Source: Candidatus Levybacteria bacterium RIFCSPLOWO2_12_FULL_41_12 (lineage in GTDB: Bacteria; Patescibacteriota; Microgenomatia; Levybacterales; UBA12049). Taken from it: a stretch of 64,000 nt of DNA. The stretch spans positions 34,012 through 98,011 of the forward strand of contig MFPL01000002.1 in assembly GCA_001784155.1 (NCBI GenBank). The letters are read 5' to 3'. This document shows positions 1 to 64,000 of this stretch, one piece after another. The notes beneath the pieces were generated by a model, which worked only from the letters and a program-made list of their open reading frames with translations, was not told the origin of the DNA and ran no database searches. How positions within the stretch are numbered: the stretch's first letter is position 1; each line of letters begins with the position of its first letter. The position numbers and the translations under genes were made by a program.

Positions 1-309
1 TACCATTCCTACGAATCCTGCTCCAACAGAAACCAATCTCCCCGCCAGAAGCGGATCATCAACAAGCCTCATAATAACCATATTTATCCAGACAAAAGAG
101 GGTTGTTTTCCATCAGTAAGTGAAATAAAACGCCAGTTAGCATCAAATCTGGCTATTTGAGACCAACGGGTATAAATGGCTTCATCTGTGAACATTTGAA
201 GATCCAGAATGTTGTATAGTCTAGTTGCGAAGTAGAGGATAAAAAGAAGTCCGCTTATTAAAATCAATTTTCGATTCCTCAAAATAATACCCATAAAAGA
301 ATTATACAT
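1..309 (-). CDS. Partial (window-truncated) polytopic membrane protein, ArnT/PMT-like (GT39/GT83-type) glycosyltransferase N-terminus
   Basis: Minus-strand ORF starting ATG 309..307 (MYNSFMGIILRNRKLILISGLLFILYFATRLYNILDLQMFTDEAIYTRWSQIA...) runs off the window edge. Hydrophobic N-terminus with a DEA-containing loop typical of GT-C mannosyl/arabinosyl transferases. Confidence 0.35.
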   Translation of the reverse strand, partial: MYNSFMGIILRNRKLILISGLLFILYFATRLYNILDLQMFTDEAIYTRWSQIARFDANWRFISLTDGKQPSFVWINMVIMRLVDDPLLAGRLVSVGAGFVGMV

Positions 310-311
310 AA

Positions 312-1499
312 TTACCTTAATAATTTAGTACGCAGAGTTTTTCCAAACATTGCAATAACTACTGTCAAAAGAGCCGCTAACGCAAATCCTGCGGCTTCGA
401 TGTTTGAGACAGTGGTCGGATAGTCTTTGTTATAATCAGTTAAGTAAACATACGCTGCATAAACTAAAACGCCAGCAATTGACAGGACTAAAGAAGGCAC
501 TAGAACATACGGCCTTTTTGAAATAAAAGTAGCGAAAGAAAGAGGGGGCAGAAGATACCACGGCTGAAAGTTGGTCCTTATGCTTGCAAGTAACATAGCA
601 AGAACAGAAAGGGAAGTAAGTGCAATAAAAACATTATTCCAGTCAATCGGCTTTTTTTTCTTCTCTAGATACGAGAGCCATAAAGCAACCGGCAATAAAA
701 AGGCAGTTGAATACTTCACCCCTACTGATAATACATAGGATACTAACGACAACGCTCTTTTTCTTAAAATGAATAGGTAAATTGAAGAAAGTGTCAGGAA
801 GATCATGGGCATATCGTTATGGGAAGAAACAAGTCCTTCAATAAGAACCAAAGGATTTAAGGCCCAGAATGACAAATGAAAAAGCCGATCCTCCGGAAAA
901 AGCTTACCTGAGATTTTATAGACCATATAACAACTCCCTATGAATGACGCGCTTATTAAGAATTTAAAGAGGAAAAATGTGGGCAGGAAATAATTCATAC
1001 CCAGAAATGACAAAGGAACAGTAAGTCCAAGCCAGGTAGGACCGTAAGGATAAGTCCTATGCGTCCACCTCATAAAATTTAGCATTGGATCTCCGCCATA
1101 GTCTAGGGCTTTGTGAATAAAGGGACTCTCATGGTAGTAAGTTACGATCTTCGCATCAAATATGTAATTAAAAAGGTCATAGGAAAACGCGTTGTAAGAA
1201 AAGGCAAGAAGAATACCAGCAAAAAGTATCGCTACCCAAACAGTTTTACTATCAATCTTTTTTTTACGAGCAAGATAAAGAAAGATAAAGTAGAACACGA
1301 ACAACAAACTAACTATAATTGTGTACAGATATGTGGACGTCGCTCTTTCAAAAAAGCCTATGTGCTGAAACTGCTTTTGGATTACCTGCCAGATCGAAGA
1401 CTGAGACAGAGTCAGGGAGAGATCAACTTGAGTGAAAGAATAAAAGAAAAGCGAAGTAATAACTGCAAGGTAGAAAAAGAGAAAAAGCTTTATCCTCAT
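312..1499 (-). CDS. Polytopic integral membrane protein, possible GT-C family glycosyltransferase
   Basis: 395 aa ORF with ~10 predicted hydrophobic helices. Lies immediately upstream (same strand) of a GT2 dolichyl-phosphate-sugar synthase-like gene. Confidence 0.45.
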   Translation of the reverse strand: MRIKLFLFFYLAVITSLFFYSFTQVDLSLTLSQSSIWQVIQKQFQHIGFFERATSTYLYTIIVSLLFVFYFIFLYLARKKKIDSKTVWVAILFAGILLAFSYNAFSYDLFNYIFDAKIVTYYHESPFIHKALDYGGDPMLNFMRWTHRTYPYGPTWLGLTVPLSFLGMNYFLPTFFLFKFLISASFIGSCYMVYKISGKLFPEDRLFHLSFWALNPLVLIEGLVSSHNDMPMIFLTLSSIYLFILRKRALSLVSYVLSVGVKYSTAFLLPVALWLSYLEKKKKPIDWNNVFIALTSLSVLAMLLASIRTNFQPWYLLPPLSFATFISKRPYVLVPSLVLSIAGVLVYAAYVYLTDYNKDYPTTVSNIEAAGFALAALLTVVIAMFGKTLRTKLLR

Positions 1500-2260
1500 A
1501 CATTGTATTTTCTAGTAACTCTATTTAGTCCAATTCTCGCAAAATCCAAAACACCGCTAATTGAATCTGTAATGGGATTTACCCTTCTCGTTTCAACGTA
1601 AAGCCACTCAACCGGAACCTCTTTTATCCGGTATCCCATTTTTGTGGCCAGATATAATAACTCTACGTCAAACCCGGCGGTTACAGCTGAACCCGATATC
1701 TCCTTAAATCCGCTGTGGAACTTGTTCATCTTCTCAAACAATACTTCAGCGGCTTCGCTTTTAAAGACTTTAAATCCGCATTGAGTGTCTGAAATATCAT
1801 AAAGCCCGACGAGAACCTTACGAACGAGCACTGCGCTTCTGGAAATGAATTGACGGATAAAAGGTGAGCCTTTTCTTTGATTGCTCCTTGAACCGATGAC
1901 TACGTCATACTCCTTTTCAACAAAAGGAAGAAGTTTTTTTATTTCTTCAATTGGCGTAGCCTGATCCATGTCCGTAAAAAGCTTATATTTCCCCCGAGCC
2001 TTAAGCATTCCGGCTGTAACGGCACCTGCCTTGCCCAAATGATGATTTTTGAGAAGCTGAAAGTTATTATTGTTTTCTTTAATAAACTCTTCTACAAATT
2101 CCCGGCTACCGTCATTTGATCCATCATCTACTATGATTACTTCGTATGAATAGCCCTCTCTTACAAGAAAATGTTCTATTTTATCCAAAACTCCCTTCCG
2201 AAGATTGGCCATTTCGTTATAAGAAGGTATAACTACAGAAAGAAAAGGAGAATCGCTCAC
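1496..2260 (-). CDS. Family 2 glycosyltransferase (dolichol/polyprenol-phosphate mannosyl- or glucosyl-transferase-like)
   Basis: N-terminal motif VVIPSYNE...IIVDDGSNDGS and DxD-like TDMDQ. Overlaps the upstream membrane-protein gene by 4 nt, suggesting an operon. Confidence 0.85.
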   Translation of the reverse strand: MSDSPFLSVVIPSYNEMANLRKGVLDKIEHFLVREGYSYEVIIVDDGSNDGSREFVEEFIKENNNNFQLLKNHHLGKAGAVTAGMLKARGKYKLFTDMDQATPIEEIKKLLPFVEKEYDVVIGSRSNQRKGSPFIRQFISRSAVLVRKVLVGLYDISDTQCGFKVFKSEAAEVLFEKMNKFHSGFKEISGSAVTAGFDVELLYLATKMGYRIKEVPVEWLYVETRRVNPITDSISGVLDFARIGLNRVTRKYNV

Positions 2261-2302
2261 TCAAAAATTATACAACAGAAGGCTCCGAAGAAACAAATAA
2301 AA

Positions 2303-2644
2303 CTACTTCCTGGAGAGAATAAACCCATGCACCTTTAAATTCCCCCCTTCTGATTCCTCCGCAATTATCATAGCATCTGTCTCTTGAGGCATTCTTACTA
2401 CACGCCTTACCCCATCACTCTGAGTAGTAGCTGCCAAAGCACTTGTTCTATTTAATACCAGTATTTCAACCCTAAGCTCTGTTTCTAAGCCTTCAAACAC
2501 CACCTGATGTTCTCCATCCTCAAGAACAGTAGAAACAGACTCGGGAATATCAAGCCTACCGCACGCTAAAGCTTCTGCTTTCCTAGCCAAACTATCTTCT
2601 TTAAAAACAGAGGGCCGACTTAATGAAATTACTTCAATAGGCAT
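2303..2644 (-). CDS. Hypothetical protein (113 aa)
   Basis: Clean ORF with no recognisable motif. Confidence 0.45.
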   Translation of the reverse strand: MPIEVISLSRPSVFKEDSLARKAEALACGRLDIPESVSTVLEDGEHQVVFEGLETELRVEILVLNRTSALAATTQSDGVRRVVRMPQETDAMIIAEESEGGNLKVHGFILSRK

Positions 2645-2725
2645 AATTTCTGGGATTATACAGTAAAACGCTTGTTACATCAATCAAATTGCCCTGAGGC
2701 TCGTTTTGAGGTAAAATAGAAGAAG

Positions 2726-2800
2726 AGCCCCCGTCGTCTAGCGGTTTAGGACACCTGGTTCTCATCCAGGAGATCACCGGTTCAAATCCGGTCGGGGGTA
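2726..2800 (+). tRNA. tRNA-Glu (anticodon CTC)
   Basis: Cloverleaf read directly. Acceptor stem GCCCCCG/CGGGGGT. Anticodon stem CCTGG/CCAGG with loop TTCTCAT (U33, CTC, A37). T-arm CCGGTTCAAATCCGG. Discriminator A. CCA not encoded. Confidence 0.8.
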
Positions 2801-2805
2801 CAAGA

Positions 2806-5172
2806 TTAGTTGGGTTGTGTGGAGGCTTGGAGGACTGGTCTTTCAGACACTTCTCTTACTTTTATCTTAGGGAGCTTCTTAGTAAAGAATACGTCTAAGA
2901 CTTCATCCATGTGGTCCACGAATACGAATTTCAAATCTGTTAGAACTTCTTTAGGAATATCCACTAGATCTTTTTTGTTGTCCTTAGGAAGTATGATAGT
3001 TTTAAGTCCTGCTCTATGAGCGGCTATAACTTTTTCTTTTACTCCGCCTATCTCAAGCACGCGTCCCCTTAAAGTTACCTCTCCAGTTCCTCCGACCAGC
3101 CTATTTATCGGTATTTTGGTAAGAGCTGATGTAATAGCTGTAGTAATAGCAATTCCTGCTGAAGGTCCGTCTTTGGGGACTGCGCCTTCCGGTACGTGGA
3201 TATGAATATCAAGCTTTTGAAAAAATTTAGGCGAAAGTCCAAGCTCAACGCCCCTTGCCCTGACATAAGACATCGCAGCCTGACAAGATTCCTTCATAAT
3301 GTCTCCCAATTGTCCCGTAAGAATAAGCTGACCTTTTCCAGGCATAAGCGCTACCTCTATAAATAGTATGTCTCCTCCTGCTTCTGTCCATGCAAGTCCT
3401 GTAGCGAGCCCTATATCATCTTTTTTCTCAATCATTGTTCCCCGCATTTTAATGGGCCCTAGGAATTTAGTAGTGTTCTTGGCTGTAATTGTGATCTTTT
3501 TCTTTTTCCCCTCCGCAACAAGCTTTGCTACCTTTCGAAGAAGGCGCGCAATTTGCCGTTCAAGACTTCTTACTCCTGCCTCCCTTGTATAATGTTCTAT
3601 AACGAATTTAAGAGCAGAGTCTGTGATCTCTATTTCCTTTGAGGTCAAGCCGTGTGATTCCATTTGCTTTTTGATTAAGAAATCCTTTGCGATTTTGAAT
3701 TTCTCATCGTGCGTATAGCCGGCGAAGTTTATTACCTCAAGCCTATCCCGCAGAGCTGGAGGTATCGTGTACAAAACGTTTGCCGTAGTGATAAACATTA
3801 CGTCTGACAAATCAAAGGGTACTTCTAAGTAATGGTCTGAGAAGGAATGGTTCTGCTCGGGATCAAGCGCCTCAAGAAGCGCAGATGATGGGTCTCCTCG
3901 AAAGTCTGCTCCAACTTTATCGATCTCATCAAGCATAAATACCGGATTTTTTGTCTTCGCTTCCTTAATTCCCTGAATTATTCGCCCTGGAAGCGCACCG
4001 ACATAAGTTCTCCTATGTCCTCTTATCTCTGCCTCATCCCTTATTCCGCCTAGCGAGACTTTTACAAATTCGCGGCCCAACGCTCTAGCGATGGACTTTC
4101 CAATAGATGTCTTACCTACTCCAGGAGGTCCGGCAAAGCAAAGAATTGGCCCCTTCATCTTTCCTGAAAGCTTGTGGACTGCGAGATACTCAACTATCCT
4201 TTCCTTTGCGTCCTTCAGGCCGTAATGGTCTTCATCAAGAACCTTCTCTGCGGCTTTTACATTGACATTATTTTCCGATACTTTACTCCATGGAAGATCA
4301 ATCAACCATTCCAGGTAATTTCTTACGTAGCCTGCCTCGGGATTGAATTGTGTCATTTGGGAAAGCTTTTTAGCTTCTTTCCTGGCTTTTTCCTCAATCT
4401 CCTCAGGCATTCCTGCTTCTTTAATCTTCATAAGAATCTCTCTTGTTTCATTATCTTCTTCGGACTCTCCGAGCTCTTTTTCAATCGTCCTTAGCCGCTC
4501 CCGAAGCATTACCTCCCGGGCTCCTTTTTCAAACCTTTCTTTAGTCTTAGTATCAATCTTTCGCTCAAGTTCCAAAACTTTTATTTCTTTTGCCAGAAGA
4601 TCCGCCACCTTTTCAAGCCTTTGTCTTACATTCAGGATAGTCAGAAGTTCTTGTCTTTGAACCGGCCTTAAATCCAAAACTGATGCTATAAGATCGGAAA
4701 GCTGAGAAGGGGTGCTTTCAGACATTATGTTCATAAAGACCAGAAAGTCTACGGCCTTGCCCAAATTCATGGCTCTTCTGAACTCATTTGTCAGGTGATT
4801 GCAGAGGGCCCGTATTTCAGGGGTATCAACTACCTCGTCCTGAAGCTCTTTTACAGATCCCAGAAGGAAGGAGTTCCTGTTCTCAAAAGACGTTATTTTT
4901 ACGCGCGCCAGGCCTTTTACATGGGCATTTATCTCTCCATCGGACTTTATCATTCTCTCGATTCGGCAAAGAGTTCCTACTGTATATAGGTCTGAGGGGG
5001 CCGGGTCATTAAGCTTGGAGTTCTTTTGAAGTACAAAACAGACTATCCTTTCCTTACTGAATGATTGCTCTAAGGCAAGCAGACTCTTCGGCCTTCCGAA
5101 TGTGAGAACCGAATCCGTATTGGGAAAAATTATTCCGTCTCTTATTGGAATTATGGGGACTATTTTTTCCAT
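2806..5172 (-). CDS. lon: ATP-dependent protease Lon
   Basis: 788 aa. N-terminal LON substrate-binding domain. Walker A GPPGVGKTS. C-terminal protease domain with PKDGPSAG catalytic-serine motif. Confidence 0.95.
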   Translation of the reverse strand: MEKIVPIIPIRDGIIFPNTDSVLTFGRPKSLLALEQSFSKERIVCFVLQKNSKLNDPAPSDLYTVGTLCRIERMIKSDGEINAHVKGLARVKITSFENRNSFLLGSVKELQDEVVDTPEIRALCNHLTNEFRRAMNLGKAVDFLVFMNIMSESTPSQLSDLIASVLDLRPVQRQELLTILNVRQRLEKVADLLAKEIKVLELERKIDTKTKERFEKGAREVMLRERLRTIEKELGESEEDNETREILMKIKEAGMPEEIEEKARKEAKKLSQMTQFNPEAGYVRNYLEWLIDLPWSKVSENNVNVKAAEKVLDEDHYGLKDAKERIVEYLAVHKLSGKMKGPILCFAGPPGVGKTSIGKSIARALGREFVKVSLGGIRDEAEIRGHRRTYVGALPGRIIQGIKEAKTKNPVFMLDEIDKVGADFRGDPSSALLEALDPEQNHSFSDHYLEVPFDLSDVMFITTANVLYTIPPALRDRLEVINFAGYTHDEKFKIAKDFLIKKQMESHGLTSKEIEITDSALKFVIEHYTREAGVRSLERQIARLLRKVAKLVAEGKKKKITITAKNTTKFLGPIKMRGTMIEKKDDIGLATGLAWTEAGGDILFIEVALMPGKGQLILTGQLGDIMKESCQAAMSYVRARGVELGLSPKFFQKLDIHIHVPEGAVPKDGPSAGIAITTAITSALTKIPINRLVGGTGEVTLRGRVLEIGGVKEKVIAAHRAGLKTIILPKDNKKDLVDIPKEVLTDLKFVFVDHMDEVLDVFFTKKLPKIKVREVSERPVLQASTQPN

Positions 5173-5270
5173 TTAGTTAGCACTCTAGCACAACATCTGC
5201 TAGTTGTCAAGCGCCCCAAATGTGCTTCTTTAGGGTTGACACAAATTATATCATAAGGCTAAAATAATAT

Positions 5271-5780
5271 ATGAGGAAAAAACTGGAAAACAATGAAATC
5301 TTACCCCTTGGCCTCCCGGAAGGAATAAAGCCGGAGCAACTACGCAGAAAGCTTCATTCCGTAGAAGGAAGAACCGCTGAGTTTATTAGTAACTGGGCTG
5401 GCAGCATGCCTTTTGTATACTTTCATGTTATTTGGTTTACTTTATGGTTTGTAATCAATTCTACAAATGTTTTCTCAAACCACGTAAAACCTTTCGATCC
5501 CTTCCCTTATGGACTTCTTACAATGCTTGTCTCTCTCGAGGCTATATTTCTGGCTACTTTTATTATGATCAATCAGAACAGACAGGTTCTTGTAGACACC
5601 TACAGGGAACTCGAGGAAGAAGAAGAGCAGGAAGCTGAAGAACAAGAGCAGGAGGAGCTCGAAGAGGATGTCCAGGACATACAGAAAGATTTAGACGACA
5701 TAAAAAACGCAATTGTCTTTATTCAGCAGAAAATAAGCACGCATGAAAAAAATCCGCAAACTGCCCCTGAAAAAAAGTAA
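5271..5780 (+). CDS. DUF1003-like two-TM membrane protein with acidic coiled-coil tail
   Basis: Conserved N-terminal block (AEFISNWAGSMPFVYFHVIWFTLWF...) followed by an E/Q-rich low-complexity tail. Confidence 0.65.
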   Translation: MRKKLENNEILPLGLPEGIKPEQLRRKLHSVEGRTAEFISNWAGSMPFVYFHVIWFTLWFVINSTNVFSNHVKPFDPFPYGLLTMLVSLEAIFLATFIMINQNRQVLVDTYRELEEEEEQEAEEQEQEELEEDVQDIQKDLDDIKNAIVFIQQKISTHEKNPQTAPEKK

Positions 5781-6414
5781 AGATTTGGAAGGAATGACAA
5801 AAGAGGAGAAAGTCAAACAGATTATTTCTAGGCTTGAAAAGCTTTTTCCGGGCTCAAAGATTGCGCTTAACTACTCTTCTCCTTGGGAACTTTTCGTAGC
5901 AGTGGTGCTGTCAGCACAAACCACAGACAAACAGGTTAATGTGGTAACACATGATTTGTTTGCGAAATATAAAACTCTAGAAGACTACGTTAATACTCCA
6001 CTAGAGGAGTTTCAAAACGACATAAAAAGAATCGGGCTTTTTAGAGGAAAAGGAAAGAGTATAAAGCTCACAGCTGATATCGTTTATAAAAGCTACAGTG
6101 GCAAACTACCGGACTCGATGGAAAAGCTTCTAGAGCTTCCAGGGGTAGGAAGAAAAACAGCAAACGTTTTGCTTGGAAATATCTACGGTAAATCTGAAGG
6201 AATAGCTGTAGACACGCACGTAAAGAGACTTGCAAAATTATTTGGGCTGACGGATGAGACTGATCCTAACAAGATCGAGCGCGATCTCATGGAGATAACT
6301 CCGAAGAAAGACTGGTTTATGATTACCTATCTGTTAATTGATTACGGACGGAAATATTGCACTGCGAGGTGTAAACACACAGACTGCCCACTTAAAAACT
6401 ACATAATAAAATGA
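5743..6414 (+). CDS. nth: Endonuclease III (DNA glycosylase/AP lyase)
   Basis: HhH-GPD motif LPGVGRKTANVLL. C-terminal 4Fe-4S cluster CTARCKHTDCPLKNY (C-x6-C-x2-C-x5-C). The true start may be the internal Met at 5794, since the listed start overlaps the upstream gene by 38 nt. Ends with TGA overlapping the ATG of the next gene (ATGA). Confidence 0.9.
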   Translation: MKKIRKLPLKKSKDLEGMTKEEKVKQIISRLEKLFPGSKIALNYSSPWELFVAVVLSAQTTDKQVNVVTHDLFAKYKTLEDYVNTPLEEFQNDIKRIGLFRGKGKSIKLTADIVYKSYSGKLPDSMEKLLELPGVGRKTANVLLGNIYGKSEGIAVDTHVKRLAKLFGLTDETDPNKIERDLMEITPKKDWFMITYLLIDYGRKYCTARCKHTDCPLKNYIIK

Positions 6415-7022
6415 CGACGTTAAAATTCTATAAAAAAGCCTCAACCTATCTTTGCGGTAAAGACAAAAAACTAGCTAAAATTATAAAACAGCACGAACTT
6501 TCGCCTCTCGAGCTTCATGAAGACTACTTTAGGGAATTGACTGAATCTATCATAGGCCAGCAGTTATCCGTAAAGGCCGCTGATACAATATTAAAAAGGT
6601 TTTACGCGCTCATTACAGAACCATTAAACCCAAAGAAAGTTATAGCAATAAAAGACGATAAGATAAGAGCAGCGGGAATTTCCTGGTCCAAGATTTCATA
6701 CATTAAAGATCTTGCGAAAAGATTCGCGGACGGAGAAATTGAAGTAGGCAGATTTGACAAGATGACTGATGAAGAAATAATTGAAGAGCTGGTGAGGGTA
6801 CGCGGGATTGGAAGGTGGACTGCTGAAATGTTTCTCATATTCGGCCTTGGCAGACCTGACGTATTTTCATTCGGAGACTTGGGCCTAAGGCGAGCTATTG
6901 AGAAGGTACATGGAATAAAGGAGCTAGGAGAAACAGATGCTATGAAAATTTCTGAGACGTGGAAGCCGTATCGCTCAGTTGCGTCCCGCTATCTGTGGAA
7001 AAGCCTGGATAACAAGGGCTAG
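6411..7022 (+). CDS. HhH-GPD DNA glycosylase, AlkA-like (DNA-3-methyladenine glycosylase II family)
   Basis: Motif VRGIGRWTAEMFLIFGLGRPDVFSFGDLGLRRA, the HhH plus catalytic Asp region of the AlkA/Ogg family. Confidence 0.8.
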   Translation: MTTLKFYKKASTYLCGKDKKLAKIIKQHELSPLELHEDYFRELTESIIGQQLSVKAADTILKRFYALITEPLNPKKVIAIKDDKIRAAGISWSKISYIKDLAKRFADGEIEVGRFDKMTDEEIIEELVRVRGIGRWTAEMFLIFGLGRPDVFSFGDLGLRRAIEKVHGIKELGETDAMKISETWKPYRSVASRYLWKSLDNKG

Positions 7023-7372
7023 TCTTCGTAGAAGTCGCCTTCTTCGTAATTTTGTTTAAAACAAAGATAGCGGTACTCTTCTTTCGTGTCATTCACCACT
7101 TCATGCCTATCGTTAGGTTCAATTACTAGAGCGTCGCCTGTGCCAAACGTAAACTTTTTTCCGTTTATTAACCAATAGCCATTTGAGTCAAAGAAATAGA
7201 ATATTTCGGTTTGCTTTTTGTGGTAATGAAGAGATGCTGTCCCTCCTGCTTTTATCAAAACCTCCTGAACCCAAACACCTGGAAGACCAAGATCGTCTTC
7301 ATCTAAAAGAACTTTTTTGCTATAACCTTTTCCCTCAAACCAATCTTTTTCCTCAGGTTTAATTATCTTCAC
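7019..7372 (-). CDS. Cupin-domain protein
   Basis: Cupin signature GxxxxxHxHxxxxExxYF (GGTASLHYHKKQTEIFYFF) and a second motif around PNDRHEV. Confidence 0.7.
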   Translation of the reverse strand: MKIIKPEEKDWFEGKGYSKKVLLDEDDLGLPGVWVQEVLIKAGGTASLHYHKKQTEIFYFFDSNGYWLINGKKFTFGTGDALVIEPNDRHEVVNDTKEEYRYLCFKQNYEEGDFYED

Positions 7373-7396
7373 GCTTTGATTATATCAAAGAGGAAA

Positions 7397-7702
7397 CTAG
7401 CTTGTGGGCTCTTGAGGCTTGGCTGCTGTTTCTTTTGAAGCAAGTACTCCCATCATTTGGTCAGGTGATCTTTGCACGATACCGCCAAAACCTGAACCCT
7501 TTTCATGAGGAGGAGTAACTCTAGGAGTAATCATAGGGTCCCTAAGGCTTACATTTCTATGACCATCCCTGTACTCAGCTTGAAACACATCATCCGAATG
7601 ATCCGGATTTCTGTGGATTGCAGGAGGCAATTGCCCCGATGTTTCTCCGCCTGGTCTTGATTCTATTGGTCCTCCGCTCATAATCCTTAGGGATATTATC
7701 AA
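7397..7702 (-). CDS. Hypothetical Gly/Pro-rich, probably disordered protein
   Basis: Low-complexity ORF. The real start is probably the internal Met (MSGGPIESRPGG...). Weak resemblance to KGG-repeat stress proteins. Confidence 0.35.
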   Translation of the reverse strand: MIISLRIMSGGPIESRPGGETSGQLPPAIHRNPDHSDDVFQAEYRDGHRNVSLRDPMITPRVTPPHEKGSGFGGIVQRSPDQMMGVLASKETAAKPQEPTS

Positions 7703-7704
7703 AT

Positions 7705-8490
7705 CTAGACAGAAAACTCAAGGATCATGGGGAGATGGTCTGAAACGATAATTTCCGGTACTTCAAATGTCTTCACCTTAATTCCTCCCGAAACTAAAAT
7801 ATAGTCTGCGTATCTCTCGCTGGTCTTTTTATAATGGTGAGTCCTTGTCCCCTTTATCGAAAACTCTTTGATGAGATTTTTCATATTCTCCTCAAGGATT
7901 TTCAAACTCTCAGTATTAGGACTAAGGTTAAAATCGCCGCAAATAATCTTTTCCCCACTAAAACTGTCTGAAATTTTCTTTATTGCTTTTGACTGAGCAA
8001 TTCTCTCGGGAGTATCCATTTTTTCACCTGGAATCCAATATCCGTGGACATTGCCTACCAGAATTTCCTTTTTACCTACTTTTATTCTCAGGCATTGAAT
8101 GTTTCTTGGTAAATCAAGTGCATTCTTAATCCCCTCCATCTTTATGCTCGGTTTATAGTCATATTTTCCGTGAATAAAAATAGCTTTTTCTGACGAAACC
8201 TTAATATTTTTCCTGACAAATGTGGCCTGACCAAAGGAAAGGGGAAAATTTACTCTTCTCTCGGTGTCATAACCTGTGAACATCGGGGCATAGTAACTAT
8301 TGTAGCCTTTTAGTAATTCCGATAAGTCAGCGTAGAGATCTGTCTTAAATCCGTTTCTGAATTCGCTTTTTGGAGAGTCGAAAACTTCCTGAAAACAGAA
8401 AATGTCGGCGTCGCGGCTTTGATCGTGGACAAACTCTAAGAGTGGCTTATGCATTTTCCCACCCCAAGTATTTAAGGAGACTAACTTCAT
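7705..8490 (-). CDS. Endonuclease/exonuclease/phosphatase (EEP) family protein
   Basis: N-terminal LNTWGG...DIFCFQEV and C-terminal SDHLP catalytic motifs. Confidence 0.8.
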   Translation of the reverse strand: MKLVSLNTWGGKMHKPLLEFVHDQSRDADIFCFQEVFDSPKSEFRNGFKTDLYADLSELLKGYNSYYAPMFTGYDTERRVNFPLSFGQATFVRKNIKVSSEKAIFIHGKYDYKPSIKMEGIKNALDLPRNIQCLRIKVGKKEILVGNVHGYWIPGEKMDTPERIAQSKAIKKISDSFSGEKIICGDFNLSPNTESLKILEENMKNLIKEFSIKGTRTHHYKKTSERYADYILVSGGIKVKTFEVPEIIVSDHLPMILEFSV

Positions 8491-8506
8491 TCGGATATTA
8501 TATCAG

Positions 8507-9283
8507 CTAGAAGCTACTTTCTTTTAGGATTTTTTTTGTTCTTTTCACCAACTCGTCATGCACTCTTCCATTACTCGCTATAAAACCGTTTATAGGCTGA
8601 TCGTATCTTTGCTCATTTCCCAAGAGATCTGTAACTTTACCTCCTGCCTCTTCAACAACTATTTTTACCGCTGCGGCGTCCCAGGGGTTTACGTGCCTGT
8701 AAATTTCGGCTACAAACTCTCCCAATGCAACAAGCATCCCGCCATAAACACACGAATAAATTCTAGTCGTAAGAACTTTTCTCTTTCGAATTTCTTCTTC
8801 CATTCCTAAAAGCTTAAGACTTTCTATTCCCCCGTCAATTATGGTCCTTTCTGAAAAAGAAGAGGCCGAAGAGACTTTTACAGGTTTCCCATTTAATGTG
8901 GTTCCCTTATTTTTTTCGGCATACAAAAGCCTATCAACTATCGGATCGTAAATTACTCCCAGCACGGGACTTCCGTTTTTAACGAGAGCGAGAGAGAAAG
9001 CAAAGATGGGAAAGCCATGGGAAAAAGGGATCGTCCCGTCAATTGGATCACATACCCAAACGTATTCTGAATCCTTAAGACTATTTTCCTCTTCTCCCAA
9101 AATACTGTGCTCCGGATACTCCTTTCCGATAGCGTTTATTACCATTCTATTGACGAAGGTGTCTGTTACGGTAACTGGGGTTTTGTCTTTTTTCCACTCC
9201 TTCTTCATACCGAGAGAAAAATCTTTCCGCATTACTTCTCCTGCCTGCCTTGCCAAACCCATTGAAAAGTCTTTGTAGTTCAT
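8507..9283 (-). CDS. suhB: Inositol monophosphatase family protein (SuhB-like)
   Basis: IMPase motifs WVCDPIDGT and GG metal-binding region. The listed ORF start is a TTG. The ATG at 9283 sits 8 nt downstream of a TATAAT box. Confidence 0.85.
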   Translation of the reverse strand: MNYKDFSMGLARQAGEVMRKDFSLGMKKEWKKDKTPVTVTDTFVNRMVINAIGKEYPEHSILGEEENSLKDSEYVWVCDPIDGTIPFSHGFPIFAFSLALVKNGSPVLGVIYDPIVDRLLYAEKNKGTTLNGKPVKVSSASSFSERTIIDGGIESLKLLGMEEEIRKRKVLTTRIYSCVYGGMLVALGEFVAEIYRHVNPWDAAAVKIVVEEAGGKVTDLLGNEQRYDQPINGFIASNGRVHDELVKRTKKILKESSF

Positions 9284-9321
9284 TTGGGACAATTATAGCC
9301 CTTCGACTGCGCTCAGGACAA
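9284..9321 (-). promoter_or_regulatory. Predicted leaderless sigma70-type promoter of suhB (TTGTCC-18-TATAAT-8-ATG) embedded in the dispersed repeat
   Basis: On the minus strand the sequence reads TTGTCC tgagcgcagtcgaagggc TATAAT tgtcccaa ATG. Confidence 0.55.
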
Positions 9322-9329
9322 TAGCAGAA

Positions 9330-9605
9330 TTATTTTTCCCAGAACTTGATTTGGCCAATTACTAAAGCGCTGGTAAAAAGGGAGTAAATAAAAATATATG
9401 AAGAGTCGGTAAGAAAATACCCCAAGTCTACAAACGCTTTGTTTTCTGTCAGTCTTAACAAATAGCCTAACGAGAAAACAGCAATCGGCATAACTATAAT
9501 TGCCGAAAAACCAATATCTTTCTTAAATCTTCTGAAAAAGAACAATAAAGACAAGGAATACGTAAGAAAAACAACAGAAATTACGAGAACTTGATAGAAA
9601 AACAT
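9330..9605 (-). CDS. Small membrane protein, hypothetical
   Basis: 91 aa, three hydrophobic segments. Confidence 0.4.
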   Translation of the reverse strand: MFFYQVLVISVVFLTYSLSLLFFFRRFKKDIGFSAIIVMPIAVFSLGYLLRLTENKAFVDLGYFLTDSSYIFIYSLFTSALVIGQIKFWEK

Positions 9606-9671
9606 TCTCCGATTGTAGATTTTAAATATTTATATACAAGAGGCGAAATTCGGGGGCAATTATAGCAGAAG

Positions 9672-10007
9672 TTATTTTGCGGCGATCATGGAGATTTCTA
9701 TTTTTGCTCCTAGGGGAAGTTCTTTAACAGCGACAGTTTCTCTTGCTGGATATGGTTCTTTGAAATAGCTTGCATAGGTTTCATTAACTTTTTCGTAAAG
9801 CTCCATATCGGTTAGGTAAATGGTAGTTTTAACTACGTTTTCAAAATTCAATCCTTCCTTTTCAAGGATAGATTTGAGGTTTGTCATTACTTGATGCGTT
9901 TGTTCTTCTACAGTTCCTTCCAAAAGCTTTCCATCTTTGAGGTAAACCTGGCCGGATGTAAAAACGAGTCCGTTTTTTGAAACTGATGGCGAAAATGGTA
10001 ACGACAT
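9672..10007 (-). CDS. ridA: RidA/YjgF/TdcF-family reactive-intermediate deaminase
   Basis: Characteristic C-terminus LPLGAKIEISMIAAK and overall 111-aa length. Confidence 0.85.
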   Translation of the reverse strand: MSLPFSPSVSKNGLVFTSGQVYLKDGKLLEGTVEEQTHQVMTNLKSILEKEGLNFENVVKTTIYLTDMELYEKVNETYASYFKEPYPARETVAVKELPLGAKIEISMIAAK

Positions 10008-10032
10008 GAGGAAATTTTACTCCTTTTGCCTT

Positions 10033-10446
10033 CTATTTGCCAGAGTTAAGTCTTAAATATTTTTTGTGTCTTCTTATTAAAATAAGTAAAACAAATATAA
10101 TGTTTAATAAAACTATCGGAACGGAATAAAATAAGTTGTATATATCCCACTTTTGTCCCATCCCAAGCACAAAAACCTCTAAGCATGTAACAAAAGCCAT
10201 TACTGAAACTGGTATCCAGAAAAAGAGGAAAAAGATTATTCCCAGTCTTCTTAAAAATCCAAAAAAAGATTTTGTATGTTTTAGCGAATGGTAAACGATG
10301 AAAACAAGACACAAAATGGCAATAATGATGGAGGGAATTAAAAAGGGAGCCATCATTTTCTGCAATATAGAATCAGTAAAAGAATAAATCAGTATTACGA
10401 AACTAGAAGCCCACAAAAACGGAAAAGTTAAGATTGGCTTAATCAT
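10033..10446 (-). CDS. Membrane protein, hypothetical
   Basis: The listed ORF is longer. The ATG at 10446 (MIKPILTF...) lies 6 nt downstream of a TATAAT box, making it the likely start. Four hydrophobic helices. Confidence 0.5.
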   Translation of the reverse strand: MIKPILTFPFLWASSFVILIYSFTDSILQKMMAPFLIPSIIIAILCLVFIVYHSLKHTKSFFGFLRRLGIIFFLFFWIPVSVMAFVTCLEVFVLGMGQKWDIYNLFYSVPIVLLNIIFVLLILIRRHKKYLRLNSGK

Positions 10447-10550
10447 GGGGCAATTATAACCCTTCGACTGGGCTTCCTTCAAGTCTTCAGGGTAAACAGG
10501 TGTAAAGTGAACTATTGACAACAGTATATACAAAGTATATACTGTTAAAT

Positions 10551-10850
10551 ATGAATACTGCTGTAATAAACATTAAAACAAATCCCGAAGTTAAAGCTAA
10601 GGCTCAAAAAATTGCTGAAGAACTCGGCTTTAGTCTTAGTTCCCTAATAAATGGATATCTAAGAAGCCTTGTGAAGACAAAGGCTGTGCATTTCAATACA
10701 AGTGAGAAGCCGACAGACTATTTAATTCAAGCGCTCAAGGAATCAGAAAAAGATAGAAGAGCAGGAAGAATCGTTTCTTTTAAGAATCTTAAAGATGAGA
10801 TGGATTATCTTGACAAAATGATCGCGGATGATAAAAATAAAAAGAATTGA
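10551..10850 (+). CDS. RelB/DinJ-family antitoxin
   Basis: N-terminus MNTAVINIKTNPEVKAKAQKIAEELGFSLSSLINGYL is the DinJ/RelB ribbon-helix-helix type. Overlaps the downstream toxin gene. Putative promoter TTGACA-N15-TATATA-8-ATG. Confidence 0.7.
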   Translation: MNTAVINIKTNPEVKAKAQKIAEELGFSLSSLINGYLRSLVKTKAVHFNTSEKPTDYLIQALKESEKDRRAGRIVSFKNLKDEMDYLDKMIADDKNKKN

Positions 10851-11097
10851 ATATTCTAGAAAGTTTGATAAAGATTTAAAAAAGTCCCCAACCAAAATTA
10901 AAATAGCATTTAAAAAAAGACGGGAAATTTTCCAGCAAAATCAATTCCATCCGTTGCTTAACAACCATTTACTGACAGGAAACCTTAAGGGATACAGAAG
11001 CATAAATATTACAGGTGATTGGCGAGCAATTTATTCTGAAAGAAATGGTGTAATTACTTTTGAAATTTTAGGGACACATAGCATGCTTTATAAATAA
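10828..11097 (+). CDS. RelE/YafQ-family mRNA interferase toxin
   Basis: 89 aa. IEYSRKFDKDLKK...HPLLNNHLLTGNLKGYRSINITGDWRAIY matches the RelE/YafQ/ParE-superfamily core. Overlaps the antitoxin by 23 nt. Confidence 0.75.
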   Translation: MIKIKRIEYSRKFDKDLKKSPTKIKIAFKKRREIFQQNQFHPLLNNHLLTGNLKGYRSINITGDWRAIYSERNGVITFEILGTHSMLYK

Positions 11098-11222
11098 ACC
11101 ATGTCATTAATAAGAAATAAATCACTGAGTAAAAAGCGTAAAAGAGCAATAGCTTTTGCGGGGTGGCGAAGAAATATTGGAGCAAGAGAGAAAATTATTG
11201 CAAAAGAACTTAGAGATAAATT

Positions 11223-11330
11223 GGGGCAATTATAGCACCCTACTTCACTTCGGTTTCACTCAGTGTAAACCCTTCGACTAGGCTCAGGGCAAGCACCCCA
11301 CTTCACTTCGGTCTAACTCAGTGTAAACGC
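11223..11330. repeat. Intergenic repeat block: GGGGCAATTATAGC core, then two ~35 bp tandem copies of (C)ACCCYACTTCACTTCGGTYTMACTCAGTGTAAAC separated by a CCTTCGACTAGGCTCAGGGCAAGC unit
   Basis: Direct reading. Copy 1 at 11236-11270, copy 2 at 11294-11328 (31/35 identical). The spacer is a variant of the dispersed CCCTTCGACTG.GCTCAGG repeat. Confidence 0.6.
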
Positions 11331-11449
11331 TGTAGGCTTCCACCGACGCTAAAGCTTTGGCGGACAAGACGAGGGGCAAGGATAGAAATTCCAAAATCTA
11401 TTTTAGTAAATTTGATAATAGAAGTGTTTTGATGTAACATACTTCCCAA

Positions 11450-12211
11450 ATGAGTTCTGCAGTCTTTTTACTGGGGTTTATTATTCTTTTCTTGGTAATT
11501 CTTATTCCTTCGATAAAGCAGGTTAATCAATACGAAAGAGGTGTCCGCTTCCGATTTGGGAAATTTCGAGACGAGATGGCGCCCGGATGGAGAATTGTCT
11601 GGCCCGTTATAGAGGGTTGGCAAAGAATTGACATCAGAGTAAAGGCCGTAGACGTCCCGGATCAGGAGGCTATAACCCGAGATAATGTTTCGGCCCGCGT
11701 TAACGCTGTTATTTATTATCGTGTGGATCAGGCAAGGAAGGCAGTTTTGCAGGTGGAGGATTTTTACTATGCGGTCTCCCAACTCGCTCAAACAACCATG
11801 AGGAATGTGATAGGAGAAACTTCCCTTGATGATTTACTCTCCAAGCGTGAACAGGTCGCCAAAAAAATCCAGACAATTATCGACAAGGCCACTGATCCCT
11901 GGGGAGTCAAGGTAGAATCAGTTGAGCTAAAAGATATAATTCTCCCCGAGGAGATGAAAAGGGTTATCGCACGCCAGGCCGAGGCGGAAAGGGAACGCCG
12001 GGCAATTGTTATTCGGGCAGAAGGAGAAAAGGCTGCTGCTGAAAATATTGCTATCGCAGCGGGAAGACTTTCCAAAACCACAGGAGGTCTTCATGTTCGC
12101 ACGCTTCAGACTCTTTCAGAATTAGCATCCGATAAAAGCAACACTATAGTTTTCGTAACTCCCCTTGAAGTGCTCCGCGCTTTTGAAGGAATCATTAAGA
12201 AATTCAAATAA
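11450..12211 (+). CDS. SPFH/band-7 (stomatin/prohibitin-like) membrane protein
   Basis: N-terminal TM helix followed by an SPFH domain (IDIRVKAVDVPDQEAITRDNVSARVNAVIYYRV...), then a coiled-coil Ala/Glu-rich region. Confidence 0.85.
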   Translation: MSSAVFLLGFIILFLVILIPSIKQVNQYERGVRFRFGKFRDEMAPGWRIVWPVIEGWQRIDIRVKAVDVPDQEAITRDNVSARVNAVIYYRVDQARKAVLQVEDFYYAVSQLAQTTMRNVIGETSLDDLLSKREQVAKKIQTIIDKATDPWGVKVESVELKDIILPEEMKRVIARQAEAERERRAIVIRAEGEKAAAENIAIAAGRLSKTTGGLHVRTLQTLSELASDKSNTIVFVTPLEVLRAFEGIIKKFK

Positions 12212-12233
12212 AGGGGCAATTATAGCAGAAGAG

Positions 12234-12686
12234 TTATGCTGCGGTTCGCGGAGGAGGAAGTCGTAGCTTGCCTTTTTGATGAGCGGAAAGTAAATGTTTG
12301 GCACTTACCGATAAACTAGGAAGCGCTGCCATCTCGGCCCAAGAAAAATATTCTATATCGTCATGTATAGACTCTACAACGTGAGGAGTTCCAGACACAA
12401 TTTTTGAGTTATACCAAATGTATAGCTTAGGTTTATCTTCAAAGTAGTGAGCTCTTCCAGCTTCTTGTTCTACCTCAATATCTATTCCAGCTTCCTCACC
12501 GGCTTCCCGGGCGGCAGTTAAAGTAGGATCTTCACCAGGGTTTGATTTTCCGCCAATTATTTCCCACTGGTTTTTTTCGGGAGTATTTCGATGTATCAGA
12601 AGAACTCTGCCTAAATCGTCTTGGATAATTGAACCGGCCATTACTGTTACCGGCGATGGTTCAAATTCCTGCCCAACCAATGTCAT
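12234..12686 (-). CDS. NUDIX hydrolase
   Basis: Nudix box GGKSNPGEDPTLTAAREAGEEAGI. ATG at 12686 lies 8 nt downstream of TGTTATAAT (extended -10). The listed TTG start at 12695 is probably not used. Confidence 0.85.
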   Translation of the reverse strand: MTLVGQEFEPSPVTVMAGSIIQDDLGRVLLIHRNTPEKNQWEIIGGKSNPGEDPTLTAAREAGEEAGIDIEVEQEAGRAHYFEDKPKLYIWYNSKIVSGTPHVVESIHDDIEYFSWAEMAALPSLSVSAKHLLSAHQKGKLRLPPPRTAA

Positions 12687-12735
12687 TAAGGGCAATTATA
12701 ACACCCCACTCTGTTATAAACTACTAAGGGCAAAG
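12687..12735 (-). promoter_or_regulatory. Predicted leaderless promoter of the NUDIX gene (TGTTATAAT-8-ATG) carrying the GGGCAATTATAAC repeat core
   Basis: Minus strand reads gggGTGTTATAATtgcccttaATG. Confidence 0.5.
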
Positions 12736-12770
12736 GAAGTAGTATTTAACAAATACGCTAAAAAATTTCT

Positions 12771-12959
12771 TTACTTCTCTAGCTTATATGCGCTCCAGGC
12801 AAGAAAGCCCGCAGCTACTGCTCCGACAATGCTTAGCCACATTGGAACTACCCACCCCCCAACATTTACGCTCCAACCCAAAAACAACCTTAAAATATGG
12901 AAAGATCCAACTAACAAAAACAGAAGACATGTAACCTGATTGTAGGTTTTTTGCTTCAT
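12771..12959 (-). CDS. Small two-TM membrane protein
   Basis: 62 aa. Preceded by a strong SD (AGGAGGTGAGTAA-ATG). Confidence 0.5.
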   Translation of the reverse strand: MKQKTYNQVTCLLFLLVGSFHILRLFLGWSVNVGGWVVPMWLSIVGAVAAGFLAWSAYKLEK

Positions 12960-13006
12960 TTACTCACCTCCTTTCAGGATTTTCCTAAAGACCAACTAAT
13001 TTCGTT

Positions 13007-13126
13007 CTATCTATATTTCTTGCTAGTTTTTAAGGCTAGCATTTTTCGTTTTATCTCAAGCCTTTTCTTGGTTTTGTGCGGATGAGATCTCTTTTCGTTC
13101 CCAAGTCCTGTATCTCGTTTTGCCAT
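13007..13126 (-). CDS. Small basic protein (39 aa), possible bL28-like ribosomal protein fragment
   Basis: Not in the ORF track (<60 aa). MAKRDTGLGNEKRSHPHKTKKRLEIKRKMLALKTSKKYR. The GN..SH...KTK(K/R)R(L/F) block resembles the bL28 core GNNVSHSxxKTKRRF. Preceded by GTATAAT-7-ATG. Confidence 0.3.
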   Translation of the reverse strand: MAKRDTGLGNEKRSHPHKTKKRLEIKRKMLALKTSKKYR

Positions 13127-13170
13127 ATATCAAATTATACACTATTAATAATTCCTAAATCTCTAGGCGC

Positions 13171-14379
13171 TTACTCGACGAAGGTTAGCGCAGTACCTCT
13201 TTTACCGGCGCGCCCGGTTCTTCCAATTCTATGAATATAGTCTCTATATGACGCAGGCTGGTCATAATTTATGACATGAGTTACGTCCTCTATGTCAAGT
13301 CCGCGGGAGGCCACATCCGTTGCGATAAGAACCTGAAGCCTATTTTCCTTAAAGCCGTCAAGCGCACGCTGACGCTGATTTTGTGATTTATTTCCATGAA
13401 TTGCGGCTGTTTTAAAACCGCGATCAAGAAGTGTACGCGACAATTTTTCCATTCCCCATTTAGTTCTTCCGAAAATTAATACTTTATCAAATCCCGGTTT
13501 AATTAAGAGGTCATGGAGTACGTCTATTTTTTGCCTGCCCGTTAATCGCACAATATCCTGCTCTATATTCTCTGCTGTATCTTGCTGTTTTACAGAAACA
13601 GTCACAGGATTTGTTACAAAGCTTCGAAGGATTTCCTGTGTTTTTTCATCTACTGTCGCTGAGAAAAATAGTGACTGGCGCACTTTTGGAAGTAGCGAGA
13701 TGAGATACTTTATGTCTTTTATAAATCCTATGTCTACCATCCTATCTACCTCATCAAGAACTACATTCTGGAATTGCATTAGATTAAGCTCTCTTCTTTC
13801 AATAAGATCCTTAAGTCTCCCCGGAGTACCGATAACAAAATGCGGTTTATGTCGAAGAGCATAAGTCTGTCTCCTAATATTTATTCCTCCGACTGTAGTT
13901 ACAGACTCAAGATCCATGCCTTTTGCAAAAAGACGGAATTCTTCTCCAATTTGTACTGCAAGCTCTCGGGTAGGAACAACTATTAAAACTCTCTGGTTTC
14001 GATCCAAAAATGATTTATTAACTAGAGTTATAAGAAAAGCCGCGGTCTTGCCTGTTCCTGTATTTGCAATACCAATAAGGTCTCGTCCTAAAAGTATTTC
14101 CGGGATTGCCTTTTCCTGGATTGCGGTGGGAGTAGTATATCCGTGGTCAATAATGTTACGCGAAAGCTTCTCAACGATTTTATAATCTGAAAATTTCCCA
14201 TTCGTCACTTCGCTCCTCAGGGCAAGCGCGTCCGTATCTTGCTCTTTTGCGCTTTTGACAAAAAATCTAGGGTCAAGCTTCTTCTCAAATCTGGGTGCTC
14301 TTCCACGAAAATTATTCGTGCGAGCACGATAATTACCGCCACCATTGTGACTATGATTTCGACCATTGCCTTTGTACAT
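13171..14379 (-). CDS. DEAD-box ATP-dependent RNA helicase with RGG/Asn-rich N-terminal tail
   Basis: Q-motif, Walker A ANTGTGKTAAF, DEVD (DEAD variant), SAT, and HRIGRTGRAG motif VI. Confidence 0.9.
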   Translation of the reverse strand: MYKGNGRNHSHNGGGNYRARTNNFRGRAPRFEKKLDPRFFVKSAKEQDTDALALRSEVTNGKFSDYKIVEKLSRNIIDHGYTTPTAIQEKAIPEILLGRDLIGIANTGTGKTAAFLITLVNKSFLDRNQRVLIVVPTRELAVQIGEEFRLFAKGMDLESVTTVGGINIRRQTYALRHKPHFVIGTPGRLKDLIERRELNLMQFQNVVLDEVDRMVDIGFIKDIKYLISLLPKVRQSLFFSATVDEKTQEILRSFVTNPVTVSVKQQDTAENIEQDIVRLTGRQKIDVLHDLLIKPGFDKVLIFGRTKWGMEKLSRTLLDRGFKTAAIHGNKSQNQRQRALDGFKENRLQVLIATDVASRGLDIEDVTHVINYDQPASYRDYIHRIGRTGRAGKRGTALTFVE

Positions 14380-14382
14380 ATT

Positions 14383-14640
14383 TTACCTTTCTACTTGTGG
14401 TTTGGCTTCTTTTACGGCGATCTGACGTCCATTGAGATCTGACCCGTTAAGTTTGTCCATTGCAGTTTTGGCTAATTCTTCTGTCTCCATTTCTACAAAA
14501 CCAAAACCTTTACCTTGTCCTGTATTTCTATCAACTATAACCTTTGCTGATAAAACTTTTCCAATTGTTGCAAAAAGTTCTTCCAGCTGCGCGTCTGTAG
14601 TTGCGTAATCAAGACTTCCTATAAATAATTTATTTGTCAT
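14383..14640 (-). CDS. RRM-type RNA-binding protein
   Basis: RNP-2 LFIGSL and RNP-1 KGFGFVEM. Strong SD AGGAGG 9 nt upstream. Lies 3 nt upstream of the DEAD-box helicase, so probably an operon. Confidence 0.85.
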   Translation of the reverse strand: MTNKLFIGSLDYATTDAQLEELFATIGKVLSAKVIVDRNTGQGKGFGFVEMETEELAKTAMDKLNGSDLNGRQIAVKEAKPQVER

Positions 14641-14858
14641 TTATTCGTTCCTCCTTTCTCTTAAAGATTAATATTGTTATGCAAATAGCTCTGCTCAAAT
14701 GTGAAGTGGTTTAATTGGGATGAAGATACAAACATGTGGAAAAATTGAGGTATCTTTTGTCTTTTAAAAAACTAAATCAAAATGTAAGCAGATTTATTCG
14801 CGAACAATTTACTACATAAGCATTATAACACAACTCAAGTCTTAATTCAAACTATAGG

Positions 14859-15245
14859 TTAACTATAAGCCGCTGTGATAAGAGAACCGTGCCTAGAAAC
14901 AAACTCCCGCGTAGGGCTGGATAGTAAGAGCTTCTGAAGCTCTTTGAGAGTGAAAAATGCGAGCGTTTGTCCTTCTGCACGCTGAATATGGTTTACGTTG
15001 TCGTCGGTAAGGCAGGCGTGATAGCAAGATCTAGATACGAATTCAACATTTTCAACTCTTATTCCCATCTCTTTCTCTATAATTTTTCCAAGCGCATCCT
15101 CAAAAGACTCTTTCGTTGCTTTCGTGCCTCCTATAAAACTCCACGCGTGCTTTTCTTCATCGATTGCGCTATTCTGCCTGTACATAAGAAGCGCTTTGTT
15201 CTTATAGGTAAGGAGGATCAGACTTGAGGAAAATTTATCATCCAT
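14859..15245 (-). CDS. Degenerate NUDIX-fold protein
   Basis: Nudix-box-like GGTKATKESFEDALGKIIEKEMGI with Lys in place of the catalytic Arg-Glu pattern (REx2EE becomes KIIEKE). Confidence 0.45.
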   Translation of the reverse strand: MDDKFSSSLILLTYKNKALLMYRQNSAIDEEKHAWSFIGGTKATKESFEDALGKIIEKEMGIRVENVEFVSRSCYHACLTDDNVNHIQRAEGQTLAFFTLKELQKLLLSSPTREFVSRHGSLITAAYS

Positions 15246-15416
15246 TAATTACATTATAGACCCATTTGGAGAGAAAAGGTTGAGCAAAATCAGGCTAAAC
15301 GTAACAAAGTCGAAGTGCTGAGCATTCCGCTCCAGACCCATTATATCACTATAGCGGTGTCTCAATTTTGTAGCTGGACAACCTATAATTTTTGGTGTAA
15401 TACTTTATATAGACAC

Positions 15417-16505
15417 ATGCTTGTAGAGCAAAGAGAAATAGCTCGAATGCAAGTCCAAATGGAAAACAATGAAGGTATTAGTCCTGAAATATTGCCTGCT
15501 GAGAAAGTTCGTGTATTAATCCCCTACGATCCCGAGGTTGCACATTATAATGCCGCAGTAATAAGATCAAGAAAAAATCCTAGCGATTTACTTATTTTAC
15601 TGCGAGAAGTATCACGGGCCACTGTAAAATCCGGTATTCCCGATAAAGGAAATTTACTTATCTATCGATCAACGCCTGAGAAAGTTGAGAAAATTGGTCA
15701 ATTAGATTTATCCGACCCTACTGTAATCGGTTGGGAAGATGTTCGGGCTTTTAGCTCTGATGAAACCGTTGTAGACGACCAAGGTATTGAGAGCGAAAGA
15801 GTTTTATTAGGCCTGACAGCAATTAGAGCTAGTGACAATAAGCCTGTCGCCGCAACGGTAAGAGGAGAAGTTATTGATGGTAATTTTTTTGTAGAGCAAG
15901 GATCTTTACTTGTTTATCTTGACGATGAAGGGAAAAACGTAACGCCGATTTCTCTTACAGAATCTCTATTTAGAAGAGAGGGGTCTAGTCATTCTTTGGA
16001 AGTAGTTGAACATAGCAAAGATGAGAATGGCCGGAATAAGCTACGTGTTAAAAAAACTATCCAATTTCCCCAAAAACCGTGGTGTGAATGGCGGATTGGA
16101 ACACAAGCTCAAATTCTTCCTGGAGGAATACTCCCAATTCATGGGGTAAACAGATTTAGTTTGGGAATTGATTCCAAAACAGGCGAAGAAGTTTATGGTT
16201 ATACATATAGTATGGGTCTTGCTCAATTAGATGAGGATCTAAATGTTGTTAAAATTACCGATACTCCATTGTTTACCCGGGAATCATTCAGAAACATACT
16301 CCCCACGGGAACAGAACTGAATACTAATAAGAACGTTATTTACTGTTGTGGATATTCGGTTGAGGGAGATATGGTTAAGTTTGTTATCAATATAGGGGAT
16401 CTTATGACGGTTGAGGTTTCCAAAAGCTTGTTTGAGTTAAGAAGAGCATTAGACAAATCTTCTCCTATTGTCTCAAAAGAAATGATTGATAAGGCAGCAG
16501 CCTAG
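15417..16505 (+). CDS. Hypothetical protein (362 aa from ATG 15417) with no recognisable domain
   Basis: Long clean ORF. The listed start at 15315 lies inside the upstream repeat. ATG 15417 is 6 nt downstream of TTATAT. Confidence 0.55.
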   Translation: MLVEQREIARMQVQMENNEGISPEILPAEKVRVLIPYDPEVAHYNAAVIRSRKNPSDLLILLREVSRATVKSGIPDKGNLLIYRSTPEKVEKIGQLDLSDPTVIGWEDVRAFSSDETVVDDQGIESERVLLGLTAIRASDNKPVAATVRGEVIDGNFFVEQGSLLVYLDDEGKNVTPISLTESLFRREGSSHSLEVVEHSKDENGRNKLRVKKTIQFPQKPWCEWRIGTQAQILPGGILPIHGVNRFSLGIDSKTGEEVYGYTYSMGLAQLDEDLNVVKITDTPLFTRESFRNILPTGTELNTNKNVIYCCGYSVEGDMVKFVINIGDLMTVEVSKSLFELRRALDKSSPIVSKEMIDKAAA

Positions 16506-16686
16506 GATTTATATTAATTCCTAAAAATATAGGGATTACGGTCTATGTTGACATAGTCCAATTTCATATATTGTTCAGATACCGGACGGTATCTGGCCGC
16601 GGTACATTCTCACTTGCAAAGCAAGGTATCGAATGGTACCTTACTGAGCAGGCCGGTCAAGACCCCTTCAATCATTATAGCTTTAA

Positions 16687-17583
16687 CTATTGATAAATTA
16701 AATAAAGGCCTAGGAACATTAGGAAAATAGCTAAAACTTTAACCCCTAAAGCGCTTTTGCTTAATTCCTCTTTAAGTATTTTAGGAAACCAGATTGAAAG
16801 AAAAACAGTAAAAATAAGAACAAACGCACTTTGAAATCCTCTAGTTACGCTAATTAACGTAACAGGTCCAGTTATTAGAGCCCAATTTATGCTTAACGAT
16901 GCTCCGGCTACGAAAAGCATAGCCATTATCAGAAGTATCCAACCCACAGGTTTTAAATTTGAAAAATTATCAACTAATCTATTTTTAAAATTAGGTATTA
17001 AAAGAAGTAGCGGTGTGGGAAGAAATTGGCCAAAAATTAAATAGACTGTTAAGTCCCAAAATGGATAAGAAACGTATAAAGGTTTTAAAATTACAATTTG
17101 AATTGCATAGATTAAACTGGATAAAACCATCAACCAAAAAGCATTCCTTAATTTAAATACACCCTCTATTCTCTTGAGAGAAATTAAAAAACCACCTATT
17201 AAGATCAATATAAAAGCAAGGTATTGAGGCCTGGTTAAAACTTCTCCCAAAAATAAAAAGGAGAGTATCAGGACAAAGGGCGGAGTCAGCTGAAATAAAG
17301 GTATTACTCGAGATATTTCTTCTTTGGAGATTGCTTGGTAAAAAGCAAAAACAGCGATTATTTGAAACGAGCCGGCAAACACAGCAAGTGCCACTGGGAC
17401 GGGACCAATCCAGCTTAAACCATTGAATAAGATAATGATTAGGGCGAGAAGTAACGAAGAAATTCCAGCTACAAAAGTTAATATAAGCGGGTTTTTGAGA
17501 TGCTTTCCTATTAATAGTTTATCTACAATATTATCCGCCGCCCATAAGGCTCGAGACAAAAGAGAAAAAATTACCCACTCCAT
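16687..17583 (-). CDS. EamA/DMT-family transporter
   Basis: 298 aa, ~10 TM helices with a two-fold EamA repeat organisation. Confidence 0.75.
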   Translation of the reverse strand: MEWVIFSLLSRALWAADNIVDKLLIGKHLKNPLILTFVAGISSLLLALIIILFNGLSWIGPVPVALAVFAGSFQIIAVFAFYQAISKEEISRVIPLFQLTPPFVLILSFLFLGEVLTRPQYLAFILILIGGFLISLKRIEGVFKLRNAFWLMVLSSLIYAIQIVILKPLYVSYPFWDLTVYLIFGQFLPTPLLLLIPNFKNRLVDNFSNLKPVGWILLIMAMLFVAGASLSINWALITGPVTLISVTRGFQSAFVLIFTVFLSIWFPKILKEELSKSALGVKVLAIFLMFLGLYLIYQ

Positions 17584-17593
17584 ATCGTTGAAA

Positions 17594-17878
17594 TTATAGC
17601 TCTTTTAAGAATCTTAAATCTCCCAAAATTAATGCCTCCTTTTTAGCACGAGACCATTGCTTCAATTGCCATTCACGTTTCATTGCTTTCGAACGGGTTT
17701 TAAAAGATTCCGAGTAAACAAGCTTAAAGGAATTGTAATAACGAGTATACTTTGCAGATTTTGAAGTTTTATTTTTGTGTTCAAGAATTCTTTTCTCTAA
17801 ATTATTTGTTTGTCCGATGTAAAGAGTATTTGATGAGGTGCGAAGAATATAAACGTAAAAGACTATCTTTCGATTCAT
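17594..17878 (-). CDS. GIY-YIG nuclease-domain protein (small stand-alone)
   Basis: FYVYIL...YIGQTNNLEKRILEHK is the GIY-YIG core. Confidence 0.8.
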   Translation of the reverse strand: MNRKIVFYVYILRTSSNTLYIGQTNNLEKRILEHKNKTSKSAKYTRYYNSFKLVYSESFKTRSKAMKREWQLKQWSRAKKEALILGDLRFLKEL

Positions 17879-17943
17879 TTCATGGTTCGACTTTGCTCAC
17901 CATTGTAATTCGCTCAAGACCATCTTCCTTGTTCATGGCTATA

Positions 17944-17985
17944 GCCCTGAGCGCAGTCGAAGGGCTGAGCATACCGCTCTAGACC
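17944..17985. repeat. Dispersed-repeat copy GCCCTGAGCGCAGTCGAAGGGCTGAGCATACCGCTCTAGACC
   Basis: Contains the reverse complement of the CCCTTCGACTGCGCTCAGGGC unit seen at 9299-9317. Its second half matches 15309-15338 at 27/30 positions. Confidence 0.6.
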
Positions 17986-18062
17986 AGTTTAGACCTTATA
18001 ACTGATTGTATCACCAGGAGGCTAAACGAGACAAATGAGACAGTATAAAAAGAGCATAAACC

Positions 18063-18494
18063 TTATTTTCTCAGAACCGAATATCCTTTATCTTCCCAGT
18101 CAATCATGCCTCCTGTATGGTTATAGACATTAGCATAGCCTAACTTCGTCAGCGTTTGCGCTGCTTCCTCACTCATCCTACCGCTTCGACAATAGAGCAC
18201 TATTTTAGCATTCTTGTCTTGCGGTAGCTTGTCTAAATTGTTCTCAATTTCATTATATGGAATAAACACATCTGTTTTTACCAGCTCTCTTTCATAAGGA
18301 ATATGGACGTTCACAAGGAGAAAATCTTTTTTCTCAAGCATTTTTACCAACTCTGGACTTGTTATAGTTTTAAAACTAAGAGACTGAGCGGGTTTATTAC
18401 TTGCGCCATTTTCTTTTTGATCGATGGAAAAGAGTAATCCTCCCAATATAAAAATACTGAGAACAATTATACCTATAGCAATTTTTGTTTTCAT
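18063..18494 (-). CDS. Rhodanese-domain sulfurtransferase, membrane-anchored
   Basis: N-terminal TM helix. Rhodanese active-site loop CRSGRMS. Confidence 0.8.
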   Translation of the reverse strand: MKTKIAIGIIVLSIFILGGLLFSIDQKENGASNKPAQSLSFKTITSPELVKMLEKKDFLLVNVHIPYERELVKTDVFIPYNEIENNLDKLPQDKNAKIVLYCRSGRMSEEAAQTLTKLGYANVYNHTGGMIDWEDKGYSVLRK

Positions 18495-18505
18495 AGACAG
18501 CGTTT

Positions 18506-18910
18506 TTACAAATTAGCAATAACCTGTTCTAGCTTTTGCTCAACCTCTTTGGCAATACCTGCTACATCATCATTCTTAACAACCTGCATGGCAGCTGTCG
18601 GCCTGATCGCAGAAACAGTTATCTTGTCTTCTTCATTTTCATAGACAATGACGTTGCAGGGAAGAAGTAGTCCTATTTCCTGTTCTTTTAGGAGTACCTG
18701 ATAAGCAAACTGAGGGTGGCAGGCACCAAGAATTTGATAGTTTGGGTAATCAATGTCCAGTTTTTTCTTAAGGGTATCTTTAACATTAATTTCCGTTAAA
18801 ATGCCAAAACCTTCCTTCGCAAGAGCGCCTTTTACTCTTTCTACTGCTTCATCAAATGTACCTGTTATTGTTTTTTGTATACCGTATGATGTCATATATT
18901 TCACCTTCAA
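18506..18910 (-). CDS. DUF302-family protein
   Basis: YGIQKTITGTFDEAVERVKGALAKEGFGILTEINVKDTLKKK pattern of DUF302. Confidence 0.7.
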   Translation of the reverse strand: MKVKYMTSYGIQKTITGTFDEAVERVKGALAKEGFGILTEINVKDTLKKKLDIDYPNYQILGACHPQFAYQVLLKEQEIGLLLPCNVIVYENEEDKITVSAIRPTAAMQVVKNDDVAGIAKEVEQKLEQVIANL

Positions 18911-18911
18911 T

Positions 18912-19295
18912 CTATTGTATCAGCGAATACCCTTTTGCCCTCCAGGCAAGAAGTCCGCTTGTCATATTAAACACCCTGGTGTAACCAAGTTTCAGCAGGA
19001 TATCTGCTGCCTGTATGCTCCGTGAACCACTCAGGCAATAGACATAGAGAGTTTCCTTTTTATCCTTCAAAACAGAGGCTGCTTTTTCCGAAACAGTATC
19101 AACAGGCAAAAGAAGACTTCCTTCAAGATGACCTTTTCTATACTCATCCGGCGTTCTGACATCTACTATGGTAACATCCGCTTTTGTATCGAGCGCCTGC
19201 TTGACTTCTTCTGCTGTAATTGATGGGACTGATTTTGAAAAACCAAACATACTACTTCTCCTTGTTGTGTCATGCCCAGTAATTGCTTCATACAA
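18912..19295 (-). CDS. Rhodanese-domain sulfurtransferase
   Basis: IVDVRTPDEYRKGHLEGS...YVYCLSGSRS, a Cys-containing active-site loop. Confidence 0.8.
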   Translation of the reverse strand: MYEAITGHDTTRRSSMFGFSKSVPSITAEEVKQALDTKADVTIVDVRTPDEYRKGHLEGSLLLPVDTVSEKAASVLKDKKETLYVYCLSGSRSIQAADILLKLGYTRVFNMTSGLLAWRAKGYSLIQ

Positions 19296-19314
19296 CTACC
19301 TCCTGCTAGGACAT

Positions 19315-19388
19315 TGGCTGCTGGACTAGGATTCGAACCTAGATGAATGGATTCAGAGTCCACTATCCTACCGTTAGATGATCCAGCA
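19315..19388 (-). tRNA. tRNA-Gln (anticodon CTG), CCA encoded
   Basis: Minus-strand cloverleaf. Acceptor TGCTGGA/TCCAGCA (U1:A72 as in bacterial tRNA-Gln). D-stem ATCT/GGAT. Anticodon stem GTGGA/TCCAT with loop CTCTGAA (CTG). T-arm CTAGGTTCGAATCCTAG. Discriminator G plus CCA. Confidence 0.8.
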
Positions 19389-19473
19389 AAGTCCCTAAAT
19401 TATACCAAAATGGCCACCGGTATGCTCTTATTCTCCCTTTACAAGGAATTTAAATTCTCTGTAGAATAAAAAG

Positions 19474-20652
19474 ATGTTGAAAAATCGAAACGTGCTGATA
19501 GTTTCGCTTATTGCGGTCGTCAATGCTTTAGGCTACGGAATTATAATCCCCATCCTTTATTCATATTCTCAAAAATTCGGCCTATCTGATTTTGATAACG
19601 GACTTCTATTCTCTCTTTTTTCAGTTTCACAATTCTTCTCGACCCCCATCATAGGACGCATGTCTGATAAATTCGGCAGACGACCTATTCTCGTTCTATC
19701 ACCCCTGGGAACAGCTATTTCATTTTTCATGGCTGCCTTTGCACCAAGCGCTTTTATCCTTTTTCTTTCCCGCGCGCTTGATGGAATAACTGCAGGGAAC
19801 TTCCCTGCAGCAGCGGCCGTAATATCAGACAGCACAGATCTCAAGGACCGCGCAAAAGGGTTTGGTATAATCGGCGCGTCATTCGGATTTGGATTTGTAT
19901 TCGGGCCAGCTATTGCCGCGGCGACTGTCGGATTTGGCACGAATGTGCCTTTTATTATCGCGGGCTTTCTTTCTCTTACGGCAGCTGTAATCGCCTACTT
20001 TTTCCTGCCCGAGACCAACGAACACATTGGCGAAGTAAAACAGGGACGTCTCTTCGACTTTGGAAAATTGGCAAAAGCAGTTTTTGATAAAAACGTAGGG
20101 CCTACTCTTCTAATAACACTTGTTTACTCATTTGCATTTGGAATGCTCATTTACGTTTTCCAGCCTTTCTCAGTAAAAGCATTAAGGCTTTCGGTAAATG
20201 AAATTTCTGCGCTTTTCACATTGTTTGGCGCAGTAGGACTAGTAACCCAGCTTTTTATTCTTCCTAGGGTGGTAAAAAGACTGGGTGAGAAAAAAACATT
20301 TAAACTAGCCCTATTTCTTTTGGCATTAGCATTTTTTGGAATGTTCTCCACGCGCAATCTTCCTTTCTTTGTAGGACTTTCTATATTGTTTGGGTTATCA
20401 AATTCCTTTGTTAACCCTCTACTTCAAACAATTCTTTCAAAAGAAACCGATGCAAAATCTCAGGGAAGTATTCTGGGAATTAACTCTTCCTATATGAGCG
20501 TAGGCACAATAATAGGCCCCATTGCAGGAGGAACAATCGCAACGCTTGGCATAGCTTATCCGTATCTCGCTGGGGGAATTTGCATTCTCATTTGCCTGGC
20601 TCTTACTTCTAGAATTTTAAAGGCAGGAGTAAAGAAAGAATCAGCCTTCTAG
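19474..20652 (+). CDS. MFS transporter
   Basis: 12-TM topology. MFS motif A-like GRMSDKFGRRP between TM2 and TM3. Confidence 0.85.
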   Translation: MLKNRNVLIVSLIAVVNALGYGIIIPILYSYSQKFGLSDFDNGLLFSLFSVSQFFSTPIIGRMSDKFGRRPILVLSPLGTAISFFMAAFAPSAFILFLSRALDGITAGNFPAAAAVISDSTDLKDRAKGFGIIGASFGFGFVFGPAIAAATVGFGTNVPFIIAGFLSLTAAVIAYFFLPETNEHIGEVKQGRLFDFGKLAKAVFDKNVGPTLLITLVYSFAFGMLIYVFQPFSVKALRLSVNEISALFTLFGAVGLVTQLFILPRVVKRLGEKKTFKLALFLLALAFFGMFSTRNLPFFVGLSILFGLSNSFVNPLLQTILSKETDAKSQGSILGINSSYMSVGTIIGPIAGGTIATLGIAYPYLAGGICILICLALTSRILKAGVKKESAF

Positions 20653-21501
20653 AACTTCGGAATCCAAATATTCTCGTATAATCCGAGCTGTTTCTTTGGG
20701 CTGTTCATATGAAGGACTATGGCCCGATTTATCAATGACACGGAGGGAAAGATTTGAATTCTTTGCTTTTTTTAAAAGAGACTCAGCGGTTTTAAGCGAA
20801 ACATATTTATCTGCCGAACCAAATATGAGTAAAGTTTTATTACGAATATTATGTAATTCTTCATCAAGTACGTATCCCATAATAGCTACGCCCATCTGGA
20901 TGTAGGACTTTCCGTTTACTTTCTTTCGTCCGGGGATAAAGTATAAATCTATAAGTTTCTTGTCAAACCGATATGCGTTAATATATTTTTCGACGAAATA
21001 GGCACTGTATTTGTTTTTAATTACTCGCTCGAATGCATTATGAGCCAGCTTGGAATCGGTAGAAAGCGTAAGTAACCTGGAATAAGCTTCTTTTATTAGT
21101 GCCGTTCTTCTTTGTTTTAAAACTGTTCCGATGAGAATTAGAGAGGTATTATATCTATTTGTAGTAACCATATGAACAGCGACAAATGTCCCCGCAGATG
21201 CTCCAATAATCGCTCTCGGGCTTGGAACATATTTATCAATAAATTCAGATAAATATCTATTAACAATTTCTAGGGAATAACGCGGGAGAGAGTCAGAATC
21301 GCCAAAGCCGGGTAAATCCACCATGTAAAGCTTGTAGTACGGGGAAAGCTCGTTTGCAAGCAGAGTCCACCCTATCCATGAGTTGGACCATCCATGAATA
21401 AATACGAGAGGCCCACCTTGTCCTGCTTCTGCAACATTTAGATAAATATCCCCTACTTTATATTTTTTTGTTTTTATTTCAAAAGTATTATTTTTTTTCA
21501 T
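20641..21501 (-). CDS. Alpha/beta-fold hydrolase
   Basis: HGWSNSW oxyanion region, nucleophile elbow GASAG, and a C-terminal His. Confidence 0.8.
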   Translation of the reverse strand: MKKNNTFEIKTKKYKVGDIYLNVAEAGQGGPLVFIHGWSNSWIGWTLLANELSPYYKLYMVDLPGFGDSDSLPRYSLEIVNRYLSEFIDKYVPSPRAIIGASAGTFVAVHMVTTNRYNTSLILIGTVLKQRRTALIKEAYSRLLTLSTDSKLAHNAFERVIKNKYSAYFVEKYINAYRFDKKLIDLYFIPGRKKVNGKSYIQMGVAIMGYVLDEELHNIRNKTLLIFGSADKYVSLKTAESLLKKAKNSNLSLRVIDKSGHSPSYEQPKETARIIREYLDSEVLEG

Positions 21502-21534
21502 AATTTATAATGCGCGAGAGCTATTTCAAAGATT

Positions 21535-22941
21535 TCAAAAGCGGGACTTTAGGTTTTCAAGAATTTGCTCTCTTCCATCAATTTTTACCATTGTTTCAAT
21601 TAGGGGGAGACCTTGTTCGCGTCCAGTTATCAGAAAATAGATTTCTTTCATAGAAACATTTTCCGTATTTTTGAAATTTTTCAAAACATTAAGAATTCTC
21701 TCTTCCCTCCAATCGCTGTGCTCAATGTTAGAAAGCGTATTGAAAAGCTTTTCCGCGATTTTCATCTCAGCTGTGGTTAAGTCTCTTGCAGAAGCATTGT
21801 TAAAGGCCAGGTTTTTAAAGTCCGACAGTTTTTTCATCCTGCTTTGAGAAAGACCAATTAAAAGATCTATGTGTGAGCTCTTAAACATTTCAAGAGTTTC
21901 TTTATCGTTCTTGTAAAAATCTAATAGTCTTTTTTTAAGCTCAGTTAGGGGAAATTTTCGGATCCATACGCCGTTAAGCCATTCAAGCTTTGTTAAATCA
22001 AATACCGGTCCAACCGGCTTTAAGTCTTTTGGATCAAAAAGTTTTGTAAATTCAGATAGGTAAAATTCCTCTTTTCCTTCGGGATGGCTCCATCCCATAA
22101 GAGCCAAGAAATTTAAAATTGCTTCGGGAAGAAAACCCTCCTGTCTATACCAGTCGATTGAAGCATGGCCATGCCTTTTTGATAGTTTTGATTTGTCAGT
22201 ATTTCGAAGATTCGGTGTGTGATAAAAATAGGGTTTTTCCCAACCGAAATAATCGTAGATAAGCACGTGCTTTGGATAGGACGGGAGCCATTCTTCTCCT
22301 CTTATAACGTGCGTAATCTTCATTAAGTGATCATCGACCACTACTGCAAAATGATACGTTGGAAATCCGTCTGTTTTTATTAGAACCGAATCCTCAATAA
22401 GAGATGCGTCAAACTCAACGTCTCCTCTTATCTCATCTCTCACTACTAAATTTCCCTCTTGCGGAACTTTAAGCCGCAAAACATAAGGTTCGCTCTCGTT
22501 TTTAGCGATTTCTTCTTCATTCAGTTTTCGGCATAGTTCGTCATAGATCGTCGGCTGTTTTGATGCAGCCTGACTAGATCTGAGCGCATCAAGCCTTTCC
22601 TTGGTACAAAAACATTTATATGCTCCGCCTTTTTCTAAAAGATCCTTTTCGTATTCTCTGTATATAGAAAGTCTCTCAGATTGCCTGTATGGACCCCAGT
22701 CTCCTCCTTTTCGCGGGCTTTCGTTTTCGGAGAGGGAAACCCAGTCTATTGCTTCGAAGATTTTTCCTTCAGCTCCTTCAACAAATCTTTCACGATCAGT
22801 GTCTTCTATCCGAACAAGAAATTTTCCATCATTTTTTTTAGCAAAAGCGAAGTTAAAAAGCGCTTGATAAAGTGTGCCTATATGCGGGCTTCCGGTCGGA
22901 GACGGGGCAATTCGAGTCCTCACCAAATTACTTCCAGCCAT
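21535..22941 (-). CDS. gltX: Glutamate--tRNA ligase
   Basis: Class I HIGH (SPHIGT) and KMSKS (KLSKRHG) motifs with the GluRS catalytic-core pattern. Confidence 0.95.
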   Translation of the reverse strand: MAGSNLVRTRIAPSPTGSPHIGTLYQALFNFAFAKKNDGKFLVRIEDTDRERFVEGAEGKIFEAIDWVSLSENESPRKGGDWGPYRQSERLSIYREYEKDLLEKGGAYKCFCTKERLDALRSSQAASKQPTIYDELCRKLNEEEIAKNESEPYVLRLKVPQEGNLVVRDEIRGDVEFDASLIEDSVLIKTDGFPTYHFAVVVDDHLMKITHVIRGEEWLPSYPKHVLIYDYFGWEKPYFYHTPNLRNTDKSKLSKRHGHASIDWYRQEGFLPEAILNFLALMGWSHPEGKEEFYLSEFTKLFDPKDLKPVGPVFDLTKLEWLNGVWIRKFPLTELKKRLLDFYKNDKETLEMFKSSHIDLLIGLSQSRMKKLSDFKNLAFNNASARDLTTAEMKIAEKLFNTLSNIEHSDWREERILNVLKNFKNTENVSMKEIYFLITGREQGLPLIETMVKIDGREQILENLKSRF

Positions 22942-22979
22942 ACTTGCATTGTAGCCAAAAAAGAACCTATACTCAAGGT

Positions 22980-24011
22980 ATGCTGACTTTGAGCAAGCTC
23001 AAATACGATTTAAAATCAATTCTTCGAATTTTATCACTGATAATTGGAGTGGTCATTTTTATCTTTGTTCTTTTTAAAATAGGCTCTTTTGTAAAAGAAG
23101 TGATCTCCCCAACGCCCCCAGCTTCGCCCGATGTTAAGTTCGGCATATTGCCCGAACTCGCGTTCCCAAAAAGTGTAACCGGGAAAATTCCTACTTACAG
23201 AATCGACACCTTATCCGGAAGGTTACCCACTTTTTACCACTTGGCAAAAGTTTACACGATGGAAAGGCCAAAAGCAGATCTCCTGGCGCTTGACAGGGCA
23301 AACAACAGGGCTAAGGCTATAGGATTTAACAAGCCGGGAAGAAAAACTGCCGACAAACTGTATGAATGGAAGAACGATGCCGGAAGAACATTTAGCCTTA
23401 ACCTTCTGACATCTGACTTTTTGCTTAAATCAGACTTATCAACGGACTCAGCAGGGTTCATCGATGAATCTTCTGAGACTGAAGCAATAAATAAGGCGAC
23501 GAGCTTTTTGAACAATCTAGACTTACTTCGGGACGATATAGATACCGAAAAAACAACTACATATTTATATTCTTTTAAAAACGAATCTCTTGTTGACGCA
23601 ACAAGCCTATCAAATACCCAGGCAATTAAAGTCTATTTTTTTCAAAAGGATGTTGAGGATCTACCCGTTTATTATCCAGATGGCCGCTCGACAATGTCTG
23701 TTCTTATAACTAGCGACAAAAGAAGGATGGATATTTCTGGTGCAGAGTTTTTCTATCAGACCCCAGACCTTAACAGAAAAACAACGTATTCGATAAAAAC
23801 GAGCACAGAGGCATTTGAAGAATTGAAAAAAGGAAAAGCCTACATTGCAAGCCATAACCCGCTGGACTTAGAAATATTAATTAAAAATCTCTATCTAGGC
23901 TACTACATAGGGCAGGAAAAACAGGATTATTTAATGCCCATTTACGTTTTTGAGGGCAACAATTTCCTAGCTTATGTCTCAGCGATCAGGGATGAATGGA
24001 TAAGTAATTAA
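22980..24011 (+). CDS. Membrane-anchored extracytoplasmic hypothetical protein
   Basis: ATG 22980 is 6 nt downstream of TATACT. N-terminal TM helix then a ~310-aa Ser/Thr/Asp-rich domain with no recognised motif. Confidence 0.5.
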   Translation: MLTLSKLKYDLKSILRILSLIIGVVIFIFVLFKIGSFVKEVISPTPPASPDVKFGILPELAFPKSVTGKIPTYRIDTLSGRLPTFYHLAKVYTMERPKADLLALDRANNRAKAIGFNKPGRKTADKLYEWKNDAGRTFSLNLLTSDFLLKSDLSTDSAGFIDESSETEAINKATSFLNNLDLLRDDIDTEKTTTYLYSFKNESLVDATSLSNTQAIKVYFFQKDVEDLPVYYPDGRSTMSVLITSDKRRMDISGAEFFYQTPDLNRKTTYSIKTSTEAFEELKKGKAYIASHNPLDLEILIKNLYLGYYIGQEKQDYLMPIYVFEGNNFLAYVSAIRDEWISN

Positions 24012-24924
24012 TTTTTTCAAGACTCCTGAGTAAAACTTCTGTATCATAAAACCTATCCTCGCTTTGCATAACTACAAGAATCAAAGACTGCGGGCCTTGG
24101 GACGACTCTAAGGTCTTTGAAGTTACGAGAATTTGTCCTGCCTCCTCTGTATAACCAGTTTTTATTCCATTTATACCCCCTAAATCTAAAAGCCTATTGA
24201 GATTTCTTAAGACGTGCAGGTTGGTTTTGTCAGCGTCCTCAATCAATTTGTCCCTCGTACCTACCACTCTCGCAAATAGCTCATTTCCCATAGCATTAGA
24301 CGCAAGAAGCGCCAAGTCGCGAGTGCTTGTGTAATTTTTCGTATCCAGAAGTCCCACCGGTTCTTCGTAATGTGTGTTTTTAAGAGACAAGAAGTAAGCC
24401 TTCTCATTCATTTTTTCAACAAATGCTTTTTCTCCACCGGGATAATTATCTGCGATAACGGAGGCTGCGTCGTTACTTGAAGGAAGCATCATTGCATAAA
24501 GCATGTCCACAAACCGAACGCGCTCTCCTCTTTTAAAATCTACTACGTCATCTCTCTGTGAATCTTTATTGACAAGCAAAATGTCATCTTCTTTGTAATA
24601 ATCTATGCCCACAAGTGCTGTCATAATTTTTGTTGTGGATGCCGGAGCAAATCTTAGATCCGGGTTCTTGGAAAATATAACCACTTTTGAATTTCTGTCC
24701 ATAACGGTAACTCCCTTGGCTGAAAGACTTGGAAAAGAGTTAATATCAAGAGCCGGATACTCCTTCACAGAATATTCTAGCGGAGAAGGTAATATCTCAT
24801 ATTTATTTACCTGAAGTTTTGCAATAACATCTAGCGAAAACAAAATAGCCAAAACAACAAACAGCAAAAGCGGTACTAGCGCTAAGGAAAATTTATTTCT
24901 TCGACTTTTTTGAGAACCGTTCAT
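23986..24924 (-). CDS. D-alanyl-D-alanine carboxypeptidase (serine-type, PBP5/S11 family)
   Basis: SxxK (ASTTK), SxN (SSND) and KTG (KTGYT) motifs with an N-terminal signal/TM. Confidence 0.85.
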   Translation of the reverse strand: MNGSQKSRRNKFSLALVPLLLFVVLAILFSLDVIAKLQVNKYEILPSPLEYSVKEYPALDINSFPSLSAKGVTVMDRNSKVVIFSKNPDLRFAPASTTKIMTALVGIDYYKEDDILLVNKDSQRDDVVDFKRGERVRFVDMLYAMMLPSSNDAASVIADNYPGGEKAFVEKMNEKAYFLSLKNTHYEEPVGLLDTKNYTSTRDLALLASNAMGNELFARVVGTRDKLIEDADKTNLHVLRNLNRLLDLGGINGIKTGYTEEAGQILVTSKTLESSQGPQSLILVVMQSEDRFYDTEVLLRSLEKINYLSIHP

Positions 24925-26363
24925 TAAGAAGAGACCTTATCATCCGAAATAACTTTAATCCCCAATTCCTTGAGAATATTCTCTGGGACACTTGCTGGAG
25001 CATCCATTACCGAAGTTCTGCCACTTGAGGTCATTGGAAAAGCCATAGTTTCTTTAATCGATAGCTCTCCTTTTAGGAGCGCTATGTGCCGATCGATACC
25101 CAGGGCAATTCCACCATGTGGTGGAGCACCAAATGAGAATGCTTCAAGCATGTGCCCAACGCTTTCTTCAATTTGAGAGTCTGAATACCCCATAATTTTA
25201 TACGTAGCCTTTAAAAGCTCAGGGGTATGGGCTCTAATACTTCCGCCGCCCGCTTCGAGTCCGTTACAGACCAGATCATATTGCGTAGTAAGAATTTCCC
25301 CAATATTTTTCCCCGCAAGAAGTCTTTCAACATGCTCGGGTATTGGCATACTGAATGGATTATGGGTAAAAGTCCATTCACTTTTGCTATCAAATTTGTC
25401 TGATATTTCCTCCTTATTTACCGGTCTAAAAAATGGAAAGTCCGTAACCCAGGCAAAAGCTAAAACTCCGTTCTTTTTCTCTGCCTCTGTCCGCAGGTCA
25501 AACTTGTCTGCTCCATATTTATCCATTGCCGCGCGATACGAGACAACAGGAAAAGTCTCATCTTTTAACTTTCCCCCTACAGCCTTAACCCCTTCTTTTA
25601 CCACCTCTTCAACTGCCTGCATTACTTCCTCTCTTGTAACAAAACTCATTTCTAAATCTAGCTGAGTATGCTCAAATCCTCTATCCGCTCTTAGATCTTC
25701 GTCTCTTAGACAATGTGGAAACTGAAAATATCGTTCAAACCCTGCCACCATTAAAAGCTGCTTGTACTGCTGAGGGCTTTGGGGAAGAGCGTAAAATTTG
25801 CCCGGCTGAAAGCGCGAAGGGACGATAAAGTCTCGCGCTCCTTCCATGGTGGTTTTTGTAAGAAGCGGCGTCTCTATTTCAACAAAATCTTTTTTTATCA
25901 GCGCCTGACGCAATGCCTGCATGTAATCGCTTCTAAGCCGGAGATTCTCTTGCATTCTCTTGCGTCTTAGGTCTAGGTACCTGTATCTAAGACGAACTTC
26001 TTCTCCTATTTCTAGTCCATCTGTAGTCAAATCAAAAGGCGGGGTTTCGGACCGGCTTAGAATATTTAGGCTCTTTACTTCAATTTCAACTGTGCCTGTT
26101 GGAATATCTTTGTTAATATTCTTCTCAGGACGCTTATTGACCTTACCTGCAATTTCCACTACGAATTCCGGCCTTATTGCTTGCGCAACTTCATAAGCGG
26201 CTGGCGAAGTCTGGGGAATAACAACAGCCTGAACAATTCCGCTTCTATCTCTTATATCTAGAAAAACCAACTTACCATGATCTCTCCTAACCTCTACCCA
26301 ACCCTTAAGCATTACATCTTCGCCGGCTTTACTAGCCGTATCCTTAATGAGCGTTCTTTGCAT
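24924..26363 (-). CDS. aspS: Aspartate--tRNA ligase, short archaeal/eukaryal-like form lacking the GAD insertion
   Basis: N-terminal OB fold. Class II motif 2 FRDEDLRADRGFEHTQLDLEMSF and motif 3 GGIALGIDR. At 479 aa it is too short for a bacterial GAD-containing AspRS. Confidence 0.88.
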   Translation of the reverse strand: MQRTLIKDTASKAGEDVMLKGWVEVRRDHGKLVFLDIRDRSGIVQAVVIPQTSPAAYEVAQAIRPEFVVEIAGKVNKRPEKNINKDIPTGTVEIEVKSLNILSRSETPPFDLTTDGLEIGEEVRLRYRYLDLRRKRMQENLRLRSDYMQALRQALIKKDFVEIETPLLTKTTMEGARDFIVPSRFQPGKFYALPQSPQQYKQLLMVAGFERYFQFPHCLRDEDLRADRGFEHTQLDLEMSFVTREEVMQAVEEVVKEGVKAVGGKLKDETFPVVSYRAAMDKYGADKFDLRTEAEKKNGVLAFAWVTDFPFFRPVNKEEISDKFDSKSEWTFTHNPFSMPIPEHVERLLAGKNIGEILTTQYDLVCNGLEAGGGSIRAHTPELLKATYKIMGYSDSQIEESVGHMLEAFSFGAPPHGGIALGIDRHIALLKGELSIKETMAFPMTSSGRTSVMDAPASVPENILKELGIKVISDDKVSS

Positions 26364-26444
26364 AGGTATATTGTATTATTTTGCATTTTTATAGACAAGC
26401 CTCAATTGACTAACTACTATAAGATGTGGTAAAATCCCCCTACT

Positions 26445-27893
26445 ATGCCAAGACAAGAAGCGCCTCAACCCATAACGAGAGATAGTAGAGATCGAAAGAG
26501 AGTAGGGACTTTCATACCAAAAGAAGGATTAGCTGGGTATGGGGGAAATTTTGATTTACTTGATCAAAATGGACACTTCAGAATTCCAGAACCTCCTTTC
26601 ACAAGCCAGCAAAGAAGAGAATGGCGTACATCTCTTACCATAGGTGAACAAATTGAATTTAACACACTAAGATCTAATGTGTTGGAATTATTCGGTGTGG
26701 ACAGCTTACCCCAAATAAGAGATGTCATGGCAGACCCACAAAGAAAAGCTGAGAGAACTATTGAAGCTAATAGAATTATTGCTAAAAGATTTGGTATTCG
26801 GGGAAGCGATGAGTTTATAAGAGCACAAATAAGTGAATATTACAAAACAGCTGTTAGAGAAAGAAAAGAGGAAGCGCGAAAACTTGGCATAGTATCAACT
26901 TTCGAATTATCGAATGCTGTTGCTCTAACCTCCAATGTATTAGAGCTAGCCAATTTAGCATTTTTTAGTCCAAAAAAAAGAATAAGATTTGAAGCAGGGA
27001 AAATACTTGATGGCATGGATGCGGTAGCTGCAGCAGATAGCGTAAGGCGAGAAGAGGAAACAACTAGATTTCTTGCATCTCCAAATACTTCCTCATCGCA
27101 TGTTGACGAAGAAGGTAAAGAAGTAGATCCAGATGTTTCTGAAATAAATGCTATCCTAGACGGCCATTTTTATAGCTCAGCGCCTCCCGAAGAGCCTGCG
27201 CTCTTCAAAAGTAGGCATGCTAAAGATGATTTTAGGACTTTGGAAATAATTAGAATTCCTCCAAAACAAGCAAGGATTGCGAGATTTAAAGATCCAGGAG
27301 GCATGCAGCTTTGGACCGATATTCCTGAAAGGGTGATAATACATGACGGCGTGGAAACGCTTGCATATGCAACAGTAAGGAAAAAATCACCAGAGTCAAC
27401 TACGAGAAAAGCCAGAAGAAAAGGTACTAGAAATATCAGAAAAGCCGTAGAGGATACTATCGCAATGCGTGTAATAGTTCAGAATAAAGCAGATATCCCA
27501 GTGGTTCACGAAAAACTGGTACAAGCTTTCGCTGATGCTGGACACTCCTTTACTCTTCTTGAGCTTCAAGACTCGTTGTCAGGGGGAACATATGCCATAA
27601 GAAATCCTGGGAGCTCTGAGAATCTAGAGGTTGTAAATATTATGGCTAAAGTAGGACCTTGGATAGCTGAGATTCAATACACTGATTACTTTGGATGGAT
27701 TGATTCAACTACTAGACGTGGAGTCGCACGTGCAGATTTTGAATTAAATAGACTTTATGAAAGTGGAGTTCCTCAGCATGATTTTCCAGAATGGATATAC
27801 AAATTACCTCACGATAAAATAAGAGAAAAGAGAGAAAGAGAAATAAGAGCAGGAATCGCTAATGGTCTTTTCCGCGATGAATTAGATCTTTAA
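26445..27893 (+). CDS. Two-domain protein: unknown N-terminal domain plus C-terminal RelA/SpoT-homolog (small alarmone synthetase-like) nucleotidyltransferase domain
   Basis: Residues ~315-420 align by eye to RelQ/SAS motifs: ESTTRKARRKG (cf. SILEKARRK), VEDTIAMRVIV (cf. MQDIAGLRIM), ADIPVV (cf. DDIQIV), IAEIQYTDYFGW (cf. VEIQIRTLAMNFW). No searches run. Confidence 0.55.
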   Translation: MPRQEAPQPITRDSRDRKRVGTFIPKEGLAGYGGNFDLLDQNGHFRIPEPPFTSQQRREWRTSLTIGEQIEFNTLRSNVLELFGVDSLPQIRDVMADPQRKAERTIEANRIIAKRFGIRGSDEFIRAQISEYYKTAVRERKEEARKLGIVSTFELSNAVALTSNVLELANLAFFSPKKRIRFEAGKILDGMDAVAAADSVRREEETTRFLASPNTSSSHVDEEGKEVDPDVSEINAILDGHFYSSAPPEEPALFKSRHAKDDFRTLEIIRIPPKQARIARFKDPGGMQLWTDIPERVIIHDGVETLAYATVRKKSPESTTRKARRKGTRNIRKAVEDTIAMRVIVQNKADIPVVHEKLVQAFADAGHSFTLLELQDSLSGGTYAIRNPGSSENLEVVNIMAKVGPWIAEIQYTDYFGWIDSTTRRGVARADFELNRLYESGVPQHDFPEWIYKLPHDKIREKREREIRAGIANGLFRDELDL

Positions 27894-29562
27894 TTCTGAG
27901 CTCTATTTTTTTGTTTCCGTTCCATTCATTAAGAACAAGCGAATAAGCGATATCTACGGTATCTCCGATTTTAATCCCTCTTAATTTTTCCACCCCATTA
28001 AAATACATTGCTTCGATAGAAAACTCTCCATCAGAGCAGACAATTTTTATGTGTCTTTGGTCCGCTCCAACAATTCTAAGATCGTAAATATTTAAACCCC
28101 GGCTTACGAAAACAGGCGTTGGATTCCCCATACCAAAAGGCTCAAGCTTTGACAGAGAGTCGTAAACTTCAATGTTCAAACTTCTAAGTGGTATCTCACA
28201 ATCAATCCTAAGTTTTCTTTTAAGAAGCTCTTCTGTTAACATTTCTTCGGCAAACTTCTGGAACTTTTTTTCAAGTGCGGTAAGATTTTCTGTCTTAACC
28301 GTAAAGCCGGCAGCCATGGGATGACCCCCTGCGTCCACCAGAAGATCCGAAGCCTTCCTTATAAATTCTATGATATTAAAGCCCGATACAGACCTCGCCG
28401 ATGCGCGACTTATTTCTTTTCCTTTTGAGACAACAATTGAAGGCAGAAAATATTCTTCGGTAAGTCTCCCTGCTACAAGTCCTATAATTCCCTGCTCGTA
28501 TGAATCGTGCTTAACGAACAATAGCTTTTTTGAATTTCCTTTCACTCGAGATTTAGCATGCATAAATGTATCTATGGTTAGTTTCTGACGACTTCTGTTA
28601 GTGTCGCCTAATTTAATTGCCAAAAGTCTTGCCCTCTTCGGATCGGTCGTACACAAAAGCCTCAAGCTATCCATCGCATTTTCAAGTCTTCCCATCGCAT
28701 TGAGTCTCGGTGCGATAACGTGCCCTATCGTATATACGGATATTTCCTCTTTTTTTATTCCTGCTTCTTCAAAAAGCGCAAGGAGTCCCGGCCGCATACT
28801 TTCTCTTAAATTTTTCAGTCCGAAATAAAGAAGACTTCTATTTGCTTGAGTCAGGGGAACTAAGTCTGCAACCGTAGCCAATGCTACGAGCTCCAAATGA
28901 GAGTCATTGGAAATTGAAAATTGCTCGCCCCGCGAAGCTTGGGCGAAGCGAGGAAAATTGGAAATTGCTCGCGAGAGCATATAGGCCACTCCGGCGCCAC
29001 AAAGACTAGTGGTATGAACAATCGAGTAAGCGTCTGGAAGAGCGCTTGATGGAACATGGTGGTCGGTAATTATTACGTCTATTCCCCTCTCTTTTGCAAA
29101 AAATACAGCATCATTTGCTACTATGCCATTATCTACGGTTATGATAAGAGCGGGCCTACCAAGCGTCTTTTCTAAATCTTCAATTCCCTTAACGGACAGA
29201 CCGTATCCCTCTTCAATTCTGTTGGGAATATACGGCATAACGTCTGCTCCTGCGTCGCGAAGCGACTCCCAAAGAATAGCTGTTCCAGCAATTCCATCTA
29301 CATCGTAGTCTCCATAGACGACAATCTTCTCCTTACTAGCTATGGCCTTTCTTATTCTTTCGACTGATTTGTTAAGCTCCTTCATGTTAATTCCTACACT
29401 TTTGGCAGAAATTTTTTTAAGATTTGGGTTAAGAAAATCAGAAGTATCGTTCTTTGAAATTTTTCTATTTTTTAAAAGAAGATCTATTAATTTGTCTGCC
29501 TCCAGATTCTTTTTTATTTTAAGCGAACCTAGGATTTCCCAGTTCGTGAGGGTTGTTTTCAT
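27859..29562 (-). CDS. recJ: Single-stranded-DNA-specific exonuclease RecJ
   Basis: DHH motifs (DYDVDGI, DHH), DHHA1 domain, C-terminal OB fold. Confidence 0.9.
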   Translation of the reverse strand: MKTTLTNWEILGSLKIKKNLEADKLIDLLLKNRKISKNDTSDFLNPNLKKISAKSVGINMKELNKSVERIRKAIASKEKIVVYGDYDVDGIAGTAILWESLRDAGADVMPYIPNRIEEGYGLSVKGIEDLEKTLGRPALIITVDNGIVANDAVFFAKERGIDVIITDHHVPSSALPDAYSIVHTTSLCGAGVAYMLSRAISNFPRFAQASRGEQFSISNDSHLELVALATVADLVPLTQANRSLLYFGLKNLRESMRPGLLALFEEAGIKKEEISVYTIGHVIAPRLNAMGRLENAMDSLRLLCTTDPKRARLLAIKLGDTNRSRQKLTIDTFMHAKSRVKGNSKKLLFVKHDSYEQGIIGLVAGRLTEEYFLPSIVVSKGKEISRASARSVSGFNIIEFIRKASDLLVDAGGHPMAAGFTVKTENLTALEKKFQKFAEEMLTEELLKRKLRIDCEIPLRSLNIEVYDSLSKLEPFGMGNPTPVFVSRGLNIYDLRIVGADQRHIKIVCSDGEFSIEAMYFNGVEKLRGIKIGDTVDIAYSLVLNEWNGNKKIELRIKDLIHRGKDH

Positions 29563-29593
29563 TTTGCTATACTATAGCAGAGAAGAATATTTT

Positions 29594-30997
29594 ATGGAAA
29601 GCATAATTAACAAAATCCCCAAGGTCGTTTTGTCAGCTTACAATACTCTTAAAGACAAAGGCTATAAGGTTTACCTCGTGGGAGGCGGCGTAAGAAATCT
29701 ACTCATGGATATTCCGGTTAAAGACTGGGATCTCTCGACAAATGCTACCCCGGACGAAATTACGACACTTTTCAAAGATTCATACTACAACAATCTCTTT
29801 GGAACGGTGGGTCTGCCCGTAGATATAAACGGCACGAAATCAGTTATAGAAATTACTACCTTCAGAAGCGAGGGTGAATATAAAGACAGGAGACGACCCG
29901 AAAGCGTTGAGTGGGGAAAGACAATTGAAGACGATCTTTCTAGACGTGACTTTACGATAAACGCGATTGCCCTTCGCTTTGCTCCCTTCGACGGTTCTCA
30001 GGACAAGCAGGATAAACCCTCTGAAGTTGAATTCGCTGATCCGTTTAATGGTAGGGTGGATATAAAAAACAAATTGATAAAAGCAGTCGGCGATCCAAAG
30101 AAGAGGTTTAAAGAAGATGCTCTGCGCCTTATGAGGGCAGTAAGAATTGCAACACAGCTCTCCTTTACAATAGACGATGCCACTTGGAAAGAAATTCAAA
30201 ATGATGCGAAGCTGATAAGAGATATCTCGGGAGAAAGAATAAGAGATGAACTCTTAAAGATTCTTGGATCCGAAAACTCATACGAGGGAACAATAATGCT
30301 TAAAGATTCAGGGCTACTTGAAGAAATAATTCCTGAGCTCTTGGAGGGAGAAGGAATTTCGCAAGCAAGACCAGGTAGGCATCACACCGAAGACGTACTC
30401 ACTCATAATCTTTTGTCTCTTAAACATTCTCCCACAAAGAATTCTATCGTTCGCCTAGCCGCTCTTCTTCATGATGTCGGGAAACCAAAAGCGCTAGGGA
30501 AAGATGAAGAAGGACTCGTTACTTTTTACAACCACGAAGTCGCAGGAGCAAAAATTGTTAAAGAAATTGCACAGCGCCTTAGGCTCTCCAAGAAGGAAAC
30601 AGAAAGAATTGTGACTTTGGTCCGCTGGCATATGTTTACGGTTGACGAGAAAATAACAGATGCAGCAGTACGCAGATTTATAAGAAGAATTGGCGTTGAA
30701 AATGTTACCGACATGATGGATCTTCGAATTGGTGATCGACTTGGCGGGGGAACCCAGACGGCAGAATCTTGGCGACTAAAACTATTTAAAAAAAGGGTGG
30801 AAAAAGAACTATCACCCAAACCGTTTTCTATCGAGGACATGGCGATTGACGGAAATGATGTTATGAAAGAACTTGGAATAAAACCGGGTCGTAGGATAGG
30901 AGAAATTCTACAAGCTCTTTTTGAAGAAGTCGACGAGGATCTATCGAAAAACACTAAAGAGCACTTACTCCAAAGAATAAAAGATTTGGGGAAATAG
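29594..30997 (+). CDS. cca: CCA-adding tRNA nucleotidyltransferase with C-terminal HD domain
   Basis: Start at ATG 29594 (MESIINK...). Head domain GGGVRNLLMDIPVKDWDL. HD motif HDVGKP. The listed 29342 start would overlap recJ and is rejected. Confidence 0.9.
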   Translation: MESIINKIPKVVLSAYNTLKDKGYKVYLVGGGVRNLLMDIPVKDWDLSTNATPDEITTLFKDSYYNNLFGTVGLPVDINGTKSVIEITTFRSEGEYKDRRRPESVEWGKTIEDDLSRRDFTINAIALRFAPFDGSQDKQDKPSEVEFADPFNGRVDIKNKLIKAVGDPKKRFKEDALRLMRAVRIATQLSFTIDDATWKEIQNDAKLIRDISGERIRDELLKILGSENSYEGTIMLKDSGLLEEIIPELLEGEGISQARPGRHHTEDVLTHNLLSLKHSPTKNSIVRLAALLHDVGKPKALGKDEEGLVTFYNHEVAGAKIVKEIAQRLRLSKKETERIVTLVRWHMFTVDEKITDAAVRRFIRRIGVENVTDMMDLRIGDRLGGGTQTAESWRLKLFKKRVEKELSPKPFSIEDMAIDGNDVMKELGIKPGRRIGEILQALFEEVDEDLSKNTKEHLLQRIKDLGK

Positions 30998-31009
30998 TAT
31001 AATTAATAT

Positions 31010-31462
31010 ATGGATAAAAATAAACTTCAGGAAGAATTAAAGAAATCGATGCTGGCAAGAGATGAGCTGAGAACGTCAGTTCTGCGCCTTCTTCTTTCTG
31101 CAATTAATTACTACGAAATTCAAAAGGGCGGAGCAGGATATGTGGCGACCGAAGAAGATGTCTTGTCTGTAATACAAAAAGAGGCAAAGCAAAGACGAGA
31201 CTCTATCACAGAGTACGAAAAAGCAGAAAGACAAGATTTAGCTGATAAGGAAAAGAAGGAGCTTGAAATATTGCAAACGTTTCTACCAGAACAAATGCCA
31301 GAGGATAAGATTCAAAAGATTGTTGAGCAAACTATAAGTGAAATAGGAGCAGTCTCGATTCAGGATATGGGAAAGGTCATGGGCGAGCTAAACGGCAAAC
31401 TTAAAGGCAAAGCAGATATGGGAATGATCTCAAATCTCGTCCGTCAAAAACTTGCCTTATGA
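31010..31462 (+). CDS. yqeY: GatB/YqeY-domain protein
   Basis: ELKKSMLARDELRTSVLRLLLSAINYYEIQKG pattern. TATAAT-6-ATG promoter. Confidence 0.8.
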   Translation: MDKNKLQEELKKSMLARDELRTSVLRLLLSAINYYEIQKGGAGYVATEEDVLSVIQKEAKQRRDSITEYEKAERQDLADKEKKELEILQTFLPEQMPEDKIQKIVEQTISEIGAVSIQDMGKVMGELNGKLKGKADMGMISNLVRQKLAL

Positions 31463-31872
31463 CAATACAGAGACCAGAAGCAGGAATCGGCGTAATAATA
31501 CTAAAGAATAAAAAGGTTTTACTCCTAAAAAGGGAGGGTATTGCCGGGGATGGTACTTGGTGTTTTCCCGGAGGGCACATAGAGTTAAACGAATCATTTG
31601 AAGAGGCAGCTAAAAGAGAAACAATAGAGGAGTCAGGGATACAAATAAAGAATGTTAGTGTCGTAGCAGTGACTAATGATATTCTTAAAACAGATAATAA
31701 ACATTACGTTACGGTCTTTGTAATTTCTGATTATGATTCTGGCGAAGAAAAATTGATGGAACCAAATAAATCCAGCGAGATAAAATGGTTTGATTGGGAC
31801 AGATTGCCTAAACCGCTTTTTCTTCCAATTGAAAATTTATTAAAACAAAACTTTAACCCTTTTTCTTTGTAA
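31459..31872 (+). CDS. NUDIX hydrolase
   Basis: Nudix box GGHIELNESFEEAAKRETIEESGI. Confidence 0.85.
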   Translation: MTIQRPEAGIGVIILKNKKVLLLKREGIAGDGTWCFPGGHIELNESFEEAAKRETIEESGIQIKNVSVVAVTNDILKTDNKHYVTVFVISDYDSGEEKLMEPNKSSEIKWFDWDRLPKPLFLPIENLLKQNFNPFSL

Positions 31873-31925
31873 GCTCGTCCACCAAAAACTATCCTCATAG
31901 TAGTTGTTATGCTATAATCCCCAGC

Positions 31926-32366
31926 ATGATTGAACGAACAGAAGCAAGTGCGCCCTTTCCTATTGACAGAACTGAATTGACAATAGGAACAAGAAATGAT
32001 CAATATGGACACACTAACTATAAATCCTATCCAGGACTTTTCGAAGCCGGACAGGATGCCTATATGGCAGCTCGAGGTCAATCTTTTGACGAGATTGAAT
32101 CAACTCATGACCTTAGAAGCGTAGTTCCCTCTTATAAGATAGCTATTAGAGATGACAGTCATCAGGGTGAACGAGTAACTGTAGAAACGAGCATAAGCAA
32201 AGTTGGAAAATCATCGTTTACTTTTGGGCAATCAATGCTACGAGGAGAGATTCTAATAGCGGACTATTCTATGACTGTTGTTTTAATTGACGAAAGTGGA
32301 ACTCCTAGACCTATTCCACAATCAATAAGAGAAAAGCTTCAGGCTCGCCCATCAGCTGAAGAATAA
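31926..32366 (+). CDS. Hotdog-fold acyl-CoA thioesterase (4HBT/YbgC-like)
   Basis: DQYGHTNYKSYPGLFEAGQDAYMAARG matches the 4HBT active-site region. TGCTATAAT-7-ATG promoter. Confidence 0.7.
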   Translation: MIERTEASAPFPIDRTELTIGTRNDQYGHTNYKSYPGLFEAGQDAYMAARGQSFDEIESTHDLRSVVPSYKIAIRDDSHQGERVTVETSISKVGKSSFTFGQSMLRGEILIADYSMTVVLIDESGTPRPIPQSIREKLQARPSAEE

Positions 32367-32367
32367 A

Positions 32368-33267
32368 TTATTTTCTACTTCTCCTCTGGCTCCATTCGTG
32401 CCAGAGGACAAGAATTGGCGCGGCATTAAAGATTGAAGAGTAAGTACCGGATGCAACTCCAATAAGAAGCGCTACCACAAACCACCTTATACTTTCTCCT
32501 CCAAAAAGAAGCATTGCAAATAAAACAAGTATTACCGTGAGTGAAGTATTAAGAGATCTATTTAAGGTCTGAAGAATTGAATCGTTAACCACTTTTTCAA
32601 ATGGGTCGGAAGACTTGGAAAGATTTTCCCTTATCCTGTCGAAGACTACAATAGTATCATGCACGGAAAATCCGATGATAGTGAGCATAGCTGTAATAAA
32701 AAGACTATCCACTTCAACACCGAAGAAGTGTCCGAAGATCGAAAACGCTCCCAGGACGACCAAAACGTCGTGTCCCATCGCGAGAATCGTGGCCACACCA
32801 AACCTTATGCTGCTAGCTGGTTTTGGCACTCGCCTAAAAACAGTGCTTATATAGATAACTACCAAAACCGCCGCCAGAAGAATCGCTTTTATTGCGTTTT
32901 GTGTAATCTCCTTTCCTATCGTAGGGCCGACCGTCTCAAAGCTCTCCTCCTTCACTCCTTTATATCTGCCGGATAAATCCTGAATAAACTGGTTGTACTC
33001 TTTTTGATCAAGGGGAGCTGTTCTGACAAATACCAATTTGCCCGCTTTCTCTACTCCCGCAACTTTAACTTGCTCGTCTTTCAAGATTCTTTTTATATCC
33101 GCGATATCAGAATCGGCTGGAGTAATCGGAAAAGAGACTGTAATCCTTGAACCGCCGGTAAATTCAATAGATAGATTCACTCCAAAAAGCATTAGCGAGA
33201 TAAGCCCCGGAATTATCAGAATCAGGGAAATTAAAAAATAAATATTTTTTTTATCTATTATGTTCAT
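32368..33267 (-). CDS. secF: Protein-export membrane protein SecF
   Basis: Six-TM SecF pattern with conserved periplasmic loop. Directly downstream of secD. Confidence 0.9.
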   Translation of the reverse strand: MNIIDKKNIYFLISLILIIPGLISLMLFGVNLSIEFTGGSRITVSFPITPADSDIADIKRILKDEQVKVAGVEKAGKLVFVRTAPLDQKEYNQFIQDLSGRYKGVKEESFETVGPTIGKEITQNAIKAILLAAVLVVIYISTVFRRVPKPASSIRFGVATILAMGHDVLVVLGAFSIFGHFFGVEVDSLFITAMLTIIGFSVHDTIVVFDRIRENLSKSSDPFEKVVNDSILQTLNRSLNTSLTVILVLFAMLLFGGESIRWFVVALLIGVASGTYSSIFNAAPILVLWHEWSQRRSRK

Positions 33268-33270
33268 CGC

Positions 33271-34590
33271 TTATTCTTTGTACAAAATCCTCATAAAACT
33301 TCTAGTTACGATAATTGCTGAAAACATTGATACTACGACGCCAATTATGAGTACTACTGCAAAACCTCTGACTATACCGGTTCCAAAATAGATGAGGATC
33401 ATACTTGTAATTATCGTTGAAACGTTTGAGTCACGAATAGAAGTCCACGCCCTCTTAAATCCCAGCTCTACAGCTTGGGACTTCGACCTTCCCATGTGAA
33501 GCTCTTCTTTAATCCTCTCAAATATCAAAACATTTGCATCAACCGCCATCCCTATTGAGAGAATAAATCCCGCTATGCCTGCAAGGGTAAGCGTTACTCC
33601 GTAAGGCGTAAGAGAGCTCAACTTAAAAACTGAAAGAACAAAAATGGTGTAAAGAAAAAGAGCAATGCTTGCCACAATACCTAGCCTTCCATATAAAGCT
33701 GTCATGAATACGACAATTGTAAAAAATCCTATAAGCCCTGCGAAAAGACTTTTTTGAAGAGACACTGCACCGAGAGTCGGGCCAATGACATGTTGTTCAA
33801 GTATGGTAAGGGATATTGGTAATGCTCCTGCATTAAGCTGGGTGCTCAAGGCTTTCGCCTCATCGCTCGTGAAAGAACCGGTTATAACTGCGTCTCCTGT
33901 AAGAATGGGTTCATTAACATTTGGAGCGGTTATTACAACGCCATCTAGAACTATTGCAACAGGCTTGCCTACATTTCTCTTGGTTATGTCCGCAAACTTT
34001 TTGGATCCTGCTTCTGTAAATCTCAGCTGCACCTGTGGCTGGCCAGTATTTTGATCAAAACCAACAGACGAAGTTTTCAAATCCCCACCAGTTAGCGTTG
34101 TCTCTTTTGGATTACCCCCGAGAATCGGAGCAAGGAGTAGTTCTGTTGCAGAACCCGATGCGATAACATCAGCAGACGCTGTTGCCTCTCCTTCCCAAAA
34201 TGTAAGTTTGGCTGTAGTTCCAATAAGCGATATTGCCTCGTTCACATTTGTTACGCCCGGAAGCTCAACTATAATCCGGCGGTCTTCCGAGGTTTTTGAA
34301 GTCTGTATTACGGGCTCTGATACGCCGAAAAGATTTACCCTTCTCTCAATAACTTCTTTCGCCGAGTCAAGCGCCTTATCCCGGTCAGACGTAATAATAC
34401 TATCTGTATTTGCTTTAAACGTGATATTTACTCCGCCTTTCAAATCCAATCCCTGCCGAAACTCCATTTCTTTCCCAACGCCAATCTTAGACAAAAGAGA
34501 ATTTCTTAACGAAAAATCCGGCAAAACAACGAAAAGAGCAATAACTGTGAGTACAATAATGAGAACGGAGATAATCCGAGGGTTTTTCAT
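33271..34590 (-). CDS. secD: Protein-export membrane protein SecD
   Basis: N-terminal TM helix, large periplasmic domain, C-terminal six-TM SSD-like bundle. Confidence 0.9.
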   Translation of the reverse strand: MKNPRIISVLIIVLTVIALFVVLPDFSLRNSLLSKIGVGKEMEFRQGLDLKGGVNITFKANTDSIITSDRDKALDSAKEVIERRVNLFGVSEPVIQTSKTSEDRRIIVELPGVTNVNEAISLIGTTAKLTFWEGEATASADVIASGSATELLLAPILGGNPKETTLTGGDLKTSSVGFDQNTGQPQVQLRFTEAGSKKFADITKRNVGKPVAIVLDGVVITAPNVNEPILTGDAVITGSFTSDEAKALSTQLNAGALPISLTILEQHVIGPTLGAVSLQKSLFAGLIGFFTIVVFMTALYGRLGIVASIALFLYTIFVLSVFKLSSLTPYGVTLTLAGIAGFILSIGMAVDANVLIFERIKEELHMGRSKSQAVELGFKRAWTSIRDSNVSTIITSMILIYFGTGIVRGFAVVLIIGVVVSMFSAIIVTRSFMRILYKE

Positions 34591-35162
34591 GAAAGCATAT
34601 CTTCTTCGTCCCCGAGAAGCATGACTCTGGACGCTATAAGAATAGATACGATAAAAGGGTCTCTTTTCTGCTTACGAAATCCAAACTCTTCCTCTGTCAT
34701 GACAGTATAGTTGATTTCCGTGTTAAGCCTTTTCTCCTCATCTCTAATGAGAAGCGCCAGTTCCGGAAGAACAACAGTACCTACTATTAAAAGGTCTACC
34801 TCGTCCGGTTCTTTTCTAATGCTTCTAGCAAATTTACCGGAAAACATAGCGTATTTTATCTTCCCGAGTTTTACTCTATTCTTTAATATTTCAGCACCTA
34901 GTCCCGTGGTCTTTGTTCGAAGTCTTAGAAGATCGTAGTAAAAGGGGTAGTTTTTAGAAAGAGAGTAATAGACCCTATTGGCTCTGGGCTCCTTTACCAG
35001 AACCCCCTTTCCCTCAAGATGGGAAAGCTCTCTTCTGACCGCATTTATTTCGTCCCCTGTCCTCCGAACTAACTCCCGGACATGAAACATGTCAGACGGA
35101 TAGGACAGAAATACGTTAAGAAGCTTTACCCGTGATTTAGATGTAATGAAATCAGAAAACAT
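34587..35162 (-). CDS. Winged-helix DNA-binding protein (putative transcriptional regulator)
   Basis: N-terminal wHTH (VRELVRRTGDEINAVRRELSHLEGKGVLVKE). The C-terminal half is unassigned. Overlaps secD by 4 nt. Confidence 0.5.
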   Translation of the reverse strand: MFSDFITSKSRVKLLNVFLSYPSDMFHVRELVRRTGDEINAVRRELSHLEGKGVLVKEPRANRVYYSLSKNYPFYYDLLRLRTKTTGLGAEILKNRVKLGKIKYAMFSGKFARSIRKEPDEVDLLIVGTVVLPELALLIRDEEKRLNTEINYTVMTEEEFGFRKQKRDPFIVSILIASRVMLLGDEEDMLS

Positions 35163-35190
35163 ACTGCCTGCCGTTCTACGATTTCCTAAT

Positions 35191-36366
35191 TTACTTAACG
35201 TCGGCTACTCCGCCGACCGGAACAATTTCAAACCAAATAGGCCCTCTGTTAAACTCTACTTCATTTCCGCTGGCATCGAGTATTTGAAGTCTTCCCTCTC
35301 TGCCGCTTTTCTTCCATGTTCCAACTACTTCCTTCCCATCCAGAAGTATCACTGCTTTACCTGTGCCTTTTGTTTTGTACAGAAGATGGACATTGTTTTC
35401 ATAGCCATCATTCGCGCTTGATTCCTGCATGAAGAGAGCTATAACATTTTTTGAAGTGATAGTTTTCTTAGTATTGAGATCTATATGCGGACTTCCTCCA
35501 TTTTTCCTGGTAAAACTATTTGTTGTGGAATCATAAACCCAATCTATAAAGTAATCCGAACTATTTTCCCAGAATTCTATATGAAAACTTTTAACATCTC
35601 CTCTGTCTTGAGTCTCTGCATCATCCTTGAATGAATACTTCTCAAAATCTCCGTCCCATGAATTTCCATCTTCATCTTTATCGTCAAGGTCCCTATCTTT
35701 TTTGGCAAAATCCCAAAGTTTTGTTGTCGATGAATACATGGTGTGCTCTGTCGCAGTAGCATGACCTAAGCGGTTATAATCCCGAACGAATGTAGGGAAA
35801 CCTATGGAAAACTGATTTAGATCATTGTAGCTTCCCCAACCATAGCTATTTATCTGAGACAGCGCATCAGCAGGTCCAGGAGTATTCGCTCCTCCTACGT
35901 GAGCGTAGAGCGGATTTTGCCCATATTCAGAGATGAAGTCCAAGTAATATGTTCTCGCAGAGCGGACAGGCCCTACAAAAGGCGCATCTTCACAATAAAA
36001 TACCGCTAAGAATCTTGTTATTCCGCCTTCCGCAACAGCCTCGTAGACCACGTCTGCTGATGAGAGTCCCGATTGAGGCCTGGAGGTCTCATGATTTTCA
36101 ATCATAACGCCCAAAGGCCTATGCTTTTCCCACCAGGATTTTTGCTGTTTTGAGTACTTTGCACCGTTAAGAGGGCACTCCTCAGTCTTAGGCAGGCTCT
36201 CATCAAATACTACTTTACCATCAGGGCTAGTAGTAACATCCGGCGGGGGATTAAAAAGCTGTGACGATGCTTTTGAAAATACGAAATATGAACCGCCCGC
36301 AGAAAAAAGATAAATAATTGCAGCCGTTATGAATAGTATTAGTAGGTTTTTATTTTTTAGATTCAT
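35191..36366 (-). CDS. DUF3048-domain secreted/membrane-anchored protein (YerB-like)
   Basis: N-terminal TM/signal. RPLGVMIENH...RPQSGLSSADVVYEAVAEGGITRFLAVF matches the DUF3048 N- and C-domain signatures. Confidence 0.7.
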   Translation of the reverse strand: MNLKNKNLLILFITAAIIYLFSAGGSYFVFSKASSQLFNPPPDVTTSPDGKVVFDESLPKTEECPLNGAKYSKQQKSWWEKHRPLGVMIENHETSRPQSGLSSADVVYEAVAEGGITRFLAVFYCEDAPFVGPVRSARTYYLDFISEYGQNPLYAHVGGANTPGPADALSQINSYGWGSYNDLNQFSIGFPTFVRDYNRLGHATATEHTMYSSTTKLWDFAKKDRDLDDKDEDGNSWDGDFEKYSFKDDAETQDRGDVKSFHIEFWENSSDYFIDWVYDSTTNSFTRKNGGSPHIDLNTKKTITSKNVIALFMQESSANDGYENNVHLLYKTKGTGKAVILLDGKEVVGTWKKSGREGRLQILDASGNEVEFNRGPIWFEIVPVGGVADVK

Positions 36367-36823
36367 TTTCTGATACTTCTTTTAGCGCTTTTTTCTCTTC
36401 CTCCGAGAGCTCGTGCTCTGCTCCTTTACCTGCGATAATTTTCTTCGCATACCACCTGGCACCTGACCTAGAATAAAGACCGGATATTAAAACTCCCGTG
36501 TTATTTCCGTCTAAGAGAGACAAAATAAAACTCTGGTCTCCTCCGGTGTCTTTAAACGGATTAAACCTGAGTAACCCGATCTTCTGAATATGAAAACGGC
36601 TGTCTTTTTCTATTTTAGCACAATACCTGATTATATCTTCAAGATCTTTTTTTGACTTTGCCGAATCTCTGAGAAGCGACTCCAAAACAGACTTGAGGCT
36701 TTTTTCGCTTACGCCTTTAGTAAGCCTATTATAGTGTCCCTGTGTTCTCCAGAATAAGAAAGTTATGACAAGAAGCCAAATAAAAATTACTCCCAATAGA
36801 ATGAGAGTATAGTCGAACACCAT
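36350..36823 (-). CDS. DUF4446-family membrane protein
   Basis: N-terminal TM helix plus the block IGLLRFNPFKDTGGDQSFILSLLDGNNTGVLISGLYSRSGARWYAK. Confidence 0.65.
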   Translation of the reverse strand: MVFDYTLILLGVIFIWLLVITFLFWRTQGHYNRLTKGVSEKSLKSVLESLLRDSAKSKKDLEDIIRYCAKIEKDSRFHIQKIGLLRFNPFKDTGGDQSFILSLLDGNNTGVLISGLYSRSGARWYAKKIIAGKGAEHELSEEEKKALKEVSENESKK

Positions 36824-36910
36824 AGATACTCAGTATATTAGCCTCTTGACATATCTTGTGTCAATAGTGTAATCTTAGCCATAAAGTGAGCCTAGATAGG
36901 CTCAAACCAT

Positions 36911-37171
36911 TTGAGAATGTCAAAAAAGAAAAAAACTCTCAAGCAAAAGATCACAGCTGATCTAAGACATGCTCAATACAGACTCGAACTGCCCGATTAT
37001 AAGGACGACATAGAGCCTGCAGTAGTTAAATCTTCTGTGCCGCGCACCCAGATTCTTCTCTACAAGGATTTAAGAAAAACCGTAGTCACCTCCATTCTGA
37101 TAATTACATCTCAAGTTGTTTTATATTTTCTCTTAAAAAACGGAGCTATCAAGCTGCCTTTTACTTACTAG
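36911..37171 (+). CDS. Hypothetical small protein with C-terminal TM helix
   Basis: 86 aa ORF. No motif. Confidence 0.3.
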   Translation: MRMSKKKKTLKQKITADLRHAQYRLELPDYKDDIEPAVVKSSVPRTQILLYKDLRKTVVTSILIITSQVVLYFLLKNGAIKLPFTY

Positions 37172-37197
37172 TAAACCTGAAAGGAGGTGAATGAAAA

Positions 37198-37341
37198 ATG
37201 GCATCAATGTATTGTGTTAAATGTAGAGCAAAGAGAGACGATCCTAACGCAGAGAGAGTAACAATGAAAAACGGCAAACCGGCTCTCAAAGGAAAGTGTC
37301 CAGTTTGTGGAACCGGAATGTATAAGATCGGATCTGCATAG
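37198..37341 (+). CDS. 47-aa zinc-ribbon mini-protein (CxxC...CxxC)
   Basis: Not in the ORF track. MASMYCVKCRAKRDDPNAERVTMKNGKPALKGKCPVCGTGMYKIGSA. Strong SD AAAGGAGGTGA 7 nt upstream. Followed by a strong intrinsic terminator. Confidence 0.6.
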   Translation: MASMYCVKCRAKRDDPNAERVTMKNGKPALKGKCPVCGTGMYKIGSA

Positions 37342-37393
37342 AATAAATCTTTCTTGAAGACCTCACAAATTCTTCAAGAAACACATTTGAAAA

Positions 37394-37421
37394 ACCCCTC
37401 CATTTGGACGGGGTTTTTCTT
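37394..37421 (+). terminator. Rho-independent terminator
   Basis: ACCCCTCC-ATTT-GGACGGGG followed by TTTTTCTT. An additional upstream 8-bp hairpin CTTGAAGA...TCTTCAAG. Confidence 0.65.
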
Positions 37422-37465
37422 CGGTCTATTCTAAGTAGCGGTCTTTGTGGTCGCAGTAAAGCAAA

Positions 37466-39076
37466 CTATTCGTTTTCTCTAAAATGTTTTAGTCTGATAA
37501 TCTTAACGACTGAGAAATTCCACTCAGCGTCTATCTCGCTTCTGCCGAATCCTGCTATTTCCCACTTAGCTTGACCTAATGGCTCACAGGGAAGCGTCTC
37601 GCAAACTATCAGGAGTTGGTCTGTAACTGTCTTCCTTTCCGGGTCCAAAGCCGGCGTTTCGATTACAGTAGGTTCTTTCCCTGCGAGTTTGAAGAAATAT
37701 CTATATGCATAGTCAGAGTTACCCCCCGTCACTATAGCAAAATTAAATGGCCGCTCTCCTGCAGTAGATAAAACGAGATTGGAAATATCTCTAATCTGTT
37801 TTACCTGCTGATTTTGACCTCTTTTGACCGGAGTATTATGAAGACTCATAAAAGCTAGAATACCAAGCAATAAAACCGCACTGAGTCGCATTAGAGATGG
37901 GTTTATGTTTCTAAACCTAGTCTCCCAAAGCTTCGAAACGAAGTTACCTACCAGAAGAAAAGGTAAGGGGAAAATTATTCCTAAGTAATAATCGTAAACA
38001 TCTTTATTGTAAAAGCCAAAAAGCACTAGGGGAACAAAAAACCAAAGAAAAAGGAAAAGAGATTTCTTAGAAAATACATCTCCCTTCCTAAGCAACGAAA
38101 CAAAAAGGGTGGTTGATAAAACAGCCAAAATAATTGCAAATACCATCCATAAGAACAGCGCTCCGTTACTATATTCGTAGAAATGCGCGGGGAGTGGATA
38201 ATTTGCTACAAGACCTGCAAAAAGCCTTTCGAAGACGTGCCAGACTTGAGGAACAAAAGAGATTCCTAAACCCGTTTCTTCCGAGGACAGAATGAATCTC
38301 AATATATTTTTTGTGTTTAATAGATCGTGGCGGAACTCAAAAAGCAGAAAAGGCAAAAAGCCCATAACAAATCCCAAGAAAACGGAGATAGAGTTCAGCG
38401 CAAAACGCATTGCTTTGTTTATAAATCTGTCCGAGTGACCCAGAAACGCAGTTGCCGCGACATACAAGAACATAACCACTCCCATGAAAGACGCTAAGTA
38501 ATGAAGCTGCATGAGTATTCCGAAAGAAAAGCCAGACCCGATAAGAAAAAGCTTTTTATTTCGCGCTATCCCTTTATATAAAAGGTATAGCGTAACTATT
38601 GAGAAGAAAGGAACGATGTTGGGATTCCATGAAGACTTGGAGTATATAATTACAACCGGGGAGATAGCATACAGGAATGAGGCAATAAGTCCTGCCCTTT
38701 CGCCAAAAAATTCTTTACCGATTTTATAGACTAGAAAAACTGTCGCGATTCCAAATAACGCGACCATAATTGATGGGCCGACAGGATTGTACTTAGATAA
38801 GTAAAGGAATGGGGCGGCAAAATAGTAATATATCGGACCCAAGAAGAAACCTCCCACAGAAGATGCAGGACCCAGTAAAGTCAGGTGCCCATGCAAAATG
38901 TCATAAATCGCAAGCATATCCCTTCCCTCGTCTCCCAGAAAAGTCATATATTGCTCGACCTTGTAGAGCCGCAGAAAAGATGCGAATAGAAGAATTAGTG
39001 TCAATATGACATGCGGAGGCCTTAACCTACCCATTTTTGAAGCTTGGAAAGAGAAGAAACGTGCCATCTTTTCCAT
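37466..39076 (-). CDS. GT39/GT83-type (ArnT/PMT-like) polyprenyl-phosphate-sugar-dependent glycosyltransferase
   Basis: Multi-TM. N-terminal FLGDEGRDMLAIYDILHGHL loop typical of ArnT/PMT family GT-C enzymes. The start may be the internal Met at 39034, since the listed start overlaps the upstream GT2 gene by 55 nt. Confidence 0.85.
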   Translation of the reverse strand: MEKMARFFSFQASKMGRLRPPHVILTLILLFASFLRLYKVEQYMTFLGDEGRDMLAIYDILHGHLTLLGPASSVGGFFLGPIYYYFAAPFLYLSKYNPVGPSIMVALFGIATVFLVYKIGKEFFGERAGLIASFLYAISPVVIIYSKSSWNPNIVPFFSIVTLYLLYKGIARNKKLFLIGSGFSFGILMQLHYLASFMGVVMFLYVAATAFLGHSDRFINKAMRFALNSISVFLGFVMGFLPFLLFEFRHDLLNTKNILRFILSSEETGLGISFVPQVWHVFERLFAGLVANYPLPAHFYEYSNGALFLWMVFAIILAVLSTTLFVSLLRKGDVFSKKSLFLFLWFFVPLVLFGFYNKDVYDYYLGIIFPLPFLLVGNFVSKLWETRFRNINPSLMRLSAVLLLGILAFMSLHNTPVKRGQNQQVKQIRDISNLVLSTAGERPFNFAIVTGGNSDYAYRYFFKLAGKEPTVIETPALDPERKTVTDQLLIVCETLPCEPLGQAKWEIAGFGRSEIDAEWNFSVVKIIRLKHFRENE

Positions 39077-40185
39077 ATAAATATATTATACATAGTATAA
39101 CTGTAAGGAATAACAAACAGACCAATTGCAAGTATTAAGAACAATTGTCTCGTTTCCTCTCCGAAAAGATGAGTTCCAATAAATAATACTGTTGTAATTA
39201 TCACGAGAGATCCAGCAGAAACTAGATTAAACTGAGGGAATTTTAGAAGAACTCTCAATGGGTGAGTGATTTTATAGCTTCCGAATGCCCAGAAGTTATT
39301 GATAGTAAAGTTCCAAATAATTGAAAGCTCGGCTCCTATTGCGCCTGCTGCCGCGGGATGAAACCCCCGCCTAAAAAGAACTTCAAGCGTAATCGCGTTT
39401 ATTATATAGCCAACGAATCCGGTTATAGCGTATTTCAGAAAAGGCGAGTGCACAAGCTCTCTTGCCCGAGCAACAGTAACATACTTAAGAAGGTTTAATA
39501 TATATTCAGCTGGCGCGATTTTCGACCTTCCCAGAAATCTGTCCTTAGCATGAAAGGGAACTTCAGTTATTCTAAACCCATCTGCAACGGCTTTATGAAG
39601 AAAAGCTACTTGAAAAGTGTACCCCGCATATTTTGAAAGCTTTGACTTCTCCTTCAGGAATACTTCCTTTTTGATCGCTCTGTAACCACCAGTCCAATCA
39701 TGAATCCAGAACCTCATTAGTATTCCTTTTACCATTAGGTTACCTATGAGAGACAATATCTTTCTGTGAGTTCCCCAATTGTCAGGAATTCCTCCGCCTT
39801 TTATGTATCTGCTCCCTACTACAAAATCGTATCCTTCATCGATTTTTTTCAAGAATTCCGGAATTTTCTGAGGGTCGTGGAAAAAATCAGCATCCATCTC
39901 AAACATTATGTCCGCCCCCATTTCATCGACTGCATAATTCATTGCTCTTATGTAGGCAGCACCGAGCCCCTTCTTTGGACCCGTTGTGAGACCTATATTC
40001 TTCCACTTTTTCATCATATTTTTTATTTCTTCGGCAGTACCGTCCGGAGAGTTATCGTCTGCGATCAATATATACATATCGTATTTTTTCAATTCTGGAA
40101 AAATCTCATTTTCAATAAGAGGGACTAGCTTCTGAATATTCTCTTTTTCGTTATAAGTTGGGATAATTATTACTACCTTCTTCAT
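39022..40185 (-). CDS. GT2 polyprenyl-phosphate sugar synthase (DPM1/ArnC-like) fused to a C-terminal GtrA-like 4-TM domain
   Basis: IIIPTYNEKENI...ADDNSPDGT...DADF catalytic motifs. Four C-terminal TM helices (GtrA type). Confidence 0.85.
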   Translation of the reverse strand: MKKVVIIIPTYNEKENIQKLVPLIENEIFPELKKYDMYILIADDNSPDGTAEEIKNMMKKWKNIGLTTGPKKGLGAAYIRAMNYAVDEMGADIMFEMDADFFHDPQKIPEFLKKIDEGYDFVVGSRYIKGGGIPDNWGTHRKILSLIGNLMVKGILMRFWIHDWTGGYRAIKKEVFLKEKSKLSKYAGYTFQVAFLHKAVADGFRITEVPFHAKDRFLGRSKIAPAEYILNLLKYVTVARARELVHSPFLKYAITGFVGYIINAITLEVLFRRGFHPAAAGAIGAELSIIWNFTINNFWAFGSYKITHPLRVLLKFPQFNLVSAGSLVIITTVLFIGTHLFGEETRQLFLILAIGLFVIPYSYTMYNIFIWKRWHVSSLSKLQKWVG

Positions 40186-41134
40186 TAATTTTTAAAGTAT
40201 TGTATTGTTTTTAGAAGACCTTCTTCAAGAGGCACTTTTGGTTCCCAATCCAAAAGAGTCTTTGCTTTTGAAATGTCGGGTTTTCTACGAATCGGATCAT
40301 CTTCTGGTAATTTCTCTGAGAAGATTATTTCGCTACTTGAAACGGTTAATTTTTTAACAAGCTCTGCGAATTCAAGAACCGTATGTTCCTCCCCGGAGCC
40401 GATGTTTACCACTTCGCCTTTTGTTCCATCTCCAAACATTAGTCTTACAAGCCCCAAAACAGTATCTTCTACAAAACACAGTGATCTGGTCTGACTACCA
40501 TCTCCAAAAATCGTTATAGGTTCTCCGCGCAAAGCCTGTGTAATGAAAATTATTATCATTCGCATATCTTCCTTCATCATTCTTGGCCCATATGTGTTGA
40601 ATATCCTTGCAATTTTAGTATCTAGTTTTTTATTTCTTGAAAAATATGCAGTTATGGTTTCTCCAAATCTTTTAGATTCATCGTATATAGAGCGCGGACC
40701 GGTCGTCGAAACATTTCCTCTGTATTCTTCTTTTTGGGGATGCTCAAGCGGATCACCGTAAACCTCAGAGGAAGACGCAAACAAGAACTTTGCGTTATTT
40801 TTTTCTGCAAATTTAAGAAGCTCAAGCGTACCGGTAGTGTTGGCGAGCATGGTTTCAAGAGGCAAGGAGTGATAACTTATCTTGCTATGATGGTTTGGCG
40901 ATGCCGGAGATGCTAGATGAAAAACGTGAGTCACCTTAAAGTCCAATTTCAGCGGTTCACAAATGTCATGATTTATTGACGAAAAGCTTTTGTTATCCCT
41001 AAGATGACTTATGTTTTCAAGACTACTGGTTAGGAAATTGTCAACACAAACTACAGAGTAACCCTCTTTTAGAAGCTTATCGCAAAGATGCGAACCCAAG
41101 AAACCGGCTCCCCCGGCGACTAAAACTGTTTCCA

Positions 41135-41135
<1 letters not shown>
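40185..41135 (-). CDS. uxs: UDP-glucuronate decarboxylase (UDP-xylose synthase-like SDR)
   Basis: VLVAGGAGFLGSHLCDKLLKEGYSVVCVDNFLTSS Rossmann N-terminus and YxxxK, typical of the UXS/ArnA-decarboxylase clade. Confidence 0.75.
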
Positions 41136-43062
<1,927 letters not shown>

Positions 43063-43102
43063 AAACTTTTGCCTGCCCGCCGAAGCTTTGTGCGAAGGCG
43101 GG

Positions 43103-44392
43103 TCATCTGCCTACCCCTATGTAAGAAAATCCAGCTTTTACTATTTCCGAAGGCTCATAAATGTTACGCGTATCAATAATACTTAAGGTCTTCATTCGCT
43201 TCTTAATCTCCCCTAAATCAATTTCTTTAAAATCATTCCAATCAGTTAATACTATTAATAGATCTGCGCCGTCGGCAACCGAATACATGTCTCTTGCATA
43301 TTCAATTTTTGGCAAAACTGTCTTGGCGTTACCCATTGCTTGAGGATCAAAAGCACAAATTTGCGCTCCGTCATTTACTAAGAGCGTTATGATGTCTATC
43401 GCTGGTGCGTCTCTCATGTCATCAGTATTGGGTTTAAACGCTAATCCTAAGATTCCAATTTTTTTACCTCGCAGCTCTCCAAGAGCTTTTCTTGCTTTTT
43501 TTACAACATCCCTTCGCATCTGGCTATTTATGTTTTCTACTTCCTCAAGAAGAGAGAAAGCATAATCATTATCTTTCGCAATTGTAATCAAAGCTTTAAC
43601 GTCTTTAGGAAAACAGCTGCCGCCGTACCCGGGTCCTGGAGAAAGAAATAAACTGCCAATTCTCTTGTCCATGCCAATTCCTTCCAAAACCTTCAGCGCA
43701 TCAGCTCCCAGTAATTCAGAAAGCTTTGCTATGGCATTTGCATAGGAAATTTTAAGAGCCAGGAATGAATTTGCGGCGTACTTTATAAGCTCTGCCGTCT
43801 CAAAATTGGTCAAAACAACAGGCGCCTTAATCGGCTCGTGTAATTTTATAAGAAGCTTCTGTGCGCGGCTGTCCGAAGCTCCAATTACAATTCTGTCTGG
43901 GTTAACCGTATCAGAAATTGCGCTTCCTTCACGCAGAAATTCAGGAACTGACGCATAGCTTACTTCCGCTCCCTTAGGCTTTGATTCGGCCAAAATTCTT
44001 TGTACTTTTTTATTCGTTCCGGCTGGAACGGTACTTTTTGTTGCAACAACTGTGTAGCCCTTAAGGTTTTTGCCTATTTTTTCTGCCACGTCAAGAACTG
44101 TTGATAGATCTGCGTCTCCTGTTGTTGTTGAAGGTGTTCCGACTGCAATGAAAACAACGTCAGCCTCCGGTATTACTTTATCAAAAGACAGGGTAAACAT
44201 TAAACGCCCTGCATCAATGTTCTTTTTAACAAGCTCGCTTAGGCCGGGCTCAAAGATTGGGATTATTCCTTTTTTTAAGTTCTCTATTTTCTCAGGCGTA
44301 TGTCCAACAACATTCACCGTGTTTCCTAAATCCGCAAATACAGCTGCTGTTACTAAACCCACGTATCCGTGTCCGATGAAAGTTATAGTCAT
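43103..44392 (-). CDS. ugd: UDP-glucose 6-dehydrogenase family (UDP-glucose/GDP-mannose dehydrogenase)
   Basis: N-terminal GxGYVG Rossmann. Catalytic Cys in GGSCFPKD. C-terminal UDP-binding domain. Confidence 0.85.
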   Translation of the reverse strand: MTITFIGHGYVGLVTAAVFADLGNTVNVVGHTPEKIENLKKGIIPIFEPGLSELVKKNIDAGRLMFTLSFDKVIPEADVVFIAVGTPSTTTGDADLSTVLDVAEKIGKNLKGYTVVATKSTVPAGTNKKVQRILAESKPKGAEVSYASVPEFLREGSAISDTVNPDRIVIGASDSRAQKLLIKLHEPIKAPVVLTNFETAELIKYAANSFLALKISYANAIAKLSELLGADALKVLEGIGMDKRIGSLFLSPGPGYGGSCFPKDVKALITIAKDNDYAFSLLEEVENINSQMRRDVVKKARKALGELRGKKIGILGLAFKPNTDDMRDAPAIDIITLLVNDGAQICAFDPQAMGNAKTVLPKIEYARDMYSVADGADLLIVLTDWNDFKEIDLGEIKKRMKTLSIIDTRNIYEPSEIVKAGFSYIGVGR

Positions 44393-44396
44393 ATGG

Positions 44397-45281
44397 TTAG
44401 GGGTTTAATTGGTTTTTTGATTCCCCAATTCCTTCCTTAAAAGATCGCATCCTAATTCCCAGCTTTCCTATTTTACCATTATTAAGCTCCAAATTAAAAG
44501 GTCTCGGAGCGCTTCCCTTAAAAAATTCTTCTCTAGTTATGGGATTTATTAGCCTTAGATCAAAATCAAAGGTTTGGGCAATTAAGATAGCGGCATCATA
44601 GGGAGATAAAGCCTGACCCCCTACCGCATGGTAAATCCCTACAGCGTCAATGGAAATTAATTCTTTTATTACAGGAACCAAATCGTCTATAAAAGTGGGG
44701 CAGAAAACGTGATCTGTCACTGCTTTTACAGATTCTCCGTTAATAAGCTTCTCTTTAATCGATCTGGAAAAATCCCCTCTTTTATCAGACTCTGCTCTAT
44801 AGGGATATGCAATCCTGAGTATTGCATAGTCGGCCCCGCTTCGCTCAACTACCCTCTCACCTTCATACTTTGTCTTCGCGTACCAATTTATTGGATTCGG
44901 AATGTCCTCTTCGTCGTAAGAATCTCCTTCTGGTTTTTCTCCGTCAAAAACAAAGTCCGTTGAAACATAAATTATCTTCTTGCCTGTTTCCCGGCAAACT
45001 TCAGCTACGTTTTTCGGCCCCAGTACATTAACTCTCCACGCTTCACCTTGCTCTCCCAGGTCTTTATCCAGCTCACAGCTGTCCACATTGGTTTTCGCAG
45101 CTAAATGCAATACAAAACTTGCGTCTTTATAATCCTTTATTGAAATCAGCGTCTCGGGCTTTGTTATATCTACACCGTTTGAAGTACTAAGGCCTACGAA
45201 TTCATATTTATCGGATAAAAGTTCTTCGATTCTGGACCCAACCAAACCCGAAAGTCCGAATGCTATAATCTGGGGCTTCAT
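44397..45281 (-). CDS. rfbD: dTDP-4-dehydrorhamnose reductase
   Basis: RmlD-type SDR. GLSGLVGSRI N-terminus and YxxxK. Confidence 0.8.
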   Translation of the reverse strand: MKPQIIAFGLSGLVGSRIEELLSDKYEFVGLSTSNGVDITKPETLISIKDYKDASFVLHLAAKTNVDSCELDKDLGEQGEAWRVNVLGPKNVAEVCRETGKKIIYVSTDFVFDGEKPEGDSYDEEDIPNPINWYAKTKYEGERVVERSGADYAILRIAYPYRAESDKRGDFSRSIKEKLINGESVKAVTDHVFCPTFIDDLVPVIKELISIDAVGIYHAVGGQALSPYDAAILIAQTFDFDLRLINPITREEFFKGSAPRPFNLELNNGKIGKLGIRMRSFKEGIGESKNQLNP

Positions 45282-46288
45282 TTTTTGTACTGTTCTTCGT
45301 AATATTTCTTGTACTCTCCGCTTTTAACTTTTTTCCACCAGGCCTCATTCGTCTTATACCATTCGACCGTGGTCTTAAGCCACTCCTCAAAAGTATGCCG
45401 AGGCTCCCACCCGAGCTCGTTTTTGGCTTTTGAGAAGTCTACTGCATAACGACGATCATGTCCTGGCCTATCTTTGACAAATTCTATTACTGTCTCGTCT
45501 TTTCCTAGAAGTCCTGCGATTTTTTTTGCAACCTCAAGATTATTTATATCCTCCGTCATTCCTCCAAGGCAATATGTTTCTCCGATTTTCCCACGGCTAA
45601 GCACAAGATCTATGCCCCGACAGTGATCTTCAACATACAGCCAATCCCTCACATAGAGTCCGTCACCGTAAATTGGGATTTTCTTCTCCTCAAGAACATT
45701 GGTTATAGCAAGGGGTATGATTTTCTCTGGGAATTGATACGGGCCAAAATTGTTTGAACAGTTAGTTATAGTTACCGGAAAATTATATGTATGGAAATAT
45801 GCGCGGACTAAATGATCTGAGGAAGCTTTGCTTGCAGAGTAAGGACTTCTGGGATCGTAGCACGTGCTCTCGTTAAATTTTTCATCCGAATCAAGTTCAA
45901 GCTGACCAAACACCTCGTCTGTCGAAACATGATGAAACCTCTTAATATTATTCTTTCTTGCTGAATCCAGAAGAACCTGAGTGCCTAGCACATTAGACAT
46001 TACAAAAGGAGCTGGTCCTGAAATGGATCTGTCAACGTGTGTTTCTGCAGCGAAATGGACCACTGCATCGACTCCCTCCATAGCGCTATTTACCTCATTT
46101 ACGTTAGCTATGTCTCCTTTTACAAACCTGTAATTGGGGTTTTTCTCAATGCTTATTAAGTTTTCTAAATTTCCGGCATAAGTAAGTGCGTCAAAGTTAA
46201 CGACTTGATCTTCCGGATGATTCTTAAACCAGTAGAGGATAAAGTTTGACCCTATAAAACCCGCTCCGCCTGTTACAAGAAGTCTCAT
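45278..46288 (-). CDS. rfbB: dTDP-glucose 4,6-dehydratase
   Basis: RLLVTGGAGFIGSNF and the conserved TDE/YxxxK catalytic pattern. Confidence 0.9.
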   Translation of the reverse strand: MRLLVTGGAGFIGSNFILYWFKNHPEDQVVNFDALTYAGNLENLISIEKNPNYRFVKGDIANVNEVNSAMEGVDAVVHFAAETHVDRSISGPAPFVMSNVLGTQVLLDSARKNNIKRFHHVSTDEVFGQLELDSDEKFNESTCYDPRSPYSASKASSDHLVRAYFHTYNFPVTITNCSNNFGPYQFPEKIIPLAITNVLEEKKIPIYGDGLYVRDWLYVEDHCRGIDLVLSRGKIGETYCLGGMTEDINNLEVAKKIAGLLGKDETVIEFVKDRPGHDRRYAVDFSKAKNELGWEPRHTFEEWLKTTVEWYKTNEAWWKKVKSGEYKKYYEEQYKK

Positions 46289-47026
46289 TTAGCTTAATTC
46301 CCCGTTTTTAATTTTCTCAGCTATTGTGTTGTTCGCTCGCAATAACTCATCAAACGACGTTCCCGAGTCTACCCACCAATCCAACATGACACACTCCATT
46401 GTTCCTTCCGAAACATAGCGGTTATTCAAATCCGTTACTTCAAGCTCGCCTCTTGCGGAAGGCTTAAGTTTTTTTATGAAATCAAAAACTCTTTGGTCAT
46501 ACATATATATTCCTGTTTGAGCTATGTTAGATTTTGGATGATCGGGTTTTTCCTCAATTGATACAACTTTTCCCTTACTATCGATTTCAATTACACCGTA
46601 ATGTTTTGCGTCTCCGGGAATTTGGGTCCCAAAAACTCTTGCTCCTTTATCTTGTTTTTTAAATTCATCTGCAACCGGTTTCAAATTAAAATTAAAAATG
46701 TTATCTCCTAAAATTACAAGAGTTTTGTCTTTTTCGGCAAAGCTTTCTCCAAGCGCAATTCCCTGCGCAATTCCTCCCGCTTCCTGCTGAATTTCATAAG
46801 TAAGTTTTAATCCAAAATCACTTCCGTTTTTAAGAAGATTCATAAACGCTCCTACATGGGGCGGACCGGTAATAATCAGGACATCTTCGATTCCAGCTTT
46901 TTGCATCGATTCAAGAGGATAATAAATCATTGGTTTATTGTAGATAGGAAGCAGATGTTTATTAGTTACCCAGGTCAAAGGCCTGAGTCTTGTAGCATTT
47001 CCTCCTGCTAAAATTATTCCTTTCAT
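46289..47026 (-). CDS. rfbA: Glucose-1-phosphate thymidylyltransferase-like sugar nucleotidyltransferase
   Basis: MKGIILAGGNATRLRPLT signature. Confidence 0.85.
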   Translation of the reverse strand: MKGIILAGGNATRLRPLTWVTNKHLLPIYNKPMIYYPLESMQKAGIEDVLIITGPPHVGAFMNLLKNGSDFGLKLTYEIQQEAGGIAQGIALGESFAEKDKTLVILGDNIFNFNLKPVADEFKKQDKGARVFGTQIPGDAKHYGVIEIDSKGKVVSIEEKPDHPKSNIAQTGIYMYDQRVFDFIKKLKPSARGELEVTDLNNRYVSEGTMECVMLDWWVDSGTSFDELLRANNTIAEKIKNGELS

Positions 47027-47072
47027 AAATAAATTTTTAAAGCTCCGTTTATAAGAAATATTCTACTATACT

Positions 47073-47106
47073 AATTACAATTTAGTCAAAGAAATTGTAA
47101 TTTAGT
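47073..47106. promoter_or_regulatory. Repeat pair AATTACAATTTAGT-N6-AATTGTAATTTAGT in the divergent rfbA / dehydratase-like promoter region, a putative operator
   Basis: Direct reading. Arms are both inverted (AATTACAATT vs AATTGTAATT) and direct (TTTAGT). TATAAT at 47118-47123 lies 6 nt upstream of ATG 47130. Confidence 0.4.
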
Positions 47107-47129
47107 ACGATATATCTTATAATACTACT

Positions 47130-47930
47130 ATGGGTTTTAACGAGCAACCTTCAACAGTTAGTTATTTAGATTCTCATATAGATACGATGTTAAAAGCACC
47201 TGAATTAACCGGCATAAGAACCTGGTATGAAGGGCAATTAGCAAATCTTGGAGAAATAACCGTAACCCCAGCTCCCCTTACAGACGGAGATAGATGGAGA
47301 AGAGAATTAACTTCAGCCGGTGAGGTAGACAAGGTAGACGGAGCTTTTTTTACTCTCCAGGGACAAGCAATAACAAAATACAATCCTGATGGATCTGTTT
47401 CATCCGGATGGACTCAGCCGGGGCTACTCCAAAAAGAAGGAGAAATTGAAATACCAACCCCAGAAGGATCAAGAAAAATAAAATTCAGTGGGGCTATAGG
47501 CATAATAAAAGACGCAAATGGAAATGTTCTTTTAACTGTAGCTCAAGAACCTTTTGCTCAAACACCCAAAAGAGCTCTTGCAAGAACCCCTTTCCAAACA
47601 TCCTCTACAAAACTTCAGGGAATTGTGGATGGCAACAGAGATCTTGACCCTACGCTTTACGATTTAATTGCGAGTGTTGCTACGGGAAAAAGTCCATCTG
47701 AAATATTCCAAATGGGTGATGTAAGCCTTTTTCCATTATCATATGCCGACGCTAACAGAATTGCTGCAACAAATATAGGATTTGTGCTTGCCGTTACCGA
47801 TGCAAAACTTGCTAAAAAACTTGAAAGTGATGGGAAAAATAGATGGTGTAGCATTGAAGAAGTTAAAGGGTTAACAAAAGCAGGTCTTCTTAATGGGCTT
47901 ACTGCCACTGCAATTTTTGCAACTTCATAA
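47130..47930 (+). CDS. Single-domain NDP-hexose 2,3-dehydratase-like protein
   Basis: Blocks GWTQPGLL, GNVLLTVAQEPFAQ, TPFQTSSTKLQ and C-terminal RWCSIEEVKGL resemble one repeat of EvaA-type hexose 2,3-dehydratases (normally two tandem repeats, ~470 aa). Confidence 0.5.
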   Translation: MGFNEQPSTVSYLDSHIDTMLKAPELTGIRTWYEGQLANLGEITVTPAPLTDGDRWRRELTSAGEVDKVDGAFFTLQGQAITKYNPDGSVSSGWTQPGLLQKEGEIEIPTPEGSRKIKFSGAIGIIKDANGNVLLTVAQEPFAQTPKRALARTPFQTSSTKLQGIVDGNRDLDPTLYDLIASVATGKSPSEIFQMGDVSLFPLSYADANRIAATNIGFVLAVTDAKLAKKLESDGKNRWCSIEEVKGLTKAGLLNGLTATAIFATS

Positions 47931-48200
47931 TCCAATCCCTCCTTTAAGAATTAAGAGCGCTATTGATATTCCAAGAGCACTCATGAGTATATATTCTACC
48001 ATAATTTTTGCTACTAGATCGTGGTTTATGGCGTGATGCATGATGCCCCAGATTGCATAAATCGAGGATGTAACGAAGATCCCCATTAGTTGAAGCTGTC
48101 TGTCTGGGCCTGAGGAATATACAAAATAGAAACCAAGCCCAAGTATCATAATGAGCGAGCCGTAGTATAGTAAGTGTTCATTTATCCTGTTATCCATCAT
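47925..48200 (-). CDS. Small three-TM membrane protein
   Basis: 91 aa hydrophobic ORF. 4-nt overlap with the downstream CAP-domain gene. Confidence 0.4.
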   Translation of the reverse strand: MMDNRINEHLLYYGSLIMILGLGFYFVYSSGPDRQLQLMGIFVTSSIYAIWGIMHHAINHDLVAKIMVEYILMSALGISIALLILKGGIGL

Positions 48201-49111
48201 ATAATCGACCCTTTATTAAGCGCTGCTATCAAACCTAGAACAATTATTAGAAAAAGTATGTGATCCAAGTTGTGGCCCACGAATCTGACTACTTTTCTTC
48301 TCTGCATTGCTATAAGATCCACAACAAGCACGGTGATGAAGAAAAAGACTATGAGAGTTGAGACATTTGAAGTAAGACTTATGCCGTTAAACATCGGACT
48401 TGCTTTAAAAACAGGCGCACCATCTATAAGTTCCTTTATTGGACTCTGTGGTTCCCCTAATACTGAGCTTGTCTGCTTAATTGCTTCAGGCGCCTCGGGG
48501 GAAGCAGGCTCGGAGCTCTTTGCAAGTGGCGCGGCATTCCTGCTGCCGAACTCCTGCACAACAAGAACAGTCTCTTCTCCTGCAAATGTTCCTGTCTTAA
48601 CTGCGAATCCTATATCCGTATAGTTTGCTGAAAGAAGATTTTCCTTGTGACCCGCAGCGCTCGCCATCCACGCATCTACTGCCTCTGAAGCACTAGAGTA
48701 CCCCCTGGCTAAATTTTCACCTGCATAAGTATATTCATACCCGGCCCCCTTTATAAAAACCCAAGGTGTGGTTCCATCTGGGGCGTTGTGCGCCCAATAA
48801 TCCCTAGCGAACATATCGTCTGCCTTGCGACTTGCTGCAAGAGAAAGCTGTTCGTTAAACACTAGAGGTAGGAGATTGTTTTCAAGCCTTTTTTGGTTTG
48901 TCAAAAGAAACAGTTCTTCAGTAGATATATTATGGGTTACACCAAGAATCTGAGGAGAAACCGTTCTTACTTCGGAAAGAAGAAAAGACGCGAAGATAAG
49001 GAGAATTACCGTTAAAAGAAGGCTTTGAAGATGTAAGAATTTGGCCCTATGATTATTTGATTCATGTGGCAGAAAGAGGTGCCTTAGTGAATTTTTCACG
49101 CCTACAATCAT
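48197..49111 (-). CDS. CAP/SCP/PR-1 domain protein, membrane-anchored at both ends
   Basis: CAP signature HYTQVVW-like region (YWAHNAPDG...GENLARG...GHKENLL). N-terminal TM plus C-terminal TM. Confidence 0.7.
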   Translation of the reverse strand: MIVGVKNSLRHLFLPHESNNHRAKFLHLQSLLLTVILLIFASFLLSEVRTVSPQILGVTHNISTEELFLLTNQKRLENNLLPLVFNEQLSLAASRKADDMFARDYWAHNAPDGTTPWVFIKGAGYEYTYAGENLARGYSSASEAVDAWMASAAGHKENLLSANYTDIGFAVKTGTFAGEETVLVVQEFGSRNAAPLAKSSEPASPEAPEAIKQTSSVLGEPQSPIKELIDGAPVFKASPMFNGISLTSNVSTLIVFFFITVLVVDLIAMQRRKVVRFVGHNLDHILFLIIVLGLIAALNKGSII

Positions 49112-49116
49112 GCTTC

Positions 49117-49425
49117 TTACTCATACTTGGGCTTCGCGGAAATCCCTCCGTTAACCGGAACGTTTAACGCAAACCCTAAAGCATTGGCAAGCGATACTCC
49201 TACTTTTATCCCGGTGAAAGATCCCGGACCTGAGTTGACTTCAACTTCATCGATCTCGGTCGGATGAAGCCTGTTTTGCTTTAGAAGCGTATCAATAAGA
49301 AGAAGAACTTTTTGCGAATTTCCGCGCTCAACATCCTGTACGATTTTATCTTCTTTTTCATCTATACATAGCCCTACCATGACTTGGGCTGAGTCTGTAG
49401 TGTCAATTGTAAGTCTTACCACCAC
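49117..49425 (-). CDS. tsaB: tRNA t6A protein TsaB (YeaZ), truncated 102-aa form
   Basis: LTIDTTDSAQVMVGL...SGPGSFTGIKVGVSLANALGF matches the TsaB N-terminal half. Confidence 0.7.
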   Translation of the reverse strand: MVVRLTIDTTDSAQVMVGLCIDEKEDKIVQDVERGNSQKVLLLIDTLLKQNRLHPTEIDEVEVNSGPGSFTGIKVGVSLANALGFALNVPVNGGISAKPKYE

Positions 49426-49430
49426 TTCTA

Positions 49431-50006
49431 TTATATATCCCTAACAGCCCCAAAGCGCAATACCCTCCATGGATTTACCGAACAATCAATAACTGTTGAG
49501 GAAATTCTTGTTTTTGTTTCACCGTTAAGCACATAGTCTACCTTAGAGATAAGATCCCTGTTTAAATCATTATAAGAGTACGGAGTCGGATCTCCATGAA
49601 AATTAGCAGAAGGACCAAGAATTGGTGCGTCAACCATCTTTATCAAAGCCTGTGTATCGACGTGGTCCGGTATCCTTACTCCAATGTTTAAGCCTCCGCC
49701 CCTGACAATACTGGTAACTTTTTCTAGATTCGCAGGCAAAACTATAGTCAGACCTCCTGGCCAGTGTTTTTCCATTAGCTCTCTAACTGATAAACCGAAG
49801 GGCAAAACATATTCCTCAACTTGTTTTATTGAACTAAACAAAACCGGAGTAGCCTTGCTTTCTGGCCTTTTTCTTATTTCAAACAGTCTCTCAATAGCTT
49901 TTTCGTCATCAATCCTGCATCCGATACCAAAGGCTGTATCCGTAGGAAAAATTATAATTCCTCCCTTTTTAAGAACATCTATTGCCTTCTTAAGATCGCT
50001 AGTCAT
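49431..50006 (-). CDS. tsaC: L-threonylcarbamoyladenylate synthase (TsaC/YrdC/Sua5 family)
   Basis: YrdC-domain motifs (FPTDTAFGIG, KRPESKATPVLFSS). Confidence 0.85.
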   Translation of the reverse strand: MTSDLKKAIDVLKKGGIIIFPTDTAFGIGCRIDDEKAIERLFEIRKRPESKATPVLFSSIKQVEEYVLPFGLSVRELMEKHWPGGLTIVLPANLEKVTSIVRGGGLNIGVRIPDHVDTQALIKMVDAPILGPSANFHGDPTPYSYNDLNRDLISKVDYVLNGETKTRISSTVIDCSVNPWRVLRFGAVRDI

Positions 50007-50440
50007 TTTCTAATTATCCTGAGCTTTCTTTGGAATTCACCTTCGTGCTCCATATGCACCTCTATTCTTTTTTCAGGTAAAAGTTCTTGCGCCTTCTCTG
50101 CCCATTCTATAACTACAATATTTTCCGGATTGGACAGGATTTCCCTAAAACCTATACTTCCCAACTCGCTTTCAGATTCTACTCTGTAAAGATCAATGTG
50201 GTACAACTTCCTAATTCTTGATTCATAATTCTTAATTCTGTGCTCGCGAACGAGTACGAAGGTGGGGGAAATAATCCGCTCCTTTATTCCCAATCCTTCT
50301 GCCAATCCCTGAGCAAAAGTTGTTTTGCCCGAACCCAGTTCGCCGAAAAGAGCGATAACACCCCCTGCTTTAAGATTTGAAACAATCTTACCTGCAATCT
50401 TTTTAGTTTCTTCGGGACTTTTAGAGATTGTTCTTCGCAT
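50003..50440 (-). CDS. tsaE: tRNA t6A ATPase TsaE (YjeE)
   Basis: P-loop GELGSGKTT plus the TsaE-specific downstream blocks. Confidence 0.85.
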   Translation of the reverse strand: MRRTISKSPEETKKIAGKIVSNLKAGGVIALFGELGSGKTTFAQGLAEGLGIKERIISPTFVLVREHRIKNYESRIRKLYHIDLYRVESESELGSIGFREILSNPENIVVIEWAEKAQELLPEKRIEVHMEHEGEFQRKLRIIRK

Positions 50441-50456
50441 CGAGGAAAAAATTATA

Positions 50457-51308
50457 TCAGAAACCAGCTTCTTTTCTCTCTTTTATATAGTTTCTTACCA
50501 AAAATCCAGCTCCCGAAAGCAGTAAAACAATCCCTATAATAACTAAGAATTTCGAAAGAAGCGAATAGGGATTAAAAGTCTTTTCAGACAAAACTTCTGA
50601 TTTTACGGGAGTTGGTGTATCTGTTTGATTATTAGGCAAACTAGTATTTGAAGCTAAACTTTTATCCGTTGATGAATTTGATTTCGAACTTGAAGATTTA
50701 ACGGGCGTGGGGGTCTTCGTGGGAGTGGGTTTGCTCGTTGGTGTTGGCGTTTTCGTAGGAGTTGGGGTTTTTGTGGGCGTCGGGGTCTTAGTCGGAGTGG
50801 GCGTTGGGTCGGGAGTAGGGGTGGGTGTTGAGAAAACGGATGAGGAATTGTTTGAAGAATTCTTCGATTGAATCGTAAAAATTACCCATTCGCTACTTCC
50901 GTCTGTCTTTCTTCCTCCGCTCTGGTTCTCTTCGGGCTTAGCCAAGCCCCCCTTATCTCCATATGAAACCTCATCTACAACTGATTCGTTTGATGCCAAT
51001 ATAAGTTTTATCGTGTCTCCACCGTTGTTTAGTTTGTTGCTCCAATCAAAAGAGGCAAACCCTCCGCCATTAATAGTTCCCGTTAAATTAAGCTCATTTG
51101 TATCGTTATAATCTCTAATTTTATAACCAGAAAGATCAATAGCTTCCTCTCCGCTGTTATAAATTTCTATCCAATCACTAGTTGTTGCCGAAGAAAATTC
51201 ATTTATTAATACGTCTGCGTAGGATTTTAAAGGAGGAAAAATAAAAATTAGTAAAAATATAGATAAAAAGAAAGGTAATGACAGCAGACGCCTAAAAAAT
51301 CTTTTCAC
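50457..51308 (-). CDS. Cell-surface protein with lamin-tail domain (LTD), Pro-Thr repeat linker and C-terminal TM anchor
   Basis: Signal peptide. LTD core VLINEFSSATTSDWIEIYNSGEEAIDLSGYKIRD. Linker (PTPTKT)n encoded by the tandem DNA repeat at ~50700-50830. C-terminal hydrophobic helix. Confidence 0.7.
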   Translation of the reverse strand: MKRFFRRLLSLPFFLSIFLLIFIFPPLKSYADVLINEFSSATTSDWIEIYNSGEEAIDLSGYKIRDYNDTNELNLTGTINGGGFASFDWSNKLNNGGDTIKLILASNESVVDEVSYGDKGGLAKPEENQSGGRKTDGSSEWVIFTIQSKNSSNNSSSVFSTPTPTPDPTPTPTKTPTPTKTPTPTKTPTPTSKPTPTKTPTPVKSSSSKSNSSTDKSLASNTSLPNNQTDTPTPVKSEVLSEKTFNPYSLLSKFLVIIGIVLLLSGAGFLVRNYIKERKEAGF

Positions 51309-51309
51309 A

Positions 51310-52500
51310 TCATTGTAGAGTTATAGCATGAAGATAATAAGTTTGAGCTCCATCGCCTTGATCAACTTTTGAATAAAGAAGAACACCACTGCCACAGCCG
51401 ATACTTCCGCTATATAATTTCCCTTGCTTGACAGCTTTTACGACTAGACTGCTTAATGAATACATATCGATTCCCGTATGAGGTCCTCCCCCGTAAGCAC
51501 CAGCCTGTGCAAATGCTGTCATGCCATAATCTTGAGTAATGTAGACAGGGTCATTTATTGGCCAGGGCCATGAACCACTGAAAGACAGCTGGTCTCCTTG
51601 GACTCCTTTTGGACCTAGGTAACCTTTAGGATCTACTAAGGATCCATTGCTTCGCACTTCAAAATGAAGATGTGTCCCTGTAGAACAAGGGGATGCCCCA
51701 GATATGATTTGCGCTATGCTTGCTCCCTCACCTACGTCTCTTACAGATATTTCTTTTCCTTTTCCAGCAATTATTCCCTGAATGGCTCTTTGTTCTGCTA
51801 AAGCTGACTGAAGTTTCTGTTGGTAGATTACCTCGTCGTTTTGGGTTATCCGTAGTAGTTCATCCTTATCTCTTTTTTCTTGCTCAATTTGTGCAGTGTA
51901 TGTTTCGAGTTCTACCTTCAGTGCCTCGACTTTATTTCTCCTGCTCTCGAAAATTTCTTTCTGGTTTGAGTAATCATTCTTTGCCTGAACAGTGTCATAA
52001 ATGAGTCTTTTATCATGTGCCTGAGCAACTCTTAGGTAATTTGCTCTCTGGACGAAATCCGAAACATCGGACGAAGCCATAAGAACCTGAAAAGACGACG
52101 AGCTTCCCACTACATACGTTGCTCTAATTCTATTGATGAGAATCTCTGTGAGAGAATCTATAGACTTCTCAAGACCCCCTATCTTTTTTGTCGTTGTATC
52201 AATATCAAGTGCCAAGTCTGTAATCTGCTGCTCAACTGAAGCAATTTTTAGTTCGGTTAGATGGATTTGGTTGTCCATTACAGCAATTTGCGAAGAAAGA
52301 GTTTTCTCTTGTCCTTGAAGATCTGAAATCTTTGTCTGTAGATCATTTATCTCCTTCTGTAGTTCCTCGGCCCGAGAGCTTGACGTTGGACTAGGAGTAG
52401 GAGTTTCTGTTAGAGCTGCTACAAAAGATGAGAAGTAAAAAGAAGCAATGAAGAAAAAGCTTATCAAGAGATATAAAAGGATTTTTTTACTCTTAATCAT
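51310..52500 (-). CDS. Coiled-coil M23 peptidase (EnvC-like murein hydrolase/activator)
   Basis: N-terminal signal. ~200-aa coiled coil. C-terminal M23/LytM domain with HxxxD and HLHFEV motifs. Confidence 0.85.
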   Translation of the reverse strand: MIKSKKILLYLLISFFFIASFYFSSFVAALTETPTPSPTSSSRAEELQKEINDLQTKISDLQGQEKTLSSQIAVMDNQIHLTELKIASVEQQITDLALDIDTTTKKIGGLEKSIDSLTEILINRIRATYVVGSSSSFQVLMASSDVSDFVQRANYLRVAQAHDKRLIYDTVQAKNDYSNQKEIFESRRNKVEALKVELETYTAQIEQEKRDKDELLRITQNDEVIYQQKLQSALAEQRAIQGIIAGKGKEISVRDVGEGASIAQIISGASPCSTGTHLHFEVRSNGSLVDPKGYLGPKGVQGDQLSFSGSWPWPINDPVYITQDYGMTAFAQAGAYGGGPHTGIDMYSLSSLVVKAVKQGKLYSGSIGCGSGVLLYSKVDQGDGAQTYYLHAITLQ

Positions 52501-52512
52501 AAGCAGACAAAT

Positions 52513-53382
52513 CTAATTTTTAAGGTATCGAAGAACAGCTAGATAACTTGAAAATGCTCCCAGGAGAATAGCAAGAAGCACCTCTGCTAAAAGAAGAAGT
52601 ATTAACGAAACAAATGATACGGGGAATAATGGTATTCCGCGGAGGAATGAGGACAGGAATGGAGCAGCATACCAAAGCGCTGTAGCTGCTATAAGCCAGC
52701 CGGCGAGTGAACCCAAAACTCCATAAAAAATCCCCTCCATTATAAATGGCTTCCTAATATACCAATTAGTTGCACCTATCAGTTTCATTATCTCAATATC
52801 TTCTTTTTTGTGAGAAATTTTTATTCCTATAATTGTAACCATGATGAATATAGAAACAAGGCTTAGGACCAGGATCGCTGCTACTCCTACTCTACGAAGT
52901 GCATTTGTCCATGAAGTTAAAGTGGCTATAACATCCCTTTGATATATTACCTCCTGCACAATGGGCGATTTAGAAAGCTCGTTTGAAACCAAAGCCAAAT
53001 CCTCGATCTCAACTGTAGATATCTCAAGAGACGCCGGTAAAATATCTGCGGTAACTAAGTCTAAAAGAAGCGGGTCGTTCTTATTTTGCTCTCTGTAAAT
53101 CTTAAGGGCCTCTTCTTTTGAGACAAAGCGGACACCTGAAACCTGTTCAGTTCCTTTTAAACCTTTCGATAACGCGTCTATGTCCGCCTGTTTTGCTTCA
53201 TCCTTAAAGAAAGCTGTAACCTGTGGCTTTGATTCAAAATAATTTATTACCTTCGATGACCCCGCAAGAATGAATATAAAGAAGGAAAAGACGAGGAAAG
53301 TCATCGTCATTATGAATATCGCGGCTATTGCCTGATAGGGCGATCTTCTAATATTCTTCCATGCAGTTATTTTAGAGTTCAC
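52513..53382 (-). CDS. ftsX: Cell-division ABC transporter permease FtsX
   Basis: Four-TM FtsX topology with a large first periplasmic loop. Overlaps ftsE by 4 nt. Confidence 0.85.
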   Translation of the reverse strand: MNSKITAWKNIRRSPYQAIAAIFIMTMTFLVFSFFIFILAGSSKVINYFESKPQVTAFFKDEAKQADIDALSKGLKGTEQVSGVRFVSKEEALKIYREQNKNDPLLLDLVTADILPASLEISTVEIEDLALVSNELSKSPIVQEVIYQRDVIATLTSWTNALRRVGVAAILVLSLVSIFIMVTIIGIKISHKKEDIEIMKLIGATNWYIRKPFIMEGIFYGVLGSLAGWLIAATALWYAAPFLSSFLRGIPLFPVSFVSLILLLLAEVLLAILLGAFSSYLAVLRYLKN

Positions 53383-54050
53383 TTCTCTCCCTTCCCATCC
53401 CTGACTATTCTCCCTTTTTCAAGCTGTATTGTTCTCTTCTTAAGATTTTTAACTATGTCCACATTATGCGTAGCCATTATAACTGTTGCTCCTTTTTCGT
53501 TAATATCTGAGAGCAGCTTTACTATTTCCCAAGAAGTTGCGTTATCCAGATTTCCCGTAGGCTCATCAGCAAGAAGAATTTCCGGATTAAGAACAAGAGC
53601 CCTGGCAATAGCTACCCTTTGGAGTTCTCCTCCCGCTAGCTGGACAGGGAATTTATCCTTATGCTCTATTATTCCAGTCTGTGTTAGAATTTCTTCAACT
53701 CGCCTCATGGCGTCTTTTGCAGCTACGCCTGCCACCTCCATAGGAAGAAGAACGTTTTCAGAAACAGTTCTGTCGGTTAAAAGTTTTATGTCCTGGAAAA
53801 CCACGCCTATTTTTTTTCGAAGCTCAGGGATCTTTTCATTTGGGAGCTTTGCTACATCCCAGCTTTCTATCTGAATACTTCCCTTTGAAGGCAAAATTTC
53901 GCGAATAAGAAGCTTAAAAACGGTCGTCTTACCAGAACCCGTAGGCCCCACCAAAAAAACAAATTCTCCTTTGTCTATCGAGAAGGAGACATCGGAAATA
54001 CCAAAAGCTCCAGTACCAAATTTTTTTGAAACATTATCGAGACTTATCAT
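53379..54050 (-). CDS. ftsE: Cell-division ABC transporter ATPase FtsE
   Basis: Walker A GPTGSGKTT, ABC signature LAGGELQRVAIARAL, Walker B LLADEPT. Confidence 0.9.
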   Translation of the reverse strand: MISLDNVSKKFGTGAFGISDVSFSIDKGEFVFLVGPTGSGKTTVFKLLIREILPSKGSIQIESWDVAKLPNEKIPELRKKIGVVFQDIKLLTDRTVSENVLLPMEVAGVAAKDAMRRVEEILTQTGIIEHKDKFPVQLAGGELQRVAIARALVLNPEILLADEPTGNLDNATSWEIVKLLSDINEKGATVIMATHNVDIVKNLKKRTIQLEKGRIVRDGKGEK

Positions 54051-54126
54051 AGTTTGACTTTGTCCTTCGACAGTGAGCTCAGGACTGTCGAACTGCTCAC
54101 TATGACCCTGAGTCTAATCGAATGGG

Positions 54127-54588
54127 TCATTTAAGCACTTCAACCCTCCCCACATCCATGAGCCAGCCTGCATATTGGGCTTTTTGGGTTTGACCCCATA
54201 TTTTAATTTTTTTACCCTCAAATAAAGATAGGTCAACAATTGACGAGGTTAGATAAACATTCTGGCTTTCTCCACCGGGTCTCACTAGGTGATACTGGCC
54301 TTCTCCTTCAATGCCTCCCTTCTTTAGCTCTCCCTCTACTTCGTCACTAAATGTTTTTTTGTCATTTGAGCCGAAGGATTTCCCCGCAGTGACCGAAGAT
54401 GCATCTTTAGGCTGATCTACACTGCCACCGGATGATCTGCTAAAAATAAATCCTGTGCCGATTCCAAACGCTACGATAATCAGGTAAATTGCGGCTATCT
54501 TAGGAGATAGAGAAAGTTTTGTTTTCTTATTCTCAAAATCATGAACCAATGAACTGTCTTGGGAATTTTTTGAATCCGTAAAAATCAC
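54127..54588 (-). CDS. Membrane-anchored hypothetical protein
   Basis: N-terminal TM helix then a Ser/Gly-rich linker and a ~60-aa C-terminal domain. Confidence 0.4.
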   Translation of the reverse strand: MIFTDSKNSQDSSLVHDFENKKTKLSLSPKIAAIYLIIVAFGIGTGFIFSRSSGGSVDQPKDASSVTAGKSFGSNDKKTFSDEVEGELKKGGIEGEGQYHLVRPGGESQNVYLTSSIVDLSLFEGKKIKIWGQTQKAQYAGWLMDVGRVEVLK

Positions 54589-54637
54589 CTCCTAAATTTG
54601 TTAAGCATAACTAGTAAACCACATTTGAGCTTTTTTA

Positions 54638-55648
54638 TCAACCTTGAAGCAATTTTATTGCTTGGCCTGTTTTGTAACTTTTCGCGTGTTTTAAATAACC
54701 AAGATATGACTGGATAGTCTGATTTAGCGAAAAATCAGAGATTCTCCCTGTTTTGTATTCATCAAGCTTATCTGATATCTTTCTAAACATCCTTTTCTTT
54801 GTTTTTGTTCTTGGCAAAACGTAGTGGGGAAGTATGACGTAACCTAAAAAATCAACTCCCCATGAAAGTCTTCTCATAATAATCTTGCCTGGATTAAGTC
54901 TCAGCTTAAGATTTTCTTCCAAGAAGACTGGTATACTAGTATACCAGTCTAATAATCTACTCCTATTGGATTCTAAAATTAAAAAGTCATCAGCGTAACG
55001 CAGGTAATATTTCACTCTTAGACTCTGCTTTATAAATTGGTCCAGTTCGTTTAAGTAAATATTTGCAAAAATCTGACTTGTCAGATTGCCAAGAGGAATT
55101 CCTTTCCCTCTTCCTTGTTCCACGCTAAAACTTTGAATAACTTCTTTTAAAAGCCAGAGAATATCTTCATCTTCTATTCTCTTTTTTAGAAGTTCGAACA
55201 AAATCTTATGATCAACATTTGCAAAGAATTTTTTAATATCAAGTTTTAGAGCAAAGCAGTTTCTTGTATAATTCTTGCTCACTTTTCTCGCAAATAACTC
55301 AAGCCTTTCAACTCCTTTATGCGTTCCTTTATCTAAACGACAAGAATATGAATCATAAATAAAACTTTTATCAAAGACAGAATATAAATATTTATATAAA
55401 AGGTGATGTAAAACCCTATCCGAAACACAGGCTTTATGGATGTGCCGTCTTTTCGGATCGTTAACGAAGAATTCCTCGTATTTTCCATGTTGGTAAGTTT
55501 TGTTTTTCAAAGACAAGTGCAGAGAGAACAAATTGTCTTCCAAATTCCGCTCGAAAACTTGTAAATCCAATCTCTTCTTCTTTCCTTTTTTAAATTCAGA
55601 AAAGGCTTGAAAAAGATTTTCTATTTGTATAAGATCTTCATAGTTCAT
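54638..55648 (-). CDS. DGR-type reverse transcriptase
   Basis: Start at ATG 55648 (MNYEDLIQ...). Motifs DSYSCRLDKGTHKG (DGR-like SxxxRxxKGTH), GIPLGNLTSQIFANIYLNELD (LGNLTSQ replaces the usual QG...SP, a DGR hallmark), and YADDFLIL (YxDD). The listed 373-aa ORF start is an artefact of reading through the upstream (CA)n tract. Confidence 0.9.
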   Translation of the reverse strand: MNYEDLIQIENLFQAFSEFKKGKKKRLDLQVFERNLEDNLFSLHLSLKNKTYQHGKYEEFFVNDPKRRHIHKACVSDRVLHHLLYKYLYSVFDKSFIYDSYSCRLDKGTHKGVERLELFARKVSKNYTRNCFALKLDIKKFFANVDHKILFELLKKRIEDEDILWLLKEVIQSFSVEQGRGKGIPLGNLTSQIFANIYLNELDQFIKQSLRVKYYLRYADDFLILESNRSRLLDWYTSIPVFLEENLKLRLNPGKIIMRRLSWGVDFLGYVILPHYVLPRTKTKKRMFRKISDKLDEYKTGRISDFSLNQTIQSYLGYLKHAKSYKTGQAIKLLQG

Positions 55649-55672
55649 ATGAGTAACATCAATAAACCTGTT

Positions 55673-55698
55673 CACACACACACACATACACACACACC
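55673..55698. repeat. Dinucleotide microsatellite (CA)7-TA-(CA)5, 25 nt upstream of the RT start
   Basis: Direct reading: cacacacacacacatacacacacacc. It lies between TR and RT, flanked by the GC-rich inverted repeat GCCCGCC...GGCGGGC at 55711-55747. Confidence 0.8.
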
Positions 55699-55737
55699 GA
55701 TAGTAATTTAGCCCGCCTGCCAGCACCTGACCGCAGG

Positions 55738-56088
55738 GATGGCGGGCAGGATATCCCAATCTTTACCAAGCTCTACGAATTTTATAAAACGCTTAGCTCA
55801 ATTATTCCATCTTTCCCTAAGACAAAACGCTACACGCTAGGTCAAAAGTTGGATAACACAACCTTGGACATACTCGAATTCTTGTTTGCAATACCGTTAA
55901 GCAGTAATAAGCTGATTATCCTTCAAAAAATAAGCGTAAAAGTCGATTTATTAAAAATTCTAATCCGTCTCTCTAAAGACACCCAGATAATTAATAACAA
56001 AGACTGCTTAGAGCTTGAAACAAAACTTTCTGAAATAGGCAAAATGCTTGGAGGATGGATCAGAGCCTCCAAGCAAAATACCACTTAA
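55738..56088 (+). CDS. Avd-like (accessory variability determinant, four-helix-bundle) protein encoded antisense to the DGR, with no canonical in-frame start
   Basis: C-terminus LSEIGKMLGGWIRASKQ closely parallels BPP-1 Avd's AEVGRILGSWIARVNRK. Upstream block IPSFPKTKRYTLGQKL resembles the PF05635-family N-terminal region. The open frame extends to 55738 with no ATG/GTG. The nearest ATG (55739) is in a different frame, and the track's TTG at 55849 would truncate the fold. Confidence 0.55.
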   Translation, partial: DGGQDIPIFTKLYEFYKTLSSIIPSFPKTKRYTLGQKLDNTTLDILEFLFAIPLSSNKLIILQKISVKVDLLKILIRLSKDTQIINNKDCLELETKLSEIGKMLGGWIRASKQNTT

Positions 56089-56104
56089 AAAACTTCTTCT
56101 ACTA

Positions 56105-56220
56105 GAAACTATCAAGCGAACCGCATGAACATTGTCATTGCCGTTATCAGGCTTAAAGTCATTGACATTCAAACCGTTATCGGGATTCGCATTGCCGACA
56201 ATCGCAGCATTAGAACCCAC
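56105..56220 (-). repeat. DGR template repeat (TR)
   Basis: Core 56113-56217 matches VR 56547-56651 at 85/105 positions. TR coding (minus) strand is adenine-rich with AAC codons (translates GSNAAIVGNANPDNGLNVNDFKPDNGNDNVHAVRLIV). Shared 3' IMH-like end GCGGTTCGCTTG. Confidence 0.88.
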
Positions 56221-56519
56221 ATTTTGTGCATATCCCTTCGTTAACAGAACCTCACCAAAGATTTCTGTAAAGATCTCTTTTGAATTTTATCCGTCTCGCC
56301 AAAAACGGCGGAGCGAAAAAAGATATACGTAGTGTCTAGTAAATTTTTCTTTAAGTACTCTCCCTCACTATGTATAGTGAGGGACTCTGACTATTGAAAG
56401 ATCCTAGAAATAGGCGGTACGGCTTAAATCAAACCGGACTCATTGCGCTATTGCGAATAATTGTAGCAAAAAAATCGGAGAACCAAAATACAAGAAGTCC
56501 AAAATTACCAAGAGGACAA

Positions 56520-57248
56520 CTACTTATTTCCGTGGTTAGGCACTACCAAGCGAACCGCAAGAACACCGCCACCGCCGCCACCAGGCCCAAAGCCACGGAC
56601 ATCCAAACCGTCATCGGGATGCGCACGGCCGACAACCGCAGCATTAGAACCGGATTTAGTCGTTGGATTTTTTGTTCTTCCGTACCGATAGCCGTAATCT
56701 GGTCCAAATAACCATTCTCCTGTTTGATCTAAATAGTCAAAAGTAATTCCTGTAAGAGTCGATGCCTCGTTTGGAATTCTAACATCTACTCCAGATAATC
56801 CTAATCTTTCTCTTAAAGTCTCTCCGTCTCTACTGACCATCCTCTCCTGCGTAGCTAAATCTTTACCGCCTGTGCCGGGAATAAAGAATCTGTCCGGATC
56901 GGGATAAATTGCTACTTCAGCAAGACTTGAAGGGACATTAAGAAGTCCGTCTTCCGCATTAGCAACAAAATAAAACGAGGGTTTTTCTTTTTGTCTTTGG
57001 GCTTCTCTTTGTGAGGGAATAGTCTGATCGAGGGGCTTTAAAATAATTGCCCCGTCTTTTGATAAAGCGCGCTTTTCTACGGCAGTAAACTTATCGGCTT
57101 TCCCAACCTGTTCACGTCTTGGAAGAGGGACATCTTTCCCTCTAGCTTTATGCATTGCAGCAATTACATCCGCTCTTTCTGCGTCGCGGGGATCGTTTGT
57201 TACTCTAAGTTTTCTTTCGACCCATTCCATTCCCATATGAACGAACAA
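56520..57248 (-). CDS. DGR target protein (variable C-terminal ligand-binding domain, probable C-type-lectin/FGE-like fold)
   Basis: C-terminus ...GSNAAVVGRAHPDDGLDVRGFGPGGGGGGVLAVRLVVPNHGNK is the VR-encoded region. It ends with the xVRLVx-like segment typical of CLec-fold DGR targets. No obvious signal peptide. Confidence 0.8.
   Translation of the reverse strand: MFVHMGMEWVERKLRVTNDPRDAERADVIAAMHKARGKDVPLPRREQVGKADKFTAVEKRALSKDGAIILKPLDQTIPSQREAQRQKEKPSFYFVANAEDGLLNVPSSLAEVAIYPDPDRFFIPGTGGKDLATQERMVSRDGETLRERLGLSGVDVRIPNEASTLTGITFDYLDQTGEWLFGPDYGYRYGRTKNPTTKSGSNAAVVGRAHPDDGLDVRGFGPGGGGGGVLAVRLVVPNHGNK
56540..56655 (-). repeat. DGR variable repeat (VR) at the 3' end of the target gene
   Basis: Of the 20 mismatches to TR, 16 are A-to-G, 3 are A-to-C and 1 is A-to-T on the coding strand. 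Six TR adenines are unchanged. No non-adenine position differs within the 105-bp core. Confidence 0.88.
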
Positions 57249-57277
57249 TATATCAGACTATAGGGCGTTTGTCAAGT

Positions 57278-58282
57278 CTATAAATTGCGAAGCTCTTCTT
57301 CTATAAATTTATCCAGCTCGCCATCCAAAACTGCGTCCGTATTCGAAGTTTCATAGCCTGTCCTTAAATCCTTGACCATTTTGTAGGGATGAAGAACGTA
57401 GGAGCGGATCTGATTTCCCCAGCCCGGAGTTTTATAGCCACCCTTTAAGGATGCCTCCTCAGCTTTAACTCTTTCCTGCTCTATAAGCCAAAGCTTGCCT
57501 CTTAGAAGCTTCAGAGCGTATTCCCTGTTTTGAGCCTGATACCTCTCGGATTGGGCTGTCACTACTATTCCCGTCGGCTTGTGCTTTAGCCTCACTGCCG
57601 ATGAGACTTTCTGGACGTTTTGTCCTCCATGAGAGCTTGCTCTGTAGAATTCCCAGTCCAGATCGTCTTCTCGGATATCTGTCTCTATATCTTTTTCTAT
57701 TTCGGGCAGGACTTCGACAAGAGCAAAAGATGTCTGGCGAAGGCTGTCTGCGTTAAAAGGGGATTGACGAACAAGCCTATGTACGCCTGCTTCGTTTTTT
57801 AAATATCCATAGGCAAATTCTCCTTTAACCGTAAATGAAACACTTTTGAGACCTGCCTCCTCGCCTATGGTTTCTTCAAATACCTCGAGCGTCCATTTCC
57901 TTCTTTCCCCAAGCCGGCAATACATTCTGAAAAGCATACTCGTCCAGTCCATTGCCTCAACTCCGCCTTGACCCGAATGAATTGAAACTATTGCTGCCCC
58001 GCGATCAAAAGGACCGGATAGATAAGCATATACTTCAAGCTCCGAAAGAAGATTCTCGGCCTCTCCTAAATCTCCTGACTTAAGCAGAGAATTAATTTTT
58101 TCAACCTTCCCGAGCTCCTTCTGCACGGATGCCATTTCCTTCATCAGGATTGACGCCCTCTCGTTATCTTTCCAGAAGTTCGGGCTCTGGGACTCTTTAT
58201 GTATCTCCTCAAGTCTTTTTCTTTTTGCTTCAGGATTTAAAGAAACGATAATTTTTTGGGCTCTAAGCTTAATCTCTTCCAT
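57278..58282 (-). CDS. prfB: Peptide chain release factor 2, encoded in a single frame without the programmed +1 frameshift
   Basis: SPF tripeptide-anticodon motif, GGQ motif (GQGGVEAM...HSGQGG). The N-terminal region aligns to E. coli RF2 across the usual frameshift site without interruption. Confidence 0.9.
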   Translation of the reverse strand: MEEIKLRAQKIIVSLNPEAKRKRLEEIHKESQSPNFWKDNERASILMKEMASVQKELGKVEKINSLLKSGDLGEAENLLSELEVYAYLSGPFDRGAAIVSIHSGQGGVEAMDWTSMLFRMYCRLGERRKWTLEVFEETIGEEAGLKSVSFTVKGEFAYGYLKNEAGVHRLVRQSPFNADSLRQTSFALVEVLPEIEKDIETDIREDDLDWEFYRASSHGGQNVQKVSSAVRLKHKPTGIVVTAQSERYQAQNREYALKLLRGKLWLIEQERVKAEEASLKGGYKTPGWGNQIRSYVLHPYKMVKDLRTGYETSNTDAVLDGELDKFIEEELRNL

Positions 58283-58298
58283 AGAAACTACCTCTCAG

Positions 58299-58688
58299 TC
58301 AAAAGTTTTTACAAAGGTTCTCGCAGGTCTGGCGGGCGGTACTTGAAGGCAAATCTTTTAAAGTTTTTATATCGTTTAATATTTTCTGAATTTGCGGGGA
58401 AGAAGATGCAATTTCCTCGACGTCTACGCTATCCAAATCTTCTTTAATTAACCCCACTTTTTCTTCCAGATCTATGCTGAATTGAGGAGTCTCCACACCC
58501 TCAAAGGCATCCTGAGTAGTAAGCTTTTCGGTTTTTATTCCCCTTGTGTCTTTTTTCGTAGTCCCTCCATCATCTAAGAGCACCGACTTTAGCGTGAAGA
58601 AAAGAAGAGCTACGCCTAAGAGAAAAAGGCAAGCTAAAACTATCTTTTTTTTGTCCCACGGTTCTCGTTCAGTATCTCTCTCTTTCAT
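58299..58688 (-). CDS. Membrane-anchored hypothetical protein
   Basis: N-terminal TM helix and an acidic extracytoplasmic domain. Confidence 0.4.
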   Translation of the reverse strand: MKERDTEREPWDKKKIVLACLFLLGVALLFFTLKSVLLDDGGTTKKDTRGIKTEKLTTQDAFEGVETPQFSIDLEEKVGLIKEDLDSVDVEEIASSSPQIQKILNDIKTLKDLPSSTARQTCENLCKNF

Positions 58689-58753
58689 CTCACAATTGTA
58701 AGTAAACTCTCCGGTTATTGCAAACAGGCTAGTCTATCTAATACTATTGTTTT

Positions 58754-59731
58754 ATGCACTCCTTTGATCTGTTGTCCATAGGAAACGTTACAGTCGACAT
58801 CTTCTTAAGTATTCCTGATGCCAGTGAACACTTCAGTGTCACAGCAAACAAAGAGCTTGTCTTAAAAATCGGAGATAAAATTCACCTTGAGAAATATGAC
58901 ATTTCACTTGGAGGAGATGCCTCAAATGTAGCAATAGGCGTGGGAAGACTCGGATTTTCGACAACCCTTGCAGCGGAAACAGGATACGATGAATTTCTTC
59001 CAAAGATTACAAAAACTCTTGAGAAAGAAGGAGTAGATCAATCACTCCTAAGGCGGGGTCAGGAAAAGGAATCGTGTTTTAGCGTAATAATTAATTATAA
59101 AGGAGACAGAATAATTTTTGCTGAAGAAAGGCAGCGCGAGCATAAATTTGATTTTACGCAAATCGAGACAAAAATCGTTTATCTCACGAGTCTTGGAAAA
59201 CAGTGGATAGACGCTTACGAAAAAGCTTTGCTGTTCGCAGAACAAAATTCCTCGAGACTCATTTTTAACCCGGGCGCGCATCAGATCGAAGAAAAAAATG
59301 AAATCATAGGGAAGGTTTTGAAAAGATGCGATCTAATATTTCTAAATAAGGAGGAGGCAAAAACCATACTTGGCGAGAATCCTTTGGAAATAAGAGAACT
59401 TGCTCAAAAAATTAAGGCGCTTGGCCCGAAAGAAGTTGTTATAACTAATGGCGTGGAGGGTTCGTATTTTCTAGATAACCAAGGGGTACTATATAAAGCA
59501 GGCTTGGTTCAAACGGAAGTTGTAGAAAGAACAGGCGCAGGCGACGCATTTGCTTCAGGATTTATATCGGCAATACTTCTTGGATTACCTCCGGAAGAAA
59601 GACTATTTTGGGGTAGTGCTAATTCGGCATCGGTCATAGGACAACTTGGCGCTATAGCAGGACTTCTTTCAAAAGAAGAGATGGAAGAAAAGTCAAAGAG
59701 CAAATCTAGTTTCAGAGTAGAAAAACTTTAA
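58754..59731 (+). CDS. PfkB-family carbohydrate kinase (ribokinase-like)
   Basis: N-terminal GG motif (LGGDASNVAIGVGRLG) and C-terminal TGAGDAFASGF anion-hole motif. Confidence 0.85.
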   Translation: MHSFDLLSIGNVTVDIFLSIPDASEHFSVTANKELVLKIGDKIHLEKYDISLGGDASNVAIGVGRLGFSTTLAAETGYDEFLPKITKTLEKEGVDQSLLRRGQEKESCFSVIINYKGDRIIFAEERQREHKFDFTQIETKIVYLTSLGKQWIDAYEKALLFAEQNSSRLIFNPGAHQIEEKNEIIGKVLKRCDLIFLNKEEAKTILGENPLEIRELAQKIKALGPKEVVITNGVEGSYFLDNQGVLYKAGLVQTEVVERTGAGDAFASGFISAILLGLPPEERLFWGSANSASVIGQLGAIAGLLSKEEMEEKSKSKSSFRVEKL

Positions 59732-59781
59732 ACATTGAAAATTCATTAAAAATTGGGAATTAAAAATTGAAAATTTAGAGT

Positions 59782-60549
59782 ATGGTGGACCTATCAAAAA
59801 TTATTCACACAAACGGCAAAGCTATTTTTTTAGCTTATGACCAGGGCTTGGAACACGGACCTACAGATTTTAACGATGAGAACGTAGATCCGACTTTCGT
59901 GCTGGGAATTGCAAAAGAAGGGGACTATAGCGCAGTCATACTTCAAAAGGGAATTGCGCAAAAATACTATACGGACAGATATAGGTCTGTACCCCTGATA
60001 GTAAAGCTTAACGGAAAAACTAACTTAGTAGCACATACCGATCCCTATTCCCCTCAGATTTGCAGCGTTCTTGAGGCTATAGAATTAGGAGCCTCTGCAG
60101 TCGGTTATACCATTTATGTGGGCAGCTCCTATGAACCGGTCATATTTTCTGAGTTTTCAAAGATTGAGAAGGAGGCTCACGAAAAAGGACTTCCCGTAAT
60201 TGCCTGGATGTATCTTCATGGGTCAGGAACAAAAGGAAAAGATGTAGGAGAAATGACTGCATATGCTACAAGACTAGGCCTTGAGCTTGGGGCAGATATA
60301 GTAAAGATAAAATATCCGGGAGACTTGGAGGCTCTTTCGTGGGCAGTAGAATCAGCAGGGTTAACAAAAGTTGTCGTATCAGGAGGAGAAAAGAGGGAAG
60401 AGGAGGAGTTCTTAACTACTGCAAGAGAAGTTATGAAATCAGGAGCAATTGGCATGGCAGTGGGCAGAAATATTTGGCAGAATGACAATCCAATGGTAAT
60501 AACTGATAAACTAAAAGCGATAGTATATGGTGAGCCTGTCGAACCATGA
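59782..60549 (+). CDS. fbaB: Class I fructose-bisphosphate aldolase, DhnA/FbaB type
   Basis: Archaeal-type class I aldolase blocks (AYDQGLEHGP, Schiff-base Lys region VKIKYPG). Confidence 0.85.
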   Translation: MVDLSKIIHTNGKAIFLAYDQGLEHGPTDFNDENVDPTFVLGIAKEGDYSAVILQKGIAQKYYTDRYRSVPLIVKLNGKTNLVAHTDPYSPQICSVLEAIELGASAVGYTIYVGSSYEPVIFSEFSKIEKEAHEKGLPVIAWMYLHGSGTKGKDVGEMTAYATRLGLELGADIVKIKYPGDLEALSWAVESAGLTKVVVSGGEKREEEEFLTTAREVMKSGAIGMAVGRNIWQNDNPMVITDKLKAIVYGEPVEP

Positions 60550-60995
60550 AAATATTTATCGGAGCTGACCATAGGGGATTTGAATTAAAAGGCAAGATTA
60601 TTCTTGAGCTCCTTTCCTCAATGGGTAATGAATATATAGAAGATTGCGGAGCATTTGAGTTTTCTCAAAACGATGACTACGTAGATTACGCGAAGAAAGT
60701 TTCAGAGAAAGTTTTGGCAAACGAAGGATCGAGAGGAATAGTAATCTGTGGATCAGGCGTAGGGGTAGATATTGTAGCAAATAGGATAAAAGGGATAAAA
60801 TGCGGTCTGGGATTTAATCCCGATCAAGTACGAAACGCGAGAAATGACGATGATATAAATGTCTTGGCCCTCGGGTCTGACTTTATAGATTTTGATGGTG
60901 CAAAAAGAATAGTAAAATCTTTCTTAGAAACTCCATATGATCCCGCCGAAAGACACGAACGAAGAATAAGAAAAATAGAAGAATTAGAAAATTAG
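60546..60995 (+). CDS. rpiB: Ribose-5-phosphate isomerase B (RpiB/LacAB family)
   Basis: KIFIGADHRGFELK...VICGSGVGVDIVANR pattern. Confidence 0.85.
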   Translation: MKIFIGADHRGFELKGKIILELLSSMGNEYIEDCGAFEFSQNDDYVDYAKKVSEKVLANEGSRGIVICGSGVGVDIVANRIKGIKCGLGFNPDQVRNARNDDDINVLALGSDFIDFDGAKRIVKSFLETPYDPAERHERRIRKIEELEN

Positions 60996-62032
60996 GATTT
61001 TTTCCCCACCATCACTACTTCTTCGACAAGTCTATTTGCATATCCGTATTCGTTATCATACCAGGCTATGACTTTTACCATATTTCCTCCGACAACTTGA
61101 GTAAGAGAGAGATCAACTATAGCGGAAGCAGGATTTCCTATAATATCTGAGGAAACAATAGGATCTTCCGTCGTTTCAAGTATTCCCTGGTAATTCTTGT
61201 CTTCTGAGGCTTTTTTAAACGCATTGTTGACTTCCTCCTTGCTTGTTTCTTTTTTGGTGACGAACGTAAAATCGGAGAGTGATCCCACGGGTACGGGTAC
61301 ACGTAGAGCCAATCCTTCAAAAATTCCCGAAAGTTCGGGTAAAGCTTTACCTGCAGCAATTGTAGCGCCTGTTGATGTAGGGATAATATTAAGGCCCGCT
61401 GCCCTCGCTCTTCTATAGTCTTTATGCCCTCCGTCCTGAAGCCTTTGGTCTGAAGTATATCCGTGCACTGTAGTCATCATTGCTTTTTCTACCCCAAAAT
61501 TATCTACCATAACTTTTGCAACAGGCGTAATACAGTTCGTAGTGCAGGATGCATTGCTGATTACATCTTCGCCAGAGTAATCCTCTGCGTTTACCGACAA
61601 GACATATGTCGGAATATTTCCCTCCTTCACGGGTGCCGACAAAACCACAGCTTTTGCTCCTGCCTGAAGATGCAATTTCAAACTTTTTTCGCTTTCAAAA
61701 TGGCCCGTTGATTCAATAACTACGTCTATTCCTAAATCTTTCCAGGGAAGAAGTCCCAGATCTTTTTGCGAAAACATTTGGATTTTCTTTCCACTTACCA
61801 ACATTTCCCCTAAGAAGTCAGCCTTTGACTGACTATTTTCTTTAACGGTTATCTTGTTAGGGAACGTCCCGTAAACAGAATCGTATTTGAGAAGATACAT
61901 CCATCCCTTAATGTCAGTTGAGGAGCCGGCATTTATAGCTACAACATCTAGCTGTTTGGAAAATCTCTCGAGAATTACTCTATGCGCGAGTCTCCCGATA
62001 CGCCCATATCCGTTAATTGCGACTTTTATCAT
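60992..62032 (-). CDS. gap: Glyceraldehyde-3-phosphate dehydrogenase (type I)
   Basis: NGYGRIGR Rossmann and the ASCTTNC catalytic-Cys motif. Confidence 0.92.
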   Translation of the reverse strand: MIKVAINGYGRIGRLAHRVILERFSKQLDVVAINAGSSTDIKGWMYLLKYDSVYGTFPNKITVKENSQSKADFLGEMLVSGKKIQMFSQKDLGLLPWKDLGIDVVIESTGHFESEKSLKLHLQAGAKAVVLSAPVKEGNIPTYVLSVNAEDYSGEDVISNASCTTNCITPVAKVMVDNFGVEKAMMTTVHGYTSDQRLQDGGHKDYRRARAAGLNIIPTSTGATIAAGKALPELSGIFEGLALRVPVPVGSLSDFTFVTKKETSKEEVNNAFKKASEDKNYQGILETTEDPIVSSDIIGNPASAIVDLSLTQVVGGNMVKVIAWYDNEYGYANRLVEEVVMVGKKS

Positions 62033-62036
62033 ACTT

Positions 62037-62414
62037 TTAGCTTAACACCTCTTTTACTTTTTTAACAATGGCGCTGCTTGAGATTTCTTCATAATTTAAA
62101 AGCTCTTCAGGCGTACCACTTCGGGGCTTTTTTGAAACTGCCAAGCTGTATACTGCTGTCTTTAATCCGGAGAGGCAGGAGCGGACCGCATCTGCGATTC
62201 CGCCTTCTGGATAATGATCTTCAACAACTACTATCACACCTGTCTCCTCCACTGCTTTTTCTAGCGTCGCACAATCTATTGGCTTAACAGAATACATATC
62301 TATCACCCTTACATTTATTCCGTCTTTTTTTAGCATCTCATGTGCCAAAAGAGCCTCATGGATTGTTATCCCTGCTCCGACAACAGTCACCCCATCTTTG
62401 TCCGATTCTTTCAA
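62037..62414 (-). CDS. tkt: Transketolase C-terminal domain (125 aa), same frame as the upstream tkt ORF and lacking an ATG start
   Basis: VTVVGAGITIHEALLAHEMLKKDGINVRVIDMYSVKPID is the TK C-terminal domain. The only available start is a TTG 9 nt after the in-frame TGA. Confidence 0.7.
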   Translation of the reverse strand: MKESDKDGVTVVGAGITIHEALLAHEMLKKDGINVRVIDMYSVKPIDCATLEKAVEETGVIVVVEDHYPEGGIADAVRSCLSGLKTAVYSLAVSKKPRSGTPEELLNYEEISSSAIVKKVKEVLS

Positions 62415-62423
62415 AGTCTTACT

Positions 62424-63965
62424 TCAGCCAATTGGGAACTCTTCAGAATTCTCGTAAATAACAGGCGTCTCTTTTCGCGTGGTCCGTAAATAAACAATCC
62501 CATTTGTATTTGCGGCTTGAAGGGTAAGCTTGGCGCAGGAAACTGCGTCTGATGGATATAAAACAGCACTACCAAACACGCTTCGGAACATTGAGATATC
62601 TTCAAGACCCATCTGGGACGGCCCGTCTTCACCAATTGACACTCCTGCGTGTGAACCGACAAACTTTATGTTGGCGTTAGAATATGCTGCCATACGTATT
62701 TGGTCATGCGCGCGAGACCAAAATGCTGCAAAGGTAGAAGCAAAAGGAATTTTCCCTCTTTTTGAAAGCCCGATTGCAACTCCTACCATATTCTGCTCTG
62801 CGATATACATTTCGAAGAAACGCTCAGGATACTTGAGCTTAAAAATTTCAGAATAAGTAGAATTTGAGACTTCAGCATCAAGAACGACTAGGGGAGTGTC
62901 CTCAGAAAAAATGGCGACCAATGTTTCACCGTATGCTTTTCTTGTAGCAATTAAATCTCCCTTATTATATTGTGCGACGCGAGATCCATGAAACCCGGAG
63001 AAGGGCTGATTTACGCGGCCTAAGCTCTCACGCTTATCAATATGTCCCCGAAGAGTCTTGTCTATATCCTCAAGCTCTTTCAAGGCCTCCCCTAGTTTTT
63101 CGTAGGGGAGTGTCTTGCCGTGCCAGCCAATCTTATCCTCCATAAACGAGACACCTTTACCCTTTATGGTCTTTGCAATTATCATCACAGGCTTGTCTTT
63201 GGATGACTCTGCGAGAGAATAGGCGTCCGCGACTTCTGTGACAGAATGACCGTCTATAACTATAGTCTCCCAGCCAAAAGAAGAAACTCTTTTGGCATAT
63301 TCTTTAACATTATGCCCAAGCATTGTCTCTCCTCTCTGACCCAGCCTATTTACGTCGAGAATTCCGATCAAATTACTAAGTTTATAGTATGAGGCGAGCT
63401 GTATCGCCTCCCACACTGACCCTTCCGCCATTTCACTATCCCCCAATAGAACGAATGTTTTGTATGGAAGCTCGTCTAGCTTTGCATTTAAGGAGTAGCC
63501 CACACCAATTGATAACCCCTGGCCTAAAGACCCTGTCGCCACTTCTGCATACGGAAACTGCGGAGTAGGATGACCTTCAAGAACACTTCCGAACTTTCTA
63601 TAAGTCAGGAGCTCTTTTTCTGACATGACTCCGGCTGAAGTCCACAAAGCGTACAAAAGCGGGCTGGCATGACCTTTGGAGAAAATAACCCTATCGTTTA
63701 AAGGATTTTGTATGTCCTTAAGGTCGTATTTTAAAAACCCTCCAAAGAATAGCACAGTCATAAGTTCTACAGCTGATAAAGAGGACGAAGGGTGGCCAGA
63801 GCCAGCCTGGGTTGTAGATTTAAGGATATAATAACGAATAAGCTTTGATAGCTCTTTAAGGTTATCCATAACTTTATAGTAAATAGAAAATAGTAAATAG
63901 TAAATAGAGCCATTACGGCATTGCGCGGGGAGCTTGTGAATTTTTCGCACGAACATCAGGGACAA
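62424..63965 (-). CDS. tkt: Transketolase, N-terminal TPP-binding plus central Pyr domains (513 aa), terminating at an in-frame TGA
   Basis: TPP-binding GDG-type region. ...HPSSSLSAVELMTVLF... and the Pyr-domain blocks. The stop TGA at 62422-62424 is followed in the same frame by the C-terminal domain. Confidence 0.85.
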   Translation of the reverse strand: MSLMFVRKIHKLPAQCRNGSIYYLLFSIYYKVMDNLKELSKLIRYYILKSTTQAGSGHPSSSLSAVELMTVLFFGGFLKYDLKDIQNPLNDRVIFSKGHASPLLYALWTSAGVMSEKELLTYRKFGSVLEGHPTPQFPYAEVATGSLGQGLSIGVGYSLNAKLDELPYKTFVLLGDSEMAEGSVWEAIQLASYYKLSNLIGILDVNRLGQRGETMLGHNVKEYAKRVSSFGWETIVIDGHSVTEVADAYSLAESSKDKPVMIIAKTIKGKGVSFMEDKIGWHGKTLPYEKLGEALKELEDIDKTLRGHIDKRESLGRVNQPFSGFHGSRVAQYNKGDLIATRKAYGETLVAIFSEDTPLVVLDAEVSNSTYSEIFKLKYPERFFEMYIAEQNMVGVAIGLSKRGKIPFASTFAAFWSRAHDQIRMAAYSNANIKFVGSHAGVSIGEDGPSQMGLEDISMFRSVFGSAVLYPSDAVSCAKLTLQAANTNGIVYLRTTRKETPVIYENSEEFPIG

Positions 63966-64000
63966 TGACTTTATGGACGGTACAAACTATTTCCCGCAGG

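Follow-up and report, generated by a model that had tools for sequence, protein, structure and literature searches.

A remote, single-domain relative of EvaA-type 2,3-dehydratases beside the rml genes of a conserved Levybacteria surface-sugar locus

The closest described systems are the dTDP-4-keto-6-deoxyglucose 2,3-dehydratases assigned to PF03559 (Hexose_dehydrat), namely EvaA of Amycolatopsis orientalis together with TylX3, OleV, Gra-orf27 and SpnO. The characterised enzymes have two domains, as the first-pass annotation of this DNA had also stated, and in EvaA pocket A contains two essential residues, E139 and E190, and pocket B is a dTDP-sugar site without catalysis (PMC8987622). In the EvaA sequence the two residues are the Glu of QAKMEPGN (E139) and that of QAEQGSW (E190). 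Half-size PF03559 proteins are already present in databases. We used P0120, P0122, P0128 and P0134, each of about 200 aa, as the single-domain PF03559 comparison set.

The gene under study, hereafter X, occupies positions 47130-47930 on the plus strand of the window, that is, the whole 64-kb stretch of DNA that was analysed. It starts with ATG and encodes a 266-aa, single-domain EvaA-like protein. The four motif blocks quoted for this reading frame in the first-pass annotation were all found in the translation (SGWTQPGLLQ, LLTVAQEPFAQ, RTPFQTSSTKLQG and NRWCSIEEVKGL); the start coordinate given there, 47073, is that of a repeat, and X itself begins at 47130. Candidatus Levybacteria bacterium RIFOXYA1_FULL_41_10 (CPR/Patescibacteria) has a hypothetical protein whose sequence is the same as that of X (100% identity). 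A search of 5.8 billion proteins delimited the X family to 44 clusters at 90% identity, with lengths of 228-290 aa save for one 161-aa fragment, and its few named members belong to Levybacteria. When 1.84 billion representatives were searched exhaustively with the profile, just 101 proteins came out at E ≤ 1e-3, mostly single-domain and 260-300 aa long. Among them, P0049 is a tandem duplicate of independent origin, and several reach 540-670 aa through an N-terminal region of no recognised kind (about 300 aa), in which a Pfam scan matched nothing. The canonical two-domain dehydratases appeared in this search only at E 1e-7 to 1e-3. A scan of genome contigs recovered only four loci, and none of the four was linked to rml. 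Members of the X family are annotated solely as "hypothetical protein" and escape both Pfam and NCBIfam.

Direct scans of X against Pfam and NCBIfam gave no match, in Pfam even at E ≤ 10. The first-pass annotation had proposed a one-repeat EvaA-type protein and had named the lack of a PF03559 hit as the result that would speak against it. By the letter, this is what the scan of X returned; the one-repeat relationship was borne out as remote homology, visible solely through profiles and structure. Within the X family, 20 of 43 members matched PF03559 at E ≤ 1, all of them under the gathering score. The best score was 24.7 bits against a gathering cut-off of 25 bits, over HMM positions 3-74 of 203, and coverage in the family was confined to the N-terminal third of the model. 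The alignment profile of the family, run against the PDB with hmmsearch, retrieved EvaA (4j7g) at E 8.8e-9, and one segment of the profile matched both EvaA repeats. With hhalign, the family aligned with 13 two-domain dehydratases over 212 columns, nearly a whole repeat (97.5%, E 8e-12), and with the single-domain PF03559 proteins over 195 columns (99.5%, E 1.3e-22). Together with the profile match to EvaA, these two alignments place X among the relatives of the EvaA repeat. The AlphaFold2 (AF2) model of X (pLDDT 90.9) has an EvaA-like Nudix fold with EvaA as its top structural match, and the structure prediction suggested in the first-pass annotation thus came out with EvaA as the closest resemblance. 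The two-tandem-repeat architecture is absent, X having one repeat in its 266 aa. Two other sets of matches were judged to be noise: those of ten family members to DRAT (PF07357; E ≥ 0.0097), and those of the single X sequence to the PDB with phmmer (Cas1 at E 0.087 and ribosomal protein S7). Judged by its sequence and predicted structure, X is remotely related to the 2,3-dehydratase repeat and has a single domain, with a predicted Nudix fold that lacks the Nudix box, and its family is a divergent single-domain branch within a known enzyme superfamily.

X shares with the EvaA dehydratases the Nudix-type fold without a Nudix box, EvaA being its closest structure, as well as the motifs W..W, GxFF, WxQP, EP, [ST]PxQ[AT][ST], NR and RW. 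It also has probable counterparts of E139 and E190, and its gene adjoins rmlA/rmlB. Whereas these enzymes have two domains in about 450-480 aa, X has a single domain in 266 aa, stays below the Pfam threshold, is only about 14% identical to EvaA, carries a 16-18-residue insertion downstream of WxQP and probably has the Asp of a DxNR motif in place of E190. The dehydratases belong to antibiotic clusters and X to surface-glycan loci of CPR, where it has no partner 3-ketoreductase or aminotransferase. The single-domain PF03559 proteins have a single repeat as X does and give the best profile match of the X family; both groups keep the invariant motifs EP(G) and D..(R/K), and P0120 bears an X-like TDANR motif. 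They score 58-108 bits on PF03559, whereas X has no match, and X is about 60 residues longer, with a helical extension at its N-terminus and an insertion inside the chain. To our knowledge, neither the X family nor the single-domain PF03559 group has a characterised member.

Counterparts of the two carboxylates essential in EvaA were sought in X through alignment. In the direct hhalign comparison of the X family with the two-domain enzymes, E140 of X falls three positions off E139, and E190 is paired with a Gly that is not conserved. When the single-domain PF03559 proteins are used as intermediates, E140-P141 of X corresponds to their invariant E-P-G and this to the EPGN of EvaA. Likewise, D207 of X, invariant and located in ADANR, corresponds to the Asp that they keep invariant in QDGGK/QDPGR, and this Asp aligns to within one position with the Glu of SE[QE]GGRF (EvaA E190). 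Because the register of the direct alignment differs, the residue mapping rests on these intermediates. E140, part of a QEP motif, is conserved in at least 90% of the sequences, and [QN]EP and DxNR are retained throughout the extended X family. X probably holds counterparts of both EvaA carboxylates, which would argue that it is an active enzyme.

X is transcribed divergently from rmlA, rmlB and rmlD, as first described, and all three genes were verified on the minus strand. The first of them (46289-47026) encodes an RmlA-like short sugar-1-phosphate nucleotidyltransferase of 245 aa (PF00483, E 7e-59) that scored 254 bits on the rmlA model TIGR01207, under its cut-off of 361. It is followed by rmlB (45278-46288), which encodes a dTDP-glucose 4,6-dehydratase of 336 aa (TIGR01181, 476 bits, over the cut-off of 365), and by a gene for an RmlD-like 4-ketoreductase of 294 aa (44397-45281; PF04321, E 7e-58) with 194 bits on TIGR01214, under the cut-off of 224. 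The rest of the conserved surface-sugar locus extends over 37466-44392, also on the minus strand, and its gene order recurs in about 40 related loci: ugd (43103-44392), an SDR gene (42109-43062), gmd (41135-42127), a UXS-like SDR gene (40185-41135), a gene for a GT2-GtrA polyprenol-phosphate glycosyltransferase (39022-40185) and PMT_2 (37466-39076). The claim that rmlC is missing held within the 64-kb window: no RmlC was found by motif scan or by Pfam scans of most other ORFs, and tblastn with four RmlC-family queries returned nothing at E ≤ 1. Neither a 3-ketoreductase of the GFO_IDH_MocA type nor a DegT aminotransferase was detected among the scanned ORFs of the window or in the homologous loci. 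X has rmlA and rmlB next to it, yet no 3-ketoreductase or 3-aminotransferase partner in the regions scanned.

The gene order in Levybacteria and their relatives is FtsE-FtsX-PcsB-p283-TsaE-Sua5-TsaB-CAP-DUF5656-[variable]-rmlB-[variable]-rmlD-ugd-SDR-gmd-UXS-GT2GtrA-PMT2. We compared the contents of the interval in the 41 loci that have a complete DUF5656-to-rmlD stretch. Twelve have rmlA-rmlB only, ten have rmlA-rmlB followed by a gene for a 160-aa Nudix protein, nine have a gene for a 180-aa Nudix protein between rmlA and rmlB, and in one the 160-aa Nudix gene takes that place. Five loci (L064, L066, L075, L085 and L086) contain a gene of the RmlC family, located on the other strand relative to rmlB; two extra GT2 genes are found in two of these loci, and rmlA is missing from four. 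X is present in four: the window and the identical strain L082, arranged as X-rmlA-rmlB, and L002 and L005, arranged as rmlA-Nudix180-rmlB-X-rmlD. Partial contigs gave three further cases of rmlB-X-rmlD (L003, L006 and L018), and L021 shows the same order with inositol-monophosphatase-like and TrpR-like genes inserted. X and RmlC were not found together in any of the 41 loci, nor were X and the 160-aa Nudix gene found in the same DUF5656-rmlD interval, but with so few loci neither absence can be called significant. Both X and rmlC are absent from 32 of the 41 syntenic loci, and the core pathway can therefore do without X. In a neighbour-joining tree of the RmlD-like proteins, those linked to RmlC form a separate basal clade, apart from the clade of the window's protein, and X-bearing loci lie at two separate places inside the large clade without RmlC.

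Linkage to rml is not general in the family. Equally close X orthologues occur without it in L001, L004 and L083, and distant members adjoin mreC in two loci, in one of which (L010) a QRPTase-like gene is also adjacent. Among the single-domain PF03559 proteins, P0128 is encoded between rmlB and rmlD with several genes intervening, Nudix genes among them (L087 and L088); these are followed by a gene for RmlA fused to GT2 and by several GT2 genes, and RmlC is absent there. P0120 adjoins rmlB-FdtA-SDR (L089). P0122 and P0134 added nothing on this point, as the stretches around their genes were too short. In L082, a population variant, X has lost 75 bp in frame and with them 25 aa (residues 103-127); AAAAGA microhomology flanks the deletion. 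X is a rare, dispensable accessory gene that occurs sporadically in the rml part of the conserved Levybacteria locus.

A perfect 11-nt inverted repeat with an 8-nt spacer precedes X (47073-47083, AATTACAATTT, and 47092-47102, AAATTGTAATT), and the palindrome quoted in the first-pass annotation proved exact in sequence. The same stretch forms part of a 14-nt direct repeat with two mismatches that extends to 47106, composed of AATTACAATTTAGT (47073-47086), CAAAGA and AATTGTAATTTAGT (47093-47106). When the 103-bp intergenic region was shuffled, a perfect inverted repeat of 11 nt arose in about 1% of cases, and only five places in the window have one. A promoter-like site for X, TTGTAA-17-TATAAT, lies at 47095-47123 on the plus strand (10/12 matches), with 6 nt between its -10 hexamer and the ATG and with its -35 hexamer overlapping the right arm of the inverted repeat. 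The corresponding site of the rmlA operon, TTGACT-18-TAGAAT, lies at 47060-47089 on the minus strand (10/12 matches), with the left arm inside its spacer. The palindrome overlaps both divergent promoter-like sites, and a role as operator is geometrically plausible. No regulator gene adjoins it, and the paired palindrome was not found elsewhere in the window or in 89 other loci except in the identical strain L082, whose intergenic region is 100% identical; counts of the motif and of its half-sites in the window and 90 loci were at chance level. In most other loci, a TTGA..-TATAAT-like site without the palindrome stands upstream of X near the start codon. Its recurrence suggests that X may travel with its own promoter, with a very short leader or none.

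X probably modifies a precursor of a cell-surface deoxysugar. Because X and its single-domain PF03559 cousins recur beside or inside rmlB-rmlD, the product of RmlB is its most likely substrate. The reading that we prefer, and put forward tentatively, is that X is an EvaA-like enzyme of one domain, presumably acting as a homodimer, and that it diversifies the dTDP-deoxysugar of the locus. For its substrate, dimerisation, reaction and product, we infer the following course. A homodimer of X would imitate the two lobes of EvaA and bind dTDP-4-keto-6-deoxy-D-glucose, the product of RmlB, from which the carboxylate pair of E140 and D207 would abstract the C-3 proton; the conservation of these carboxylates would support such EvaA-type base catalysis at C-3. 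The most likely outcome would be the EvaA reaction, with loss of the 2-OH. The product would then be handed to the neighbouring RmlD-like reductase, and the adjacent surface-glycan locus would receive a strain-specific variant of the dTDP-deoxysugar. Several observations point against this reading: the lack of a direct PF03559 match, the differing register of the direct alignment, the absence of a 3-ketoreductase or aminotransferase from the window and the homologous loci, the X orthologues without rml linkage (L001, L004 and L083) and the distant members beside mreC, the 32 of 41 loci with neither X nor rmlC, and the deletion in L082.

It is a weaker claim, and just one possibility, that X carries out a 2,3-dehydration on the way to a 2,6-dideoxysugar, because no enzyme that would reduce or aminate C-3 lies nearby, the lack of rmlC is usual and X is rare and dispensable. 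The first-pass annotation had taken the absence of rmlC to point to such a sugar or another modified dTDP-sugar rather than rhamnose. This does not follow as stated: rmlC is usually absent in this clade with or without X, as the 32 of 41 loci with neither gene illustrate, so that its absence by itself is no pointer to a 2,6-dideoxysugar. Moreover, neither the window nor the homologous loci contain a 3-ketoreductase or 3-aminotransferase for the 3,4-diketo product. One RmlD-like reductase would be insufficient to finish a 3,4-diketo intermediate.

The Nudix genes of the sister loci bear on a different reading, which we consider unlikely, in which X would be a Nudix-superfamily accessory other than a dehydratase, with an NDP-sugar-binding, regulatory or hydrolytic function that tunes the dTDP-sugar pool. 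In ten of these loci the slot between rmlB and rmlD holds the 160-aa hydrolase, which has a Nudix box, and in 11 the 180-aa protein, ADPRase-like, is encoded between rmlA and rmlB; the 160-aa protein and X never share a DUF5656-rmlD interval. Pocket B of EvaA, which holds a dTDP-sugar without catalysis (PMC8987622), offers a parallel for binding. However, the Nudix box GX5EX7REUXEEXGU that is needed for hydrolysis is missing from X, which has TPFQTSSTKLQGIVDG / RTPFQTSSTKLQGIVDGNRDLDP at that position. Since X has neither this box nor a PF00293 match, in contrast to the ADP-ribose and NDP-sugar pyrophosphatases of the Nudix family such as NudF and the GDP-mannose hydrolase YffH/NudK, it is unlikely to act as a hydrolase through the canonical metal-dependent mechanism. 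A DNA-binding domain is also absent, and the many invariant polar residues, with probable counterparts of both EvaA carboxylates, speak for EvaA-type catalysis.

The place of X between rmlB and rmlD, where rmlC would be expected, raises the question of whether X stands in for RmlC (PF00908), the cupin dTDP-4-dehydrorhamnose 3,5-epimerase. As a non-cupin substitute or 3-epimerase, X would deprotonate C-3 and then re-protonate it, and RmlA-RmlB-X-RmlD would yield a 6-deoxyhexose; we find this doubtful. RmlC occurs in other Levybacteria, and in L085, L086, L064, L066 and L075 its gene uses the variable region that X occupies here, on the strand opposite to rmlB-rmlD; the two have not been met in one locus. 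A single reductase without a 3-ketoreductase also suits an epimerase better than a dehydratase, and by analogy the substrate and the alpha-proton chemistry would be shared. However, the lack of overlap between four X and five RmlC loci among 41 is about what chance would give, and RmlC may be encoded elsewhere in the genome. X is not a general replacement in the clade, because most loci (32/41) have neither gene and X homologues are rare (44 clusters), and the swap is not one-for-one, because the RmlC loci also differ in their GT2 genes (extra in two) and in rmlA (missing in four of five). The two proteins are unrelated in fold and sequence, X showing a Nudix fold with neither a PF00908 signature nor a cupin fold, so that an equivalence would be functional analogy at most. 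We know of no Nudix-fold sugar epimerase. It is accordingly improbable that X, perhaps with the ~200-aa PF03559 proteins, represents a Nudix-fold epimerase or isomerase that displaces the cupin RmlC in rmlA-rmlB-X-rmlD clusters of CPR.

Least probable of all is that the adjacency to rml is incidental and that X acts on an unrelated nucleotide-linked substrate, ADP-ribose or NAD-related: about half of its contexts are unrelated to sugar nucleotides (L001, L004, L083 and L007-L010), one with a QRPTase-like gene upstream of the X relative (L010), and X has a promoter-like site of its own in most loci, as a mobile accessory gene would, but the RmlD tree shows at least two separate branches with insertion beside or inside rmlB-rmlD, the same placement recurs for two independent single-domain PF03559 lineages, and the nearest characterised homologue acts on the RmlB product.

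The two domains of EvaA are thought to stem from a gene duplication, one having stayed active and the other being a remnant pocket. As relatives with one domain that stand alone, the X family and the ~200-aa PF03559 proteins could show what the enzyme, presumably homodimeric, was like before the duplication. If the epimerase reading were true, X would be a case of non-orthologous displacement of a textbook enzyme, through EvaA-type deprotonation at C-3 without elimination. The rmlB-rmlD clusters without rmlC and without an obvious 3-ketoreductase may mean that CPR bacteria make an unrecognised surface dTDP-deoxysugar, or else that this scaffold performs another reaction on the RmlB product.

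A TATAAT-like -10 hexamer ends only 0-10 nt 5' of the start codon in most genes for X, the single-domain EvaA-like protein (in the window and in the homologous loci L004, L010, L018, L021 and L083). A TTGA-type -35 hexamer is also found upstream of most X genes, and this holds even for copies flanked by rmlB and rmlD. In the window, these -10 and -35 hexamers lie in the stretch 47095-47129, directly 5' of X. The arrangement suggests that X is expressed from a leaderless or very short-leader transcript.

A JGI metagenome contig from the same strain (L082) carries an intergenic region 100% identical to that of the window. Its X gene has a 75-bp in-frame deletion that removes residues 103-127 (L082:6271-6341 compared with window 47436-47510), and an AAAAGA microhomology is present at the borders of the deletion. 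This allele is either a loss-of-function variant that occurs naturally or the product of an assembly error.

The X-type domain was also observed in other architectures. It is tandemly duplicated, independently, in the 499-aa protein P0049, and it is fused to an N-terminal region of approximately 300 aa in a set of proteins of 540-670 aa (P0052, P0057, P0059, P0061, P0063, P0064 and P0097). A Pfam search with this N-terminal region returned no match.

In related Levybacteria-type loci, the rml clusters harbour canonical Nudix-box hydrolase genes, which are of two kinds. The first encodes a protein of 160 aa and occupies the slot between rmlB and rmlD (L011, L016, L028 and L032, among others), while the second encodes an ADPRase-like protein of 180 aa and lies between rmlA and rmlB (L002, L005, L020, L022 and L027, among others). 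Another rml locus, L087, encodes a 601-aa RmlA-GT2 fusion protein downstream of rmlD (L087:9547-11352). Nudix genes, four other GT2 genes and a gene for a single-domain PF03559 protein are present at this locus too.

Elsewhere in the window, the region 54638-56088 likely corresponds to a diversity-generating retroelement. It contains a reverse transcriptase gene on the minus strand (54638-55759; PF00078, E-value of 7e-22), a bAvd-like accessory gene on the plus strand (55849-56088; PF22296) and a perfect inverted repeat of 13 nt near 54851-54950. A gene coding for a Lamin Tail Domain protein with a long Thr/Pro-rich repeat (TPTPTKTPTPT...) sits at 50457-51308, within a conserved FtsEX-PcsB-TsaE neighbourhood.

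Finally, a neighbor-joining tree of RmlD-like reductases from the window and loci L002-L086 placed the RmlC-linked RmlD proteins in their own basal clade, apart from the RmlD-like proteins of loci lacking RmlC. The window protein grouped among the latter. These reductases from loci without RmlC may have a different 4-keto sugar as their substrate.

What the first reader, a model, noticed from the sequence alone, without database searches (positions are those of the whole stretch)
54638..57248. Complete diversity-generating retroelement with textbook adenine-specific TR-to-VR divergence
Two ~115 bp repeats lie 434 bp apart on the same (minus) strand, at 56105-56220 and 56540-56655. Over the 105-bp core they differ at 20 positions. 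Every difference is where the TR coding strand has an adenine: 16 A-to-G, 3 A-to-C, 1 A-to-T. Six TR adenines are unchanged and no other base differs. The TR translates to an Asn-rich peptide built on AAC codons (GSNAAIVGNANPDNGLNVNDFKPDNGNDN...). The VR forms the C-terminus of a 242-aa gene (...GSNAAVVGRAHPDDGLDVRGFGPGGGGGG...). Both repeats end in the same GCGGTTCGCTTG IMH-like sequence. The adjacent reverse transcriptase carries LGNLTSQ in place of the usual QG...SP and an SxxxRxxKGTH motif, both DGR hallmarks. Together this indicates an active or recently active targeted protein-hypermutation system, a type known to be enriched in small-genome CPR-like bacteria.
Basis: seen in the sequence. 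Interest (0 to 1): 0.85.

Follow-up and report, generated by a model that had tools for sequence, protein, structure and literature searches.

The report
Protein-hypermutating retroelement with repeat-tract switch
This is a genuine diversity-generating retroelement of the layout typical for CPR bacteria (here a Levybacterium) that rewrites the tip of a lectin-fold protein.

Summary
TR (56108-56217) and VR (56542-56651), both on the minus strand, differ at 21 of 110 positions, and every difference sits at a TR adenine (P about 6e-17). The RT is DGR-type, and the target models as an FGE/C-type-lectin fold with the VR at its C-terminus. Near-identical strains from other metagenomes carry 13 different VR peptides that vary only at A-containing TR codons, so the element has been active in nature.

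The layout, VR-TR-(avd reversed)-RT, is the published "B3" architecture that holds 90% of CPR DGRs. The DGR itself is therefore a known kind.

Two parts appear to be new:
1. avd (plus strand, 55649-56088) starts back to back with the RT and carries a (CA)n tract at 55673-55697. This is the only simple repeat in the 64-kb window. Here (CA)7 puts avd out of frame, while otherwise almost identical contigs carry (CA)6 or (CA)9 and are in frame. Related CPR DGRs have (CA)n, poly-C, tetra- or pentanucleotide tracts at the same spot, or (AG)n/poly-G inside the RT.
2. About 215 nt directly upstream of the TR form a covariation-supported structured RNA. It resembles Rfam RT-16 below threshold.

The switch function is inferred, not shown.

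The parts
56520..57236 (-). Target (variable protein) gene, 238 aa from ATG 57236. The ORF listing extends it to TTG 57248, giving 242 aa. No Pfam domain. Residues from about 55 to 240 model as an FGE/C-type-lectin fold.
   Evidence: (27 homologs, all 238-aa cluster members start MGMEWV)
57247..57275 (-). Sigma-70-like promoter match (TTGACA-17-TATATT, 11 of 12) just upstream of the target start. This is a consensus match only.
56542..56651 (-). Variable repeat (VR), encoding the last ~37 codons of the target. The mutable part is 56559-56651. The IMH-like GCGGTTCGCTTG lies at 56547-56558.
56228..56444 (-). Structured RNA domain directly 5' of the TR. It has three covarying hairpins (56439-35/56421-17; 56392-90 plus 56384-75 with 56370-61 plus 56356-54; 56280-76/56261-57). 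It has a local hairpin at 56315-56291 and a long-range closing stem (56329-17 with 56238-28). Conserved blocks are UUACUAGACACUACG (56342-28), GAUAAAAUUCAA (56291-80) and GGUGAGG (56256-50). A conserved TAnAAT box (56465-56460) lies ~12 nt upstream. The 3' half resembles Rfam RT-16 below threshold.
56108..56217 (-). Template repeat (TR), Asn/Asp-codon rich, with 28 adenines, all at codon positions 1 or 2. The IMH*-like GCGGTTCGCTTG lies at 56113-56124. Position 56112 (A in TR, G in every VR allele seen) marks the fixed TR/VR difference.
56046..56074 (-). Hairpin GCUUGGAGG-11 nt-CCUCCAAGC followed by AUUUUG, 34 nt after the TR and inside the 3' end of avd (antisense). It is a possible 3' end or handle of the TR RNA.
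   Evidence: kept 8-9 of 9 pairs in a 12-locus subclade; U-G pairs favour the TR-sense strand
55649..56088 (+). avd (accessory variability determinant), on the strand opposite to TR, VR and RT. As assembled, ATG 55649 reads MSNINKPVHTHTHTHTPIVI and stops at 55709-55711. The Avd frame (open from 55664, homology from DIPIF at 55750 to stop 56086-56088) has no start codon. One CA unit fewer, or two more, gives an intact Avd of 145 or 147 aa.
55673..55697 (+). Simple sequence repeat (CA)7-TA-(CA)5 in the 5' coding part of avd. On the other strand it is (UG)n, 25-50 nt upstream of the RT start codon. It is the only such repeat in the 64-kb window. Alleles (CA)6, (CA)7 and (CA)9 occur in the same species.
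54638..55648 (-). DGR reverse transcriptase, 336 aa. Its ATG (55648-55646) abuts the avd ATG (55649-55651), forming CATATG. Motifs: KRR (bRT R74 equivalent), SCRLDKGTH, IPLGNLTSQ and YADD.

Best explanation
The locus is a chromosomal diversity-generating retroelement of the CPR-specific 'B3' layout: target/VR, then TR, then avd on the reverse strand, then RT. It sits in a Candidatus Levybacteria genome between prfB and ftsEX.

Proposed mechanism, by analogy with the Bordetella phage DGR (inferred, not shown here):
1. An RNA containing the TR is copied by the RT-Avd complex.
2. Template adenines are miscopied.
3. The cDNA replaces the VR up to the shared GCGGTTCGCTTG.
4. This recodes up to 16 residues on a C-type-lectin-fold surface of a 238-aa protein of unknown ligand.

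That recoding has happened repeatedly in this species is shown directly by the VR alleles.

Two additions are inferred from comparative data. First, the TR RNA probably starts at a conserved TAnAAT box near 56460 and carries a ~215-nt covarying 5' domain related to the RT-16 motif. It probably ends at a hairpin inside the antisense 3' end of avd. Second, avd translation depends on the length of a (CA)n tract between its ATG and the conserved Avd core. Slipped-strand length changes move avd in and out of frame and so switch mutagenesis on or off heritably and reversibly. The window carries an OFF allele, (CA)7.

My probabilities: that the locus is a DGR, about 0.97. That the tract acts as a DNA-level ON/OFF switch of Avd, about 0.6. 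That the 5' domain is part of the functional template RNA, about 0.7.
For: **DGR identity**
- 21 of 21 TR/VR mismatches are at TR adenines.
- The RT is closest to the bRT-like PDB chain 8ub7_A (143 bits against 70 or less for group II RTs) and to phrog_1423 (368 bits).
- Avd matches Pfam bAvd above its cut-off, the NCBIfam DGR Avd model, and phrog 'Avd protein of DGR'.
- The target has a CLec/FGE fold.

**Activity in nature**
- Over 7.2 kb, contig L005 differs from the window by 2 SNPs, one CA unit and 16 VR substitutions, all 16 at TR-A positions.
- Thirteen VR peptides occur among near-identical strains. All 16 A-containing codons vary and none of the 19 A-free codons does.
- The layout equals published B3, which holds 90% of CPR DGRs. 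It recurs in about 65 of 80 related loci, each with a TR/VR pair with almost only TR-adenine mismatches.

**Switch**
- P0042 is the window's Avd read through a tract one CA unit shorter.
- Twelve contigs of this species, whose shared sequence is near-identical, carry (CA)6 (in frame, 3 contigs), (CA)7 (out of frame, 6 including the window) or (CA)9 (in frame, 3). Six of them share one VR allele yet show all three tract lengths.
- The tract is the only simple repeat in 64 kb.
- In 386 kb of related loci, 29 of 47 repeats lie within 130 nt upstream of the Avd core and 12 more lie inside RT genes.
- Units are 1, 2, 4 or 5 nt, never 3 or 6.
- Repeat-free loci all but one have an in-frame ATG. Out-of-frame repeat loci have no alternative start.

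**RNA**
- 23 of 23 predicted pairs show compensatory changes. 94% of cells pair, against 60% when shuffled and 39-46% when slid.
- The closing stem is specific to each locus's own partner.
Against: - No reads were available, so within-population switching, reversibility and rate are untested.
- Across lineages only about one third of repeat-bearing loci are in frame (5 in-frame, 13 out-of-frame, 1 polymorphic). That is the chance expectation. It would also fit a tract that is not translated at all, or simple recurrent inactivation.
- Four poly-C loci all carry C10 and are out of frame for both candidate starts. This hints at transcriptional slippage or another recoding route rather than DNA switching.
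- The tract also lies in the RT 5' leader, so its length could act on the RT instead.
- Dependence on Avd is known experimentally only for the Bordetella phage element.
- No experiment exists for any CPR DGR. Transcript ends, the priming site and the role of the 5' domain are all inferred.
- The RT-16 match is below Rfam's gathering score (28.6 against 50 bits).
Confidence: 0.85

Rival explanations
1. The avd frameshift is an assembly or sequencing error, or a plain inactivating mutation. On this reading the tract has no switching role, and this copy of the DGR is simply intact or simply dead.
For: Repeats are error-prone in short-read assemblies. The in-frame fraction across lineages is no better than chance. 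L001, L098 and L099 all show the same out-of-frame tract.
Against: - The (CA)7 allele is found in six contigs that come from different samples and assemblers. The (CA)6 and (CA)9 alleles are each found in three.
- Dinucleotide tracts of 6-9 units are not a typical Illumina error site.
- Apart from the repeat, the avd and RT reading frames are undamaged in all out-of-frame loci.
- Different repeat types recur at the same two sites in genomes otherwise devoid of such repeats.
Confidence: 0.15
2. The repeat is not a DNA-level translational switch of avd. It is an expression element instead. It could be a (UG)n or poly-G leader that tunes RT translation or RNA stability. It could be a site of transcriptional or ribosomal slippage that yields a set fraction of in-frame Avd from any allele.
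For: - The tract lies 25-50 nt upstream of the RT start codon on the RT strand.
- The poly-C loci are all C10 and out of frame.
- The DNA after the tract (CCGATAGTAAYTT) is conserved and is read in two different frames in different homologs, TDSNL or TPIV. Its conservation is therefore not at the peptide level.
Against: - Repeats as unlike as (CA)n, poly-C, (CAGA)n and (ACAGG)n share no RNA property except a unit length not divisible by 3.
- In the sister clade the repeats sit in the middle of the RT coding sequence and split it into two frames, where no leader function is possible.
- In-frame alleles form a clean ATG-repeat-Avd ORF.
Confidence: 0.2
3. The two repeats are an ordinary duplication or gene-conversion remnant, and the RT belongs to a group II intron, retron, Abi or Drt system unrelated to them.
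For: The RT matches many RT models at low score.
Against: - 21 of 21 differences at adenines has a probability of 6e-17.
- VR alleles among strains vary only at A codons.
- All non-DGR RT models are far below their cut-offs.
- An Avd gene is present.
- No intron RNA domains or retron msr/msd were found by Rfam.
Confidence: 0.01

Closest known systems
CPR/Patescibacteria DGRs of architecture B3, TR-(avd)-RT (Wu et al. 2018, PMC5758913; DGR clade 2 of Roux et al. 2021, PMC8144416; Paul et al. 2017, recalled from memory and not held in the library)
   Same: The gene order and strands are the same, with a reversed avd between TR and RT. The VR is about 110 nt at the 3' end of a small target that has no recognisable Pfam domain. 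The host group (groundwater CPR) matches, and the bias to adenines is strict.
   Different: Nothing differs at the level of architecture, so this is a member. The papers I could read do not mention repeat tracts in avd or RT, or a structured RNA 5' of the TR. I could not read Paul et al. 2017.
Bordetella phage BPP-1 DGR (mtd-avd-TR-brt), the studied prototype
   Different: - avd is on the opposite strand, downstream of the TR.
- The TR-RT interval is antisense avd rather than a dedicated ~140-nt spacer RNA (Rfam RT-10).
- The conserved structured RNA lies upstream of the TR.
- The element is chromosomal, not phage-borne.
- No GC-rich cruciform was seen directly after the VR.
Simple-sequence contingency loci (phase-variable genes of Neisseria, Haemophilus, Campylobacter; recently also phages, PMC12633550)
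   Same: The repeat sits in the 5' coding region and its unit length is not a multiple of 3. Length alleles among near-identical strains put the ORF in or out of frame. The repeat is rare elsewhere in the genome.
   Different: The gene controlled is not a surface antigen or restriction-modification enzyme. It is a component of a mutagenesis machine. The host is a CPR bacterium. Switching rate and reversibility are untested.
Rfam RF03019 RT-16 RNA and the other 'RT motifs' of Weinberg et al. 2017 (PMC5737381)
   Same: The two share the core AUAAAAUaCAg-hairpin-GGUGa enclosed by a long closing stem, and both lie next to an RT gene. The authors speculated that some RT motifs belong to DGRs.
   Different: The score is 28.6 bits against a gathering score of 50. 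The inner long-range stem of RT-16 is replaced here by a local hairpin. None of 20 related loci reaches the threshold. Two further covarying hairpins lie upstream.
DGR variable proteins with FGE-type C-type-lectin folds (TvpA 2y3c, TaqVP 5vf4, Mtd 1yu0)
   Different: There is no detectable sequence similarity. The family is small, with 27 homologs, all from CPR-type metagenomes. It has no signal peptide or membrane segment obvious from the sequence. Some homologs have no DGR nearby.

Membership tests
Diversity-generating retroelement (DGR) | A TR/VR repeat pair whose differences are confined to TR adenines | tested here: met
   21 of 21 differences are at TR adenines, P 6e-17.
Diversity-generating retroelement (DGR) | A reverse transcriptase of the DGR clade, with [I/L/V]GxxxSQ in motif 4 and closest to bRT rather than to group II, retron or Abi RTs | tested here: met
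   The motif is IPLGNLTSQ. PDB 8ub7_A scores 143 bits against 70 or less for group II RTs. phrog_1423 scores 368 bits. The group II, retron, Abi and Drt NCBIfam models are all below their cut-offs. No phylogenetic tree was built.
Diversity-generating retroelement (DGR) | The VR lies at the 3' end of a protein-coding target, with TR adenines at codon positions 1 and 2 | tested here: met
   The VR encodes target residues 200-236 of 242. Adenines occur only at positions 1 (11 of them) and 2 (15).
Diversity-generating retroelement (DGR) | A variable region displayed on a C-type-lectin (or Ig) fold | tested here: met
Diversity-generating retroelement (DGR) | IMH/IMH* boundary elements at the 3' ends of VR and TR | tested here: inconclusive
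   GCGGTTCGCTTG is shared. Next to it is one difference (56112: A in TR, G in VR) that is fixed in all 9 VR alleles. Function is inferred by analogy only.
Diversity-generating retroelement (DGR) | An accessory gene (avd) that is present and intact | tested here: inconclusive
   avd is present (Pfam bAvd 41.6 bits against a cut-off of 40; phrog 'Avd protein of DGR'). It is out of frame with its only start codon in this genome. It is intact in sister contigs.
Diversity-generating retroelement (DGR) | Evidence of diversification in natural populations | tested here: met
   Thirteen VR peptides occur in near-identical strains, and variation is only at A codons. One contig has N calls at TR-A positions.
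CPR DGR architecture B3 (Wu et al. 2018) | The order TR, then avd on the reverse strand, then RT | tested here: met
   TR is at 56108-56217 (-), avd at 55649-56088 (+) and RT at 54638-55648 (-).
Simple-sequence contingency (phase-variable) locus | A repeat tract whose unit is not a multiple of 3, lying between the start codon and the conserved part of the ORF | tested here: met
   (CA)7-TA-(CA)5 lies at 55673-55697, between ATG 55649 and the Avd core at 55750.
Simple-sequence contingency (phase-variable) locus | Tract-length alleles among otherwise near-identical genomes that put the ORF in and out of frame | tested here: met
   (CA)6 is in frame, (CA)7 is out of frame and (CA)9 is in frame. 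They occur in 12 contigs whose shared sequence is near-identical.
Simple-sequence contingency (phase-variable) locus | High-frequency, reversible switching within a clonal population, with a matching change in phenotype | not testable with these tools
   This needs read-level data or culture. CPR bacteria are uncultured.
Rfam RF03019 RT-16 RNA | A score at or above the family's gathering threshold (50 bits) | tested here: not met
   The score is 28.6 bits, E 0.02, at 56228-56330 (-). None of the 20 related loci searched scores above threshold. The element resembles RT-16 but is not filed as a member.

The most novel reading that the evidence does not exclude
In CPR bacteria the DGR hypermutation machine is itself placed under hypermutable control. 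Simple repeats at the 5' end of avd, or inside the RT gene, make mutagenesis a stochastic, heritable ON/OFF trait. This gives a two-tier evolvability system and would explain alternating bursts and stasis of VR diversification. In addition, the template RNA of these elements carries a previously unassigned RT-16-like structured 5' domain in place of the 3' spacer RNA of the phage prototype.
Probability: 0.5. Interest if true: 0.8.

Novelty: new variant of a known kind. Interest (0 to 1): 0.6.

Why it matters
How DGR mutagenesis is regulated in nature is largely open. Surveys report active and inactive elements and alternating phases of diversification and selection, but no switch.

A repeat-tract frameshift switch in avd or the RT would supply one. 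It could be read directly from metagenomic reads, by asking whether tract length modulo 3 tracks VR heterogeneity. It would also extend contingency loci to CPR bacteria and to a gene class, mutagenesis machinery, where they have not been described in the literature I could search.

The covarying 5' RNA domain gives a concrete candidate for the RT/Avd-binding and priming RNA of the most abundant DGR clade. It also suggests a function for an orphan Rfam motif. If the switch idea fails, the locus is still a clean, well-documented but ordinary CPR DGR.

Tried and rejected
- The search for related loci with the full 28-sequence target alignment failed because no stretch was conserved enough. A 9-sequence alignment worked.
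- PDB sequence searches with Avd and with the target found nothing useful.
- Pfam and NCBIfam give no domain for the target.
- Rfam at gathering threshold finds only two tRNAs in the window and nothing DGR-related in 20 related loci.
- RNAalifold on the region 3' of the TR across 20 loci gave no consensus structure. The hairpin there holds only in a 12-locus subclade.
- The sigma-70 and terminator scans were no richer than shuffles, and I use them only as hints.
- PADLOC assigns only a generic RT and no defence system.
- I looked for a second species with tract polymorphism. P0004 gave three contigs with the same out-of-frame tract. P0017 turned out to be a target homolog with no DGR nearby.
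- I considered a start at ATG 55740, but it is out of frame and ends after 33 codons.
- I considered non-canonical starts after the tract. No consistent candidate appears across loci.
- Paul et al. 2017 and the supplements of Wu et al. 2018 are not held. I therefore could not check whether this exact locus or the repeats are mentioned there.
- Four literature searches for DGR together with phase variation, simple repeats or slippage found nothing relevant.
Full report
**1.

The repeat finder reports a single long direct repeat in the region, 56103-56217 and 56537-56651, spaced 434 nt apart. Read on the minus strand in exact register (56217..56108 against 56651..56542, 110 nt), the copies differ at 21 positions. 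Every one is an adenine in the downstream copy: 17 A>G, 3 A>C and 1 A>T. Seven adenines are unchanged and no other base differs.

With 28 adenines in 110 nt, the probability that 21 random differences all fall on adenines is 6e-17. The TR adenines occupy only first and second codon positions. The peptides, the shared GCGGTTCGCTTG, the 242-aa ORF ending in the VR and the RT motifs are all as described. No further copy of the repeat occurs in the window.

**2. What the genes are**

- **RT (54638-55648, minus, 336 aa).** It matches Pfam RVT_1. Its best solved relative by far is 8ub7_A, a 328-aa reverse transcriptase that I recognise from its sequence and length as the Bordetella phage bRT (my own knowledge, not a tool result). 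That match scores 143 bits, against 70 or less for group II intron RTs and lower still for retron and Drt RTs. The alignment conserves the residue aligned with bRT R74 and the I/L-G-xxx-SQ motif. The RT scores 368 bits over its full length against the phage RT family phrog_1423. It fails the curated cut-offs of the group II, retron, Abi and Drt models.
- **avd (plus strand, between TR and RT).** The ORF listed at 55849-56088 matches Pfam bAvd above its cut-off and the NCBIfam DGR Avd model, but only over model positions 33-104. The reading frame is open back to 55664 and encodes the conserved Avd N-terminus (DIPIFTKLYEFY...) from 55750. It contains no ATG, GTG or TTG before 55849.

**3. The element has been active in nature**

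The target belongs to a 90%-identity cluster of 22 sequences from Candidatus Levybacteria genomes and groundwater metagenomes. One member, OGH52961.1, is identical to the window's protein. Levybacteria belong to the Microgenomates group of the Patescibacteria, that is, the CPR.

The 238-aa members are identical over residues 1-196, apart from single substitutions in two of them. They differ at 11-14 positions inside the VR. A syntenic 7.2-kb contig, L005, differs from the window by two SNPs in ftsE, one CA dinucleotide, and 16 substitutions in the VR. All 16 are at TR-adenine positions.

Across the 13 distinct VR peptides, all 16 adenine-containing TR codons vary and none of the 19 adenine-free codons does (P 2.5e-10). 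The TR itself is invariant among the contigs that carry it whole. Position 56112 (A in TR, G in VR) is the same in every VR allele. It therefore looks like a fixed TR/VR distinction next to the IMH-like sequence rather than a mutagenesis product. One contig has N calls exactly at TR-adenine positions of its VR, a hint of heterogeneity within a sample.

**4. Comparison with what is known**

Wu et al. 2018 classify DGR cassettes and define architecture B3 as TR-(avd)-RT with avd on the reverse strand. [quoted passage not shown] Roux et al. 2021 describe a Patescibacteria-restricted DGR clade whose targets lack recognisable domains.

The window fits these descriptions exactly. In 80 loci retrieved with an Avd profile, about 65 have the RT divergent from avd. 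Nearly every locus with enough flank has a 105-130-nt TR/VR pair 300-500 nt apart with almost only adenine mismatches. The DGR as such is therefore a member of a known kind. It comes from public genomes of the groundwater datasets used in those surveys, although I could not confirm that this locus is listed there.

**5. The repeat tract in avd**

The RT start (55648-55646) and an ATG on the plus strand (55649-55651) are back to back, forming CATATG. From that ATG the window reads MSNINKPVHTHTHTHTPIVI and then a stop. The Avd frame is offset by one base. Between the two lies (CA)7-TA-(CA)5 at 55673-55697.

The protein database holds a 145-aa Avd, P0042, that is 100% identical to the window's Avd core. 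It begins MSNINKPVHTHTYTHTDSNLARLP..., which is the window sequence with one CA unit fewer.

| Allele | Frame | Contigs |
|---|---|---|
| (CA)6 | in frame | L005-L007 |
| (CA)7 | out of frame | window, L008, L091-L094 |
| (CA)9 | in frame, 147-aa Avd | L088-L090 |

These twelve contigs come from different samples and assemblers, and their shared sequence is near-identical. Seven of them were retrieved through an identical RT protein. Six of them share the same VR allele yet show all three tract lengths, so the tract changes at least as fast as the VR turns over.

The tract is the only homopolymer of 9 or more, dinucleotide repeat of 5 or more units, or tetra/pentanucleotide repeat of 4 or more units in the whole 64-kb window.

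**6. The tract is not a peculiarity of this species**

In the related loci, 29 of the 47 simple repeats found in 386 kb fall in the 130 nt upstream of the Avd core. They are (CA)5-20 in about a dozen lineages, poly-C of 9-14 in about eight, (CAGA)4 once and (ACAGG)7 once. None has a 3- or 6-nt unit. Many database Avds of this clade begin with HTHTHT or PPP stretches.

Twelve of the remaining 18 repeats lie inside RT genes of loci whose avd is repeat-free. In nine loci (AG)8-17 or poly-G, encoding RERERE, sits in the loop just before GIPIGNLTSQ. In six of these nine the two halves of the RT are in different frames. A tenth locus carries the same repeat at the cut end of its contig. In two canonical-order loci the repeat lies in another loop.

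All repeat-free loci but one have an ordinary in-frame ATG 3-15 codons before DIPIF. Out-of-frame repeat loci have no alternative ATG, GTG or TTG in the Avd frame. This is the anatomy of simple-sequence contingency loci. The literature I could search contains nothing that links such repeats to DGR genes. Paul et al. 2017 could not be read.

**7. Caveats on the switch**

- Across lineages only about one third of repeat-bearing loci are in frame (5 in-frame, 13 out-of-frame, 1 polymorphic). Free drift of tract length would give this result. It is also the chance expectation if the tract were irrelevant to translation.
- The complete poly-C loci are out of frame, and four of them carry C10. This suggests transcriptional slippage or another recoding route for that subgroup.
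- The DNA just after the tract (CCGATAGTAAYTT) is conserved. It is read in two different frames in different homologs (TDSNL or TPIV), and it carries stop codons in both non-Avd frames. It may serve the RT on the other strand.
- The tract lies 25-50 nt upstream of the RT start codon, so an effect on RT expression cannot be excluded.
- Switching within a population, reversibility and any effect on mutagenesis are untested.
- I put the DNA-level ON/OFF interpretation at about 0.6.

**8. The template RNA**

The 320-nt VR-TR interval is not a featureless spacer. An alignment of 16 loci gives 23 predicted base pairs in three hairpins, and every pair shows compensatory double changes. 94% of cells pair, against 60% after shuffling and 39-46% when partners are slid. 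The covariation score is 0.91 against 0.29. G-U pairs far outnumber A-C, which identifies the TR-sense (minus) strand as the RNA.

A further long-range stem of 11-13 bp joins the sequence after the invariant UUACUAGACACUACG to the 20 nt that end about 12 nt before the TR. Own-partner duplexes average -14.2 kcal/mol against -7.4 for partners from other loci. The own partner ranks first in 14 of 16 loci (permutation p 5e-5). Window coordinates are given under parts.

A conserved TAnAAT box about 12 nt upstream of the first conserved block (window 56465-56460) suggests a dedicated promoter (inference).

A relaxed Rfam scan matches 56228-56330 to RT-16 (RF03019) at 28.6 bits, below the gathering score of 50. 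The match shares the AUAAAAUaCAg-hairpin-GGUGa core and the closing stem. RT-16 is one of the 'RT motifs' of Weinberg et al. 2017. Those authors assigned RT-10 to the Bordetella phage DGR spacer and speculated that others serve DGRs. The AUAAAAUACAG block sits 58-135 nt upstream of the TR in most of the loci examined.

Downstream of the TR, a 9-bp hairpin (56074-56046) followed by AUUUUG lies inside the antisense 3' end of avd. It is kept in a 12-locus subclade, with U-G pairs that would be A-C mismatches on the avd strand. More distant loci have a GC-rich intergenic hairpin at the equivalent place.

I infer a TR RNA of about 410 nt made of a 5' structured domain, the TR and a 3' hairpin. This differs from the phage prototype, where the functional structure lies 3' of the TR.

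**9. Verdict**

The locus is a chromosomal CPR DGR of the standard B3 type with a C-type-lectin-fold target, and there is direct comparative evidence of adenine-directed diversification.

In this particular genome avd is out of frame, so the element is most likely silent at present. The parts that go beyond the literature available to me are the repeat-tract control of avd, and of the RT in sister elements, and the covarying RT-16-like 5' RNA domain. Both are comparative inferences that metagenomic read mapping and a reconstituted system could test directly.

Noticed in passing
L037, L038, L061, L063, L072, L080 (out of frame); L055, L078, L046 (in frame); L059 1228-1238; L085 1318-1329: In sister CPR DGRs whose avd has no repeat, the RT gene itself carries (AG)8-17 or poly-G tracts. 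These encode RERERE or GGGG in surface loops, mostly just before GIPIGNLTSQ. In six loci the two RT halves are in different frames.
   Followed up: partly
L014, L024, L031, L053 (avd 5' end): Four poly-C loci all carry exactly C10 and are out of frame for both candidate start codons. This could mean transcriptional slippage rather than a DNA-level switch in this subgroup.
   Followed up: no
window 55698-55711 (+) and the equivalent in L009, L011-L013, L015, L016, L036: The sequence right after the repeat tract (CCGATAGTAAYTT) is conserved at the DNA level. It is translated in two different frames in different Avd homologs (TDSNL or TPIV) and has stop codons in both non-Avd frames. On the RT strand it reads AAATTACTAT, which resembles a -10 box.
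   Followed up: no
window 55711-55717 / 55741-55747 (+): A GC-rich inverted repeat (GCCCGCC ... GGCGGGC) lies within a 14-codon insertion (LARLPAPDRRDGGQ) in the Avd N-terminal extension. The insertion is shared with only one other homolog (P0045).
   Followed up: no
window 56470-56520 (-), just after the target stop codon: TTGG/CTTG motifs recur about every 10 nt in the first ~70 nt after the VR. The pattern is conserved across 18 loci (alignment). No GC-rich cruciform like that of the phage prototype is seen there.
   Followed up: no
L002, L003, L004; L095-L097: Some homologs of the target protein have no TR, avd or RT within 3-5 kb. One, for example, lies between a NUDIX gene and a UvrD/AddB-type helicase gene. 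The protein family therefore also exists outside DGR cassettes.
   Followed up: partly
L090 (JGI 3300002460, contig C687J35021_10000022), VR: The assembled VR contains N calls at three positions, all of them TR-adenine positions. This suggests VR heterogeneity within that sample.
   Followed up: no
L017 vs L039: Two closely related loci differ by three CA units, which keeps the same frame, and by a 1-nt indel outside the tract that changes the avd frame. Not every frame change in this region comes from the repeat.
   Followed up: no
window 54127-54588 (-): A 153-aa ORF with one predicted membrane segment and a strong AGGAGG site follows the RT directly and precedes ftsE. It is syntenic in all contigs of this species. 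It has no family match, and no link to the DGR was tested.
   Followed up: no

What the first reader, a model, noticed from the sequence alone, without database searches (positions are those of the whole stretch)
55649..55760. (CA)n microsatellite and GC-rich inverted repeat immediately upstream of the DGR reverse transcriptase
A dinucleotide tract (CA)7-TA-(CA)5 sits at 55673-55698, 25 nt upstream of the RT ATG. In RNA sense this is (GT)n (minus strand). It lies between TR and RT on the presumed DGR transcript. It is followed by a GC-rich inverted repeat GCCCGCCTGCC...GGCGGGCAGG at 55711-55750, unusual in this AT-rich genome. Dinucleotide repeats of this length undergo slipped-strand length changes. 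This one could act as a phase-variation switch on RT expression, or be part of the structured spacer RNA DGR RTs use for priming.
Basis: seen in the sequence. Interest (0 to 1): 0.5.

Follow-up and report, generated by a model that had tools for sequence, protein, structure and literature searches.

The report
Repeat-length switch on a DGR accessory gene
The (CA)n tract is a hypermutable repeat at the start of avd, the helper gene of a diversity-generating retroelement. Its length varies between otherwise identical genomes and puts avd in or out of frame, so it probably works as a heritable on/off switch for targeted protein hypermutation.

Summary
A bAvd gene lies on the plus strand, back-to-back with the RT (CATATG at 55646-55651). 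The (CA)n tract sits in its first 20 codons.

Eighteen contigs of this Levybacteria population carry (CA)6, 7, 8 or 9. Over 11-13 kb they otherwise differ almost only in the DGR variable repeat. Six or nine units give an intact 145/147-aa Avd reading the tract as His-Thr repeats. Seven (this window) or eight units stop after about 20 codons, with no other canonical start before the conserved four-helix core.

The same position in related CPR DGRs carries (CA)4-18, (AG)12, poly-C8-12 or (CAGGA)9, never a 3n unit. Same-species protein clusters again hold length variants and truncated calls. A more distant clade has (AG)n inside the RT gene instead.

Best reading: a slipped-strand contingency switch on Avd, and so on DGR activity. 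An effect on RT expression is not excluded.

The GC-rich inverted repeat is a real imperfect hairpin. It is a 39-nt in-frame insert in Avd's disordered tail, and its role is unresolved.

No report of this was found in the library searched.

The parts
55673..55697 (+). Simple sequence repeat (CA)7-TA-(CA)4-C. Only the 5' sub-tract varies: 6, 7, 8 or 9 units in the population. It is codons 9-17 of avd in the ON frame (HTHTHTYTHT).
55649..55711 (+). Start of avd as it stands in this window (OFF allele). ATG 55649, then 20 codons (MSNINKPVHTHTHTHTPIVI), then stop TAG at 55709-55711. With 6, 9 or 12 CA units the same ATG reads through to the avd stop at 56088.
55750..56088 (+). Conserved bAvd core, from the DIPIF motif to the stop. 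Predicted four-helix bundle. In this window it has no in-frame ATG/GTG/TTG until TTG 55849.
55711..55749 (+). 39-nt GC-rich in-frame insert encoding ARLPAPDRRDGGQ. It forms the imperfect hairpin 55712-55750. It is absent from most homologous avd genes and present in L006 and L090.
55699..55711 (+). GATAGTAATTTAG directly after the repeat. It supplies stop codons in both OFF frames: TAG-TAA at 55701-55706 and TAG at 55709-55711. The ATAG core is conserved across species but read in different frames.
54638..55648 (-). DGR reverse transcriptase, 336 aa. Its ATG lies back-to-back with the avd ATG (CATATG).
55685..55687 (-). Minus-strand ATG created by the TA interruption of the repeat. It is in frame with RT only in the (CA)7 allele, where it adds 13 aa and matches NCBI's 349-aa call. 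In (CA)6 and (CA)9 it opens a short upstream ORF that ends before the RT ATG.
55607..55635 (+). Promoter-like site TTGAAA-17-TAAGAT, ending 13 nt before the avd ATG. It would give a very short leader. The match is not statistically significant.
56108..56217 (-). Template repeat (TR) core.
56542..56651 (-). Variable repeat (VR) at the 3' end of the target gene. All 21 differences from TR lie at TR adenines.
56520..57236 (-). DGR target gene, 238 aa, no Pfam match. There are 22 sequence variants in its 90% cluster.

Best explanation
The (CA)n tract is a slipped-strand contingency repeat in the 5' coding region of avd. Avd is the accessory protein that DGR reverse transcriptases need for mutagenic cDNA synthesis.

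avd is transcribed divergently from RT. Its ATG (55649) abuts the RT ATG. The repeat encodes a His-Thr stretch in a disordered N-terminal tail. Because the unit is 2 nt, gaining or losing units changes the frame. With n = 6, 9 or 12, full-length Avd is made (ON). With n = 7 or 8, translation stops at TAG/TAA codons placed right after the repeat, and no other canonical start can produce the four-helix core (OFF).

This window carries the OFF allele (CA)7.

OFF cells would keep their current variable-repeat sequence. ON cells would keep diversifying the target protein. The switch is heritable and reversible, so the population hedges between exploring and fixing receptor variants.

Shown: the repeat, its polymorphism, its effect on the frame, the Avd identity, and recent DGR activity.
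Inferred: that ATG 55649 is the start that is used, that OFF alleles lack functional Avd, that Avd is essential here as it is in Bordetella phage BPP-1, and that the arrangement is selected.
For: 1. An identical RT is found on contigs that differ in the 200 nt around the tract only by CA units.

2. The 18 contigs of the species carry (CA)6 x3, (CA)7 x7, (CA)8 x1 and (CA)9 x7.

3. Over 11-13 kb, the window and L001-L003 differ only in the VR (16 substitutions, all at TR adenines), the 4-nt repeat indel, and 0-2 SNPs.

4. One VR haplotype occurs with 6, 7 and 9 units. Another occurs with 7 and 9. The tract therefore changes at least as fast as the VR.

5. In-silico alleles n = 6, 9 and 12 give a 145, 147 or 149-aa Avd. 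All other n give peptides of 16-24 aa.

6. Gene callers annotate the 147-aa form on 34 contigs and the 145-aa form on 3. They call only a 68-aa stump on 6 contigs of NCBI MAGs.

7. In the OFF window there is no in-frame ATG/GTG/TTG between the repeat and TTG 55849.

8. Avd identity: Pfam bAvd 3.9e-17. The AF2 model has four helices at pLDDT about 97 and a tail (residues 1-35) below 50. Foldseek matches 4DWL bAvd at TM 0.87-0.90 (normalised to the target) and the 8UB7 DGR RNP.

9. Recurrence: 31 of 80 species-level CPR loci have an SSR in the 120 nt before the DIPIF codons. The types are (CA)4-18, (AG)12, C8-12 (in several loci directly after the ATG) and (CAGGA)9. Unit lengths are 1, 2 or 5, never 3n. 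Density there is 16-fold higher than elsewhere in the same loci, p = 1e-25.

10. About 60% of 120 Avd cluster representatives start with (HT)2 or more, and about 12% with PPP.

11. In five other 90% clusters the full-length members differ only by HT, ER or P units (139/141/143, 132/134, 147/149, 123/127 aa). They coexist with truncated calls, for example a 90-aa form on 37 contigs. A cluster without an SSR has 8 members, all 128 aa.

12. A more distant clade without the avd SSR carries (AG)4-35 inside the RT ORF, just before the GIPIGN motif. Nine of 12 are frame-shifted at the repeat. One species has both an intact 329-aa RT and a 198-aa form truncated at the repeat.

13. avd nonsense mutations abolish retrohoming in the reconstituted BPP-1 DGR (PMC12875486).
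Against: - Among species-level reference genomes, only about one third of SSR-bearing loci are in frame (about 10-11 of 31). That is also what is expected if the frame were irrelevant.
- No experimental or read-level data show switching within a clone.
- No data show which start codon is used, or whether OFF alleles lack Avd. Non-AUG initiation, transcriptional slippage or ribosomal frameshifting on the repeat could leak Avd.
- There is no Shine-Dalgarno sequence before ATG 55649, and the promoter-like site is not significant.
- Contigs from one aquifer are not independent samples.
- Some DGRs work without Avd (Wu et al., PMC5758913).
Confidence: 0.65

Rival explanations
1. The repeat tunes RT expression. 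Length changes would alter the RT 5' UTR or promoter geometry, or the relation of the upstream minus-strand ATG (55687) to the RT frame. On this reading the avd frame effect is secondary or additional.
For: - The tract lies 24 nt upstream of the RT ATG. In all related loci the SSR lies 20-60 nt upstream of the divergent RT start.
- The TA interruption makes an ATG that is in frame with RT only at n = 7. At n = 6 or 9 it opens a 10-11 codon upstream ORF.
- NCBI called a 349-aa RT from that ATG.
Against: - No promoter-like site on the minus strand spans the repeat.
- The 13-aa extension is not conserved. RT homologues align from residues 1-3.
- This idea does not explain why the units are never 3n, or why an open ATG always precedes the SSR on the avd strand.
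- It does not explain why another clade puts the SSR inside the RT ORF.
- Nothing excludes a combined effect.
Confidence: 0.15
2. The repeat is a neutral mutational hotspot. It sits in a dispensable, disordered leader, and functional Avd is made regardless, through a non-canonical start near DIPIF, a leaderless transcript, or polymerase or ribosome slippage. Length variation would then have no phenotypic consequence.
For: - Roughly one third of reference loci are in frame, as expected by chance.
- Residues 1-35 are predicted disordered.
- More distant homologues start only 3-5 codons before DIPIF.
- One related cluster has a 113-aa call that begins at LDIPIF.
Against: - In the window and most OFF loci there is no ATG/GTG/TTG between the SSR and the core.
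- Long perfect tracts, including C10-12 in AT-rich genomes, persist at this one site with a 16-fold enrichment. They recur with different units.
- The parallel (AG)n inside the RT ORF cannot be non-coding.
Confidence: 0.12
3. The tract is kept for the His-Thr peptide it encodes, for example for metal or nucleic-acid binding, and not for its mutability.
For: An HTHT motif is found in about 60% of related Avd N-termini.
Against: - The same site carries ER, PPP or GQDRT repeats in relatives, encoded by (AG)n, poly-C and (CAGGA)n.
- The codons are perfect CACACA, not mixed synonymous codons.
- Out-of-frame alleles are common.
- The segment is predicted disordered.
Confidence: 0.04
4. The length differences are assembly or sequencing artefacts.
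For: Repeats are error-prone in assemblies, and the data are metagenomic consensus contigs.
Against: - Each main allele recurs in several independent assemblies, assemblers and archives, including JGI, ENA MEGAHIT, the ANAN16 scaffolds and NCBI MAGs.
- Short (CA)6-9 tracts are well within Illumina accuracy.
- The flanks are identical.
Confidence: 0.02

Closest known systems
Translational SSR phase variation of bacterial contingency genes. Examples are the CT dinucleotide repeat in the 5' coding region of Helicobacter pylori oipA, poly-G tracts in Campylobacter jejuni, and CTCTT in Neisseria opa (own knowledge; reviewed in PMC11868660 and PMC3315296).
   Same: A repeat with a non-3n unit sits just after the start codon. 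Slipped-strand length changes toggle an intact versus a truncated ORF. The repeat is polymorphic among near-identical genomes.
   Different: The gated gene is not a surface antigen or modification enzyme. It is a component of a targeted hypermutation machine. The host is an uncultured CPR bacterium from groundwater, not a host-adapted pathogen. Switching rate and phenotype have not been measured.
Phasevarions: phase-variable DNA methyltransferases (PMC5909438, PMC7383803).
   Same: An SSR in one enzyme or regulator gene switches a whole downstream programme, not a single structural product.
   Different: The output here would be the presence or absence of continuing sequence diversification of a target protein. 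It is not a change in methylation or transcription.
Bordetella phage BPP-1 DGR (avd-TR-brt), with the Avd pentamer (PDB 4DWL, 8UB7).
   Same: An RT, a TR/VR pair with adenine-specific changes, and a basic four-helix Avd (pI 9.5; TM 0.87-0.90 to 4DWL).
   Different: The architecture is TR-(avd)-RT with avd inverted, which is type B3 and typical of CPR (PMC5758913). Avd has a 35-residue disordered N-terminal tail carrying the SSR. No SSR is known in BPP-1 avd.
The (TA)n repeat in the divergent hifA/hifB promoters of Haemophilus influenzae (own knowledge).
   Same: A dinucleotide repeat lies between two divergently transcribed genes of one system.
   Different: In hif the repeat sets the -35/-10 spacing, a transcriptional effect. 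Here it is inside an ORF and sets the reading frame. A promoter role is untested.
Contingency loci in phages (bioRxiv 2025.10.21.683753 / PMC12633550).
   Same: Hypermutable tracts cause reversible frameshifts outside classical pathogens.
   Different: This is a different host and different genes. By full-text term count, that paper does not mention DGRs.

Membership tests
Diversity-generating retroelement (DGR) | Reverse transcriptase of the DGR type | tested here: met
   RVT_1 5.6e-22. The translation shows GIPLGNLTSQ and YADD motifs. Homologues sit in DGR cassettes.
Diversity-generating retroelement (DGR) | TR/VR pair whose differences fall at template adenines | tested here: met
   In the 110-nt core, all 21 mismatches are at TR adenines. 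Eight VR haplotypes show at most one non-A difference.
Diversity-generating retroelement (DGR) | VR at the 3' end of a target ORF | tested here: met
   VR 56542-56651 lies within the last 45 codons of the 238-aa ORF 56520-57236.
Diversity-generating retroelement (DGR) | Avd accessory protein | tested here: met
   Pfam bAvd 3.9e-17. AF2 four-helix bundle. Foldseek match to 4DWL and 8UB7. pI 9.5.
Diversity-generating retroelement (DGR) | IMH and downstream hairpin at the VR 3' end | not tested
   A perfect 11-bp inverted repeat at 56359-56385 lies about 135 nt beyond the target stop codon. It was not analysed.
SSR-mediated translational phase variation (contingency locus) | Repeat with a non-3n unit inside the 5' part of an ORF | tested here: met
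   (CA)n occupies codons 9-17 of avd. Relatives carry units of 1, 2 or 5 nt.
SSR-mediated translational phase variation (contingency locus) | Length polymorphism among otherwise near-identical genomes | tested here: met
   Alleles of 6, 7, 8 and 9 units in 18 contigs. The flanks are identical, and 11-13 kb differ only in the VR and the SSR.
SSR-mediated translational phase variation (contingency locus) | Length change converts an intact ORF to a truncated one and back | tested here: met
   In-silico translation of n = 4-13. Gene calls of 147/145 aa versus 68 aa or none.
SSR-mediated translational phase variation (contingency locus) | High-frequency, reversible switching within a lineage | tested here: inconclusive
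   The same VR haplotype occurs with 6, 7 and 9 units, which argues for repeated change. There is no read-level or culture data and no rate estimate.
SSR-mediated translational phase variation (contingency locus) | Phenotype follows the repeat state (Avd protein, DGR activity) | not testable with these tools
   This needs reporters, a reconstituted DGR, or linked-read population data.
DGR spacer (Sp) priming RNA | Structured RNA immediately 3' of TR on the TR strand | tested here: not met
   The repeat and hairpin start about 350-430 nt beyond the TR 3' end, with the antisense avd ORF in between. The minus-strand fold is not better than shuffles (z -1.4 for the hairpin, z +1.1 for 122 nt).
Promoter-spacer SSR (transcriptional phase variation) | Repeat lies between the -35 and -10 elements of a promoter | tested here: inconclusive
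   The consensus scan finds no site spanning the repeat on either strand. CPR promoters are poorly known.

The most novel reading that the evidence does not exclude
Candidate Phyla Radiation bacteria may gate their diversity-generating retroelements with slipped-strand contingency repeats placed in the machinery genes themselves. In Microgenomates-type cassettes the repeat is in avd, with (CA)n, (AG)n, poly-C and (CAGGA)n arising repeatedly at the same site. In Parcubacteria-type cassettes it is (AG)n inside the RT. This would be a two-tier mutational system in which a stochastic, heritable switch turns targeted protein hypermutation on and off. Lineages could then freeze a useful receptor variant or resume searching.
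Probability: 0.5. Interest if true: 0.85.

Novelty: new variant of a known kind. Interest (0 to 1): 0.72.

Why it matters
How DGR activity is controlled in nature is an open question. A 2026 reconstitution study says so explicitly (PMC12875486).

If the repeat gates Avd, and (AG)n gates RT in other clades, DGR hypermutation in a huge uncultured radiation would be under a simple, sequence-readable on/off switch.

That would make activity states inferable directly from metagenomes by repeat length modulo 3. It would explain why many CPR DGR genes look 'broken' in reference genomes. It would also give a testable model for how cells avoid over-diversifying a useful variant.

There is a practical point for annotation. 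Truncated or missing avd and RT calls at these repeats are probably phase states, not pseudogenes.

Tried and rejected
- Exact-flank pattern scan of JGI metagenome contigs returned a single extra contig. Allele counts therefore had to come from protein look-ups of VR variants.
- Rfam: only a sub-threshold RT-16 match beside TR (28.6 bits against a gathering score of 50). Nothing reached gathering level in the DGR region of the window or of 10 related loci.
- Promoter and terminator scan: two promoter-like sites against 2.4 expected, no terminators, and nothing on the minus strand at the repeat. It gives only a hint of an avd promoter.
- Hairpin conservation: the three lineages with the insert (window, L090, L006) share the outer stem. 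The inner stem is re-registered in L090 and the fold is weak in L006. That is too few sequences for covariation, and no copy of the element was found elsewhere in the window beyond chance.
- I first supposed avd started at ATG 55739 with a missing G. I rejected this once the (CA)9 contigs showed the ORF opening at ATG 55649.
- The 373-aa RT ORF is rejected.
- Paul et al. 2017 (PMC5436926), the main survey of CPR DGRs, is not held. I could not check whether it mentions these repeats.
- Seven full-text searches found no paper linking SSRs or phase variation to avd or to DGR RTs.

Full report
**What is in the sequence**

The region is a diversity-generating retroelement (DGR) in a chromosomal context. 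The neighbours are ftsE/ftsX, a PcsB-like peptidase, prfB and tsaE. The organism is a Candidatus Levybacteria bacterium of the CPR/Microgenomates group, from groundwater.

On the minus strand lie:
- a 238-aa target gene (56520-57236) ending in the variable repeat VR (56542-56651);
- the template repeat TR (56108-56217);
- a 336-aa reverse transcriptase (54638-55648; RVT_1 5.6e-22).

All 21 TR/VR differences in the 110-nt core are at TR adenines.

Between TR and RT, on the plus strand, lies a bAvd-like ORF (Pfam 3.9e-17). This inverted-avd layout, TR-(avd)-RT, is the 'B3' architecture. Wu et al. report it for 90% of CPR DGRs (PMC5758913).

**Checking the observation**

- The dinucleotide tract is (CA)7-TA-(CA)4-C at 55673-55697. 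It is the only long dinucleotide repeat in the window. None of 200 Markov simulations reached 7 units.
- The GC-rich element at 55711-55750 folds into an imperfect hairpin. On the plus strand it gives -25.3 kcal/mol, z -3.7. On the minus strand z is -1.4.

**The key result**

The Avd reading frame in this window has no ATG, GTG or TTG before TTG 55849. Yet the Pfam match and the homologues require a start near 55740-55750 or upstream.

Looking up contigs that encode the identical RT resolved this. L001-L003 carry a called 147-aa bAvd gene that starts at the ATG directly abutting the RT ATG (CATATG). L004 has no avd call.

An alignment of 200 nt shows one difference only: (CA)9 in L001-L003 against (CA)7 in the window and L004.

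With (CA)9 the ORF reads MSNINKPVHTHTHTYTHTDSNLARLPAPDRRDGGQDIPIF.... With (CA)7 it ends after 20 codons at TAG 55709-55711. The tract is therefore coding on the plus strand, not an untranslated spacer, and its length sets the avd frame.

**Population data**

I used the Avd variants and the VR variants of the target protein as handles and collected 18 contigs of this species. The alleles are:

| Allele | Contigs | avd frame |
|---|---|---|
| (CA)6 | 3 | in frame, 145 aa |
| (CA)7 | 7 | out of frame |
| (CA)8 | 1 | out of frame, the other frame |
| (CA)9 | 7 | in frame, 147 aa |

- Only the long 5' sub-tract varies.
- Over 11-13 kb, the window differs from L001-L003 only by 16 VR substitutions (all at TR adenines), the 4-nt repeat indel, and 0-2 SNPs.
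- Eight VR haplotypes were seen. One occurs with 6, 7 and 9 units and another with 7 and 9.
- The repeat and the VR are thus the two hypervariable spots on a clonal background. The repeat changes at least as fast as the VR.
- In the protein database the 147-aa form is on 34 contigs. NCBI MAGs with the OFF allele carry a 68-aa stump.

**Is ATG 55649 the real start?**

This is inferred, not shown. Points in favour:
- It is the only canonical start that can reach the core.
- In every SSR-bearing relative, an ATG with an open frame precedes the repeat.
- In several poly-C loci (L019, L023, L027) the tract follows the ATG directly (ATGCCCCCCCCC).
- A promoter-like TTGAAA-17-TAAGAT ends 13 nt upstream, which would suggest a near-leaderless mRNA. 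The match is not significant.
- Both OFF frames hit stops immediately after the repeat, inside the conserved GATAGTAATTTAG.

The AF2 model of the ON protein has residues 1-35 at pLDDT below 50 and four helices (39-144) at about 97. It matches Bordetella Avd (4DWL, TM 0.87-0.90) and the DGR RNP 8UB7. The repeat-encoded peptide and the hairpin-encoded peptide therefore lie in a disordered tail that can tolerate length change.

**Relatives**

A scan of one genome per species with an Avd alignment gave 80 loci. Nearly all are CPR, with RT and avd back-to-back.

- In the 120 nt before the DIPIF codons, 31 loci have an SSR: (CA)4-18, (AG)12, poly-C8-12 or (CAGGA)9.
- The remainder have none and start 3-5 codons before DIPIF. 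Most of these are below 47% identity to the query.
- SSR density at this site is 16-fold higher than in the rest of the loci (p = 1e-25). Most of the 'rest' are A8 or T8 runs.
- No unit length is a multiple of three.
- Of 120 Avd cluster representatives, about 60% begin with (HT)2 or more and about 12% with PPP.

Within five other 90%-identity clusters, full-length members differ only by HT, ER or P units (139/141/143, 132/134, 147/149, 123/127 aa). They coexist with truncated calls, for example a 90-aa form on 37 contigs. A cluster whose avd lacks an SSR has eight members, all 128 aa.

Different repeat chemistries at one site, all frame-shifting and all polymorphic, argue for selection on mutability and not on the peptide.

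**A parallel in RT**

Loci without the avd SSR often carry (AG)4-35 inside the RT ORF at about nt 530, just before the conserved GIPIGN motif.

- In 9 of 12 the two halves of RT are in different frames exactly at the repeat. In 3 they are in frame.
- One species has both an intact 329-aa RT and a 198-aa form truncated right after QRERERE.
- In the 80 loci scanned, no cassette carries both switches.
- A repeat in the middle of an enzyme ORF cannot be dismissed as non-coding. This supports the idea that CPR DGR machinery genes are gated by contingency repeats.

**How it most likely works**

Slipped-strand mispairing changes the CA number. With n = 0 mod 3, Avd is made. Otherwise a peptide of about 20 aa is made and the four-helix core is not translated.

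Avd is needed for cDNA synthesis and retrohoming in BPP-1. avd nonsense mutants drop to about 1e-9 (PMC12875486). OFF cells should therefore keep their VR, and ON cells should keep diversifying it. This window is OFF and carries a VR haplotype seen on no other contig.

The dependence on Avd in this organism, the start codon, the absence of leaky expression, and any fitness benefit are all inferences.

**Caveats and rivals**

- Only about one third of species-level loci are in frame. Free switching predicts this, and so does irrelevance of the frame.
- An effect on RT cannot be excluded. The tract is 24 nt upstream of the RT ATG. The TA interruption creates a minus-strand ATG that is in frame with RT only at n = 7, and opens a short upstream ORF at n = 6 or 9.
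- A neutral hotspot with alternative initiation, a peptide function for the HT stretch, and assembly artefacts are each argued against under rival explanations.

**The GC-rich hairpin**

It is a 39-nt in-frame insert encoding ARLPAPDRRDGGQ, placed between ...DSNL and DIPIF. Most homologues lack it.

- It is retained with the same outer stem in L090 (z -2.5 and -3.2), though the inner stem is re-registered. It is weak in L006.
- L024 has an unrelated GC-rich hairpin at the same place.
- It begins directly after the OFF-frame stop codons.
- My best guess, at low confidence, is a nucleic-acid-level hairpin tolerated because it lies in tail-coding sequence. It might influence mRNA stability, re-initiation or local replication slippage. 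Three sequences are too few to test covariation.
- It is not a terminator, because no T-run follows it on either strand. It is not placed where a DGR priming spacer would be.

**Novelty**

SSR phase variation and DGRs are each well known. Seven full-text searches found no paper connecting SSRs or phase variation with avd or DGR RT genes. I rate this as a new variant of a known kind: a contingency switch placed on a targeted hypermutation machine.

Noticed in passing
L029, L033, L037, L041, L049, L054, L056, L070, L072, L073, L079, L080: about 530 nt into the RT gene: (AG)4-35 repeats lie inside the RT ORF, just before the GIPIGN motif, in CPR DGRs that lack the avd repeat. Nine of 12 are frame-shifted exactly at the repeat. 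One species has both an intact 329-aa RT (P0173) and a 198-aa form truncated at the repeat (P0198).
   Followed up: partly
L038, L047, L050, L051, L063 (about 60-120 nt beyond the RT stop); L046: Tetranucleotide repeats, (ATAG)8, (GTTG)10, (GGAT)5, (GATG)8 and (TGGA)8, and (GA)7 in L046, lie just downstream of RT. In L047, L050 and L051 (possibly L063) they sit next to what looks like the ATG of an opposite-strand ORF. This may be another repeat-gated gene beside the cassette.
   Followed up: no
window 55685-55687 (minus strand): The TA interruption of the repeat makes an ATG on the RT strand. It is in frame with RT only in the (CA)7 allele, which matches NCBI's 349-aa RT call in L089. In (CA)6 and (CA)9 it starts a 10-11 codon upstream ORF that ends at a TGA before the RT ATG. 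avd-OFF and avd-ON alleles therefore also differ in the RT leader.
   Followed up: partly
window 55699-55711 and the equivalent site in L007, L011, L012, L013, L016, L020: The motif CC(G/T)ATAG(T/C)A after the repeat is conserved at nucleotide level but read in different frames in different species (TDS, TPIV, AYS). In the window it supplies stop codons for both OFF frames. Why it is conserved is not settled.
   Followed up: partly
window 56359-56385: A perfect 11-bp inverted repeat, TCCCTCACTAT-GT-ATAGTGAGGGA, lies between the target-gene stop and TR. It could be a terminator or the DGR target-recognition hairpin.
   Followed up: no
window 56228-56330 (minus strand): A sub-threshold Rfam match to RT-16 RNA (RF03019, 28.6 bits against a gathering score of 50, E 0.18) lies directly upstream of TR. 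No gathering-level match was found in the window or in 10 related loci.
   Followed up: partly
window 56542-56651 and the same region in L001-L100: Eight VR haplotypes occur among 14 contigs of one otherwise clonal population. All differ from TR at adenines only, with at most one exception. The window's haplotype is unique, and the target-protein cluster has 22 variants. This is direct evidence of recent DGR activity.
   Followed up: yes
window 55607-55635 (plus strand): The promoter-like TTGAAA-17-TAAGAT is embedded in the codons of the conserved RT N-terminal motif (NLFQAF) on the other strand. It is conserved in relatives, but that conservation is confounded by the coding constraint.
   Followed up: no
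protein P0123 (read-level assembly SRR3990167), maps to window about 55739-56088: A 103-aa variant starts at the out-of-frame ATG 55739 (MAGRISQSLPSSTNF) and joins the avd frame at TKRYTLGQ. This implies a deletion allele inside avd in some reads.
   Followed up: no
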